A stretch of 63,996 bases of DNA, the filler included, from Fonticula-like sp. SCN 57-25 (Eukaryota): assembly GCA_001724245.1 (NCBI GenBank). It is 3 parts of 3 records of this genome, joined end to end, with 100 filler letters (N's around TTAATTAATTAA, not from the genome) between each part and the next. Parts side by side here need not be neighbours in the genome. Positions count along the whole stretch, not along the records: positions 17,974 to 49,488 come from MEDX01000118.1; 2 more parts are not named here. One strand, 5' to 3'. The first letter of the stretch is position 1. Every line of letters starts with the position of its first letter. Below are positions 1 through 63,996 of the stretch, in pieces. The notes below the pieces were generated by a model. It saw only the letters and a list, made by a program, of their open reading frames with translations. It was not told the DNA's origin and ran no database searches. The translations under genes and the position numbers were made by a program.

Positions 1-1740
1 GAGTCTAGAATGATGGAGATCCGGTCTGGAGCAGTGTTGATGACAGGTGACAGATCGGAAGCTGACTCATCGATTGGAGTGCTGACAAACCAATGGTGGT
101 TGTGATACGTTGCACATCTGATGCCACACGATGTGAGTACACAGAGACTATGTGACGTACCTAAAGCAATACAGAAAGTACAATCGTCACAAAACGCCCT
201 ATCACAGTGTGTTTGATTTCACATCTGATCGTGGATTGGCTGATTGCTGAATCGCTTCCAATCCATACATTCCTCACCCCCATAAACGACTGTCTTGGGG
301 AACGTATGGATTGGCCCTGTTGCCATGTAAGTAGTCCACCCCGTTCGACAAAGTTACAGCATATTCAAACTATGAGGCTCTTCGACCTGCGTCCCCCGTG
401 ACACTTTGTCGTGCCCTTCTCTCCTGTGCCGGACCGGACGAGTGTGTGAGGCGTTGCGTCGATTCGTGGCGCAGAACTGAGCCACGAGCTTTATCGACAC
501 AACGTGTACGTCGTACTCAAGGCTTAGGAAACCTCCATATCAAGTAGCAACCCGCATCAATACCATATCACGAACATTAGGAAGACTCCCGCGATGTCCA
601 CTCACCCGCCCACCAACAGCGTGCTATCATAACGCCAGATTCCCTCCTCACAGTGTAGCCAAGCCCTCTAAGAGCGAACAGCAACTTCCCCGAGCCGACC
701 GACATCCATCGACATGAACAGACACACAAAAGACGAAACGAATTATGTCGAGGGACTCGCGCATTAAGGAGCACCCGCCCCGAAGTGGATGGAAGGCTGA
801 ACATTGAACACACGTAGCTAGCGTGGCAAGTACGGTCGACGACGAGGTTGAAGCGGTAGGACGCTCTTGAGAGGTACAACCAAGATGCCAGGATACCGTC
901 TGTGCTCTTCGGCGCGGTACTCTGAGTGAGAGATAATCCTCAGCGTGACGCACCAATGTATCACAAATGTGATGATGGAGGAGATCTGCTGGTTGGGTAA
1001 CAGAGGTTTATTACCAGTGCAAAAGGAAGAACACTGAGAACACAAAAAGCTACACGTATTTATACTAGTGCTTATTCAGCATGACATGTGATATTACGTA
1101 ATAAATGGAAGAGCCTAGAAGAGCCTCGAATACTCAAGTGCGTATACCGAATAGTCTAGAGCTTGCATGGATCATGTTGCTTTGTCAGGCTTGTGACAGG
1201 CTTGTCACAACAGCTGACGTAATGGTAAATCTAGAGCTGCTGCTGCGCAGCATCACAGATGCGGCATCGCATGAGTACAAAAGTGTATAGGTGGCGTACC
1301 TATTTATTGAAAGGTCAAAGTACAATCGTCACACAAAGCACAAACGTCGCACCCACGCAGTGTCGCATCAGCTTTCCTATGCGACAATAGTCGACGCACG
1401 CCTGTGAATCCGCGTTGGGTTCTCGCAGATAGCATGTCAGGAACCAACGCCACCCCCCCATACGTGCTGCGTCCTTTGCACTGCACGCATCGCTCCCCCG
1501 AGTGGCATCCTTCGATTCGTCTCGCCGTGAGCTCTCGAACGCACCCTCAACTATCGCTCCACGACACGTATTCGCGGAGATATGAGCATCTGCTACACAC
1601 GTACCGCCCCTATCTGGACGCTCGCAGGCAGGCCCAATAGCGCGCACTACTGTGTAGCTGTCTGGCAGGACGCCCACGCAGTACGACAACGTACACGCCT
1701 CGCAGCTTATCCCCGACTGGTCAAGCCTTATGTACAAATA
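1..1740. mobile_element. Degenerate transposon/LTR-derived repeat region
   Basis: No credible ORF. The 17-mer AAAGTACAATCGTCACA occurs at 175 and 1317 and again at 18056. 1516-1700 is a diverged copy of 18787-19080, which lies next to a Gypsy pol remnant. Confidence 0.55.
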
Positions 1741-2111
1741 ATGTATAGTCTGCCTTTTGGCAATGTCCTTCTGTGTTCTTTCCTTTGCGATAAAATCACA
1801 AGCTCGGGCCCACAGACATTTGGTAGTCCAGCGGTGTCAGTTGTGCCGAGTTCCCAGGAGGCAGCGTGAATTGTGGTCGGTCAGCCCTGCGGTAGAATTA
1901 TCCCTCTCACTATCATATGGGCCGGCCATTTGGCAACCTATCGCTGCCTTAGGGCGATGCCATTCCAATCACACACTGACGAGATCCAGCATTGGCCATA
2001 TTGCATTCGTTCGAACAGCAGCAACATCCGTACAAGAGAAATATACAAACGATGTAAGTCTGGTACCATGGTGCAACAAAAGAAGTCACCTGCATCACTG
2101 TATTACTTAAA

Positions 2112-3326
2112 TTACATATCTTCATCTTGCTGGGCATTCATCTCCTCAGAAATCCTATGGACGGCATTCACAAATGCCTCGAGATGATCGGGGTTATGCT
2201 CGGGCATCATGCCATGTCCCAAATTGGCAATGTACCTCTGCGTGCCAGCCCTTAAAACACGCACGTTAGCATCATCACGCACAACGACAGTGAAATTGCG
2301 TACTTTTGGAGCATCTTTTGGACGAGTTCTTCAATCGTTCCCTTGGGCGCAAACAATGCAACGGGATCGAGGTTGCCTTGAATCGTCGCTCTCCCATGCA
2401 CAGACTTTCTCGCCTCCTCAAGATCCATAGTGGCGTCAAGGCTGACAACGTCAAACCTCTCGTCAGCGTCCTCCGCGTTACCGAGTGCTTCCACAGCGTA
2501 GTGCGCCCCCTTGGCAAACACGACCACCGGCACACGCGGAATGCCGAGATCGTCCAGCGACAACCTTACGGTTCGGACAATGCGCCGAAGGTAAGGAAGC
2601 GAAAACTGGTTAAAGAGGTCTGGCGACAGCTCTCCCGCCCACGACTCGAATAGCTGCAGCATCTGGGCCCCGGCCTTCACCTGGCACACGAGATAACCGG
2701 CAGACACGTCGGCAATAAGCGAAAGAAGCCGGTGCGACGAGCGCGGGTCAGCGTAAAGCCATGTCTTGGCGCGCGCGAACGTCTTGCTACCACCGCCCTC
2801 AATCATATACGCCATGAGCGTCCAAGGGGCACCACAGAAGCCAATCAACGGAACCTGCAACAACAGTAAAGTAAGCATAATAAGCACTTCATAAATAACA
2901 CACCTTTCCTTCCAACTTGGTGCGCGTGAGGCGAATTGCGTCGTAGACGTATGCAAGCTCCTTCTCGGGGTCGCATTCCCAGTTGAGGCGAGCCAGGTCA
3001 TCCCCGTTGGCGAGGGGCGACGGGAAATGCGGGCCCTTGCCGGGCACCATCTCCACAACCATGCCGAGAGCCTGAGGAACAACGAGAATATCGGAGAAAA
3101 TGATAGCGGCGTCCAGTGCGAAACGGCGGATCGGCTGGAGCGTCACTTCGCACGCAAGCTCTGGGGTGCGACACACGGTGAAGAAGTCGCTCTCCGCGCG
3201 CATGGCGCGAAACTCGGGAAGGTAGCGACCCGCCTGGCGCATCGCCCATACTGGGACGCGCTCGGTGCGCTCGCCACGTGCAGCACGCAGAATCAAGTCG
3301 TTCTGAAGTACAGGAAAGGACGTCAT
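2112..3326 (-). CDS. UROD: Uroporphyrinogen decarboxylase (2 introns)
   Basis: Motifs [49 protein letters not shown]; two GT-AG introns restore the frame. Confidence 0.97.
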
Positions 3327-3421
3327 GGCTGCTGATCTGCCACCTGTTCAATAGCAGTTCAACAGCAGTTCAAAGCCAAAGCAGATGACAAAAGTTTGCA
3401 CTCTAGTTTGCACCTATCATC

Positions 3422-4695
3422 ATGCCTCCGGTGCGGTATCGCGGATCGTCGCCAGCGAGGCGGTACGTACGCAGCTCACGACTCGAAATATGCTAATGCG
3501 ATGCTGTTGCAGCGGGCGGTCCCCTAACCGGCGACGTGATCTGCGTGCGTTCAATTTGTTGTGTGTATGTTTCTAGCTAATCCCTTGGTAGAAGGAGCGC
3601 ACAGTCGTAGCCCGTCGCCCGGTCGTGGGTCGACTGGACGTGCTGGCGGTCGTCATCGAAGCCCGTCGCCGTACAATAGGAATGGCGCTGCCTCACCGCG
3701 TCGTCGTCGCTCCCGCTCGCCGTACGTTTTCATTCCTGTACACCGTTTGGCTGACTGTGCAAGACAGTGTACCGAATCAGGAACCTGCCCAGCAACCAAT
3801 GCGCGCCCTTCCGGCCGCACCACCGGCATCTTCGCAAATGGCCGCACCACCGGCATTTTCTTTGTTTCCCTTTCCTGTTCGCTTCCCCGTCCCCCCACCC
3901 ACCCCGATGGCGGCACCGCGGCCGGCAGACCCACAGGATACGTTTGCCGTCTTACAGCGGATCGAGCAGGTGCGACGGTTGAATTCAGTTCAACCTTTTC
4001 TTACCCCATCGCAGCAACTCCAACGCAACACAGAGGAGATTGAGCGTCACCGTCAGTTACTCGAGCGACTCGTAGGTCTGCTCTCGAACGCTGCTGCTCC
4101 TGCCTCGAGCGCTGCGCCTCCGAGCTTGAAAGAACTCGACCAGCCTCGCGCGCCGTCGCCAGCGACCGAACGGAACCGCAACGACAGGAGTCGCAGCAGG
4201 AGTCCCGCGAGGAGCGCCAGTCGGAGTCCTAACCGAAACGCCAGCGGAAACAACAATAGGAGCCGCACCCCGAGCCCGTCGCCCAAAGCGCGTAGCGAGT
4301 ACAACGACGAGCATGACGAGGACATGGTCGATTATTCGGACGATGTCGATGACGAGCCTAGCGAAAACGAGTCCGCACCTTCAAAGGAAAGTACTACAAC
4401 TGTCAAGTCGACTGCGGCCGGTGACGACGACGACGGGGACCTGGTCATCTCTTTCAACGATGAAGATGTCATTGTTCCCGCGGCGCAACCAGAGGTGGCC
4501 AAGCAGACTGACGCAAAAAGCACGCCTGTCAAGGATAGAAAGAGCAAGAGTAGCAGCACAGCCACAGCAGCCCAGTGTTTGCTATGCGGCAGCTCTGCCC
4601 ATGGCATGAGCGAGTGCTCGTATGATCACTTTGTGGTCCGATACGCTGCCCGAATGACTAACGAAGCAGCGCCTCCTCTCCGCGGAACGCGCTAG
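3422..4695 (+). CDS. RS/SP-rich protein with C-terminal CCHC zinc knuckle (3 introns)
   Basis: Spliced ORF MPPVRYRGSSPAR...; RSRSP repeats, an acidic stretch and CLLCGSSAHGMSEC (C-x2-C-x4-H-x4-C). Confidence 0.7.
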
Positions 4696-4777
4696 CCGCA
4701 TCATTTGTACAATATCGATGTTACAAGGTACATTATAATCTTTGTTCCTATACAATCCGCCCATCAAATTTACACAA

Positions 4778-5858
4778 TTAAACTCCGTCCAGCCACTTTT
4801 TGTAGTACTCACAGTTGGACGGTCTTACAGGCCCCGTATCCGAGCAGAACTTGAAAAGCTACCATCAAGTCAGAAAAGAGCCGATCGACAGTAGGAATCG
4901 TACAGGACAAACGCCACAGGGCGCCTCTGTGAGCCCGTTGGTCATGCTGGATGTGCGCAGGGCTCGGTAGGAACCCGAAGCGAGCATTTCGATTTTCCCA
5001 TCAAATACGAGCGTTGTGAGGATGGACTCGATATCCTCGCGACTCAGCGGCACTTTGCTGATGCCCGACCTGGCGACCACCTCCACCATTTCATCAATCT
5101 TGGGGAACCCTTCGTGCGTGAGGGCAAACACGTCATTGCGATCCCTCGGGATGCTCTGGTTGGATGTGAGAAAGACGGCACGCAAACAAAAAACGCACCT
5201 TGGACGCAATGTATTTAAAGCAGTACGTTTGAAGCATGTCAATGAACACAGAGTCAAATTCCTGCTCGCTGTACCACGCACCACCGGTAATATTGCGCGA
5301 GGGCTCTATCTCATACAGCATGTACAGTTTCTTATTCTTGCTCTAAATGGCAAACGTGAGCGTCCAAGGCAGGCATCCCACGGCTCCACGTACCTCTACG
5401 CTCTTGACGCTCTTGATAATCTTTCTCGACTCGAGGCTTTTGAGTACTTTGGTGATCTGGTTCTGCTGCAGGTTGCTGCGGTTTCTAATGTCGCGAGTCC
5501 AGATGCCCTTGTTGTCGGTCTGCTTGATTAAAAGGTAAATGAGCTTCTCGTCCTGGTTCAGGTTTGTCATGCGAGCAGTGTCTTGCGCCTTCGTCTCCTG
5601 GTAGGCAATCTGCGAGCCGATTCGCAGGAAGCAGATCAGTCCCTTGCGTGACAGTCCGTTGATGGTGTCGGCTTTATCGGTAAGACTCATCCCCGTGATT
5701 TGGTCATCGCCCAACCCCGCGGGATTTCTCCGACACAGTTCAAGAAAAGCGCGCTCATTGGGAGTCAGCGCTGCGTCGCTCGACGACGATGAAGCGCCGG
5801 TGGCCCCGCCGCCAGTCGGTCCGCCCGACCCCACCACGTCCATCGCCAACACCTCCAT
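4778..5858 (-). CDS. POLR3F: RNA polymerase III subunit RPC34/RPC6 (3 introns)
   Basis: NKGIWTRDI, LKSLESRKIIKSVKSV, YMLYEIEPSRNITGGAWY, and the C-terminal Fe-S cysteines PCGVCP..C..C. Confidence 0.95.
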
Positions 5859-6652
5859 GGCGCAGATGGATTGCAAACTGCAAAATCGTGACGTCACAAA
5901 TGTTATGACGCAACCTGCAATTCCTGTGCAATTCGGTTACCCGTTGAAGGGACTTTCATCCTTATCGATCGTAATGCGACCAATCCGATAACGATATTGC
6001 GACTCGTTTATTTTCATCCAATGGCTGTCACTACGTTCGATTCCTTTTTCCTTTTTAGGAAAGCCCGCCCAACGTGCGCACGTTCGTGTCCGGCAAAGGA
6101 CTGCCCTGCGCCGCGGTCGTCTTTTCTTCACCGGCTCGCGCACGGAGGGCTCCCGCTGCTCCTCTTCCTTTAGGAGGTTGGTGGTTTCCAGCGGAGGTTT
6201 TTTCGGTGCCGTCGCTGTGTCTTCCTTCACCCTTGGTCGGTGGACGCCGGCGCGTGACGTGTCAGCACTTGTGCCCCTTTGACCGGTTGCGTGGGCGCAC
6301 ACGGGTTCCGCGCGCTTTTGCGTAAGAGTTGTTTTCACGCGCGCGATCCCTGGTCGTCGGTGAGCGTTCGAGTCCCTCGCGCGCTGCCTTTCCCTTATTT
6401 GTGGGTATTGAAAGGGTCGCTTGTTCCTGCCCGCTCGAATGGATCTTGCGAGCGTAGCGATCGTCGCTGGTGTCGCTGTCCTCGTCCTATCAACGTTTCA
6501 GCTTCTCGTTAGGCGCTTCCGGCGGTCAGAGTGCGTTTTGCTTCTCAGCATAACTTGACAGCCCGTTCTGACTTTTTTTTTGTAGGCGTTCGCTCCTTCC
6601 GTTCCACGATTCAAAGACATCGTCGTCAGAGGTCAGCAGGTATAAAAGCGGC

Positions 6653-7064
6653 ATGGTGGTGTCGAGATGGAATCCCGTGACTCGGTCAGCCACACCGATT
6701 GGTGTGTCGCCGCCGCCCCTGCGTGCGGACACCAACATCGAAAACGAAAATGACTCGAACAGTCGCGCGATCACTGCCGGCAGTGGCAGCATCAGCCCAG
6801 GCGTCGATCATTTGATGTCGCCTTTCTTTCCTTCCTTTGACCGGAGTACGCTCTCGAATCTGCTTGTACTTATATACTGACATGTTACTAGAAGATGCAA
6901 TGGAGCATGCCAATAAGGAGGCTCTCTTGTACATTTGCCGGAAAAAGAGGAATATGGAGATTATGGACTCTGACGTTGCTTCTGGCGCCGGCTGGAGGAG
7001 ATTCGCAATGATCAATCACCATCTGAAGAGCGTTCAGACTGATCTCTCTCGACTTTCATTGTAG
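6653..7064 (+). CDS. Small 121-aa protein with SERTA-like C-terminal motif (intron 6846-6891; probable 5'UTR intron 6360-6585)
   Basis: A canonical GTACGC...CTGAC...TAG intron joins two ORFs in frame; C-terminus KEALLYICRKK...WRRFAMINHHLKSVQTDL. Confidence 0.65.
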
Positions 7065-7558
7065 ATACATGCTTGTCTTATCAACCGAGCATGCGCTTTT
7101 GCATTTGCGAAAGTGACAGACCGCAGATATACATGTCTGCCGTCTCTTTTTGATTGTTTGCATTATTAGGCTCCCCATCGATCATCCATGAATATGTTTT
7201 TTAATCGCAGTATTCGACATATGAGGCGTAGAGGCTATACCCTCTACTTACAATCTAGGCATGCTTGTCATGCGTTCCGTGTGCTGCTGGCAGCCATTCT
7301 ACTATTTTTATCTTTGTATCCGTTGCATTATTGTCTTGTCGAGATCATCATAATATAATCAATTAGTACTATTGAGACATTTGGGTCTTTCCATGATGTG
7401 CCGAGCGGCTCGTCAACTGAAGTAGTGAATTACGCAGCGTGTTGGGCTTTTGCTATTGCTTATTTTGCAAGCGAATAGCAAAGCTGGCATGCTGAATTCG
7501 TGCTAATCACATGATCTGAATTTGCGCGGGAAAACCTGCCAACGCGCATCCGCTTGTC

Positions 7559-10520
7559 ATGTCACGACGCGGCTGGGGCAACCTGTCCAAGCGACCCTCA
7601 ACGGGCTCTGCTGAAGGGGGGCTACGTGACGGCGACATTCGCTCGCTTTTTGGGTTTGTTGGGTCGCCTGCTACGGGATCGGCCGACAATACGCAGCTTA
7701 GTCCTCGCACGGCGCTCGAAAAGTGTACGTTCAGTCGGGCACGGTCTATGCGTCAAAATTGCGTGGTGTCGCTCTATTTTGTGATTAATTTTAATTTTAA
7801 TAATTATGAGTACTGTACGGAATACTGGTTTGGCTCACTGTTTTTATGACGTCCAGATTTTGGCTTTTCCCACTTTCGCGGAGATCAAGAGGCTGTCGTG
7901 AGAGCGGCAGTTGAAGGCCGTGATGTTTTTGTGCTCCAGCCGACCGGTGCCGGCAAGAGTATTTGTTTTCAGCTTCCTGCGCTCATGGCGCCACCGGGTG
8001 CCGTAACGGTGGTAGTATCGCCATTGATCGCGCTGATTGATAACCAAGTCGATGCTCTCAAGCGCAAGGGGATCAAAGCGACCGCATTCAATTCAACACA
8101 AACTGATGCCAACGTACGTGGTGTCGGAGTTAGCAATTATCTGTGTGCATTCTTTGCGTATTTTATTTGCATGTCTACTGCTTTTTGTTGTTTTATCTTT
8201 TTTTTAATTTGCTGATCGACGACTGTCTGGTAGCGTCAAGCAATCATAGACGACTTGCTGTCGCGGCGACCATCTACCCGCCTACTTTATGTAACACCTG
8301 AGCTTATGGCGACGCGCACCTTTAAAGGCGTATTGCGGGCGATGGCGAGGAACGGTAACTTTTCGCGGTTTGTCATTGATGAGGCGCATTGCATCAGCGA
8401 GTGGGGCCACGACTTTCGCTCCGCGTATCTCTCCTTGGGCGACGTCCGCCAGGAGCATGCGGGCATTCCCATTATGGCGCTAACGGCGACGGCCACCGCG
8501 CGTGTGCAAAGCGAGATTATTTCCATCCTTGGGCTTCGGAAGAACGCCGCCGTGTTCAAGAGCGACTTTGATCGGCCAAACCTCTGCTACTCTGTGCGCT
8601 ACAAGGACCTCTTGGATAGCCCGCTCGAGGACCTCGCCGTACTCATTAACGAAAGTACGATCTCTTTTGCTTTTTCAATTATGCGCTAACATATGCAGAC
8701 GATTACGAGTGCGGAATTGTGTATTGTTTCCGGCGCAACGACTGCGACGCCGTAGCCTCCTATCTGCGCGCCAAGGGGATATCCGCGGAAGGCACGAATC
8801 AACTTTATATAATTGTTTTCTAATGCATGCTGCGCAGCGTATCATGCGGGGCTGTCTCCACCCGCGCGCGAGGCCGCTCAGTCGAACTGGTCACGGGGCG
8901 TGACGCGCGTCGTTGTTGCAACGATCAGCTTTGGCATGGGCGTTGACAAGGAGAATGTTCGCCTCGTGGCGCACTGGTGCATCCCGCAGTCCCTGGAGGG
9001 CTACTACCAAGAGAGCGGCCGCGCCGGCCGTGATGGCAATGCCGCCGACTGCGTCCTCTACTACTCGACAGAGGACTATAACTCGCGGCGGCACTTTCTC
9101 GGCGTCAACGAGCAGAGGCAAAAGGAAAAACCGTCAATGCGCAACGAGAAAGGTGCCGTGCCTTCTATTTATATTTCAGCTAACACTGTGAGCAGCGGCG
9201 ATGCAGAGCCTGACTGCAGTTTGCAAGTTTGCCACCGAGGCGTGCTGTCGGCGGACGCACATCCTGACGTACTTGAACGCGGCGTACAATGACGCCGACG
9301 CGGACGCGCCTGCACCGGCAGTTTCGTGCCACCGGATGTGTGACGTCTGCAAGGATCCTTCGGGCGTCCGCAAGGTCATCGAGCGCCTTGCCGCGGTCGA
9401 GGTCAAGGCGTCGCTGGCAAAGGGCCCGCGCTGGAACGACCCGGCCGACGACCAGCTCTGGGAAAACGCCGGCGACATTGGCAGCGGCTCCGACGACAGC
9501 GACAGCGAAGGGCGTGGCGTGCGTAGCCCTTTTGCTTTCTATTGGCCGCTTACGCTCTTGGCGGCCCACAGGGACTCGAGTACTCGGTCATGTCGGGCGG
9601 AAGAGGCAAGCGCCGCGGCGACGACGCCGACAACAGGTACAGGGCCAAAAAGTTTAGGAAAAGGGACAACGACGACGACGAAAACCTCCCTCTCTTTGAG
9701 CGCGTCTTTGGAAAGACGGCCACGTGGAAGCCGGCTACGTCCGACTCGTCGTCACTTATCAGCCCCGATGCGACGGACCTCATCGACCCGACGTCGACGG
9801 CGGTGCTTGACCTCCCGCTGGCGCGGCGGGCAGGCGCCCTCACCCTTTTGCGCGCTGCGCTATCTGAGAACGCCGCAGCGGCCACCGAGCCGGCCACATG
9901 GGATGTCCAGGAGGTATCGCGCGAGGTGGAGCATCGATTGTTTTCCAAGAGCAGCACTGCGACAGGCTACAGAACGGCGTCAACGGGCCTCCTGGTCGCC
10001 GTCCGCGCCGCTACAAGGGAGAACAGATTGGCTGACGTAATTGGATTGGCGGGGCAGGAGGACGAGGAGGAGCCGAAAGAGGAGCCGAAGGAGGAGCCCG
10101 AGCTCCAATCAGCAATCGACGTCGACGACGTCGAGCAAGTAAGCGACGAAGTGGGTACGCTGAGGTCCACGTGGTTGATATTCCTCACACTTTATAGCGC
10201 CAATTCAATCGGTCCGCGCTCCGACGCCGCCGCCCGTCCGTGCACCAACGCCGCCGCCCGTCCGCGCCCCAACGCCGCCGCCGGTTGCGAGCCGGTCCCT
10301 GTCTGACTACAAAATGCTGGTGGCCACGTGGTGTAGGGATGCGCTTCAGCCGTACTATGCGTCCAAGCGCATTGACCGCGACACCTTCAAGGACATTGCG
10401 CGCAGTGCGACGTCGCGCATGATGAGCGACTATGAGGAGGGCGTCACGGGAGACGGCGAGGAGCGCGTTCATCGCCACGTGGTTGCTGAGCTGCAACAGC
10501 GCGGCATTCAGCATCCGTAG
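7559..10520 (+). CDS. RECQL5: RecQ5-type DNA helicase (7 introns, one GC-AG)
   Basis: [36 protein letters not shown] Zn cysteines, KIX-like [13 protein letters not shown] and a C-terminal SRI-like [20 protein letters not shown]. Confidence 0.88.
10211..10285 (+). repeat. 24-bp coding tandem repeat x3 (VRAPTPPP)
   Basis: GTCCGYGCNCCRACGCCGCCGCCS repeated three times in the last RECQL5 exon. Confidence 0.85.
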
Positions 10521-10643
10521 CGTATTTCGTGTACATTTTTGATATTACTCTGTGACATTAGAATCTCAACTATTAGTTTGTACAGTATAGCCAACTGAAA
10601 TGCGAATAGAACACGGCTGCATTACAATACATACAATTACAAA

Positions 10644-12036
10644 TTAGGCAAATCTGGCGCGCTTATTCGCATCGTCTTCGGCCATCGCCGGCGGCGGCGT
10701 CGACTCTACGTAATTATCGTCGTCGTCGTCATTCTCCTGCTGCTGCTCGCTCACGCCGACCGACGGCCACCGCGCCGACGGCACGCTGCTGACCCCTGTC
10801 GCCTGCGTCCTCGTCGCCGCAGTCGTGCCCGTCGCCGTGCTGCTCTCGTCCGCCGCCGTCTCGGGCGTCTGCGTGGCGAGCACGAGCTGCACGTCAAAGG
10901 CGCCGCTCATCGCCAAGTCAAATATAATTGGCCTAAAATCTTTTAGAATTTCAAATATGTGAACAAGGCAATACGTACTTTCCCGTCTGCGTAAAGTGTA
11001 CACCAATAGTTTCGTTTGCGCTGACGCTCTCGCAAAAGGATACAAAGGCGCGCAGCTCGCGCAGGTTAAACGTCAGCTCGCACGGCCGCACGACATCAAA
11101 CTGCTCGAAGTCACGCGCCATGAGCGACACGCGCGTCTGCATCCCTCTCGCTCCCGACGCTGTGCGCCCGTGAGCACAACGAGAACAGCACAAAGAGGCG
11201 TACTGGGATCGAGATGGTTGCACATTGTGAGCCCGCTTTGCTTGACGTCCCACGTAATCTCGTCCAGCCCGCTCGCAAACTTGCCCACCCAGTCGCCGCC
11301 GAGCTCCCGCGCCGTCGTGGCTACATGGCAGTCCATGCTGGATTTGTCAAAGACGGGGCGCGCTGTCGCAGTCGCCTCGCAGTTGATCTTTACGGTGCGC
11401 TTGACGCCGATCTTGTAATGGAACTGGAGAACAACGCGATGCTGGTCGGGGTAGGAAAAGGATGACGTCGCGGCGGGACTGTCGGGGGCGGTCGACAGGG
11501 AAAAGAGCGAAAGGGAAGATGTGTCGAGGCGGCCACGGAAGGCTGACAAAAAGGCCTAGATAATATTCAGCAAACATGGAAGAAAAACAAACATGACACT
11601 ACTCCAAATGCGCTCAATTTAAACATAAACACACAAAACCACAGCGCCTTCCACTCTTCCTTTCAGCCGTACCTTTACGAGGACGCGGCAGTTTGCGATG
11701 GCGCCACTCGGGGTGTCCCGCGAGCGCGCCCTATCGGCCTCGGTCGCCGACATTCGCTCAAAAAAGGAAGGCAGAAAGGTGAACGCCACATATGCGCTTC
11801 GTGAGGAGTTTACGCTCGTCAACGTCAACTGCAGGCAGGCATCATGCGGGTCAGGGCGCGAACATGGTGCACGAAAGATCATCGCACCTTGTCTCGATGA
11901 AGCTGCATCGTCATCTCTTCTGACATCTTGCCGAGAAACGTCACGGCGCGCGAAAACGCTGTCCACACCCATTAGTTCTAGCAACGAGGGAGGCGCACGC
12001 ACCCTTCAAATTCGGCCCGGCAATCTCCAGCTCCAT
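10644..12036 (-). CDS. RAD9: 9-1-1 checkpoint clamp subunit Rad9 (5 introns)
   Basis: MELEIAGPNLKAFSRAVTFLGK, LTSVNSSRSAYVAFTFLPSFF, LTFNLRELRAFVSFCE, HFTQTGKPIIF, LVLATQ. Confidence 0.92.
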
Positions 12037-12066
12037 CGTCAGCGCCACCCAGCTGTGATGATTCGA

Positions 12067-12080
12067 TTTTCCCGCCAAAA
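12067..12080. promoter_or_regulatory. E2F-type site TTTTCCCGCCAAAA about 30 bp upstream of RAD9
   Basis: Matches TTTSSCGC; similar sites occur at RECQL5, ERCC1 and DTL. Confidence 0.55.
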
Positions 12081-12298
12081 AATCGATTGCAATCCACTTT
12101 GGGCTTTTGACCCAATTGAGATTCTCTCAAACAACAAAGTGGGCCGCGCGCCTCGCGATCCACCGAGTAGGCAATACACTTTACAATTTTTGCTGTTCTT
12201 TTCTCTATGCGAGTGACACTTTGATACTGTATCTTCAAGCGCGCGTTTATTCTCAAAAGCGATAAAAGACAACACAAACACTCATGCGTTCTTCAAAC

Positions 12299-13673
12299 CT
12301 AATCCGACTTCTGCCTCTTCGAGTCCCGGCCACCCTTGCCCATCATTCTCCTCTTGGCCGGGTTGCTCTTATTGCCGCTGTGGCCCTTGCGCCTCTTCGT
12401 CTGCTCCTCCGCAACGTGAACGTAATACTTTTCATTCTCCTCGCCGGTGAGCGCGGTGAACGTGGGCTTGACGCCGTTGAACTCGACGCCCTGCTCGGTC
12501 AGCGCGGTGGCCGCGCGGCCGGCGCTGCCGGGTGCAGCAAAGCGCACGTAGCCCGACGCGTTGCCGCGCGAGTAGTCGATAAACTGGACGGTGCCGTACT
12601 CGCCAAAGAGATCCTTGAGCGACTCGCGCGAGATCGTCTCGCCGGCATTGATGTTTTCAATCTTGACAACAGTGTCCTCCTGGGCGAGCGACACAGTGAT
12701 GGCAGCAGCAGCGGCGGCGGGCGCCGAGGCATTGCCGTTGTCCGACTTGGTGGCGCGCTTGGCCTTGCGCTCCTCATATTCGTTCTTCTTCTGCTCGCTG
12801 AACTCGGTCCTACAAAGCAAGAATGATCAGTTTCACGCTGCATGCCGCAATGTCGAGCGCACTTTGACATGGTGATCAGCTTGTTGTCACCAAAGGAGCG
12901 CTCGGTCTCCTTGAGCCACTCGGCAGCAGCCTCCTCAGTGGCAAACTCGACAAACACTGAGCCCTTGAACGCGCGCGTCTCGATCGTGCGGCGCATGCGG
13001 ACAGAGAGGATCTGAGCGGGGGTGCTCGTCGAGGCAAAGAACGCCTCGAGGGCCTCGAGCGTCGTATCGAGAGGGAAGCCCTTCTACTCACAAGGCTCGT
13101 TAGAATCCGAAAAACAAAAAGGAGCCACGACATTCATGTTTCATGTGTACAACAACAAACAACAGATCGTCGGGTGACGTACAGCGTAGATGGTGCGCTT
13201 GGTGGCATCAATGTCCTCGGGGATCGGCGTGGCGCGCTTGACCATCTTGCGGTCCTCGCTCACATGGAGGAGATCCTTGGAGAGAAGGAGAGAGTCCACA
13301 AGGAGCTCATTGTCGGTGGTCAGATCGCGGACGCGCTTGAAGGTAGAGATCGCCGAGATCGGGACCCCTATTCAGGATTTAATTAGCAAGAGTAAAAAAA
13401 ATAGAAAATAAATTCAAATACAACATAAATGCACATGTATAATAGTTAAAATGCTTCGCTAGAGCCCTCCCCTCGTCGCTACGTACATCCTTCGTTCTTG
13501 TTGGCCAGATCCTTGAGGAAACGGTCGCGGGGGAAGTTGCTGTCGCTAAAGTAGAACTCAACCTGCTTCAGCACCTTGGCCATAAGCTCAGACTAGAAGC
13601 GCAGAGCGCATGTCAGCACTGGTGAACAAATAAGCGACCGGCGAAATGAGAGTACCTTGTCGGTCTCGGCCAT
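12299..13673 (-). CDS. SSB: La autoantigen RNA-binding protein (La motif, RRM, xRRM; 4 introns)
   Basis: [41 protein letters not shown], and a second RRM (FIDYSRG..GYVRF). Confidence 0.93.
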
Positions 13674-13909
13674 GATGTCGACGGAGACGGAGGGAAGTTT
13701 GGAACCACGCGGAACACGACCACGTGGACGAACTTGAGGAACTGCAAACATCTGACGACCCCCTGATCAGGCCCAGCGCTGGTTCCCGCGCGCGATCTGA
13801 GGCTGGTTTGGGTGTCTGGCGGCTCTGTTTGGCTGTGTTAAGCGGCGGGCTGTAGAGGCAGTGAGTGTCGAGTTGAGATGCGCTGAATAGGTGCCTGCTG
13901 ATACTGCGC

Positions 13910-15964
13910 ATGATGATTCGGTATCGAGGTGTGCTGGCGGCGGCGGGTCTCGCTCTCGCTTCGCTTTGGGTTTTATCGACACTTTTCCTTTGGAGTTACG
14001 ACGCGCCCGGCGCGCATGCGTCGCGCCTTTACTGGGATAATGCGACCGCAGTTGCTCTTGACAATGTTATCATGGGCGATGAGGATACCGGGCTCTTTTG
14101 GTTTGTTCACGTACGCGTGCTAGCTTTGTTGGACATGGCTGACACTTTGCTTGCAGGTGAGCGATCTTCACCTGAGCGCGTACCGAAAGGCCGCGACAGA
14201 AAACTTTCGTGCATTTCTGTCCGACGTCCCTCGCATGGTGAACCCTTCCCTCTATGTGATTACGGGAGATCTCACCGACGGTACGCTGCTTCATCTATCC
14301 CGCCTATCTCACCGTCCCCTCCAGCAAAGGACGCTGATCTTGTCCTCTCCGGCCAGCTTCTCTCCGAGTGGACAGAGTACGCGTCGCTCATCGAGCAGGC
14401 CAACTCGACAGGCTCGCTTGCGCCGTTCCTCGATCTCCGCGGCAACCACGACTGCTTCAATGTAGTTCGCCAGTCGCCGTCTCTTCTTCGCGACTACTAC
14501 GATTCGTTCAGCGCGTCCCATTCGCGCAACGGAACCGCTTTTCGCGTCCCCGGCACCTCTGACGTAATTACATTTATATCGCTTGATGCATGTCCCGCGC
14601 GCGGCCCCTCGCGCCCATTCAACTTTTGGGGCGTGCTGGACGCCGACGCCGCTGCCGCGGCCGCCGCTCGCGTCGCCGCCGCACCACCCGGCCACGTCAT
14701 CCTTCTCGGCCACTACCCTCGTGCCATCTTACGTGAAGGTGACTTTTCGGGCGTTCTTGGCGGCGCGTCCGCATACCTTTGCGGTCATCTTCACACGCTG
14801 CTCGGCCTCGCCCCCCGCATGCACGCCTACCACGCCGACGCACAAAGCCTCGAGCTCGAAGTGGGCGACCTCAAGGACAATCGCCGCTTCCGCGTGGTGC
14901 TCTTTGACCATGGTCTGATGAGCTCGGCCGACATGGACCTCGACGCGCCGTGGCCGCGCATCGTCATCACCAACCCAAAGGACGCGCGGTACTCGCTGCC
15001 CGGCCGCGAGCCGCTGCACAGACTGCGCGCCTCGACGCACGTGCGCGTCGCGTGGTTTGGCGACGCGCCGCCGGCACGTGTTAGTGTGCGCATTGACGGG
15101 GAGGCGTGGCGCTCGCCGCCGTTTGTCTACCGAAAGCCGCTCATCGCGTTCGAATGGGATCCACGTGGTCTCGCGCTTGACGAGACGCACGTCATTCAGG
15201 TGGCGGTCACGGACGAGCGCGGCGCGTCGTGCGAGTCTGCGCAGCCGTTTCGATTGGACGGGCGTCGGGAGGACCTCGACGGGTTTGGTGCGCTCCTCCT
15301 CACCTCGCCATTGCAAACTACAATAAAGTTTGCGGTCCTGGCTGCTGACTTTGTCACTGTTTTGCTGCTGCTCGCGGCGCCGCTCGGCGCTATCGCGAGG
15401 CGCGTCTTTCCCCCTTCTGTCGCCACATGGCCAATTTTTCCGCGTTCTTTTTACGCTCCGATTCGCGCCGTTCTCGCGGCCTTTGTAAGCCTCCCCTTCC
15501 GGCGTCCACTTTCTTATGCCGCGCTACTGCTGTACGGCTTGTACGCGCCGCTCGGCCCGTGGTTTGCCGGCCAATTCCTCTTCTCAGGGGCACAGCCTGA
15601 CGCCCTTGGGGCCGCGTGGTCGCTATCGAGCACGGACCCGCGCGCCGTTGGGTGGTTCTACCTTGCTGGCATTGCCGAGGCCGGTGGCGCATTCCACCCG
15701 ACGATGGACACGTGGATGCACGCCGTGCGGTTCCTCGTCTTTCTCTACCCAGTCGTAGCGCTGGACGCGGCGTTGGCGGGAACGGGCTGCGGTTGGGCGG
15801 GCACGACGGTCGCGGCGGCCTCGGCAGCTGCCATCATTAATGCTGCGAGCGGGGTTCATGGCCTCGCAGTGTTTTACGGATGGTGGACGTTTGTACTGGG
15901 ACCGGCGAGCTCGTGGTGGGTAGCCGTCTGCGCCGCCATCTGGGTTGCTGGGAGAAGACACTAG
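13910..15964 (+). CDS. TMEM62: TMEM62-like metallophosphoesterase membrane protein (2 introns)
   Basis: FWFVHVSDLH, ITGDLTDAK, LRGNHD, GHYP, YLCGHLH, LELEVGDLKDNRRFR, IVITNPK; C-terminal TM helices. Confidence 0.9.
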   Translation: MMIRYRGVLAAAGLALASLWVLSTLFLWSYDAPGAHASRLYWDNATAVALDNVIMGDEDTGLFWFVHVRVLALLDMADTLLAGERSSPERVPKGRDRKLSCISVRRPSHGEPFPLCDYGRSHRRYAASSIPPISPSPPAKDADLVLSGQLLSEWTEYASLIEQANSTGSLAPFLDLRGNHDCFNVVRQSPSLLRDYYDSFSASHSRNGTAFRVPGTSDVITFISLDACPARGPSRPFNFWGVLDADAAAAAAARVAAAPPGHVILLGHYPRAILREGDFSGVLGGASAYLCGHLHTLLGLAPRMHAYHADAQSLELEVGDLKDNRRFRVVLFDHGLMSSADMDLDAPWPRIVITNPKDARYSLPGREPLHRLRASTHVRVAWFGDAPPARVSVRIDGEAWRSPPFVYRKPLIAFEWDPRGLALDETHVIQVAVTDERGASCESAQPFRLDGRREDLDGFGALLLTSPLQTTIKFAVLAADFVTVLLLLAAPLGAIARRVFPPSVATWPIFPRSFYAPIRAVLAAFVSLPFRRPLSYAALLLYGLYAPLGPWFAGQFLFSGAQPDALGAAWSLSSTDPRAVGWFYLAGIAEAGGAFHPTMDTWMHAVRFLVFLYPVVALDAALAGTGCGWAGTTVAAASAAAIINAASGVHGLAVFYGWWTFVLGPASSWWVAVCAAIWVAGRRH

Positions 15965-16121
15965 ACATGCAGCTGGGTCACAAGCAACATATTAAAATAA
16001 TATTGTATTATAATTGTAGAAGTCCTACGATACGTGTACATAAAATATCAGCAATAAAGGCAATAAAGCATAAAATATTAGTAATAAAAAGAAGCAAGAA
16101 GCGAAACACTTGCGAGCAGGA

Positions 16122-17873
16122 TTACTTGAGCTGCGACCTAGTAGTAAAGGCGGGCTGCGTGGTCTCATTGCCCGCCAACCGCGAAAGCACCTCCACCACG
16201 TGATCAATTGTCGGGCGCACGGTGTAGTCGAGCGTAAAGATGGTCTTTACGAGCTCGCCCAGCGAGAAGCGCTCAATTTCAGTGTACTGCGGCACCATAA
16301 GGAACCGCTCGGCAAACATGCTGCGCTCAATCTCGACTTCGGTGCTGTTCTCCCAAGGGACGCGACGCGTCAGCAGCTCCCAAAAGATAACCGCCACCGA
16401 GAACACGTCGCTCGCAAAGTCTTCCTCGAGCGACCACGAGGCAGTCGGGTCGTGAATGTGAGCAAACACTTGAGGGGAGGCGTAGCGGAGCGACGAGCCC
16501 ATCGCGAGCGTCGCAATCTCATCGTCACTATCACAAACCATTAGACACTGAATATTAAAAAAAAAAGGGACGTACGCAGTGCGCGCCGTGGTAAAGTCGC
16601 TGATGACCGGGAGCGGCCACCCTTCGCGGGAAAACTTGAGCAGCACGTGGCTCGACTTGATGTCGCGGTGCGCAACGGTCAGCGTGTGGATGGCCTGCAC
16701 GCCAGCGGCAATGCCATTGGCGAGGTGGATAAGCAGGCTCGTCTGGAGCTGGCCAGTCGCCATGAAAGGCATGCGGCCAAACGAGCGCACAAAGTCTATG
16801 AAAGGACAAGAATTAGTTAAAATGAAATTTGAAAGGCAACAAAACCGGACGAAACCAGCAAAAACCGACAAAAAACCCACAAAAAACATGCATAACACAT
16901 TTCATATCAAACATTTCATATTGCAAACGTACCGAAATCGGTATCCTGATGAAGGAACATGAACAGATCGGTATCATAGAGCTTTGTCACGATCGCCCTC
17001 GGCTCTTCCGAGAACGCGACGAGTCCAATAACGTTCGGGTGGAACGACAGCGTCCACAACAGACTCACCTCTGCGCGGAAGCGGTCCTCATTGAACTGCT
17101 CCGAGAGCAAAAGTCGGTCATTGAACAGCTTGACCGCCACCTGCGTGTCATCAACGCGCCTCGACAGCGTCACATCAACCAGCGTCGCAATGCTCACCTT
17201 GCCACTCGAGCTCGTCTACAACACAAAACATGTCAGCAAACGCGGTAAAATACCAAAATATAAAATACCTTGAGGACAGGGCCGGGCTGCAGCGCCTCGT
17301 TAAAGTCAATAAGCAAAAAGCCGGGCAGAGACACCTCGAGCATCGTGTTGACGACCGTGTGGGCCGCCTCGTGAAGGTGCGAAGTCGAGTCGGCAAACTT
17401 GCTTGCGTTGCTGTACGAAAGTGCATTGCGGTACGTCTTGATGGCAGTCTATAGCGTCATGTGCGTCAGAAGATATAAAAGTGAATGTTATAGTGCCGTA
17501 CCAGGGTCTCGACACCGCCAAACTCGTCAAGGATCATCTTGACGCGGTTCTGCCGCTTACGAATGATAACAATGACAACAACAAGAATAAGGATCAGAAG
17601 AGCGACAGCACCGATGGTCGCGCCAACAATAATCGTTCCATTCTGTCCAAGACCAGGCTCTATATCATCATTAAATATTTAGCTTGCTGATTTTTTACAA
17701 TCTTTCGCGCACCTTCAATGATGTTGGACGAGTCGGACCGCGTGCTCACCGCCAGCCGCGCGCCAACCTTCTCGGTCTCGCCATCGAGGCCCGCCAGCAG
17801 CAGCACCTCGTACGCGACGGCCGGGCTCAGCGAATCAATCGTCGCATACGACTGGCCTGGAAAGACAAAATTT
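16122..17873 (-). CDS. Single-pass receptor-like TKL (pseudo)kinase, 5'-truncated by contig end
   Basis: TM helix IIVGATIGAVALLILILVVVIVII followed by RKR; VAVK, FRAEV, HRDIKSSH, DFT, SDVFSVAVIFWELL. Confidence 0.85.
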
Positions 17874-17973
17874 NNNNNNNNNNNNNNNNNNNNNNNNNNN
17901 NNNNNNNNNNNNNNNNNTTAATTAATTAANNNNNNNNNNNNNNNNNNNNNNNNNNNNNNNNNNNNNNNNNNNN
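17874..17973. other. Artificial contig-joining spacer
   Basis: N44-TTAATTAATTAA-N44 (stops in all six frames); identical structure at 49489-49588. Confidence 0.97.
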
Positions 17974-19100
17974 TGTGATGCTATAGCACTGAGACGACAC
18001 AGCGTTAGTTCCCGGAGCTAATGTGACGCACCTTGTGTAACAACTCATAAACCATAAAGTACAATCGTCACAATTGCTCATCTCGCCTTCAAGTTGGAAG
18101 CGAGTCCTTTTGGACATTGCATAATGGTGCGCAAAATGGAGAGCGCTTCACAGTACTTTTCAATTGCACCTGAGGTGGGTGGGGGGCACTGTGCGAAGGC
18201 CAGGATACAATGCAACAGGGCGTAAAAGTGTGAAAAATGAGCTATTAAAGCATAAACTTGCTATAAAAGCTGTCAAGTGTCAACAAGCAACACAAGCAAC
18301 ACATTTTGTTTTGCTTGGATGCATGCCTGCTCCTCTCTCGAGACCTCAACGCCTTATTCATGGGTACCACTCAGATTCCCCTCGAAGCAAAGCTTGCAGG
18401 GGTACAACAGCTTCATCTGGCGAGTGGTGTTTCTGATTGAATATTTAGCCCATCTTCATTAACCAATCGTGAGTAAGTAAAAGGTGAGAAAAGGATGTGA
18501 TAGGATGATTGTCTAATCAAGCAATCTGATTCGCTCAATTCGTTTACATCGTCGTGTGGATTTGTTGTTTGAAGTGGTTCCGAATACCGGTATCATACTT
18601 GTGGCATTTCCAAAGAAATATTGTTCAACTATTGGCGCTGCAAGAGAGCTGCTGTACGATATTGGTCCTGAGTGTAAACGTTCCGTCCTTGTAAGCGTAG
18701 CACGCGGGTGTCAGGAGCCACCACCACCACCACTACACGGGCCGCGCCCTTCGGCACCACGCGCACCACTTCCGTGACCAACACCATTCGTCTCGCCTCG
18801 TCACGAGCTCTCGAACGCACTCTGAATCATCGCTCTACGACAAGTATTCGCGGAGATACGATATACACGATATCAGGAATCACCGCCCGATCCCTTCACG
18901 GTCAACCATCGGCCCAGATAGCGGCTCCTCGATCGAGCCAACACTATCGCTGACCCGGCACACGCGCACAGACGTGCTACGCGTCCAGGACGTTTACACG
19001 CAGGACCAATAGCGCGCACTATAGCTGGCCTGCAGGACGCCCACGCTAATCAACGGACAGCGTGCGGCGTACACGCCTTTCAGTTTTTCTCTACCTGGTT
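17974..19100. repeat. Degenerate repeat shared with 1-1740
   Basis: AAAGTACAATCGTCACA at 18056; CTCTCGAACGCAC...GTATTCGCGGAGATA and CCAATAGCGCGCACT...GCAGGACGCCCACGC are shared with 1531-1680. Confidence 0.7.
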
Positions 19101-19534
19101 GCGCCCTTTTTAAATACGGTGGATTTGCCTCATCCTCGTGTGTTCCTTCCTTTGCGTTACAATACAAGCTCGGCACACTGGCACACCCTTTGCGCGGGGC
19201 GCAGCCATCACATTCGCAAGTCGAGGACATTTAAAAGGTTGAGGTGTCGAGAAGTTTCATTGCGACGACAGTGTTTCATGGCATTCGAATAACCACACAA
19301 AGGTGCGTCACTTTGTCTATTTGAACTAAAGCTGTGCCGCAGCAGCAGCACAACCACCCAACAATCACAGGATTCACAATTGCGTCACCATCCTTTATTG
19401 TGACTGTCCATCTCACCTTACCTGTCACCATCATGCCATTCCACACACCTGTCACCATTCGTCTCCGCATATCCTTTTGTAGCTCGCGTGTTTTCAGTGT
19501 CTTTTCTCTACTGCACTGGTAACAAACCTCGTTC

Positions 19535-20400
19535 CTAAGTAGCAGATTTCCTCCGCCATGACATTGGGGACAACGACGTCTTGGGTTGATCCTCAAGGAC
19601 ATGATGGTAGCCTGACGCCAGATCGAGCGTCGTGAAAATGGACGCGCCGGACATCTTGTCAATGAGGTCTTCCGGTTTTGTCAGCGGAAAATTGTCTCTC
19701 GTTGTCTCTGCATTGAGGGCGCGGTAATCGATGCACAGCCGCGTTGAGCCATTGGGCTTCGGTACTGTACGAGAACAATCGGTGCAGCCCACGGGCTCGT
19801 CGAGCGGACGACAAGGCCACGTTTCTCAAGCTCGTTAACTTCTTGTTCAGCAATGCTGTAGCGTTCAGGGCCGTGGCGATAGGGTGCGCGGCGAAGCGGC
19901 GCAGTGTTGCCCGTTGGAATCTCGTGTTCGACCTTGATGTAGTACCTAGTGCGCGGCCTTCGGCGGCGAAAATGTCACGGTACTTGCTCACAATGTCGAA
20001 CAACTCGGCTTGATGTGCTGTTGCAGCTCGAAGTTGCTCAACGTTCGGTCCTACTTCGTGATAATCGGGGCCTTCAGGCAGCGGCGGCATGGCTTGCTCG
20101 GTGGTGTCGGTTATTGCGACAGATGCGATCACCGCGGCGAGTTGCTCGTTGCCCGCCACTGCGCGCTAGTGCGGAGTCGTAGGCCTGATGGGAGTTCGAC
20201 ACGATCACTGGTCTTATCTAGGTATAGTCGTGCTCCCATGTGGCGTAAAACGTCCATCCCAATGACCATCGCGCTAATAAGGCTATTGATGACGAGAAAT
20301 GCGACAATGTCGGGCTCGTGCCTTGAACCAGCGGGTTTAATCGGGGTAATGGTGACTCCAATCGGTCAGTAGGTCTCATCGAAGCACCGGAATGGCCTCT
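19535..20400 (-). pseudogene. Ty3/Gypsy pol remnant (aspartic protease C-terminus plus RT N-terminus), frameshifted
   Basis: AFLVINSLISAMVIGMDVLRHMG (retropepsin end), KYRDIFA, PKPNGSTRLCIDYRALN, FTTLDLASGYH; multiple frameshifts, truncated before YxDD. Confidence 0.88.
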
Positions 20401-21008
20401 ACAGGAGCGACGCAGTGTTGTGAGTATGGATGCGCTTCTCTACCAAAACAGACTTGCCAAGCCAAGCCGCTATGCATGCAGGTTGCCCTGCCCTTCACGA
20501 GGCCCTCTGTACAGTCTCTTCTCTCACCTCCTGACCAGCTGCGAGGCTAACTCATCGTCACTAGAATTGAAAGAATTCTGTGGCAGTCCTACACAGAGAG
20601 TGTCTATGACTATGGTTATGTGGTTGGATTCATGGGTTCCCTATCCCTCGGAGCGAATGTACCACGAATGTCTTTCACTGAGCTCTACCACCTATGGACA
20701 CATTCATTGTTCTCGTCGATATCCGATTGCACCCTCTGTAAGCTGCATTATGTGATATGTGCGAGAAACCGTAAATCCGCACAGTGTTACCCCCTTTCAA
20801 TAACAGGATGCTGCATCTGCTGGGGTTAATATAGTAGTTGTTCTCTTTTCAAGGAATGCAAAGATGGAAAAGTATTACAATAATATTATGACTGTCTCAT
20901 GCTGACACACAGCAGCACATAGATATACAACCATATCGTACATGTCAAAACTAACAATAGCATGCGCATGCATAACCATCACTGTATGCGAGTCGTGCTA
21001 TATCTATA

Positions 21009-21881
21009 TCAGCGCAGCAGTGATACGGCCACCGGAGCTTGCTCTGGCTGCTCGCGAGCCTTTTCGCGCCGCTGTCTCGATTGGCTCGCGCACCTCGCGT
21101 CGCACATCACGTAAGTCAAAGGAACATTGTCGACGCTGCAGACCGTGGTGAGCTCGACATCGCGCACACAGTCGGAAAATATCCTCCCGTTGCATTGGTC
21201 GCATTGTTTTCCATCACTCGTTGCATCTCTCAATGCGCGGGCCGCCACGCATGCGTCACCCGTCATATTCTCCGCCCCTTCTTTTCTCACCAGGCGACGC
21301 AGAGAAAGCTCGTACAGCGATGGGGCCACCACGAGACTTCCTTCCTCCGACGTCCGCTTGAAATGTGGGTTGGGATGGCAAACGAGCACCTGCAGGCGAG
21401 GCAAAGAGGACACCTCCTTTGGCAATGACTGGAGCAAGTTGTTGGCAACATTGAGCTCCCGAAGATTCACAAGCGATCGAATAATGGGCGGTATGCTTGT
21501 CAAGAGGTTGTTCCGAAGCGAGAGTACCGTCAAGTTGGTCATTGAAAATAGGTGGTTTACGCTTCTTAGCGCGTTGGAATTAAGAAATACTTCGACGTCC
21601 GCGGTGATGGTCGAGTCCTTCGAGAAAGTGCGAAACAAACGTAGGTCAGTCACACAGGCCGGCAGCTGCTGCATCTCAAGTCCGCTACATCATGTCGAAA
21701 AGTCAGCACCAAGTTCTCCCGCCAATAATCAGGTGGCGCACCTGAGCACCACCTTGGAATTGCCCGTCTCAAACGCCTTGCTAATCGAAGTACGGACAGC
21801 CATGTTGACCTTGTTCTCGTCATCGCTGGCTTTATTATCGCGTGCTCGATCTCGAGGCGGCAGCGATCTTTGACCCAGCAT
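21009..21881 (-). CDS. Leucine-rich-repeat protein with BC-box-like motif and Cys-rich tail (LRRC58-like; 1 intron)
   Basis: LRRs (LTVLSLRNNLLTSIP, LRELNVANNLLQSLP), PSLYELSLR, CDQC..IFSDCVR..C..VPL..CDARC. Confidence 0.75.
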
Positions 21882-22218
21882 GGTGACAATGCCTGTATGG
21901 ATGGTGACACCTACTACGAGCGTATAATAATTATGTAGGTTCTAGTTTCCCACGGGTTGGACGCCGTAGCAAGGCTCCAAAGAGTGGGTTCACAAAAAGT
22001 GGGTTCACAGTACGAATGGTGCTTCCCAGGTAGTATAAGGCCGAGACCACACAAGCCTCCTCCTAACTTGGCACCAGTGGCAAGCGAACACGCAATCCGC
22101 CCCACAAAGACTGGAGCCGTTACAATATAATGGCCGATCAACTTTGCAGTTTGCACCGACGAGTTTGCAGTTTGCGAGTTCGTCCGCTGCGGTGGACACT
22201 ACGAGCAGCGGCAGCGTG

Positions 22219-22999
22219 ATGCAAGCTATCTATATAGCCGCTGCTATCCTACTCGCAGTTCTTGCTATTTCATGTGCAAAGCTGTTGCGGCACCGTCCCA
22301 TGTTGCATCTTGGCGATCATCTGCTGCTCGTTATCGCACATCCTGATGATGAGTGCATGTTCTTTACACCTACGCTTACCGGGCGCCTCGCTCCGCGCGT
22401 GAGCGTGCTATGCCTTTCGTCAGGCAATGCCGACAATCTTGGCAGTACACGCAAGTTAGAACTTGTTCACAGCTGTGCCCATTTTGGCATCCCTCCTTCC
22501 AATGTGGACATAATTGATCATCCGTACGGTTCTGTGTGGGCACGGAAACCTGCTTATGCTTTCGCTTGTTCGCAGAGATCTTCAAGACGGGATGAATGCT
22601 GTCTGGCCGTCGTCAGTGGTGTCTGAAATTGTGGCAGGTGCCGTTTCGAGGCGCGAGTGTGACGTAATAGTCACATTTGATGACCATGGGGTGTCAGGGC
22701 ACCCGAACCACATTGCGGCTTTTCGCGGGGTGAGCGAGTATGCTGCGGCGAGTGACGGTGCTGTTAAGGCATATTCGTTAAGGAGCGTTTCTCTTTTGCG
22801 CAAGTATATTGGTATGCTAGATGCTCTATTCACGTCTGCCAAGAGTCCAAGGGACGTCGTGATATTTGGGTCATTCCAGGACGTCCTGACAGGGCAGAGC
22901 GCAATGGCCGCTCATAAATCGCAATTCGTCTGGTTTAGAAGGATCTACGTCGTTCTGTCTCGGTTCATGGTGATCAACGAGCTTGCTCCGCTTAACTGA
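22219..22999 (+). CDS. PIGL: GlcNAc-PI de-N-acetylase (1 intron)
   Basis: N-terminal [35 protein letters not shown]. Confidence 0.96.
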
Positions 23000-23286
23000 G
23001 CGGTCGTGTACACTATTTGAATACTGCATGATGTAGACTGCAATATGATTGGCACCCTTATCCCTTGCCCACTACCATATGGTCCAAATATTGCGTGTAG
23101 GCAGGTGCCAAAGAACAGTTCAGTGCGGTCAGGGTGCAGGCGCAACTTCTGTTTCCTCAACAAAGTGGACAATTACATGTCAGAGAATAGTGAACATAGT
23201 TGGAGGCACAATCATCGACATTACTAAGCTGCTCCCACGTGGTCATCCATTCAGGTCGTGCACTCGTGGTGGTCATCGGCACAATA

Positions 23287-24860
<1,574 letters not shown>

Positions 24861-25106
24861 TGTGCAATATGGCAATTTTTCGGTTATGGCATATCTTTTT
24901 CTTTTTTGGTTTAGCCTTTGCATGTAGTCGAGTGTTAGAGAGATATCACAATAGAAATCTATCAATCAGTAAATTCGACACCATTCGATGCATGGTTCAT
25001 TTTTATTTATTTATATAAGAACGCGATGGTAGGAAATGTGAACAGAAAGAACTAATGCGAGCCAGCGAGGGAGATTACTGTCTGTAACCCCTAACCATCT
25101 ACGCAA

Positions 25107-26732
25107 TTAGGCCATCTCAAGATCCTCCTCCGCAGGGGCGCGCTTCTTGAGCTCGAGGGGCTTGCCGGCCAGGCGCTGCAGCGACATAGTGTTAGGAAAG
25201 AAACAAAAAAACAGGTTTTCCGCACCTGGTAGATGCTGCGAATGTCAGCCGTAACCGTCTGGAAGTGAGACGTGGCGTCATACGACTTGGAGATGAACAC
25301 ATTGTTGCTCGTGCCATCGTTAAGAGGCTCGTACTGGTCCGAAATGCTGACGAACTTGTCGAGGACGGGGCCAAGGAGCTGGAGAGCGGGTGCAATCTCC
25401 TCCTCCGGCTTGGCCGTCTCCACGATCGTGGACACAATAGCGATGTAGTGGTTAGCAGCGCAAACGTTCTGAGCCGCCGAGAGAACAGCGATGTAGATAT
25501 CTAGTGAAAAGAAGTAAGCCTCCCAGGTGTGCTGCGGTACAAAGATTTCATACCGTGGCTGCGCTTGAGCTGGTTCATGGGGATAATGAGCTGAAGGGAA
25601 TCGGCATTGTCGGTGTTGGGCACGGGGTGGTTGAGAATGCAGATGGCGCGGATCACCTGGCCGACCTTCTTGACAGCCTGAGGGGCGTACGAGGGGTCGC
25701 AGATGATAAGCTTGGCCTTGGCCACCTCACCGTCGGCCTTGACACCAACGGCCTTGCCGCTCTCGTCGTAGACAATCTCGTCGATCTTCTTGTCAAGCAT
25801 GTAGGTGCCTCCGTGAATGGCGGCAAGACGGGCGAAAGCCTGCGGCAGCTCGCCGAGACCGTAGCGGGGGTAGATGTAGGGCGACTTGCCGTAGCGAGCC
25901 AGCGAGTTGGTGTAGAGCACCATGGCGTCCAGCGAGTGGCGAAGCGGGAGCGCCTTGTATGAGTCATCAAGGAAGAGGCACATGGCGTGGCCGACAATGT
26001 CCTGGGTTCCAGGCTCGAGCGAGTGGTACTTGTACACCTCCGACATGGGTGTCTTGTCAATGTCCATGCCGCGGAAGGTCTTGGGGTTCTTCTCGTCGTA
26101 CTGGTGGATGAACTCGAAAAAGTTCTTGGCACGGCGCTTCTCAAAGAGACCCATAAGAGGCGAGGTCAGGGCCTCCGTCTCGGTGGCAGGCACCTTGGCC
26201 ACGCGGCCATCACGGTAAACATAGCTGCCGCCAATCTGCTTGAACTCGAGGTAGCGGACAACATCGGTGTGAACGAGAATGTTGACGAGGTCCTCGCAGG
26301 CCATCATAAACTTGGGCACAATATCAATGTTGTAGTCGCGGTCGCGGCCGAGCTTCTCGTTCGGGGCGGCACCGTTCTTGAACTTGCGGAAGAGGCGCGT
26401 CAGGTCAAGCGAGGCGCAATCACCACCGTAGTAGTCGTTGCGGTCCATGTGGAGCACCTTCTTGCCCTCAACGGACAAGAGGCCCGACAGAACGCACTCG
26501 GTCAGGCCAGTGCCAAGCACAATAACGTCATACTCCTCATCCTAGCAAAGAGATCGACTCGTTAGCACGGTCGGTGGCAAATCGAGGGCAAAAGGCCCAA
26601 ATCGCAAATGGAAAGCAGCAGTAGCGAAATCGTTCCCCTCCCAAAAGGCAACCCCAGTTAATAAAAAACAACACCCACAGCAGCAAGGCAAGACCGTCCG
26701 AAAAGAATAAAGAGCCCGACATTGCGTACCAT
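25107..26732 (-). CDS. GDI1: Rab GDP-dissociation inhibitor (first coding exon is ATG only)
   Basis: M|DEEYDVIVLGTGLTECVLSGLLSVEGKKVLHMDRNDYYGG, GKSPYIYPRYGLGELPQAFARL. Confidence 0.97.
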
Positions 26733-27009
26733 TGCGTCGGCAGCGGTAGCTAGTTGTGACGAACAACAAAACAAGCGTTCGCAAAAAAGTCGTCCTTGTC
26801 AATAAAAATGAAGTCAGGTGAGGTGGTTCTCATCCCCCTGAAGATGTCCATGGGGTGGAAAACTTGGCCACTCTGAAATAACGCGGGAAACAGTGAAGCG
26901 GGGTGACTATTTTCATCCCCATCGATTGCTGGCTGGGTTCACAGCGGCAACTGGTCAGGGCACAGCACCAGCGCAGCGGGACCCAGCGTCGCGCTCACCC
27001 GTTGGTGCG

Positions 27010-30000
27010 ATGGGCCAGACGTTAAGCACGAGTGATCTTGTGGAGCATGTGAGAACAGATCTCGGACTAGAGTCGTCATGCGAAGTGTTTCCGTTGTTTT
27101 CGTCGTCGTCTGACGGAGGCACTTTTGCGGCCGTGGAGGTTTTTGCCCGTGATATTTCGAGTCCCGTGCTGCGCGCGGCCTTGCAACGCGTGGCCGCGCT
27201 CTCCGCAAACGGGTCGCCATCGTCAGCTTCAACGGCTCCCCAGCCTGATTCGCAGGTTCTCCGGTTCTCTGTGCAGGTCCTCTCTCGCTCCGGCCATGCA
27301 TTCGAATCGAGCGCCGCGTACGAGAGCGTGAGCGAACAGATGGTGCAGAGTGCGGACGGTGATGCCGGCAGCTCCCAGCTTGATGCCTATGTTGATGAGC
27401 TGCGCGAAATGTACGGTGGGTGGCACGCGAGGCAGCTCAACTTGCTTCCCTCGCGCGCACCCTCTCAGAACCGCACCTGGATCAGGAAGCAGCTGGCCAG
27501 CAAGCAAGACGTTGTCGCCACATGTGTAACCGCATTGTTTCCAAATGTGAAGCGCCTAAAAAGCACGCCTCGCGACAAAATGCTTCCGCTTATTGCGGAG
27601 CTGCCGTCTCGGGTGTCCCCGCTAAGCGGAGGACAGCACGCAGCATCGTTGCTCTCGGTGGACATCCTGCTCGAGTCGCCAAGAGCATTTTTCCTTATTT
27701 CGCCCTACTTTCCGCTGTCCGTCGACGACTTGATCACGTACAACTTGGGAGGCTTAAATACGTCGTCGACGTATAAACTCTTTTTGCTTTACCAGGCTCT
27801 GAAGGGCCTGGAGGCTGCCCACCGCAATGGCGTGACGCACGGGAGAATCACCGCTCAGCACCTGTTGGTGGACGATAGATTGTGGGTTAGGTTATGCGGT
27901 CTGCGGTCTATTGCGCCTGGCGACCGGCATGTTGGTACGCCTTGGCCCCTCTGAATTCGCTTCCTTATGCTTTGACCCAGCCACACGGCGCGCCCCTCTC
28001 CTGCTGTACCGCGAGCCGCGCGTTTCGCTCACTGAACTGTGGATCAACGGTGACGTTTCCAATTTTCATTATTTAATGGCAATCAACCGTGCAGCCGGGC
28101 GACGCGAGGGCGATTCAAACTTTCACCCTGCACTGCCGTGGGTGATTGATTTCGCTGCCTCTGCCTCTGCATCAGGTGCAGACGGCGGGGAAATCATATT
28201 CCGCGATCTTTCAAAGTCAAAGTTCCGCTTGAACAAAGGTATGAAGCGCAGCGTTTTTGCGAGTTTTTCTGACCCGACCTTTTTATTTGCCAGGCGACGA
28301 GCAGCTTGATATTACCTACTCCACTGGCCCTCATCCGCATCACATCATTGACATTTTGACCGACATTACGTATTACGTATACATGGCACGGCGGACGCCG
28401 GTGGCCGTATTGACGCGCCATGTCCGGGCAAAGTACGAGCCGCACGAGTACCCCTCCTCAATCGCGCGAATGTATCAGTGGTCGCCGGACGAATGCATTC
28501 CGGCCTTTTTCACCGACCCGACGGTGTTTTGCTCCATTCACAGTGACATGCCTGATCTTCAGCTTCCGCGCTGGGCATCCTCGCCGCAGGACTTTGTGCA
28601 GAAGCATATGGAGGCCCTGGAGAGCGACGTTGTTTCGCACCGCTTGCACCACTGGATTGACCTAACCTTTGGCTGCAAACTGACGGGTCGCGCGGCAGTG
28701 GACGCAAAGAACGTGCCGCTCTCGCCTGCACAGACGGGTCGAGTTGGCGAGCCGCTTCGTCGCGGGCTGGTCCAGCTCTTTCGCTCTCCTCACCCATCTC
28801 GCTCGGCATATTCCCACGGCAACGTGAGGAGCGGGAGCATTTCTATGGGGTTGCCACGCGGCAAGCCCGCACCTGAAGAGGATGAGGTGAAGAGCGCTGG
28901 GCCTGCCGCCGTGTCGTCGTCCTCTGGTGCTCTGTTCGTTGACAAAATGACAAATCTCTTGCTTTTGCCGCTCCCTGACGAGATGCGCCGTGTGCTCTCT
29001 GATCAGCGTGGTTCACCGCCGCCTGCTGGTGGCGCTGCTGCTGGAGGGCTGGTTCGCCGCACCACCAACCCGTCTCCCTCCGCCTCGCCTTCCTCCTCTT
29101 CCCTGGCGTCAGCCAGCGCGCAGCGCAAGTTTAGCGGAGACCCTCGCGTTAATTTGCGTTTGCCGTCCGCGTCCCTGTCTCCGATGCGGCAGGTGACGAG
29201 CAGCATCAATGACGATGATGAGGGTCTCCCAACCCCCGTCTCGTCCGTTGAATCTGCAAACGTCCCGGCCGAATCGTTTGCGCCGAATCAAGGGGACAGT
29301 TTGGCCGACTCGCTGACGACGGCCTTTGCCCATGTGTCCATGCCGCCTGCTGATGTGTCCCAGACGGTAACGCTGCCGCTTTCAGTCACACCCGAGAGTC
29401 TCATTTGCAAGGTGGAGCACTTTGAAGAGACGGCTGCCTTTTCCCGGGCTTTTTCTGTGCTTGACGCTCGGGCCACAACAGGGACTGCCCCATCGCTTCC
29501 ATCTCTCCGCGCTTTCATGTCGAAGCGGCAAGCAGTGGCGTCGCTTTCTGCGGCCAAGGCATCGTCCAACCAGGCGGCATCGGCGCTTTTGGACGAGGCG
29601 TTGCAGCGAACGAATGAACGGCGCAATGAATGGTCGTTTGAGGAGCGCGTTGCGAGTGACGTACGAGATGTCCTAAGCATTGCGCTGCGCCTTTTCCAGC
29701 GGGACGCGACCACCGGCTCTCCCACTTCTATGGCCGACGTACCATCTCGCTTGGCAGCCACGTGCTTACGAGCGTCGCTTCCTAAAGAGAATCTAGCCCA
29801 CTGGACTGCTACTGCCATGTTGGCGCCCGAGGCGGGCCTCGGATTCCCTTCACATTTCGGTTGGATGTACGAGTTCCTGGCCAAGTTTCAGATGAGCGAC
29901 TGGAAGGAGAGGCTCGCCTTTGCCGACACGTACATTACCGAAATCTGCGAGCTTCCAGATCCTAGCTTCCACTTGATGCTCGCCCACCTCGCGCAGCTCT

Positions 30001-32771
30001 TTCACGAGCCGAGTATTCGCTGCCAGTCTCTTGTGCTTTTTGACAGGCTGTGCAGTCGTCTGGGTGTGGTGCGTTCTCAGGAGCTGTTCAAGAAGCCAGT
30101 CCAGGCAATGTTTGAGACATATGACGCCGACACTTATGCGCACCTGCTGCGTCCGCAAATCCTGGACAGCTTCCTGCTGCGCTTTGGCGTTCGTTTTGGC
30201 CTCAAGCAGCTGCTCCCCTTTATTTTGGACTGTCTTACCATGAAGGAGCCCCCGACTACAACGGCGCCCGTCAACGTCGCGTCCTTTGCGGCAACCGGAT
30301 CGTCGCCATTTGCCATGTTTGGCAACATTTGGCGCGAGTCGGAGACAACCGATTATGACGCGGCTAGCGACGTCGAGGCGACGAGCATTTCGCACTTATG
30401 CTCCATGGCGCTCACCTCGATTGCGACGCTCATTGGCCCCGTCCTGTGCGTGCGATACATTACGCCTGCGCTGCTGCGCAAGCAGATTGGCGAGAATGCA
30501 TCGTCTCAACAATTGCATCACACGCTTGTTGCTATCGGGGGTCTCTTTGGGGACGTCTTTATCACGTCGCACATCATGCCCTTCCTTATCAACGCAGTCG
30601 AGGGCCACGTGAAAAAGCCGACCGGGCGCACGCCTCTCATTGTCGCCACCATCCTTTCTGTTCTTCAGCGCTTTGCAGTGCAGCTGCCGGCCGAAGCTGT
30701 TATTGGGCTGCTCGCTGGTCAGCTGGGAGAGGTGCTTCACACGCTCATGCAGACTCTGCCGCTTTCAGACAAGTTGAGTGTGGAGGAACGGCGCGGCATT
30801 TTGAAGAATACGCTTTCTCTTCTCGTTTACATCTCTCATGCAATCCCGCGGGCGGACTGGGAGGCCCACATTTTGCCCATGCTACAGTCGTACTTTGCGA
30901 GCTACGACCACATCCATGCGGCGGCCGTCGGCGCCAAGCAGCCGCTAACCGTGTTTACCGGCACGCCGGCCAGGGTACGCGACGATGATGCCCGCGTTCC
31001 AATTATTAACTATTGCCGCGTAGGCTATTTATTCGCCGGTGCTGGCGTCTTACGCATACTCGCAGTTTTGCCTTTTGATTGGACAGGAGAGCATGCGTCG
31101 CTACGTCCCCAACAAGTGCGTTTTTCTTTTATATTTGTTCCTTGCTCACGCGCATGATTCCCAGCGAGCTCATTGAAAAGATTATGTATGACCACATTGA
31201 TGGGGAAGCAAATGCGGCGGCGGCGACGGGTGCGCCCGAGTTGGACCAAGAGGTGCCGGAGGAGGTTGATTGGTCAGTCCCGCCGGATGCTTCCGTGCTT
31301 GCATTGCATGATGAGGTTATTCCGGTCGCCGAGCCTGCGATGCTTCCGTCGGCGCTCTCTATTGCGCCGTCAGCCGTGGACTCTCTGGAGACCGGAGAAA
31401 CCGTGTTCATGCAATCGTGGTTTGTATCGCCGGACGAGCAGCTTGACGACGCCGCGCGTGCTCGCAGCAGCAGTGCCAAGGGCTCCCCGGCGCGTACTTC
31501 GATGTCGTCTGGATCCTCATCGACTGCTACGCCGGCGTCTTCCGCGTCGTCGACGTCCTTTTGGCGGTCCAAGAGCGCCGCTGTTGCCGCCGCTGCCGCT
31601 ACTGCAGCGATGGCAGAGCATCGAAACTGGCGCGAATATTTTCAGATGCAGTTGCGTCACAAGCAAAAGACGTCGCACTACTCTTTCAACGAGCATCGTA
31701 TCCACTCGTACCACGGGCACACGGGGGGCGTCCGGCAGCTGGACGCGGCATTGTGCGAGCGTGTGGGATTGAGCGGCGGGCGCGACCGCACCATAAAGAT
31801 CTGGAGCTTGGACGCGCATGGGCACGGCCTTCATCCGCAGCAGCTGCAGCAGACGCAGGTCCTTCAAGCGCAGTATCGCATGCAGGGCGGCGGTTGCCTG
31901 CGCACGTACAATGGTCACCGCAAGAACATTACGGACGCCTTTTTCTTTGCCGATGCGACGCAAGTCGTCTCCAGCGATGGTAATATCCATTATTGGGAAA
32001 CGGAGAGCGGTCACGTGTTACAGCAGTTTGAAGCCCCGAAAGGGTTCACGTACTCGAGCGTGGTCGCGGCCGAGCACTCCAAGACTCTTGTGGCTGCCTC
32101 GCAGCAGCTTTACGTGCAGTACGCCAGATTCGATACAAAATTTGAATGATCGACTAATGTTGTGCTTCTCTAGGCTCTTTGACTTGCGCCAGCGCAGCTT
32201 GCGTCACACGCTTCGCACATCTGTCGGGATCCCCAACGGGGCGATCCGCTCCCTCGCGCTGCCGCCGCCGTCGTCATCGTCTGCTAGCTCTCCCTCGGGC
32301 GCGGGTCAGAACCAGCACCAGCTTGCCGTCGGCCTATCGGCGGGCCACCTATCCACCATCGACCTCCGCACTGGCGCTGTGCTAGGGCAGTGGCGCGTGC
32401 CCCAGACCACCGCCGACGTATCGCATCTGAGCTACCTGCCCGACGGGCGCCTGCTCGCCATTGCGGGTGACACGCTGAGCGTGGCTGATCCTAAGCGCCA
32501 CAGCGCGGAATCGCTGCTCAAGGCCGGCGGCGAAATCGTTGCCTTTTGTACATACAAGAGCATGGTTATCGCCGTGGATGCGAGCAATGCGCTGCACATC
32601 ACGACCGTGCCTTCGGCGGCCAACCAGCCTGAAAAGGCGAAGGTAACGACCGTCAAGCTCAAGAGCACCGCCGCCGGGATCAAGAGTAACGTTACCGCCC
32701 TTCAGTTCCTCCCTCTGAACCGCCTTGTTTGGTTTGGCTGCGACGACGGCCAGGTCCTTTTGTATCATTAA
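27010..32771 (+). CDS. WDR81: WDR81-like protein (kinase-like, BEACH and WD40 domains; 5 introns)
   Basis: MGQTLS myristoylation-type start; [67 protein letters not shown]-terminal WD40. Confidence 0.9.
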
Positions 32772-32962
32772 GCCTTTTTTTGTATATTTGTGCAATCTCA
32801 GTGAGATATCCGATGACGGTAATGAGTACGATTACGCGGGGAGGGCATCAGAGGGTGTGTGAACAGCACAAATGGGATATTAAAAAGTCAAATAGCAAGG
32901 GAGAAGATACAATATTCCATAGGTTTAATTTTTGTTTGTTGTGTGTGGATGTACATCATAGT

Positions 32963-34526
32963 CTACTTTGAGCCGCCGAACCAGCCGCCAAACCACCCCG
33001 AGGGGGCGGTCTCTTGACCAGCGTCGGCACCCTTCTTCGCCTCCATCTCTGCAAGCTCCTTCTCGGCCTGAGCGCGTGCCGCCGCCTCAGCCTCGCGCTT
33101 CTGCTGCTCCTGGAACTGCTGATGAGCCTGCGCCTGCTGGTCCGCGAGGCTCACCTCCTGCGCGTTGCCGCCAAAGAGGCTCCCGAGCGTAGTACGGCCC
33201 TTGCTACCCGCAGATGCGCGCTGCTGCTGCTCGAGCTGCTGCTTCTGCATTGCGTAGCGCCGCTGGTTCTCTGCAAACGCCTCCACGACATCCATGCCGG
33301 CATACTGCTGAAGGATGGGGCGCACGTCATTGGTGCCCGTCCGTGCAAGCGCTGGTAGTGCCGTGTGAGCGACTCACGCATTCAATACCGAGAAAGCCAG
33401 CGTACTCTCAAGGAAAGGAATTAGCTGCATAAGCCAGTCGTCGTACTGGTCGTCGGTCCACTTTTTGGCAACGATGAGGTTCTCGGGCTGCTTGCGGAGC
33501 ACCGCGGCGTCATCCTCGACGACGACAACACGGCCGAGATCGCGGTTCAGGCGAGACAAATCCTAAACAAACGAAAAATTGTGAGCCAAATTGAAAATTA
33601 ACAAACCACACAAACCAAACACCACAGCAACAGTCTTGCCTAGCACGATGAAATATATCGCACCTTGATGTGAGCGCCGTCCTCATACTGCGTGGACTCT
33701 TTGTAGAGCCGATACATGACATACCCCTGCGGGTCAAGCTTTGAAATAATGGGCTCCGCATAAAAGGGCGCCTGCTGCGAAAAGATCACAATTTCATAAA
33801 AGTTGCTGAGGTACGCGAGGAAGTAGTCGACGCCAGGGCGCCTGCGAATCACCCACCCTTGATCGCGCTGTTGCACCGGCACGTTAGAACTAACAATTAA
33901 AGCAGTTGTCACGTACGCTCCACTCGGAATGCACAAGGGTTTCGTCAAGGTCAAGAACGAGCGTGTACGGGCGCTGGTACGGCGCGGGCAAAAGGTCTGG
34001 CAGCAGCTTGTCGCTGATGGGGTTGTTGAAAAACTGCACAAAGGTTAGACACGCAGACGACTAGGCATACTACATACGTTGAAAAGAAGACTAACGCGGG
34101 ACGAGAGGCGGTGCCACATGGCGCCGATGCCGTTGTCGTCCTGCTTGAGGTCAATGCCGTGGTCCTTGCTGCGGACCACATTATCCACCGCCGAGTGCGG
34201 GCGAGCTGGGGACACGCTCGTTAGCAACTCCTGGCAGCAGTGGCAAGGAAGCATAAAGACGTACCAAGCTCAAAGAGAGCAGAACCAATAGCCACACCAG
34301 CCGCAGCGTAGCCGATGCGGATCATCCAGGGACTCTGCGCCTTCTCGTGGCTGCTGCCATCGGGGCGGCGGGCCTTGGCGCCGGTCACCTGGGGAATTTC
34401 AACCTTGGGGACGCCGGCGGCGGAGGACGCCGGAGCGGGAGTCGGTGGCAAAGGAGGCTTGGCAGAGAAGCTGCGCGTGACGGGTGCGCCACGGACACCC
34501 AGGCGACTTAGCCGCGCTGCCCACAT
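32963..34526 (-). CDS. TIM50: Mitochondrial import translocase Tim50 (5 introns)
   Basis: Presequence [58 protein letters not shown]. Confidence 0.95.
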
Positions 34527-34707
34527 CTTTTCGCGATCTGGTGGGCGACGATGGCTCACGTGCAGATTTCAAAAATTGGAGGGAATTGAGAATCAACGGT
34601 TCATTCGTAGAGAAAATAGCGCGGATCTTTGTGTTAATCTAAACACTTTAACACTAAACACTTGACACTTCATTGCATCGAGGCAGGAACGGGAGACGTT
34701 TGTCACA

Positions 34708-35363
34708 ATGGCGGCGGCTCAGGTGCTCCCTTTCAATGATTATGTGGGCAAGAATGTAAACGTGGAGCTGCGCGGCGTGTCCTCCGCCGTGAATGGGACG
34801 GTTTTGGCTCACGATGCCGAGTCGAACGTCCTGTTGGTAGAGGAGCAGCTTCAGCCCGACACCAAGCTGCCAGAGCACCTTCGCGGTGAAAAGGCCAACT
34901 ACCATCTTATCTTGACGCAGAATATTGCCAACATTTCCAGTGTGGGAGATGGAAACCCGGCTTTCCTCAAGTTGGGTACAGTGAACATGGAGCGCATCCG
35001 TAACGCTGAGGCGAAGCGGCTCGCTGAACATGCCGAGATGCTCTCTCGCCGTGGCGTTGGCGTCTCGGAGGACGCCCAAAATATTTTTGACGCGCTTGCC
35101 AAAACGTACTGTCAAATTTGCGTTCTTTGAGATATCTAACTTGGCCATGCGTTTGTAGAATGAAGTGCTCGTGGCAAGGAAAGAATATGGTTGTTATGGA
35201 CGTTCTTATCCAGCCTCCTTACACACCCGAGGCTTGCTCTGGAGGCGCCCCTCGTACCCTTGAGCGCATTAAGACAGTGGTACGTTTGGTGCTAGATTTG
35301 CATGTCGATCTAACCCTTTTTTGCTTTCAGTTGCAACTCGAGCGTCAGAAGTTGGGTCTCTGA
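34708..35363 (+). CDS. LSM12: Lsm12 (Sm fold plus anticodon-binding domain; 2 introns)
   Basis: [39 protein letters not shown]. Confidence 0.9.
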
Positions 35364-35926
35364 TACCCAATGATGCAGCCTACTTGTATTCTAATGTAAT
35401 TGATGCACCCACTTTGTTTGGTTTTAAAGAAAACGCCGGCTCGCTTGGGTTCCCAGCGTGAGGTTTGCGCGAGAGGCACCTATCACTGACCATAGTATAA
35501 AAGAAACCCAGGAATATCTCGTCTAATTTTCGCGCATTTCAACGGTATTACGTAGGATACGTATACATTCGGACATTCCGGCTATTTGACACATTATTAT
35601 AATACCCGCCGCCTGATTGAAATCAGAAAATCAGTTGGAATCAGTTCCGAAACATCGCATTTTCGCCATCCAATAAATTGGCACGAAGGTGGATTGCGAG
35701 CTATGGATTGGCTGCAGAGTCACGTTCCTCGACGATGATTGGTTCACGATTACAAATACGGTCTTGTGTCCGAGCTTCATAATTAGTGACAATTTTATGA
35801 TGGAGTAATATGGCTTGCGCGAGTGCGTTGTTTGTGGAGCTATCAAATTCTTTCCGACTGTTTGTTTCCTCCAACTTGGTGACAGACTCACATTCGAGCA
35901 CATCCGCCGCAACACATACAGCAGCC

Positions 35927-36746
35927 ATGGTACGTCTGGGGGCCGTTTGGGAGCGTATCGCTGGTGCTAGTGGGATGATCGCTGTCTGGGGATACGGATG
36001 CACCCCGAACACCGCTTGCCGCATCTGGATGCGGCGTCGGATGGTGACATTGCAGCCTCGGATGCAGGCATCTCTGCGGTGTTTGTTTTGAAAATGTCCA
36101 AGAGGCTTTTTGTTCTTTTGGTTTCTGTAGACAACTGGTTGGTGCCATTTTGTGTGTTGTGGTATTTACCTTCTCTTTCTCTCTCTATGCACTCTCTGGC
36201 TCTTTGCCGTTGAGTCTCTCACCCGAGATACATGGTTATTGACGTCGGTTGCCTTTCACAGTCGTCCGGTATTGTCGTGAACGACGAGGTCATCCAGCGC
36301 TACAATGAGCTTAAGACTGGCCGCAAGTACAAGTACGTGTTTTTCAAGATGAACGACGATCTCACCGAGATCGTCGTCGAGAAGACCGGCCCCGAGCATG
36401 CCACCTACGAGGAGTTCATCAACGAGCTGAAGGCCGTCGCCATTGACGATTGCCGTTATGCCGTTTTCGACTTCGAGTGGGACACCTCGGACGGTGGCAA
36501 GCGCCAGAAGATCTGCTTCTACGCCTGGTACGTTTGCGTTCATGCTTTGGGTATTTTTTGCTCATTCCCCTTTGCAGGTGCCCGGATACCGCCAAGCTTA
36601 AGAAGAAGATGGTCTACGCCGCCTCGAAGGACAACCTCCGCAAGAAGCTCGTCGGTCTCGGTGCTGAGATCCAGGGCACTGACCTCAGCGAGGTCTCGTA
36701 CGAGACTGTCCTCGACAAGGTCTCGAAGGGCGCTGGCAACCAGTAA
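35927..36746 (+). CDS. COF1: Cofilin/ADF (ATG-only first coding exon, 332-nt intron 1)
   Basis: [51 protein letters not shown]. Confidence 0.95.
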
Positions 36747-37109
36747 AAACTTCTGTCTCTCTTGAATATAGGCGTGAGTTTGTGTTTTTTGTGTCTCCGT
36801 TTTGTTGTTAATGAAGGCACACCATAAAATTCCCTGCCCCAAAGTTGAACCGCGTCACTTGCACGCACGTAGCCTGTCCGCCCAATAATTGTCCACCTTG
36901 CATCACTCACGCGTTTAGTGGTACATGTCAGCACTTTTAGCTCGGTGATCCAAAGAAACTGTTGTCCCTTTGCGTGTATGTTTCGTTGTGCAACCGTATC
37001 AGTACTCTCACGGAAGCCTGCATACGTCTGTCACGGCTAGCGGCTTCATAGTTGATGATGCTGATGCGTAAGCCACGGATCAGACAAATCAGGCAAATCA
37101 GAAGCCATC

Positions 37110-38989
37110 ATGGCGGCCCTGTCAGCTTTCAGAGCTGCGGTGTCGCGTGTAGTATGCCGCGCGGCAGGCCTCCCCGAGCGCGCGCTTATTCATTGGGTGG
37201 AGCGCCCTCGTGTTGCCTCTCATGGTGACTTTGCTGTCCCTTTTGCGCGCATTCTCGAGGCAGCCAAGGAAGCTGGCGCCCCTCGTCCGCCGCCTCCTTC
37301 GGCCATCGCCAAGGGTGTTGTTCCGGACGACTACATTGCGCGCGCAGAGGATGGCGGCGGCTTTGTCAACCTGCATGTGGACCGCGGCCGCTTTATCCAA
37401 GACGTTCTAAAGGACGCGCTCTCGCGCCAGGAGCTTTTCGGCCATGTCGATGATGGTGCGCTAGCCCACGTGGCCTATGCCCTCGCTGATCGCCGTGGTT
37501 CTGCCGTGTAGTGAAGGATGATCTTGTCATTGTGGAGTTTAGCTCGCCGAATATGGCCAAGCCGTTTCACGCGGGTCATTTGCGGTCGACGATCTTGGGC
37601 AACATTTTGAGTAATCTGTTCAAGGCGCGCGGTCATCAGGTGCTAAATGTCAACTATCTCGGCGACTGGGGCACGCAATACGGGCTGTTGTCGCTCGGCT
37701 TTCAAAAGTATGGCGACGAAGCTCTTTTTGAAAAGGATCCGATTCGCCACTTGTATGATGTGTACGTGCGCATCAACGCGGACGCGTCGCAGGATGACGC
37801 ACTCCGTACCGAGGCCCGCGCCGCATTTGCGCGCCTCGAGCAAGGGGAGCAGGTTGAAACGGCCCTGTGGCAGCGCTTTCGCGATCTCAGCCTCCGCGAG
37901 TACGACCGGCTTTACTCGATGCTGGGCGTCTCTTTTGACGTTCACGACGGCGAGTCATTCGCGCGAAAGACGGCCCCCAAGGTGGTGAAGGACCTCCTTG
38001 ACAGCGGCATTGCTAGCGAGCAAAACGGTGCCGTCATCGCCGACCTTTCAGATAAAAAGCTGGGCGTTGTTGTTTTGGAGAAGAAGGATGGCGCGTCCAT
38101 CTACTCGTCGCGGGATCTTGGTACGGCGCCATCAAGTGATTGGCCTTTGCTAACAGCTCGCGACAGCGGCGGCAACCTCTCGGATGGAAAAGTACAAGTT
38201 TAATCGGATGGTGTACGTGGCAGGGGCAGAGCAGCAGCTCCACTTTCAGCAGGTGTTTGAGCTGCTGCGCCGCATGGGGCACTCATGGGCGGACACTTGC
38301 TCACACGTGTCATTTGGCCTTGTTCGAGGCATGTCGTCGCGTGACGGTGCGCACTTTGCCACGACCAAGTCTTTATGCTGACATTGCTTGGCACAGGCAC
38401 GGCTGTTTTCCTTGAGAATATTTTGGATCGCGCGGCTGCGAGCATGCGCTCTGTGATTGACGAGAACCCGGACAAGTACGAGGACGTCTCTGACGAGGAG
38501 CGCGACCACATGGCGCGCCAGCTCGGCCTCGCGGCGGTCGTCGTGCAGGACCTTTCTGCGCGCCGGATCAAGGACTATACCTTTGACTGGGCGCGAATGA
38601 CGGACGCGCGGGGCGACACGGGCGTCTACCTGCAGTACGCCCACGCGCGGTTGATGGGTATCCAGCGCTCGTTTGGCCGCCCGCTGCCGCATGTCGATTC
38701 CGTGGACCTCTCCTCGCTGGCGCGGAGCGAGGACGCGTTCCGCCTGGCGGTGCAGGTGTCACTGTTCCCAGAGGTCGTCGAGACTGCCCTGGAGAGGACC
38801 GAGCCGTCCATGCTCGTGCACTATTTGTTTGACCTCGGCCACGCCATGTCGTCGGCAAACGCGGTGCTCAGAGTAAAGGACCAGGCACCCGCTGTGGCCG
38901 AGCCGCGTATGATGCTCTTTGCGGCCGCAAGGATAGCGCTCGCGAACGGCCTAAAGTTGCTTGGCCTCGTGCCTCTCGACCGCGTGTAA
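37110..38989 (+). CDS. RARS2: Arginyl-tRNA synthetase, probably mitochondrial (3 introns)
   Basis: VEFSSPNMAKPFHAGHLRSTILG, NYLGDWGTQYG, GMSSRDG, GDTGVYLQYAHARL; presequence-like N-terminus. Confidence 0.9.
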
Positions 38990-39075
38990 TTTCGTGTACA
39001 TAGTGACCCTGTCTTGGTAGCAATGACAAATTAATTTACATAATACAATAATAATCAACAGACATAAAACATATC

Positions 39076-40032
39076 TTACATTTCCGAAATATTCGGTTCG
39101 GTTCTCTTTTGCTTCTTGTCTTTGGCCGCGATGAACGGAGCGTGGAGTGCGTCATGCAGACGCTTGGCCTTTTGCTCACCTACGCCAGGGCACATGTGCA
39201 TCTGTAGGGTGGTAGCCTCGCAAAGCCGCTTAAACGACTATGCAATCACACGGTAAGTATCTCACTTTTCAAGCAGCATTCTTCGTACGCCAAATGTGGA
39301 AGAAAGAGTGACGACGTCGGTCTTGTTGACGGACCTGACGGACGTCAGTGCGTCGGACAGTTGCGACATGTAGTCAGTGCTTACTCGACCCTTGAGCGCG
39401 TCTGGCGGCTTCTTTTCGTACGCCTTGAAAGTTTCGAGGTACCTTCCTGCCTCCTCCACGCTCCACGCGAGCACGATGGTGAACGAGTTGACGAGCGACA
39501 GCTTGGAGAGCTCGGTCAGCGAAACGACGTGGTCCTCAACGTCGACTTGCACGAGCAGCACACGCAGCGAATACTCGCGCCGAAGGGACTTTAGACGGTT
39601 GTAGATGTACTCGGGATGAAGGCGGTGGTAGCGCAGGCTGAGGAAGAGGACGCACGCAGTACGCCCCACAATATAGTCCGGGACGATTTCGCCAAACTCC
39701 CACGCGACGGTGCGAATGTGCTGAAGAACAGGATTGTTGCGCTGGTTAGGGTGAACCGTGATCGCGTTGGACGAGTAGACGCTAAACGGACTGGGCAGCG
39801 CCCGCGGAGGCTCCGAGGGGGGTCGCACGGCCACAGCAGTCGGCGGAGGCGGAGGCGGAGGCGCAGCGTTGGGATCGACGGCGACCCATGTCGAAGACGG
39901 CGAATCCGCCGCGGCATCTCTCTGAATCTCATCCTGGCGCTGAGCTTCACTTATTTGAGCAGAACGCGCGCGGAAGAAGGGAACGCGCGGAGCGGCTGGC
40001 GCCTCCGCGAGATCCGGTGGCGCGTCGCCCAT
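39076..40032 (-). CDS. ERCC1: ERCC1/Rad10 excision repair protein (1 intron)
   Basis: QRNNPVL, LFLSLRYHRLHPEYI, LAWSVEEAGRYLETFK, HhH motifs VRSVNKTD and CPGVGEQKAKRL. Confidence 0.96.
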
Positions 40033-40331
40033 TCCAGATGGCGGGAAACGTGTCGGTTTCGGTCGGTTAGCGGTTGGTTATAAATATATGCAGGGGTAAG
40101 GTGTCAGTAAGGTAGTATAGTGGCTCGACAGATATCGGGGTGCCGAATGAATATGGCAAGGTATACGCATCATCAACATGTTTAGCGCCCATTTATCGTT
40201 TAGCATTCGTTCGGGCGCAAGTGTGGCTTGCATCATTTGCCAGCACACTTCCGATGTGCAAAGTGATATTCATTGATTGTTCACTTGGTGCCGATCATTC
40301 GCTTTACGTCATACACAGGTACCTTCCGTTG

Positions 40332-41210
40332 ATGTCGCTTGCAGGAAAGGTGGCCCTGGTGGTGGGCGGCACGAGTGGAATCGGCCGCGGCTTCGCGGAA
40401 TGGCTTGCTCAAAATGGTGCGTCCGTTTGCATCAGCGGTCGCAATCGTGAGCGCGGCGACGAGGTGGTGGCCTCCATGAAGAGTCGGTGCCCCTCGGACG
40501 CCGCGGACGCTCAGTTCGCCTTCCTTCCGGTCGACGCCATGCTTATCAAGGACACGAACCGTTTCTGCGAAGAGTACATGTTCTCTCACTCTCGTCTTGA
40601 CTACCTTGTCCTTACGCCGGGTATTGCGTACTTTGGTGCCCGCCTCGAAACGAGCGAGGGTCTTGAGCAGAAGATGGCGATCCACTACTACGGCCGCGTG
40701 TCCATTATCCTTGGCCTGATGCCGCTTCTTGAGCGCACTGCCGCTGATGACGCGGCTGACGTTCGTGTCCTCTCTGTGCTGTCAGCCGGCATGCATGGGC
40801 CGTACTCGCACTACCGCGAGGATCCCGAGCTCGTCAACAACTTCTCGCTCGCCAACTGCGCCAACGCCACTAGTCTCTACAATGACGTGGCTGTTACCAG
40901 CCTCGCCGAGGAGCACCCTCGTATCACTTTTTGTCACGCGAACCCGGGAATGGTCAACACCAACTGGGGATCGGACTTTAACCCGTTGCTTAAAGGACTC
41001 GTGCGAATTGGCCAGCTCTTTGCCAAGTCACCCATCACTTGCGCGACGCAGCTGTCGCCGGTTCTTGTGAGCCCCGAGTTTAAGGGCGGCGCTGTGTTTT
41101 CGTCGCAAACCGCTCAAAGGGTCAGCCCCAATACTGCGGCTCAGCCGGGCAAGGAATTTATCTGGAAGCACACGCTTGACGTCATCAAGCGGCTCGGTGG
41201 CAAGGAGTAA
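40332..41210 (+). CDS. Short-chain dehydrogenase/reductase, atypical and intronless
   Basis: VALVVGGTSGIGRG Rossmann motif, YYGR, HANPGMVNT; no canonical YxxxK. Confidence 0.88.
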   Translation: MSLAGKVALVVGGTSGIGRGFAEWLAQNGASVCISGRNRERGDEVVASMKSRCPSDAADAQFAFLPVDAMLIKDTNRFCEEYMFSHSRLDYLVLTPGIAYFGARLETSEGLEQKMAIHYYGRVSIILGLMPLLERTAADDAADVRVLSVLSAGMHGPYSHYREDPELVNNFSLANCANATSLYNDVAVTSLAEEHPRITFCHANPGMVNTNWGSDFNPLLKGLVRIGQLFAKSPITCATQLSPVLVSPEFKGGAVFSSQTAQRVSPNTAAQPGKEFIWKHTLDVIKRLGGKE

Positions 41211-41679
41211 TTTTTATGTTTCTTTCTTTTCCATGTGAATGTCTTTATAAGTTATATCTTCTTCCTTTCCTCCTCCGTTGGCCCGACAAATACACTGGTC
41301 GTCTTGTTTCGAATATTGCATAGGTCGCATCATCGATTTGGCGCTGTATCCCACCCAGATTCAACCCCAAACCATATTTCGATCGTTTCGTCCAATTTCC
41401 TGATTGGCCGATGATTTACAGCCATCCAATCATGTCCTGACTTGCGTCTCACCAGGACCAATAGCATCGCACTATCGAATGGGTTGACCAATCAGGCGCG
41501 ATGTGGATGCCACTATTTCAGCTGTGCCGAATCGTTTCTCCAGATTCTTTCCCCCCCCTCTCTCCCCGCGCGTTTTTTTTCGTGCGGTAGCTACGCAGAG
41601 GCGCGGCGTGCTCAGCGCACCGGCCAGAGCAAGACTCCTCATCGACCACCACCGTTCATCCGGCCGTCGTCGCACCTTG

Positions 41680-42056
41680 ATGCTACTGGTCCACCAGCTT
41701 GAAACTTTCGAGAAGACCAAGAACCGCACAGCGGAGACCATCGGCGGCCGGAATAATGGCGGTGGTAGTATGGTGCGTTGACTTTTATAACTACCTCGTT
41801 ATATTAAATAATATATTTTTGCAGAGGAATCTTGCTCGTGGTTCCATTGACAACCCGATCATTTCGCTGTTTAGCCTGTCGCACGTTGCTGATAAGGTTC
41901 GTCTTTGTCTTGATAGATGGTTGCATGATGGCTGACGTGTTCCTATAGCTTGCAGACCTTCCCGCGTTCAACCGGCAGATTCTTTCTAACCTTTCTGGTG
42001 TTGGCTCCAAGACGTTCCATGTGAGCTTCAACATTCCTACTCTTGCGACTGCTTGA
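41680..42056 (+). CDS. Orphan small protein (90 aa, or 60 aa from ATG 41770; introns 41773-41824 and 41897-41948)
   Basis: Two 52-nt GT-AG introns preserve one reading frame, codon usage resembles cofilin/GDI, and a CCAAT cluster lies upstream. Confidence 0.6.
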
Positions 42057-42791
42057 GGAAGACAAACACTTGGTTTCTTTGGTTTTAGTTTTTCAGCGAT
42101 GCATGATTCGCGAGTGAAGGTGGGTGCTTAAGGTGATGAAGGAGAGGAGTGGTGATGGACGAGGAGAGTTTGAATGGAGGAGAAGGCGTTGTTTGTGGTT
42201 TTCTATGGGTTCGGGGGTATTTGGGTGTGACACGTGGCGCTATCAGGCATCTGATGTTGCGTCGCGTGGCTTGTCCAATCGCCTTTTCCTTGTCTGTGGA
42301 GTAACTTGAAGCATGTCTACTGTTCCTTAAATCTTTCTTTGGCTTGTTTCCCTTTTTTCTGGAGTTTTAGGCGACCATCGTTGCTTTCGTCTTGTGTGCT
42401 GTTGTTAATGCTTTTTCATATGGTGTTTTCTTTTTCTCTGTCACGCGGTGCGTTTCCTGCGTTGACTAGTATAGCGCGCTGCTGTAGCGAACTGTTGCTG
42501 AGCTGTTTTACGTGAACTGCTTGGCTGCACACTCGCCGACTCCAGTTGTGGTTAGTTTTATTCTCTAGTTCGTTTGTTAGTCTGACCGGCCGCGGTTGTC
42601 ATCCTGCGTATGCTTTTGTTGATCTAGATAAATACATACATTGGGCCGTTTAATTTCAGACCATTACCGCATTGCACAGTGTACACATTGCACTATAGGT
42701 ATTATAACAAAAGCACATATCCCAGTGCGTCCACTTGCTTGGGTTGCGTGGTGCAACCCATCGTGTGTCACCGTTTTGCCCGTGTGGCACG

Positions 42792-43812
42792 ATGCTGGCG
42801 CGGCGGCAGGCAGATCTGCTGATAAAGTGCCACAGTAGACTATGGGGAAGGGCTTTTTCGCGTCCCTTGCCTGCAGCAGCAGGTGACAAACAGATCGCAC
42901 GGCGTGGGCAGGACGGGCGTGGTGCGCGTGGTGGACATCGACCTGCGCCTGGGGTGGGATCATCGTCAGCGACCATGCCGGCGGCCTCTCCTTCTAGTTC
43001 TGGCCCCTCGAGTGCCCCCACCACCGTAACCTCCACTATTAGTACTGTGAGTGGAGGCCGCCGTGTTATGACGTATGCGACACACGCAGATCTGCTGCGC
43101 CGCTTTCCCTGGTTGGCGCGGCTGCCTCCCCCGAATGCGGCGAGAGTCAAGAAGCGGCAGCAGAGATCGCTGACCTCGGTGAAGAATACGGCGGCGACAT
43201 TTATGGCAAAGGGAGCGTTCAGGTGGAACTGCGACTGTTTTCAGCTGAGGACAAGGAGATGGGACAATAGGGAATGGAAGCAGCCAGGTACGGCATTCAT
43301 TGTGGAAAGGCTATGCTGCGATGTAAAGATCGGTGCTCGCGGGTTTAATTTGTTGCGCAATTGGCGCGTGGTCCTGAGCCAACATCTTTTTACATTGAAT
43401 ACTTTATCATTTGTTTGGGTTCGCATTTGGTTAGGCGCCGATGTCGGTCCTCTTTGTTTGCCTTCCCACTTCAATCCTCTGCTGCCAACTGTCTTCTAAC
43501 TTTATTCTCAGCACTAAAGTGGCGTGTGAGCGTCCTCGTAACCAAGCGTGTCATTCGCAACGCTGTCGAGCGCAATGCTGTCCGCCGCAAACTAAAGTCT
43601 ATTATTCGTCGCGCCATATCCGAGGCCCCAACAGGTACGCACGCTTTGTCCCTTTTTCCTGCGCCATTCTGCTCACGCAACGGGGCGGTCGTTCAATAGG
43701 ATACGACTATACATTTGTGCCAAACAATGCCATTGCGGACGCCGATAACAGAAGGCTTGCCGAACGCGTGTCAATGGCGTTCTCGCGCGTGCCGCGCCAC
43801 GGCAAGCGGTAG
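42792..43812 (+). CDS. rnpA: Bacterial-type ribonuclease P protein (RnpA/C5) with N-terminal mitochondrial-presequence-like extension; 243 aa
   Basis: Exons 42792-43287, 43512-43634 and 43700-43812 give ...WRVSVLVTKRVIRNAVERNAVRRKLKSIIR...GYDYTFV..., i.e. the RNR motif and G.D.V strand of RnpA. Confidence 0.82.
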
Positions 43813-44045
43813 CAAAGTACCAAATTGAACTGTATCATTACTGTACAATATCGAGTGGTGAAGTGTACCACTTGAACAAATATATGTTTACGCGAGGGCA
43901 AAGTGCATTTGCAAGCGCGTACTCTTTATTTTTACCGTGTCTTTTGTATATTTGCATTGGAATTGGTCCAAGGCTGCGGTGACGAATCAAATCCACGTGG
44001 CCAGATTCGTTTGCTGTTCTGCGCGTCAACAGGCCCCGGGATCGA

Positions 44046-46184
44046 ATGTCGGTTCCTGTGTCGCGCCGATTCGGCGTTGGCGGCGGGTCGCGTACCGCCA
44101 CGCCTTCTTTTTTGAGGCTATCTTTGAGCGCGTTATTTGTTTGCTTGTGCTTTTTGTCTGTTTCTGCGGCGTCGGTGCCAAAGGTGGCCGTTCGCCTTGC
44201 GGATCCCAGTTTGCCGAGCGTGCTGTCCTTTGCCGAGCGCCACGGCCTCGCCCTTCGCCACTATGTGACGGAGGACATTGTTCTGTTCGAGTCAGTTAAT
44301 TCGGACACGATATCCTTCCAGCGGAATCTGACGCGTGTTGCGCGCTCGTCCGAGGCGCTCTGGAGTGCCGAGCAGCATCCTCTCCTGCGTGCCAAGCGGA
44401 CGTTTGACGATCCGCTGTTCCCGCTGCAGTGGCATCTGGAGGCGGACTCTGCGTCGAGCATCAACGCGCAACCTGTGTGGGATAGCGGCAACCACGGCAG
44501 TGGCGTCGTTGTTGCTGTCGTGGATGACGGCCTCGACCACTCGCACCCCGACTTTGCCTCCACGTACAGCGCCGAGTGCAGCTACGACTTTAACTTTCTC
44601 GACGACGATCCGATGCCGACGCTCAAGGACGATGTGCACGGGACGCGCTGTGCTGGAGAAGTAGCCGCTGGCGCAAACGACGGGACGTGCGGCGTTGGCG
44701 TTGCGTACGAGGCCAAGGTGGCTGGTCTGCGCATCCTCTCTGGCGAGGTGAATGACGCGACGGAGGCGAGCGCGCTGTCGTACAAGTTGGACAAGGTGAG
44801 CATTTACAGCAGCTCATGGGGCCCGTATGATGACGGCAAGACGGTGGAGGCGCCCGGCCCGCTGACATCGAGCGTGCTTGCCAACGGTGTGCAGACCGGC
44901 CGCGGTGGCCGCGGGTCAATCTTTGTGTTCGCCAGCGGCAATGGTGGCTCCAACGACGACTGCAACTATGACGGGTACTCCAATTCGATCTACACGATTG
45001 CGATCGGCGCGGTGGACCGCAACCGCAAGACGCCGACGTACCAGGAAAACTGCGCAGCACAGCTGGCGGTGACGTTTAGCAGCAACGCGAATGACTATAT
45101 CACGACAACCGACGTCAATGGCCAGTGCACGAAGCGCATGGGCGGCACGTCGGCCGCCGCGCCGCTTGCCGCCGGTATTTTTGCGCTTGTCCTTTCGGCG
45201 CGTCCGGACCTCACCTGGCGCGACCTGCAGTGGCTCGTCGCGACCACCGCGGTTCCCATCGACGACGGCGGCGAGCTCGTCGATAACGCCGCCGGCCTGC
45301 GCTTCAGCCAGACGCGCGGGTTTGGCCTGCTTGACGCCGAGCGGCTCGTGCGCGCCGCCGAAACGTGGACGCTCGTTGGCGCCCACATCCGCGCACAGTT
45401 TCCCGCGGACGACGTCGGCAGCGACATCCCACAACAGGAAGCGGGCGGCGACGGTCTGCTCGTCACAAAGACCGTCGTCGCGCCCAAGCGCATGGCGCGC
45501 CTCGAGCACGTCCAGGTGTCTGTGACGGTCGAACACAAGTCGCGCGGTGATCTGTCGTATGAGTTGACGTGCCCGTCGGGGACGCGCAGCCTGCTCGCGA
45601 GGGCGCGCCGTCGTGACACGAGCCTCCACGGGCTCTCGTCATGGACGTTCATGACCGTCGCTTGTTGGGGAGAGGACCCCAATGGGACGTACGAGCTGCG
45701 CGTGCGCGACACTATCAACGCAGGCAGCACCGGAAAGCTCGTTCAGTGGGCGCTCAAGCTCAATGGCGAGCGGCAGGAGACGGACGAGCAGGACCCTACC
45801 GACGCGCCGACGGCCGCGCCATCCGACGAGCCAACCGGTGCACCGACTGAAGCGCCGACTGCCGGACCTACTGACGCGCCGACTACCGCGCCGACGTCCA
45901 CCACACCAACTGATTCGCCAGCAACGCCTGTACCGAGCGAAATTGACACGCTGCCGACGGACGCGCCGGTCGAAGGTGAAGAGGACGAGATGATGGTGTC
46001 GATCAGGACGATTGGCGTCGCGCTCGCTAGTATCGTGGTCGCCCTCTTGGCCTTTGTCGTGTACAAGGCGGTGGCCAAGAGGAGGGAGCAGGCGAAGCTG
46101 CAGCGCAGCCTCCGCGTGCGCCTCGACGGCGACGAGGAGCCAATCCTGTTCACGCTCGACACTGACGAGAACGACCTTTTGTGA
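44046..46184 (+). CDS. KEX2: Kexin/furin-like proprotein convertase (intronless)
   Basis: Signal peptide, RAKR prodomain site, VVDDGLD, HGTRCAGE, GTSAAAP, P-domain, PT-rich stalk, TM and acidic tail. Confidence 0.95.
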   Translation: MSVPVSRRFGVGGGSRTATPSFLRLSLSALFVCLCFLSVSAASVPKVAVRLADPSLPSVLSFAERHGLALRHYVTEDIVLFESVNSDTISFQRNLTRVARSSEALWSAEQHPLLRAKRTFDDPLFPLQWHLEADSASSINAQPVWDSGNHGSGVVVAVVDDGLDHSHPDFASTYSAECSYDFNFLDDDPMPTLKDDVHGTRCAGEVAAGANDGTCGVGVAYEAKVAGLRILSGEVNDATEASALSYKLDKVSIYSSSWGPYDDGKTVEAPGPLTSSVLANGVQTGRGGRGSIFVFASGNGGSNDDCNYDGYSNSIYTIAIGAVDRNRKTPTYQENCAAQLAVTFSSNANDYITTTDVNGQCTKRMGGTSAAAPLAAGIFALVLSARPDLTWRDLQWLVATTAVPIDDGGELVDNAAGLRFSQTRGFGLLDAERLVRAAETWTLVGAHIRAQFPADDVGSDIPQQEAGGDGLLVTKTVVAPKRMARLEHVQVSVTVEHKSRGDLSYELTCPSGTRSLLARARRRDTSLHGLSSWTFMTVACWGEDPNGTYELRVRDTINAGSTGKLVQWALKLNGERQETDEQDPTDAPTAAPSDEPTGAPTEAPTAGPTDAPTTAPTSTTPTDSPATPVPSEIDTLPTDAPVEGEEDEMMVSIRTIGVALASIVVALLAFVVYKAVAKRREQAKLQRSLRVRLDGDEEPILFTLDTDENDLL

Positions 46185-46469
46185 GAATTCAGCTAGGTTT
46201 TGTACGATTTAGACATTTTTTGTTGTAGCATTTCTATTGTATGGGAGTGTACATTATTATTTACTCAATACATCGCCACGTTCATTTCCCCACAATCGAC
46301 GCAGTATTGCCACAGTGCTGCTCGCAGGTAAAATCCCAGGGGAGTTTCCCAAAATAACACCTAAAAATATAAGAATGGCCGTGGAAACAGCAGTGTTTTC
46401 TACGCGATACTTTTTTTCGAGTGTTGACTAACTTCGACTTTCACCCCCCTTTCACGTTCCCCGCGCGCC

Positions 46470-47334
46470 ATGGCCAACATGAACGCCTCAAATGTGGCGG
46501 CCGCCGTCTTTAACATTAAGCACATCCTCATTGTTGTCCTTGTACGCATTTGTTTACTTTACGTGGCTGTCGTTTGCTAACGATTTTGCGTCTTGACTAC
46601 TGCTTCATCTGCGGTCGTTCATTTTCTTGTACGATGATGACACGATTAGGTGTTGAGCTTTATCGGTTCCATGTCTGGCGTCCAGTACAATGTGGCGCTT
46701 TTCCTGTTTGGCCTCTATGCGCTCTTTGAGCACAACTCTGTCCAGCCGCTGCGCTACGTACGCCTCCTGATCTAGCATGCTCGTCACTAAACCTTCTCCA
46801 GTTTGGCGCCTTCACCGCGTTCAGCATCATTTCGGACATTACCATCTTGGCTGTCTACACGTACCCTTCGGCCCTCTTCCGCTTTGCCCTTGCGTACGCA
46901 ATATTCTACAATATATTGTCCTTTCTATGTATAAACATGTCTATGTCTCGTTTTTTCTATTGTTTACCCTCTTGTCCGCTTGCTGCTTGACCAACTTTCG
47001 CCTTCTTTCGCCTTTGCTAATGCTCGTCCCTCTCGCCAGCATGGACATTATCTGCCTCCTGATGAAGCCTGTCCTTATCTTCCTTTCTATCCGCCTGCTC
47101 GGCGAGCGCGGCTCCCCGATCTCGTACAACCCCCCTTCGTGGGTCACTGGCGGGCAGCAGCAGCAGGCCGACGAGGACGGCGCCCCCGCGTACGCCTCCG
47201 GCAGCACGCCTGCCACGGGCGTGTACGTCACGGTCGGCGACAACGACACGATGGGCGGCAGCGATGGCAAGTTCTACTCGCCGCCACCAATGGAGGGGCA
47301 GGCCGGCGGCGAGCAGAACTACCAGCAGATGTAG
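46470..47334 (+). CDS. AGTRAP-like multi-TM membrane protein (3 introns)
   Basis: IKHILIVVLVLSFIG..YNVALFLFGLYA..SIISDI..IICLLMKP..ERG matches the AGTRAP family pattern. Confidence 0.65.
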
Positions 47335-47472
47335 TGTGGTTTGGCTAGCAATGGAAAATAAAAGTATAAAGTGTTACTGTATTGACACTCGCGAGCAACG
47401 CATCGTATACACAAACCAGCACAAGGCCGAACCAAAACACTCCAAAAAGCCCATGTAGACATTGTACGATGT

Positions 47473-49488
47473 TTAGAAAAGGTCGTCGTCCATCTCAGAG
47501 TCACTCATAAAGTCATCGGGCGAGCCTCCCCTTTCAAACATGCTGATGCGATGTATCAAATCGTCGTTGAAACTGCGCTGCGCCATGTTTTCAAAAAAGT
47601 CGCGGTTCATCGAGGGGAAATGCCCAAAGGACGACTGCGACTGCAGCAGCGACGAGTGCAGGTTCTTGAAGCGGGCCAGCGCCGCCGCCTCCGACTAAAA
47701 AAGCGCGGGAAAAGCGTGAGTTGCTATAAAAAAGAGCTCGGCGCGCGCACCTCCATGCGCCTCAGCGACGTGTCGATCTGCGCCTTGTGGTCCCGCACGC
47801 GCTTGTCCAGCCCAGAGAGCAGCAGCCGCTTTGCGCGGTCGTTGGACACGCGCTTCTTGCGCGGCGTGTCCGACGACTCTGCGGCGCCGTCATCGGCTTC
47901 GGGAAGCTCGCGCTTCTGCACCACGTTCCACCGGCTGCAATTTTCAATTTGGTCAGTGCACAGCCCTGCCACAGCACTGAAAAGCGTACCGGCGCGTCGT
48001 CTTGGCGAGGCCCTGCATCGCGGCGGCGCGCTCGCTGAGCTCGTCGGCGCACCGCTGGTACAGCCACACCTGCACCATACCGAGGTCGCTGGCCTCACCC
48101 GACTCTTCATAGGTGCGGTACGCCTCGCACTGCGACAGGTGGGCGTACTGGAGGGCGGCGCCGGCCGAACCAACGTCATGGTGCCGGTATAAAAAGGGGT
48201 ACGCGTGAGGCGAGTACGGGTTGCGAGGGAAGAGGCTAGTACGGCGGGCGGCCGGGGTAGCAGCAGCAGGTGTGGCAGTAGCAGGCGTGGTAGTAGCAGC
48301 AGTAGCAGCAGCAGGGGTCGCCCGATTAACCGCCGTCGCCGTCGATGCGGCCGATGCCTGACGTGCCGTCGCCGCCAACGCCGCCAGCTGGGGATTCACA
48401 GCTGTCTGAGCCGCTTGCGCGCGGCCGGCCGCCGTGTTACCGGTGGTCGCACTCGCCGCCGGTGCGGGCGCCGCGGGTGTGGTCGCGGGGAACTTGCGGA
48501 GCGCCTCGTCGAGCATGGCGTCCCAGATGCACGACTCGGGGTTCGCCGCGGGCTTGTTGAGAGTCACGCCGGCCTTGGTCGCCCATTCGCGCACGATGAG
48601 GAACCGCGTGACGCCGAGCACGACGCGCTTGAAGCAATCTTCGTTGCCAGAGGTAAAGTACGCGACCGCGAGCGGGTGTGACAGGTAAACGTTAAAGATA
48701 TTGTAGGAGGGAGCTTGAATGCTCCTGTACTGATTCGCCTGCAATAATGCGTGAGTAAAAGGCACGGGAGCGCGCCGCGTAGTACCCAGTCGATCAGGCG
48801 AGAGACGCGGCTAAAGAAAACAACGGCAACCTCAAGCATGCTGTTCTCTGTCGCCATGGGAAGATGGACGATATTGTCAAACAAGTTGCGCGACATGGCC
48901 CTAAATGATAAAAGTCAGATACATGGTCCAAAGGCTCTTTTGGCCCGCCACTCGCGTACGTTGCCGCGACGTGGTCGACGGCGGCGTCCACCACCCTGCG
49001 GAACACGTGGTCGTCTACCCGGAGGCTCCTCTGCAGCGCCTTGCCATGGAGCAGCTTGGCGACGCACTTGAACGCCAAGGCCCATCGGGTGGCCGTAACC
49101 TTGTCCGCGTCGAGACCCGTCTGCATGAACGTCTCGATCAGCGGGTGCTTTGCCGAGTCCTCGTGGCGCGGGTCATATGCAGGCCTGCGACGCCGCCCAA
49201 CGTCCTCGGCGTCGTTGGTGCCGTCGTCGTCGGCAGACTTGCGGAAGCGGCTGCACACTGCGTCGGGGAACACGGTGGCCATGGCCGAAGCCTGCGAGTG
49301 ATTGAGAACGTCGGTGACGAGGCACCCGCGCGAAGCGTCGCGGTTGGATGCGATGCAGCGCACGATCTGCCCGCGAAGGACCGAGCAACGGCGTAGGACA
49401 GAGGCCTGCAGAGCCTCAAGGTCGCCGTCGTGGTTCGCAAGCGCAGCCCGGAACGCGAGAACGCTGCAGAAAAATATTCAGCAAAAAA
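47473..49488 (-). CDS. Hypothetical protein, 5'-truncated (at least 4 introns)
   Basis: Canonical introns link the ORFs in frame; Ala/Thr-rich linker; stop at 47473; no recognised family. Confidence 0.75.
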
Positions 49489-49588
49489 NNNNNNNNNNNN
49501 NNNNNNNNNNNNNNNNNNNNNNNNNNNNNNNNTTAATTAATTAANNNNNNNNNNNNNNNNNNNNNNNNNNNNNNNNNNNNNNNNNNNN
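49489..49588. other. Artificial contig-joining spacer
   Basis: N44-TTAATTAATTAA-N44. Confidence 0.97.
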
Positions 49589-51603
49589 GCGTACCCTGCC
49601 TCTGGCGGCGCCGGCTGCAATACAAGCGTCCTATCGAACGAACGCTTTGTCTCATTCTTCTTACTTGGGTCTGCGCAAATAACATTTAGCACACGAAAAC
49701 CTTCAAAATATATCAAAAAATAACAAAAAAGGTGACGTACTGTCGACAAACTCGCCCCTAAAAATGACGTAGAGAAGCGGTACTGGTACCGACTGCTCCC
49801 ACGCGTCAACCGAGAAGGTCTCGGGGATGTGCTGCGTCGGCGGAAGCGACTTAAGCCCGGCGACGACAGCCTCGCGGCCAATCTTGATCAGCTTCAACCG
49901 CTTATCTAAAAAAATGCACACAAAATTAGCAACGAAATTATCATTTGTGGCACAAAAAAGGCACAAAAAAGGCACAAAAAGATGCAAAATGGGACCAACA
50001 ACGACACAAAAATGGCACAAAATCAGCCCAAAACTTTCATTTTTCGGCACTAAAAAGGCACAAAAAGTACCAATACGTCATAAAAAGTCACATAAATGCT
50101 TAAAAACGCACCCCAATCAGCGACATCCGTGCGCGCATTCTTGTTCACCTTCAAGTTCCTATTCAGCGGCGTATAGCTCCTGTTATCAATGCTCGTCTTC
50201 CCCGACACCACCGTCATCGAAAAAACCGCATTCGGCGCGTAAATCACGCCCAGCTGCGCGCGGTCCGCCGAGTCGTACGTCGAAACGTACCCGCGAATGA
50301 GCTCATACGCAAGGTTCTTTGTGATCGGCGAGTCAAAGCGCATGAGCTGCTCGTCGGGAAGCGCAGTGACGGCGTCGCCGGTGGTGACGTCAATGGCGGC
50401 GAACTGGATCGACTGGATGACCTCGCCGTCGATGAGTTGGAGGGAGGGGAACTTGCGGGAGAGCTCGCGCTTGAGGGCCGACATGCCGGGGTTGGAGGCG
50501 ACGGGGTTGTTGGCGAGCTGGAGCTCGCGGAGTTTGACTTCGCTGAGGTGCTCAAGCTCGGAAATGTTGGCAATCTGAAGGGAAAAGGGTGAGAAGGAGG
50601 CTGAAAACGGAGTAAAAGCCGCCAAAAAGGGCTAAAAAGATGCCAAAAAGTGTCACAAACAGACCCAAAAATGGACCAAAATGACACCAAAACGATACCA
50701 TAAAGTACAATCACGACGCCAAAGGGCAAAAACGACCCAAAAAAAGACGACTCGTACCTGGTTATTGGCGAGCGAGAGGTTGATGAGGTTGGGCGCGTGA
50801 GTGTGCAGCGTCGCCAGCTGTGCCAGCGAGCTCAGGTTGTTGGACGAAAGGTCCAGGGATTGCAACTACAAGATCATGATCATGTCAGCACGCGTGCTGA
50901 CACACGCAGGCGATGCGCACCAGGGGAAAATCGGTGCGGATGAGCTTGAGGAAAGCGAGCGCAAACGTCCTGTTTTGCAGGTTCGGGCGCAGGTTGACCT
51001 GGTTGAACTGCGGGACGGCGGACATGTTGGTGGCCGAGAGCACCTGGGCGGCCTCGTTAAAGTTGGCGCGGAGGTACTCTTGGAGGAGGGAGCGATGCGC
51101 GGGGCTCAGCTCGTGCACGAGGTAGATGTTGAGCTTGTTGCCGTTGAGGCTGCGGCCTTGAAGGAGCGTGAGAACCTTGGCGTGCTGCTCGCGCACGACA
51201 ATCTCGAGACTCGAGCCATCAAATGTCGAGCTCATGATCTGCACAGACTTGCGGCAATTGCGGCGGAGAAATTCAATCACCTCGCTCTGCGAGGCGTTGC
51301 CAAAGTTTTCAATGCGGATAACGCGGCGCTCCATGTGGGCGGGGCGCTTGCCGCCGGCGCCAACGGGGCGCTGCTGCGTGCCTTGAGGAAGGCGAGAGTC
51401 CGTCATGGTGGCATCGCCGTCCACGCGGTTCGCGCGGCGGCCATGTTCATCTGGACAGGGAAAAATTAGACGCGAAATTGAAAGCCATATAGTGAAAAAA
51501 GGAGCGTTTTCGTACCCTTGAGCTTGTCGCGACGACCCCTCCGGCGCTCATTCGCAAAGTTGTCGACGTACGAGATGCGCGCTTGTACCGGACGGTCGGC
51601 CAT
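49589..51603 (-). CDS. NXF1: mRNA export factor NXF1/Mex67 (RRM-LRR-NTF2), 3'-truncated
   Basis: LQSLDLSSNNL, APNLINLSLANNQI, LRELQLANNP, FPSLQLIDG, YDSADRAQL..Y..NAVFS, LPPTQH, RSFDRTLVL. Confidence 0.9.
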
Positions 51604-51679
51604 GGCGGCGAGCGGTTGAGGAAGCGAATATGAAAATCGCATGCGATTTTACTAGTCAATCTGTGCTGTGCGGGCCGTG

Positions 51680-52152
51680 ATGGGCGATGACGGCTTTGTG
51701 GCGCCGGGGCCTGTCGCCCCGGCTCAGGCAAAGCAACCCAAGCGCAAGAGGCTATTTGGAGGCGACTGTACGCATTTGCTGGTTTGGATGTCTTTTGCTG
51801 ATGGTAAAATCTAGTGAGGCACATGATGTATGGCTTTGGCGACACACCGACCCAGGCGCCCGACACGCTCGATCTCGTAGAGGAACTCGTCATCGAGTAC
51901 ATCATGATGACCGTACGCAGCTTTTTAACTATGTTGTGTTGCTAAGTTTGTTGGTAGTGCGCACAAGCGGCTGAGCTTTCCACGAAAAAGGCGCGGCTAC
52001 AGACCAAGGATCTTTTGTTTGTGCTCCGCAAGAAGCCCGACAAACTTCGCCGCGTCGCCCAGCTGCTCAATATGAACAAGGAGCTCAAGCGCACGCGGCG
52101 TGCCTTTGACGAGGATAACAAGGGCGGTGCCGCCCCTGCTAGCGAAGTGTAA
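51680..52152 (+). CDS. TAF13: TFIID subunit 13 (2 introns)
   Basis: RKRLFGGDLRHMMYGFGD, LVEELVIEYI, DLLFVLRK, LLNMNKELKRTRRAFDE. Confidence 0.95.
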
Positions 52153-52303
52153 GTATTTTTTTTCTTTTTGTTCATTCTAGTGTAAATAAGAGGGGTATGT
52201 ATTAAAGCCGGCGCGCACAATGGTAAAGATAACTTGAGCAGAATTCACGCAAGAACATTACAAAATCAACAAAAAAGAAAATAATTATTGCATTTCGCTA
52301 TTG

Positions 52304-53052
52304 CTATGAAGTGTGAAGGAAAAGAAGCGGCGTCATTCCCAGAAGGCACCCAGTCAGGATGCCCAGCATGTTGCCGGCCATCCTCGTCGCGAGAATCGAT
52401 CTCTGCGCAAGCTGCGCCGCCGACAAATGGGGGTTCGGGACGCCCAGACGCTCCGTCGAGGCTTCAATAAACTGGCCAAAGCCGATGCCGGCGACATCAG
52501 AGACGGCATTGCCGAGCGCGGCCGATGCCATCATCGAGAGATGCAGCACCGAGCCGATGTGGTCATTGATGAGATCCCCAGAGATGAGCATCTGAAAGGC
52601 ATGAGACAAAGTGCTTTGAAAAGAGACAAATGTGCGCACAATTGAATTGTCTAGAAAGCCGAACCCGACGAACGGGATCGCGCTGCGCGTAAATTGCAAA
52701 ATGTACTGGCGGCGGGTAATGGCACCGGCCGCCGCGGTTGCCGGGGCAGCATCGTGTGCCGCATCTGGACAAGGCGCATAAGCAAAAAATATAATAATAT
52801 TATGTAGTTCGTACGCTGCAGGCGCTGCTCATACCACCGGCTAAACTCTCGCCGCGTCAGGAAGCTGTCCTGGTTCTGGTCGGCCAGCTTGAACGCAACC
52901 TCGGCATCCCGCTTGGATGTGAGCTCGAGCGCATTCACAATCGCAGTGCGGCCTTCGGGCGACAGCGATAGAACAAACTCTCGCGCCGCCTGCGGGTCGA
53001 GCGACTTGGTCACCGACGTCGCCTGCCGCACGACGCGCGTTGCACGAAACAT
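52304..53052 (-). CDS. TMEM65: TMEM65 homolog with an EF-hand (2 introns)
   Basis: AIPFVGFGFLDNSIMLISGD, MASAALGNAVSDVAG, GCLLGMTPL; DQNQDSFLTRRE loop; presequence MFRATRVVRQ. Confidence 0.93.
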
Positions 53053-53513
53053 CGCGGGGCTGACCGGTTTGACTGCTCCGATTGAAACTGCAGTGTCACG
53101 AATTGCCATAAAAGGAAGCCTATCGGAACCGAAGGGGCTCTTTCGTTTCAGTCCGCAAGACCCTATGGAGTATATTGCAATATATACATTAATATGCAAA
53201 TTATACTGTTGGATACAACACGTTGCAGTCGCTGTATTTGTATTTTTGTCTGTCTACCGCGCACTATTCCGCGCGGCATCCGCTCTCAGTCCGCTCTGAT
53301 GTTTCCTTGATGTGTCATCAACTCGGGTTGCAAACTCAATTGCAATTTGATGTTTTCGTCTCAACCCGCCCTCAAATTACTTGCCTTCTAAACTGAACTT
53401 CTAATCGGCAGAACAAATGACCTGAGACGATTCTTAAAAAGGCGCCAACTTTTTTTGCGCGCGAAACCTCTCAGGTTCCCGCGCTTGAACTTCATTATTG
53501 TCTTGCTTTGGTG

Positions 53514-55186
53514 ATGACGGGGCCGCCTGTCCGGCCAGCGCGGCGTGGGCGCATGCTCACACCGCCGCCCACGTCCTCGCCGCGGTGTTCCTCTCCTCCC
53601 CCTTTTTCTACTTCCTCTTCTAGCTACCGCCCCCGCCGCCTCTTTGAGGACGACTCTGATGAAGAGTGCACGCGGGATGCCTGGCCATCGCCCATCTCTT
53701 CCCCGCTCTTTTCCGATGATTCCCGGGCGATCAGCTGCGCCTCGCACGACGTGAGCGCCTCAATGTCACGCTTTGTTCTCGGTCGCGAGCTTGGCCTCGC
53801 CCCGCGGCGGCTGATGCTTTCCCGCGCCATCCCTCGGGATCCCGCCTTCCACAGCACGCACGACAATGTCTTTCCCTTTAGCGATGCCGGCGGGATGCTC
53901 CCCTTCACGCTCGCTTTTCCCCGCGACGGTCACCAGCTCGCTGTCGGCACGGAAGATGGCCGAATTTCGCTGATCGACGCGTCGCAGTCGAACGTAATAG
54001 AGCAGTGTACGCCCTTCTTTTCTCCTTCAAGCGCGCATGCCGATGACTGACATTCCCCGACAGCATCATCGCGCACGACATGGACCGCCCACGCGAACGC
54101 CATCTTTGACGTCCAGTGGTCAAGCAGTGGCACGCAGCTTGCGGCTGCATCAGGCGATCAGACAATATCTCTCTGGGACGTTTCGCACGAGCGCCGCGCG
54201 ACCGTCTTTGCGCATCACAAGTGCACCGTCAAGAGCGTCGCGTTTGATACTGTCGGCGGCAGCGACCTCATGGTGTCGGGCGGTCGCGATGGGCAGGCGA
54301 TCGTGTACGATAAGCGCGCGCCGGATGCCGCCGTGGCAGTCATCGCCGACGCGGCGGCCAACTTTGCGGCGCCGCCGCCAAGACGCAGACGGCGACTTTC
54401 CGTCAGCAAAACACACTTTGTGCGTACATTTCTCTGCGTTTTATATTCAAATTTGGCGTTTTTCTCATAGTTTATGTTAGAATACGGCGATGAATGTGTC
54501 GAGTGTCGCGTTTGTGGGCGGGTCGCGGCACGTCGCCGCCGCCGGCGCCTCAACCGGAATCATCCAAATATGGGACCTTCGCAATGCGGTGGGGAAGAAG
54601 GCGCGGCCGGTGAGCACGCTGAACCCCGCCGCGGCAAACCCGTCGGGTGCGACGCGAGGGATTGTCAATATGGCGATTGATGAGAATTCGAGTCGCATCA
54701 TTGCAACAACAGCGGCAAGCCGGTGCGTTTCCTGTGATACATTTTGAGTATATTTAGGTTATGTTTGCTACTTTTTGCATTGCTTTTGTGTCATTTTCGT
54801 TACTTTTGTGTCATTTTTCATTACTTTTGACTCCTTTTTCTTTCCTTTTCTTCAATACTTACCCTTCGTTCAGCATTTACATGTTTGACGTGCCCGCTCT
54901 TCTCCCCACTCACTCCCCCGAGCGCACCTTCTCCGGCCCCTCTCTCCGCGCCGACTCTTTCTTTGTCCGCTCCTGCTTCTCCCCCGACGGCGCGCATATC
55001 CTATCAGGCTCGTCCGACAGCCAGCTGCACGTCTGGAATGCCGCGGCCAGTTCGGACGGCGACGCTGCGCCGACGCTGCTGCAGGGCCACGCGGCCGAGG
55101 CGAGCGATGTTGCGTGGACGCGCGGGATGCTGGCGAGCTGCTCGGATGATGGCACTGTGCGCGTGTGGCATCAAGAGTGTGCATGA
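53514..55186 (+). CDS. DTL: Cdt2/DTL-like WD40 protein (3 introns)
   Basis: RELG, WTAHANAIFDVQW, ASGDQT, HKCTVKSV, SGGRDG, SFFVRSCFSPDG.HILSGSSD, LQGHAAEASDVAW. Confidence 0.85.
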
Positions 55187-55518
55187 AAAAGCTATAGACA
55201 TTGTCGTGATGCGAGATGAGCATCAGGCTTGCAATATTGTTTATTATTGTATTTTTTTATCTATCCGTACTACAGTGCGATGCTCGAGTGATTTTATTAT
55301 TCATCATTATTATTTATTTGTACCATTTACAATGCCTTACCCATACCAATAACATGGACTTTTAATGCTGTATTAGACGGAAACGTGAAAATATTTGACC
55401 CTATAGACACATTATACAGCAACGTTTGGCGTTGTTTTGTTGCGCTTGCATTGGCCTTGTGACTACATTTGGCTGTATTTGGTTGCCTTTTCGCTTCATT
55501 TTTGTTTCATTTTGCTTT

Positions 55519-56315
55519 ATGCTCGCGCTTCGCAGATTTGTCATCTTTCAATCAGCCGTCTCCTTGCCCCTGAGAAAGATGGCTTCATCGTACCCGACGT
55601 ACTGCGGCACGCTCGAGCAGCGCGACCCGAGCTCCGAGGCCCTCTATGCTCCCGCCGCGGAGCGCAATGGCCCGCTCATTGTTGAGGAGCTCCGCGAGCG
55701 CTTCACTGCTCTCGGGCCGGTTCGCCTCCTCGAGGTGGGATCGGGGTCGGGGCAGCATGCCGCGCGCTTCGCCGAGGCGTGCCCCAACCTGGACATTCAG
55801 CCGTCGGACGTGACAACCGTCGCTTTTGCAAGGTACGTTTGCTGCTGCGGTGCTGTGTTTGCCGAGCTCATGCCGTGGGGCGCAGCGTCAAGACGCACTG
55901 CAAGCCCTTTGCCGACCGCGTGCGCGATCCCGTCGTGATCGACCTGACGAACGCGGCGACCTTTGATGCCGTGCCGAAGCGCGCCTTCCATGTTGTGTAC
56001 GCGTGCAATGTGGTGCACATCTCGCCGTGGTCGGCGACGCTCGGCCTGCTGCAGCTCGCCTCGCAGTCGCTCGTGCTGAACGGCACCCTGATCCTCTACG
56101 GTGCATATGGACTCTTTGGCAAGATCGAGCCGGAAAGCAATTTGGAGTTCGACGCCAAGCTCAAGCGCAAAGACCCGTCGTTTGGCATTCGTCACCTCGA
56201 GGACATTGAGCGCGAGGCAAAGCTGCTCGGCCTGCATATTGACTCGATCAAGGACATGCCCGCCAACAACAAACTGGTCATTTTCAATCGTCGCACCATC
56301 GAGTCACCGCTGTAA
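55519..56315 (+). CDS. METTL26: METTL26/DUF938 SAM-dependent methyltransferase (1 intron; alternative start 55579)
   Basis: APAAERN, LEVGSGSGQH, QPSD, NVVHISPW, ESNLEFD.L..DPSFGIR, MPANN. Confidence 0.92.
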
Positions 56316-56389
56316 ACACGCATTTTGTGCATCTCTAAAAAACTAGTCATTTCCCTACTTTTCTGAGCCCTTTCGTTGCACCAACAGAC

Positions 56390-56806
56390 ATGAACTTTTC
56401 TCCGACGGCCAGCGGAGGCGCGCCGCCGCAGAGGGGATCGTTCCCGCTCGACCACAATGGTGCGCCATCGCGCTTCCGATCGCGGGTGGTCTCACGTGCT
56501 GACCGGTGTTTGATGCGCAGGTGCCTGCAAGGATGTCATGAAGGAGTACATGGCATGTATGCGCGAGGAGCGCTTTAAGACGTCGGGGTGTAGGGCGGAA
56601 ATAAAGGCCTTTCTGCAATGCCGCATGGACAAGTGCGCCCGCATCCGTTTCACATTGACCCCATGACGCTGACATGCCTCCGTAGGAATCTGATGCTGCC
56701 CGACGAGTTCTCCAACCTCGGCCTGGGCGACGTTCCATCGCCCGGCGCACCGCCAGAGCAGCCCGCGGCGCCTTCCACGCTGCCTCCCGCGCCGGCTTCA
56801 GCCTAA
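56390..56806 (+). CDS. COX19: Cytochrome c oxidase assembly factor Cox19 (2 introns)
   Basis: PPQRGSFPLDHNGACK, twin CX9C, FLQCRMDKNLM. Confidence 0.95.
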
Positions 56807-56953
56807 CTGCGCCCCATTGTTCGTGTACATACTTTTGCCTTCCCTCCTCGTTCCTTTTGTTTGCCGCGAGCGTATTCAACGTAGCTATCATTATTACAAC
56901 CATGTACAACAAATAATATACACAAACGAATATGTCACACTAAAGCAGCGCAA

Positions 56954-59484
56954 TTATCCCGTCGCGTCCTCGAATGGCGTCTCTGGCGCCTCCCGCGGCT
57001 CGTCATCATCCGACTCGCCCCGTGTCGGCGAGATGATCGACGACTGACTGCGGGAGAACATTGACGTCATCCCGCCGCCGCGGTACCGCGGGCTGTTTGG
57101 CGGCGACTCTGCGGCGGCGTCTACTAGCGAATACGACGACAGCGGCCTCGTAAAGGCCCTCGGCTTTGCCGCATCGCCTGATGCCGAGCTGATCGACTGC
57201 CGCGTCAGCGATCCGCGAGGTTGCAGCGGCACCTCCAGCAGCGACGCAGCGCTGCGACCGCGCATCAGCTGCCGCGGCGCCCCTGACGGCGGCGGCGACG
57301 GCGCGGGCGTCGTGGCCGTCGGCGTGCCCGGGTTCGATGCCGATCCCGGTAGCAGCATGCTCGAGATGCGCGCGCGCCACTCGGCCGCCTCCACGCTGAT
57401 CACCTCCTGGTTCAAAGCCTGCGCCTTTTCGCGCGAGAAGAGCATCTTGGCCAGCCGAGCGAGGCGCAGAACGGCCCAAATAACGACGGCGAGCACTGCG
57501 GGACGCGCCGGTTAGAGCGGGAAAAAAAATAAAATGCGCGGGAAAATGACGCACCGTTGAGCACCCACGAAAGGAAAAGGTAAAAAATGTCGACAAAGTT
57601 TTCGGCGTGCTGCTCGCTGCGCAGCTGCTGCAGGACCTCGTGGAGGTGCGTGGCGGAGCTCAGGTTCTGCTCACCGACGCGCATGGCTTGGTCGAGTTGG
57701 TCCTGAAGTGTGGTCGTCTCGCGGCCAAGCCTACGTGGGGTTAGAAAGAAGCGTCACATTAAAAGGCCAAAGAAAGGCAAGAATAGCCCAAAAATATCAA
57801 AATTACGCACAAAAACATGCACTTAGTGACATTAATATCACACACACAATATCATATTTTCACGCATATGTGTTCGTACCGGTCGTGCGCGCCGTTCACG
57901 TTCGCCAACATTGACGTAACGACACTCGCCTGGTGCTGATACTTATCCAGCATTGTGTGCGCGCGCTCCCTCAGCGCATTATAATTCTCCTCTGACGCAG
58001 CAAACTTTTCCATCGTGTCCGTCACAAACGCCTATTTGACACAGTCAGCACAAATATATGCGCCCCAGCGACGCACCGAGCTCTCGGTGACGACCGTCTC
58101 GACCTCTTCAGTGAGCAGCACGACGAGGCTTTCCGGCCCCGGCCCCGTCTCGGACGTGCTCTTTGAATCGCTGCTCAGCCGTGACGTCAGCCGCGCCGGT
58201 TCGCCCCACGAGTTGGCCCCGCCAAGCCCGTCGCCTGCACCCATCGCGTCAATAAAGCATGTTAAAAGGGAACGACAAGCGCACTCAACGTGCTCGAGCC
58301 AGCCGACGTCGCCGAGTTTGCTCTGCTGCGCGCCCCGCGCGCGTCTTCTATGGGCGTCGGAAGCAGGATCGGCTCCTCGTCAATCGCCATCGTCTTTGTC
58401 CACGCCTGCCGCCGCATCTGCATCGAGTTCTGTTTGACGCTGTGTCAGAAAAGCAGCACCAGAAAATGTCGCGTACCTTCCAGTCGCTGCTGCTTCCTTC
58501 GCTCGACGCCGTCGCGCGCAGCTTGGGAAAGCCTGAGGAGCTCGTCGGCGATGTCGGCGAAACAAGTGCGTCGCCAGCAGCGTCGTTCGACTTGGCGCGC
58601 GAGATCTTTTGCACTGACGGCGCGCGCTGGACCGACGCAGGCGGGGCGGAAGTCGACTTTGGGGCTGCGCAGCGCGTTAGTGTCAAAAAAAGGCAATGTT
58701 TCTTCGCACCGTCGTCGGCGGACGCGTCGCCGGCCGACTCGTCGGGATCGTCGGCGGAGGCGACCTTGATGGTGGGCGTCGAAGCCACAGCGGGCGGCGA
58801 GGGGCTGCGCGCCTCCTTGGGCGTGCCGGAGCGCAGCGCGGCGAGAGAGAGAGGGGAGGCGGTGGCAGTGGCGATGGGGGGGGCAGAGGAGCCGGCGGGT
58901 GAGCGCGGGGCAAAGACGGACGAGGCGGCCGCGCCTTGCGCTGCGCGCGCTTTCAGCTGATCGCGCTGGCGATGAAGGAAGCTCATCTTGGGGAGGGGCT
59001 GAGCAGAACGTAAGAAAAAAAGAGAAAATAACAAAAAGGTAAAATAAAAACGCACTTTTGACGTTGTCTGCTTTGCTACGCTCTCCGAGCTAAAGCTCGT
59101 GCTGTTGTCAATAGTGATACGCTCGGCAGCGTCGGCCGCCAGCAGCCGCGTCGCCGCCGCCAGGGGCGGAGTCGCCACGGGCGACGGCCCATTAACTGCG
59201 TTCCGAAGCTCCTCGGCCGACGCGCTCCCATGGCGTCTGTGCTGCATGCGAGCAAGAAGCGTCGCCTTGTCGGGCTGCTGGCGCTGGCTGCTCGGTGCCT
59301 TGGCAGGAGGCGTGAACGATGTCGCCGGTAGGGCATCCGACGATGGGATATCAATTAGTTCCGATCTCGTAGAGGAGCTGCGAAAGCGCCCTTGTAAAAG
59401 TGTGTCGTCACTGCGTGACTCTAGAGGGGACGCGTCATTGGTCGAGTTGGACCGATTCCGGCCCGCGACCGACGCGCTCTCCAT
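56954..59484 (-). CDS. Hypothetical Ser/Pro-rich coiled-coil membrane protein (about 7 introns)
   Basis: Canonical introns throughout; low-complexity N-terminus, coiled-coil-like segment and hydrophobic segment IFYLFLSWVLNVLAVVIWAVL. Confidence 0.7.
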
Positions 59485-59607
59485 CGCGACGCCGCAAACA
59501 ACAGAATTACGACCACGTGGATAAACAATGACCGTGCAATCTGCGTAATCCGGGGGCCACTTCAAGGGACGAGGCCAGGATTGTCAGACGGTCGGTCGTG
59601 ATCGGTC

Positions 59608-61691
59608 ATGTCTTCGACCAAGCTAAACAAGGTGGGGATCAACTGCCAGAAGGAAGTGCTTCCGGTGACAGAGGTGAGTTTTTCTTTTTTTGTCATTTTG
59701 ATTCTTACGCATGTTTAGGTCGTATGGTACATTGACACTGAAGCGACCAAGGATCCCGCGGCCGCGGCTGCAAAGGAAGGTAACATGGCGCCTGCCGCCA
59801 AAGCCAAATCCCCTCTCACCAAGGAAGGATCGGGCCCCGTCGCGTCCTCCTCTTCCTCGCAGCTCCCCCTCGCGACGCGCTCGTGGGTCATGCTTGCTGC
59901 CGAAGACTCCAAGGCGCTCGAGACCGCACTCCGGGCCGGCGATCCCGAAGTCAAGGTGCCCATCCGCGGCGATCTCCTCGACGTCAATGTCCACGATCGC
60001 GTTGCCGAGCCAGTCTACTGGAGCGGCGCGCCGCAGTATGTCCTCCGCGGCACCTGGTTTGTTGAGGAGAGCAGCCTCTGGCAGCCGCTGGAGGAGTATC
60101 TCGCGGACGAGATCGAGCGCCAGTTCCTCCAGCGCCCGTGGACGACGATCCCCGACGGCCAGCTGTGCGCGCGCTGGCTTCTCGAGGACCGCTTGACGAC
60201 TGTCCTCTTCTTCTCCAAAGACGATGTGCGCCTTGTTCGCAGCGGGATGCTGTCGCGCATTGACCTTGCTATGCGCGGCGAGCACGCCGCCAGTCTCCCG
60301 CTCCGCCGCGGCGGCGAGATGCTCTACATTACGCAGGCCGACAAGGTGCCGCCTCAGCAATCAAGAAACTTTAAGCACCTTGTCCTTGTTCTCCACGGCA
60401 TCGGGCAGCGCCTCGACTTTAACGACATTTGCGTCGAGGTCGGCATGATCCGCTCGACGCTGCTCGGGCACGCCAAGGCGGCGTACCAGTCGCAAGTCGA
60501 CGCAGAGTCATTCCAAGTGCTACCCGTCCAGTGGCGAAAGAACCTTGACCTATCGTGCGACATGCAAGGCAACGGCGAGACGTCCATCGACGACGTCACC
60601 GTGTCGCAGCTGAGCTTGCTGCGCTCCGTGCTCAACGGGACAATCGTGGACGTGCTCGTGTTTATGACGCCGCGGCTTAGGAGGCAGATTCAGGCAACGG
60701 CGGTGAGCGAAATGAATCGTATTTATAATCTCTTTGGTACGCGCGCGTGTTGCTGCCTAGCTTAAAACTGCGCATATCTAATGTTTTTGGCCTTGTTTTG
60801 CATAGTGTCGCGGAATCCGAGCTTTAAGGAGAATGGCGGGCAAGTACACTTTCTACCGCACTCGCTCGGCACAGTCATTGCGTTTGATATTCTTGTGCCG
60901 ACAACGTCGTCGCGCGCCTCTTTCAATGCCAACTCGCGCGACTCGCCCGAGATCGCGGCGCTCGAGGAGCAGCTTTTCAAGCTTCGCAACGTCGAGCGCG
61001 AGTGCGCGGCTTATATTCATTGTTGACCGTCCTTCTAACATATGAATTTGATAGGAAAGCGCTTCAAATGGACTTTAGCGTGACGAATGTGTTTGCGATT
61101 GGCTCGCCGCTCGGTATCTTTCTGACCGTGCAGGGGACGCGCATCAGCGACCGCCCCGGCCCCGGCAACGTGATGCCGCGCACCAAGGCGTGGTTCAACA
61201 TCTACAACGGCTACGACCCCGTGGCGTACCGCCTCGAGCCGACCATCGCGCGGCACCTGGCACTGCGCAAGCCGCGCTACGTCCCGTGGTTCAAGGGAGG
61301 GCAAAAGCTGCACATCCAGATGCAGGACTATGGCGAAAAGTTTGCCATGAAGGTGAACGGGCTAAAGGCGGCCGTGTCGTCCATTTCGTTCTTTGGAAAG
61401 GCGGTGACCGTGTCAGAGGCGGAGGCGGCGGCGAGCTCGGCGAGCCAGACGCTCGTCGCGTCGCCCAGCGAGGAGGCAAAGTTTTTGCGGCCCGTCGTCA
61501 GTGATGAGGAGGCCACGAGGATCTTGAACAAGCTCGGCGACGGCGCTGTGGACTATCTGCTCCAGGACGAGGCGCTTGAGGCGCCGTACGTGTCGGCTGT
61601 CATGGCACACCTCGCGTACTGGAATAGCTTGGATGTGGCTGCGTTCATCCTCGCGCGCATCTACAAGACCAACGTGAGCCCCCCGTCATGA
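59608..61691 (+). CDS. DDHD-domain phospholipase A1 (3 introns)
   Basis: PVYW..VLRGTWF, HLVLVLHGIGQ, LPVQWR, PHSLGTVIAFDIL, AIGSPLGIFL, NIYNGYDPVAYRLEP, VDYLLQ, AHLAYW. Confidence 0.92.
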
Positions 61692-61902
61692 GTGGGGGCG
61701 TGCACACAAATGCTGTATATGGTTTGATATTTTGGTAATTAGTATAATATATAATGGTTTAATGTTGTTTCTGCCTTTTGAGACGCTGCTCGGCAAACTC
61801 TTGGTGCCGTATTTTGTGTTGTCCGCCGAAATGAACTCGCGCAGTCAAATCGTGACGTCAGCGTTGGTGGTGACCGTGTGATCCTGTCACCACCAGCGGA
61901 CC

Positions 61903-62906
61903 ATGTGTATTATATTCTTCTCGCTCTCACAGCATCCAGAGTACCGCCTGTATGTCACACGTTGTCTTTGTGTGCATTTTATCGTCTGACGCCAACCGCT
62001 TTTAGGATTGTTGCGGCCAATCGCGATGAATTCAAGGAGCGCCCGACTGAGCCGCTGCACGAGTGGGAGTCTGGCATCGTGGCCGGCCGCGATCTTGTGC
62101 GGGGAGGCACGTGGCTCGGCTTGACGCCTGGCTCTGGCCGCATTGGCTTTGTGACAAACGTTCGCCATGTCATGAATTCGACGCCTGAAATGCCGGTACA
62201 TGCAATTGCGCCCTTTTCTGTGCATCTCATTCACTTGCGTAGGCATGGTCTCGTGGTGAGCTTCTGTCGCATTTCCTTCTAGATAACCCGCACACGCCGA
62301 GTGGCGGCGAGTACCTTGCGCACTCTGCAGAGCCGTGCGCGCACTGCTACGATGGTTTCAACATCGTCGTCGGTGATCTGCTCGACCCAGCCCCGACGCT
62401 GTACTACTTTTCAAACGGCGACACCGCGTGCGTCTCTGCTCGGTATCTTTACTTTCATTTATTCACCATTCTGTATCCTTTTTTGACATCTTAGACCGTC
62501 CACGAGCTTATCGCCCGGCACGTACGGCGTGAGCAATGCGACGCTCGACACGCCCTGGAGCAAGCTCGTGTTTGGCAAGACCACCTTCGAGTCCATCGTG
62601 TCTGCGCACAGCGGCGTCGAGCAGGAGGAAAAGCTCATCTCCGACCTCATTGGCCTCATGCGCATTGAGGCACCGCAGAGCGGCGAGCACGACGACCCGC
62701 AGCGGCCCGAGCAGCGCGTGCTCTTCATCGACACGGAGATTGGCGGCCGCCCGTACGGGACACGGGCCAACACCGTCGTGCTCGTTCGAAAGGACGGGTC
62801 GGCGACGGTGGTTGAGAATTCGCTCGAGTATGAGACGGGGGAGTGGCGGCTCAGGCGGGTGGACTGCAAGCTCGGCAACGGAAAGGAGGCGGGGAAGGAG
62901 GAATAG
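61903..62906 (+). CDS. TANGO2: TANGO2/NRDE family protein (3 introns)
   Basis: MCIIF, AANRDEF, GRDL..GGTWLG, SRGEL, YDGFN, YGVSN..LDTPWSK, YGTR. Confidence 0.95.
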
Positions 62907-63119
62907 CTGCAGAAGGCGGCGGTAGACTAGTGGCACAGCACTGACAACGAGTAAGAGTTCATAATACTTGATATTATTCCTATAATTTTGCACAGTTTTC
63001 ATGAATGTAATGACAATAAATAGGCGGTTTAGGCTCGTTTATAGGCTCGTTTTAGGCTGGTTTGGGGCTGGTCTTTAGTGGTCGGTTGACGCGAGTTGCA
63101 TGTGATTCCACCCCAGACC

Positions 63120-63996
63120 ATGGCGCGGCTAGGGCGCGAGCAATCGGCGCTGGCGGCGACGGCCTTTTACTTTACGGCGCACATAGTGGGGATCCTCGTC
63201 GGTCTCTATCGCAATGCGCCGCTCTTCCATGCGCCAACAGGCGCCGCCGACATCCTGAGCAAGATCCTCTTTGTCGTGCTTGGCCTATCCGCCTTTACGC
63301 TGTTTGTCCGCGCGCGGGACAGCAATCCCGGCTACGTAACGGGATCGGCGAGATCGCCCGGCAAGGATCGTGAGCCGGCGCCGGAGGTGAAGGAGGACGA
63401 AGACCTAGAGAAGGGTACCACAAGTGTTGAGACGACGGGTTTGCTGCCGATCTGCAAACTGTGCGACGTCGCGATGCCGCTGCGGACGAGGCACTGCCGC
63501 GAGTGCAACAAGTGCGTTGCGCGGTTTGACCACCACTGCGTCTATATTGGTACGGCGTGCAATTGAGAGCTCGGTCGCTCAATAGCGTTGTATTGTAGCA
63601 AATTGTGTCGGCGAGGGGAATCACCGCCTCTTTTTCACCTTTGTGTCCGTCGAGACCATCTGGCATCTGTCGGTGATCCCGCAGCTGTACGGATGCATCA
63701 TTTGGTACCCAACTCCAGTAGAATTCATTGTTGGTAATTATATTTTGCTACCAAGTGCGCACGAGTACTATTTTATTGTGTTTTACTGACCGTTGGCGAT
63801 AGTTTTTATGGCAAATTTCATCTTTTTAATCATCACGGCGATGCTCGCCGGCTACCACGCCTTCCTCATCTGCACCGCCCAGACATCATGGGAGCACGGC
63901 TCTGGTGCGTTGCTTTCCTATGTTTTACTCTTTTAACTAACAACTGAGCCACACAGACCGCGTGCCGTACATGCAGGGCGTGCCCGACAATGTGCT
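63120..63996 (+). CDS. DHHC palmitoyltransferase, runs off the window
   Basis: SNPGY, [38 protein letters not shown]. Confidence 0.93.

Follow-up and report, generated by a model that had tools for sequence, protein, structure and literature searches.

The locus at 42792-43812 of the window (the whole stretch of 63,996 nucleotides that was analyzed) raises the question of whether a fungus-related protist carries a nuclear gene for RnpA (also known as C5), the small protein that works with a catalytic RNA in bacterial RNase P to trim tRNAs, and whether its mitochondria may have retained the enzyme in its bacterial form. A sequence-only reading had proposed three exons that splice through two GT-AG introns into a 243-aa open reading frame. 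Joining these exons reproduced the coordinates and the junctions given in Table 1: the coding sequence has 732 nt, its three exons are in phase, and it is free of frameshifts. The exons are spread over three separate stop-to-stop frames. Exon 1 belongs to an open frame of 263 codons (42708-43499), which holds no in-frame ATG 5' of position 42792, and the frame of exon 2 (43349-43699) contains no Met at all, so that an upstream exon and splicing are needed to supply a start. Both introns carry a CTNAC motif 12-24 nt upstream of the acceptor.

Table 1. Features of the rnpA-like gene and of the genes around it (positions in the window)
Feature	Position	Strand	Details
First in-frame ATG (candidate start)	42792	+	opens the frame running to the GT at 43288
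Exon 1	42792..43287	+	165 codons plus 1 base; residues 1-165
Presequence-like N-terminus, residues 1-24	42792..42863	+	5 Arg, 1 Lys, 1 Asp; R-x-F-S at residues 20-23
Intron 1	43288..43511	+	224 nt, GTACG...AG; AG at 43510-43511
CTAAC, branch-point-like motif of intron 1	43496-43500	+	
Exon 2	43512..43634	+	123 nt; residues 166-207; RnpA domain core
RNR-type RNA-binding motif, residues 177-198	43544..43609	+	hmmalign against 72 bacterial RnpA sequences
Intron 2	43635..43699	+	65 nt, GTACG...AG
CTCAC, branch-point-like motif of intron 2	43672-43676	+	
Exon 3	43700..43812	+	residues 208-243 and stop; last strand and C-terminal helix of RnpA
Stop codon	43810-43812	+	
Kexin-like S8 protease with P domain	43983-46184	+	
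Short-chain dehydrogenase (SDR)	40116-41210	+	
ERCC1	39262-40077	-	
Arginyl-tRNA synthetase (ArgRS) exons	37490-38989	+	
BEACH-domain protein	28245-31157	+	

The splice model was compared with competing two-intron GT-AG models of the region near its junctions; of 1402 models built, 1375 gave scores on a profile of 72 bacterial RnpA sequences (see below). The proposed splicing ranked first among these 1375 models, with 47.7 bits. For intron 2 the choice is firm: models with any other intron 2 reach at most 30.5 bits, which leaves a margin of 17 bits. Intron 1 is favored by only 1.2 bits over the next donor/acceptor pair, which scored 46.5 bits. The start codon is uncertain, M1 and M93 being the candidates; in-frame Met residues occur at positions 62 and 93 in addition to Met1, and a start at Met93 would yield a protein of 151 residues whose N-terminus is equally basic. 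Codon usage gives weak support to exon 1 and does not discriminate within it. Another observation was that a 12-nt string occurs in exactly two copies in the window, at 42810-42821 and 43086-43097, each copy beginning 18 nt after an in-frame ATG (those of Met1 and Met93) and encoding the same four residues. The repeat may be the trace of a small duplication of an N-terminal segment or, alternatively, the mark of two alternative starts; a MAFFT alignment of both ATG regions showed no extended duplication beyond the 12 nt.

Does the spliced product belong to the RnpA family? Exon 2 alone (40 aa) matched the Pfam family PF00825 (Ribonuclease_P) with 27.0 bits (E value of 5e-6, profile positions 41-75 of 109), which passes the curated cut-off of 22.3 bits. 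The 116-aa unspliced frame that contains exon 2 reached 31.2 bits on the same profile. From NCBIfam, TIGR00188 (rnpA) was the top match of exon 2 alone, with 28.8 bits, a score that stands beside an equivalog cut-off of 38.35 bits set for the whole protein. Exons 1 and 3, translated and searched singly, had no match in Pfam or NCBIfam. The clusters nearest to exon 2 in the Protein Atlas were those of bacterial Ribonuclease_P at 0.89, which is under the 0.9 bar and hence a lead only.

For a closer comparison we assembled the E. coli rnpA gene from its annotated record, the PF00825 matches in its phylum (a search that found a match in 120 of 121 genomes), 40 further stretches, and one metagenome RnpA. 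Our own profile represents 72 bacterial RnpA sequences and has 107 positions. Beyond the score of the full spliced protein given above, it assigned 50.3 bits to the C-terminal 125 residues, 46.4 bits to exons 2 and 3 joined, and 28.8 bits to exons 1 and 2 joined; singly, exon 2 scored 28.0 bits, exon 3 8.6 bits, and exon 1 -1.1 bits. Adding exon 3 thus raised the score of exon 2 by 18.4 bits, and shuffling the C-terminal 125 residues 1000 times gave at most 10.6 bits. The profile alignment places residues 138-236 of the protein on profile positions 16-106 of 107, with the end of exon 1 contributing just 1.3 to 3.9 bits to the score. Profile-profile comparisons by hhalign, for which an alignment of 42 RnpA sequences was used, placed the exons as follows: exon 2 fell on columns 47-81 with a probability of 96.2% (E value of 2.2e-9), and exon 3 on columns 85-116, directly after those of exon 2, with 78.3% (E value of 1.8e-5). 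The end of exon 1 fell on columns 22-38 with a probability of 1.2% and without significance. No better N-terminal RnpA segment is encoded in the forward frames of 42300-43560.

The sequence-only reading had assigned the RnpA layout to the last ~115 aa as a whole. This layout stands for exons 2 and 3, whose likeness to RnpA over residues of about 166-236 is, by profile scores, well beyond chance, but not for the stretch read as “QRSL...F.AKG, FQL” at the end of exon 1. By the same comparisons, residues of about 121-165, a poorly conserved part that should correspond to the first third of the fold, are not recognizable as RnpA. The predicted product of the three-exon gene is accordingly described as a divergent member of the RnpA family, an assignment that holds for the C-terminal two thirds of the domain.

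To obtain an overview of the residues that are kept, we numbered the aligned positions after E. coli RnpA within the hmmalign alignment. Within the RNR-type motif, whose presence had been claimed before, the E. coli residues K53, K54, A59, R62, N63, K66, R67, R70, and R74 have as counterparts K177, R178, A183, R186, N187, R190, R191, K194, and R198; seven of these positions (A183, R186, N187, R190, R191, K194, and R198) bear out the earlier claim. At the position of E. coli R64 the protein has A188. Outside the motif, R46 (R170), D84 (D209, the conserved Asp, encoded in exon 3), and L101 (L226) are kept, the nearly invariant G48 is replaced by Ser, E71 and V86 are lost or unaligned, and R11, L12, and F18—the conserved N-terminal Arg-Leu and Phe—have no aligned counterpart. 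Among the 28 profile columns with at least 60% conservation, 11 are identical in the protein and 16 are identical or similar, the columns kept including R170, A183, R186, N187, R191, R198, and D209. Identity to individual bacterial RnpAs ranges from 15.6% to 32.6% in the sample of 72. As judged from this alignment, most RNA-binding residues are retained and the RNR motif is largely kept. Since residues of the RNR motif are kept while the N-terminal ones are lost or unaligned, the predicted protein appears to have retained its RNA-binding helix, with an N-terminal third that has strongly diverged.

Next, we asked where the gene resides. The genes around it (Table 1) are ordinary eukaryotic ones, which places it on a eukaryotic chromosome and rules out bacterial contamination as its source. 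Together with the profile matches, these neighbors agree with the earlier description of a nuclear, intron-containing gene of the bacterial RnpA family. The kexin-like proprotein convertase begins about 230 nt 3' of the RnpA stop, and its features include a repeat rich in Pro and Thr and a hydrophobic segment at the C-terminus; a copy of it is on record (669 aa, 100% identical). Its top non-self match is a protein of the nucleariid Lithocolla globosa (47% identity, 513 bits), and the next matches come from early-diverging and other fungi, with 40-52% identity. On the basis of this one gene, the matches suggest that the window belongs loosely to the fungal side of the opisthokonts and that no close relative has been sequenced. 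The label “fungus-related protist” of the sequence-only reading agrees with these matches, although a single gene is no proof of it. As to the window itself, it holds four 44-base runs of N (17874-17917, 17930-17973, 49489-49532, and 49545-49588), arranged in two pairs with 12 bases between the members, which may represent gaps in the assembly or masked sequence.

Searches for relatives of the protein came back blank within their respective scopes. The exon 1 frame had no match among 2301 candidates from a set of 5.8 billion proteins, and the exon 2 region had no word-sharing candidate among proteins of 63-203 aa. Likewise, the 42-aa exon 2 gave no phmmer match at an E value of at most 0.001 among 1.84 billion representatives and no match among PDB sequences. 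Since a query of 42 aa is blind to distant relatives, these results do not make the gene unique. The neighbors kexin and ERCC1 are on record, so that the RnpA protein seems to be absent from public sets that do include those neighbors. A metagenome scan yielded one confirmed locus from 585 pattern matches, namely, L153 (2857-5166). It lies on an A+T-rich bacterial contig with the gene order rnpA-yidD-yidC, and we rejected it as a eukaryotic relative on these grounds. Its RnpA shares eight consecutive residues of the RNR helix with the protein studied here and, with 30% identity over 90 aligned columns, is the second closest among the 72 compared.

The absence of a eukaryotic relative from these searches (exon 1 frame, exon 2 region, and 42-aa exon 2) bears on the origin of the gene rather than on its function. 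It would fit a gene acquired later from a bacterium by horizontal transfer, with introns gained since, and so would the patchy distribution of RnpA in eukaryotes, which comprises prasinophytes and Andalucia in the cited portions of the literature (PMC7050145, PMC4919922). However, identity to the sampled bacterial RnpAs is low, as given above, and the gene has two spliceosomal introns and a long N-terminal extension of eukaryotic type. Because of these introns and this extension, any such transfer would have to be old, and we consider a bacterial donor of this kind quite unlikely. Descent from the mitochondrial endosymbiont, the origin that we prefer, would be the alternative.

Turning to expression, two RNA runs, both soil metatranscriptomes of one study, share words with 42500-44000. 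Contigs of both runs match 42500-42646 at full identity and end at 42641-42646, upstream of the gene. These ends could mark the end of a neighboring transcript, and the matches suggest that this organism, or a near-identical one, lives in soil. One might take the gene for an unexpressed or decaying remnant, or suspect that the model of exon 1 is wrong in its start codon or in the donor of intron 1. Such a view could draw on contigs that stop at 42646, short of the gene (a fact that says nothing on expression), on a protein that was not found in the public sets searched while kexin and ERCC1 are on record there, and on the weak codon usage of exon 1 together with the marginal preference for intron 1. 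Yet all three exons are open, in phase, and bounded by canonical splice sites without a frameshift, conserved functional residues are kept, and no forward frame of 42300-43560 offers a better N-terminal RnpA segment. A remnant or a misplaced exon 1 therefore seems distinctly unlikely to us, and we proceed with an intact gene that is presumably expressed.

If the gene is intact, where might its product act? The N-terminus had been described as Arg-rich and nearly acid-free and as followed by a long low-complexity linker, and residue counts found both features. Residues 1-30 have a net charge of +5, with five Arg, one Lys, and a single acidic residue (Asp), and their best 18-residue hydrophobic moment is 0.60. 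The R-x-F-S at residues 20-23 is of a motif type that we take to be cut by the mitochondrial processing peptidase. The linker covers about residues 25-120 and is rich in Ala, Pro, Ser, Gly, and Arg; in all, the extension ahead of the RnpA domain comprises about 120-137 residues. These features are suggestive of a mitochondrial presequence. The argument is weakened, however, because 149 of 733 ATG-started open stretches of 40 codons, taken from both strands of the whole window (G+C content of 55.6%), are equally basic and acid-poor, with 19 of the 733 also carrying a motif of the R-x-F-S type. Mitochondrial import is nevertheless a reasonable expectation by analogy, mainly because of the role of RnpA and the eukaryotic precedents.

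Taken together, our preferred explanation is a three-exon nuclear RnpA gene whose protein serves a mitochondrial RNase P of the RnpA-rnpB type, which we hold to be somewhat probable. In this mechanism, the N-terminal extension would carry a mitochondrial presequence, and the protein would be imported into mitochondria to partner a bacterial-type P RNA (rnpB). By analogy with the described eukaryotic systems, this mitochondrial reading of the gene is plausible.

As to the partner RNA, Rfam gave no match at gathering score over the whole length of the window. In the part of the literature cited here, rnpB is present in all zygomycete mtDNAs, and the mtDNAs of chytrids and basidiomycetes are without it (PMC3790967). 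For the mitogenome of Nuclearia simplex, the summary in a review names no rnpB (PMC7194472), and the original publication, with its gene map in a supplement, does not mention rnpB in the main text (PMC2789072). In the cited papers on RNA-based RNase P of mitochondria, its protein partners count as largely unknown outside budding yeast, and no in vitro activity has been obtained with mitochondrial P RNAs and their known proteins (PMC9181182).

It is conceivable that the gene is a genuine member of the RnpA family but does not serve a mitochondrion-encoded rnpB, its product being either a relic in another RNA-binding role or the partner of an RNA that is encoded elsewhere. The silence of the Nuclearia texts and the lack of rnpB in chytrid and basidiomycete mtDNAs would fit this alternative, as would the protein itself: the N-terminal third, a part of bacterial RnpA that helps to form the leader-binding cleft, has diverged beyond recognition, and G48 and R64 are replaced. 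On the other hand, the RNR motif, the element that binds P RNA, is the best-kept part of the protein, and in the cited parts of the reports the described eukaryotic RnpAs all co-occur with organellar P RNAs (PMC7050145, PMC4919922). Moreover, the evidence from Nuclearia comes from a review and a main text, and the window organism is itself placed with uncertainty. We judge a family member that does not serve a mitochondrial rnpB to be unlikely, though less so than the alternatives weighed above, and retain the mitochondrial RnpA-rnpB enzyme as the preferred reading.

What would follow from this preferred reading? It is tempting to speculate that a fungus-related protist still runs the two-part RNase P of the endosymbiont in its mitochondria, with an imported RnpA and a bacterial-type P RNA, a claim that we advance tentatively and to which we give a little less than even credence. 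If it is true, the enzyme form made of RnpA and P RNA would be assigned to the ancestor that fungi share with animals, and an RnpA gene in a lineage beside the fungi would widen the range of the retained bacterial holoenzyme to include opisthokonts. For the bacteria-like mitochondrial P RNAs of zygomycetes, whose protein partner is still missing, the protein would then supply a first concrete candidate, and its sequence could serve as a query for this partner in early-diverging fungi. A bolder variant would be that RnpA persists without an rnpB in the mtDNA and has taken on a new RNA partner or a new role.

Compared with bacterial RnpA/C5 (PF00825, TIGR00188), the protein has the same family signature, and its central strand and RNR helix, followed by the C-terminal strand and helix, match the profile colinearly. 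Both also have in common the conserved Asp and the key basic residues of the RNR motif. In contrast to the bacterial genes, this one is nuclear, is interrupted by two spliceosomal introns, and encodes the long N-terminal extension; the protein differs further in its low identity to the bacterial sequences, in its unrecognizable N-terminal third, and in the replacements of G48 by Ser and of R64 by Ala. It also lies outside the gene order rpmH-rnpA-yidD-yidC of E. coli and of metagenome locus L153. Solved structures of RnpA include 2LJP and 7UO0, which we take to be from E. coli, as well as 1A6F and 1NZ0/3Q1Q, presumably from B. subtilis and T. maritima, respectively.

Among eukaryotes, the closest parallels by description are found in prasinophyte algae and in a jakobid. 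The sequence-only reading had called eukaryotic RnpA sporadic and named prasinophytes as its example; this example is sound, but the account was incomplete, as the jakobid Andalucia godoyi, in the cited part of the report on it, has RnpA as well (PMC7050145). Within the portions of these papers cited, eukaryotic RnpA is described for prasinophytes and Andalucia only (PMC7050145, PMC4919922, PMC12699882), and our search of the literature, as distinct from family databases, came upon no account of an RnpA from fungi or from protists related to them. A nuclear gene for a bacterial-type P protein is likewise present in Ostreococcus tauri and other prasinophytes, according to the sections cited (Lai et al. 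2011, as described in PMC4919922 and PMC7050145). The nuclear RnpA of Ostreococcus works with an organellar P RNA, and the same source records that it is active in vitro and complements an E. coli mutant (PMC4919922). The prasinophyte system, as these passages present it, is thus characterized by its organellar P RNAs, its activity, and complementation, whereas the RnpA of the window is known from its gene sequence. The lineages differ as well, prasinophytes being green algae and the window organism probably belonging to the fungal side of the opisthokonts, and the two systems are likened here by description and not by sequence.

The RnpA of Andalucia is depicted, in the cited part of the report, as highly diverged with most functional residues kept and with predicted mitochondrial targeting (PMC7050145), a description that the protein of the window matches in its divergence and kept residues and would match in its putative targeting. 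The same passages place this mitochondrion-targeted RnpA beside a bacterial-type rnpB encoded in the mtDNA, whereas the window organism is known here from its nuclear gene (PMC7050145). A 2025 paper still counts RnpA among the special bacterial features of Andalucia (PMC12699882). The presumed task, 5' maturation of mitochondrial pre-tRNAs, is shared with yeast Rpm2, which acts with the RPM1 RNA, and with the protein-only PRORP/MRPP3, which are, as far as the cited portions go, proteins unrelated to the RnpA of the window (PMC3790967, PMC10941002). Given that RnpA has already been described in eukaryotes, the gene reported here would represent a new lineage with a known system and not a new kind of system.
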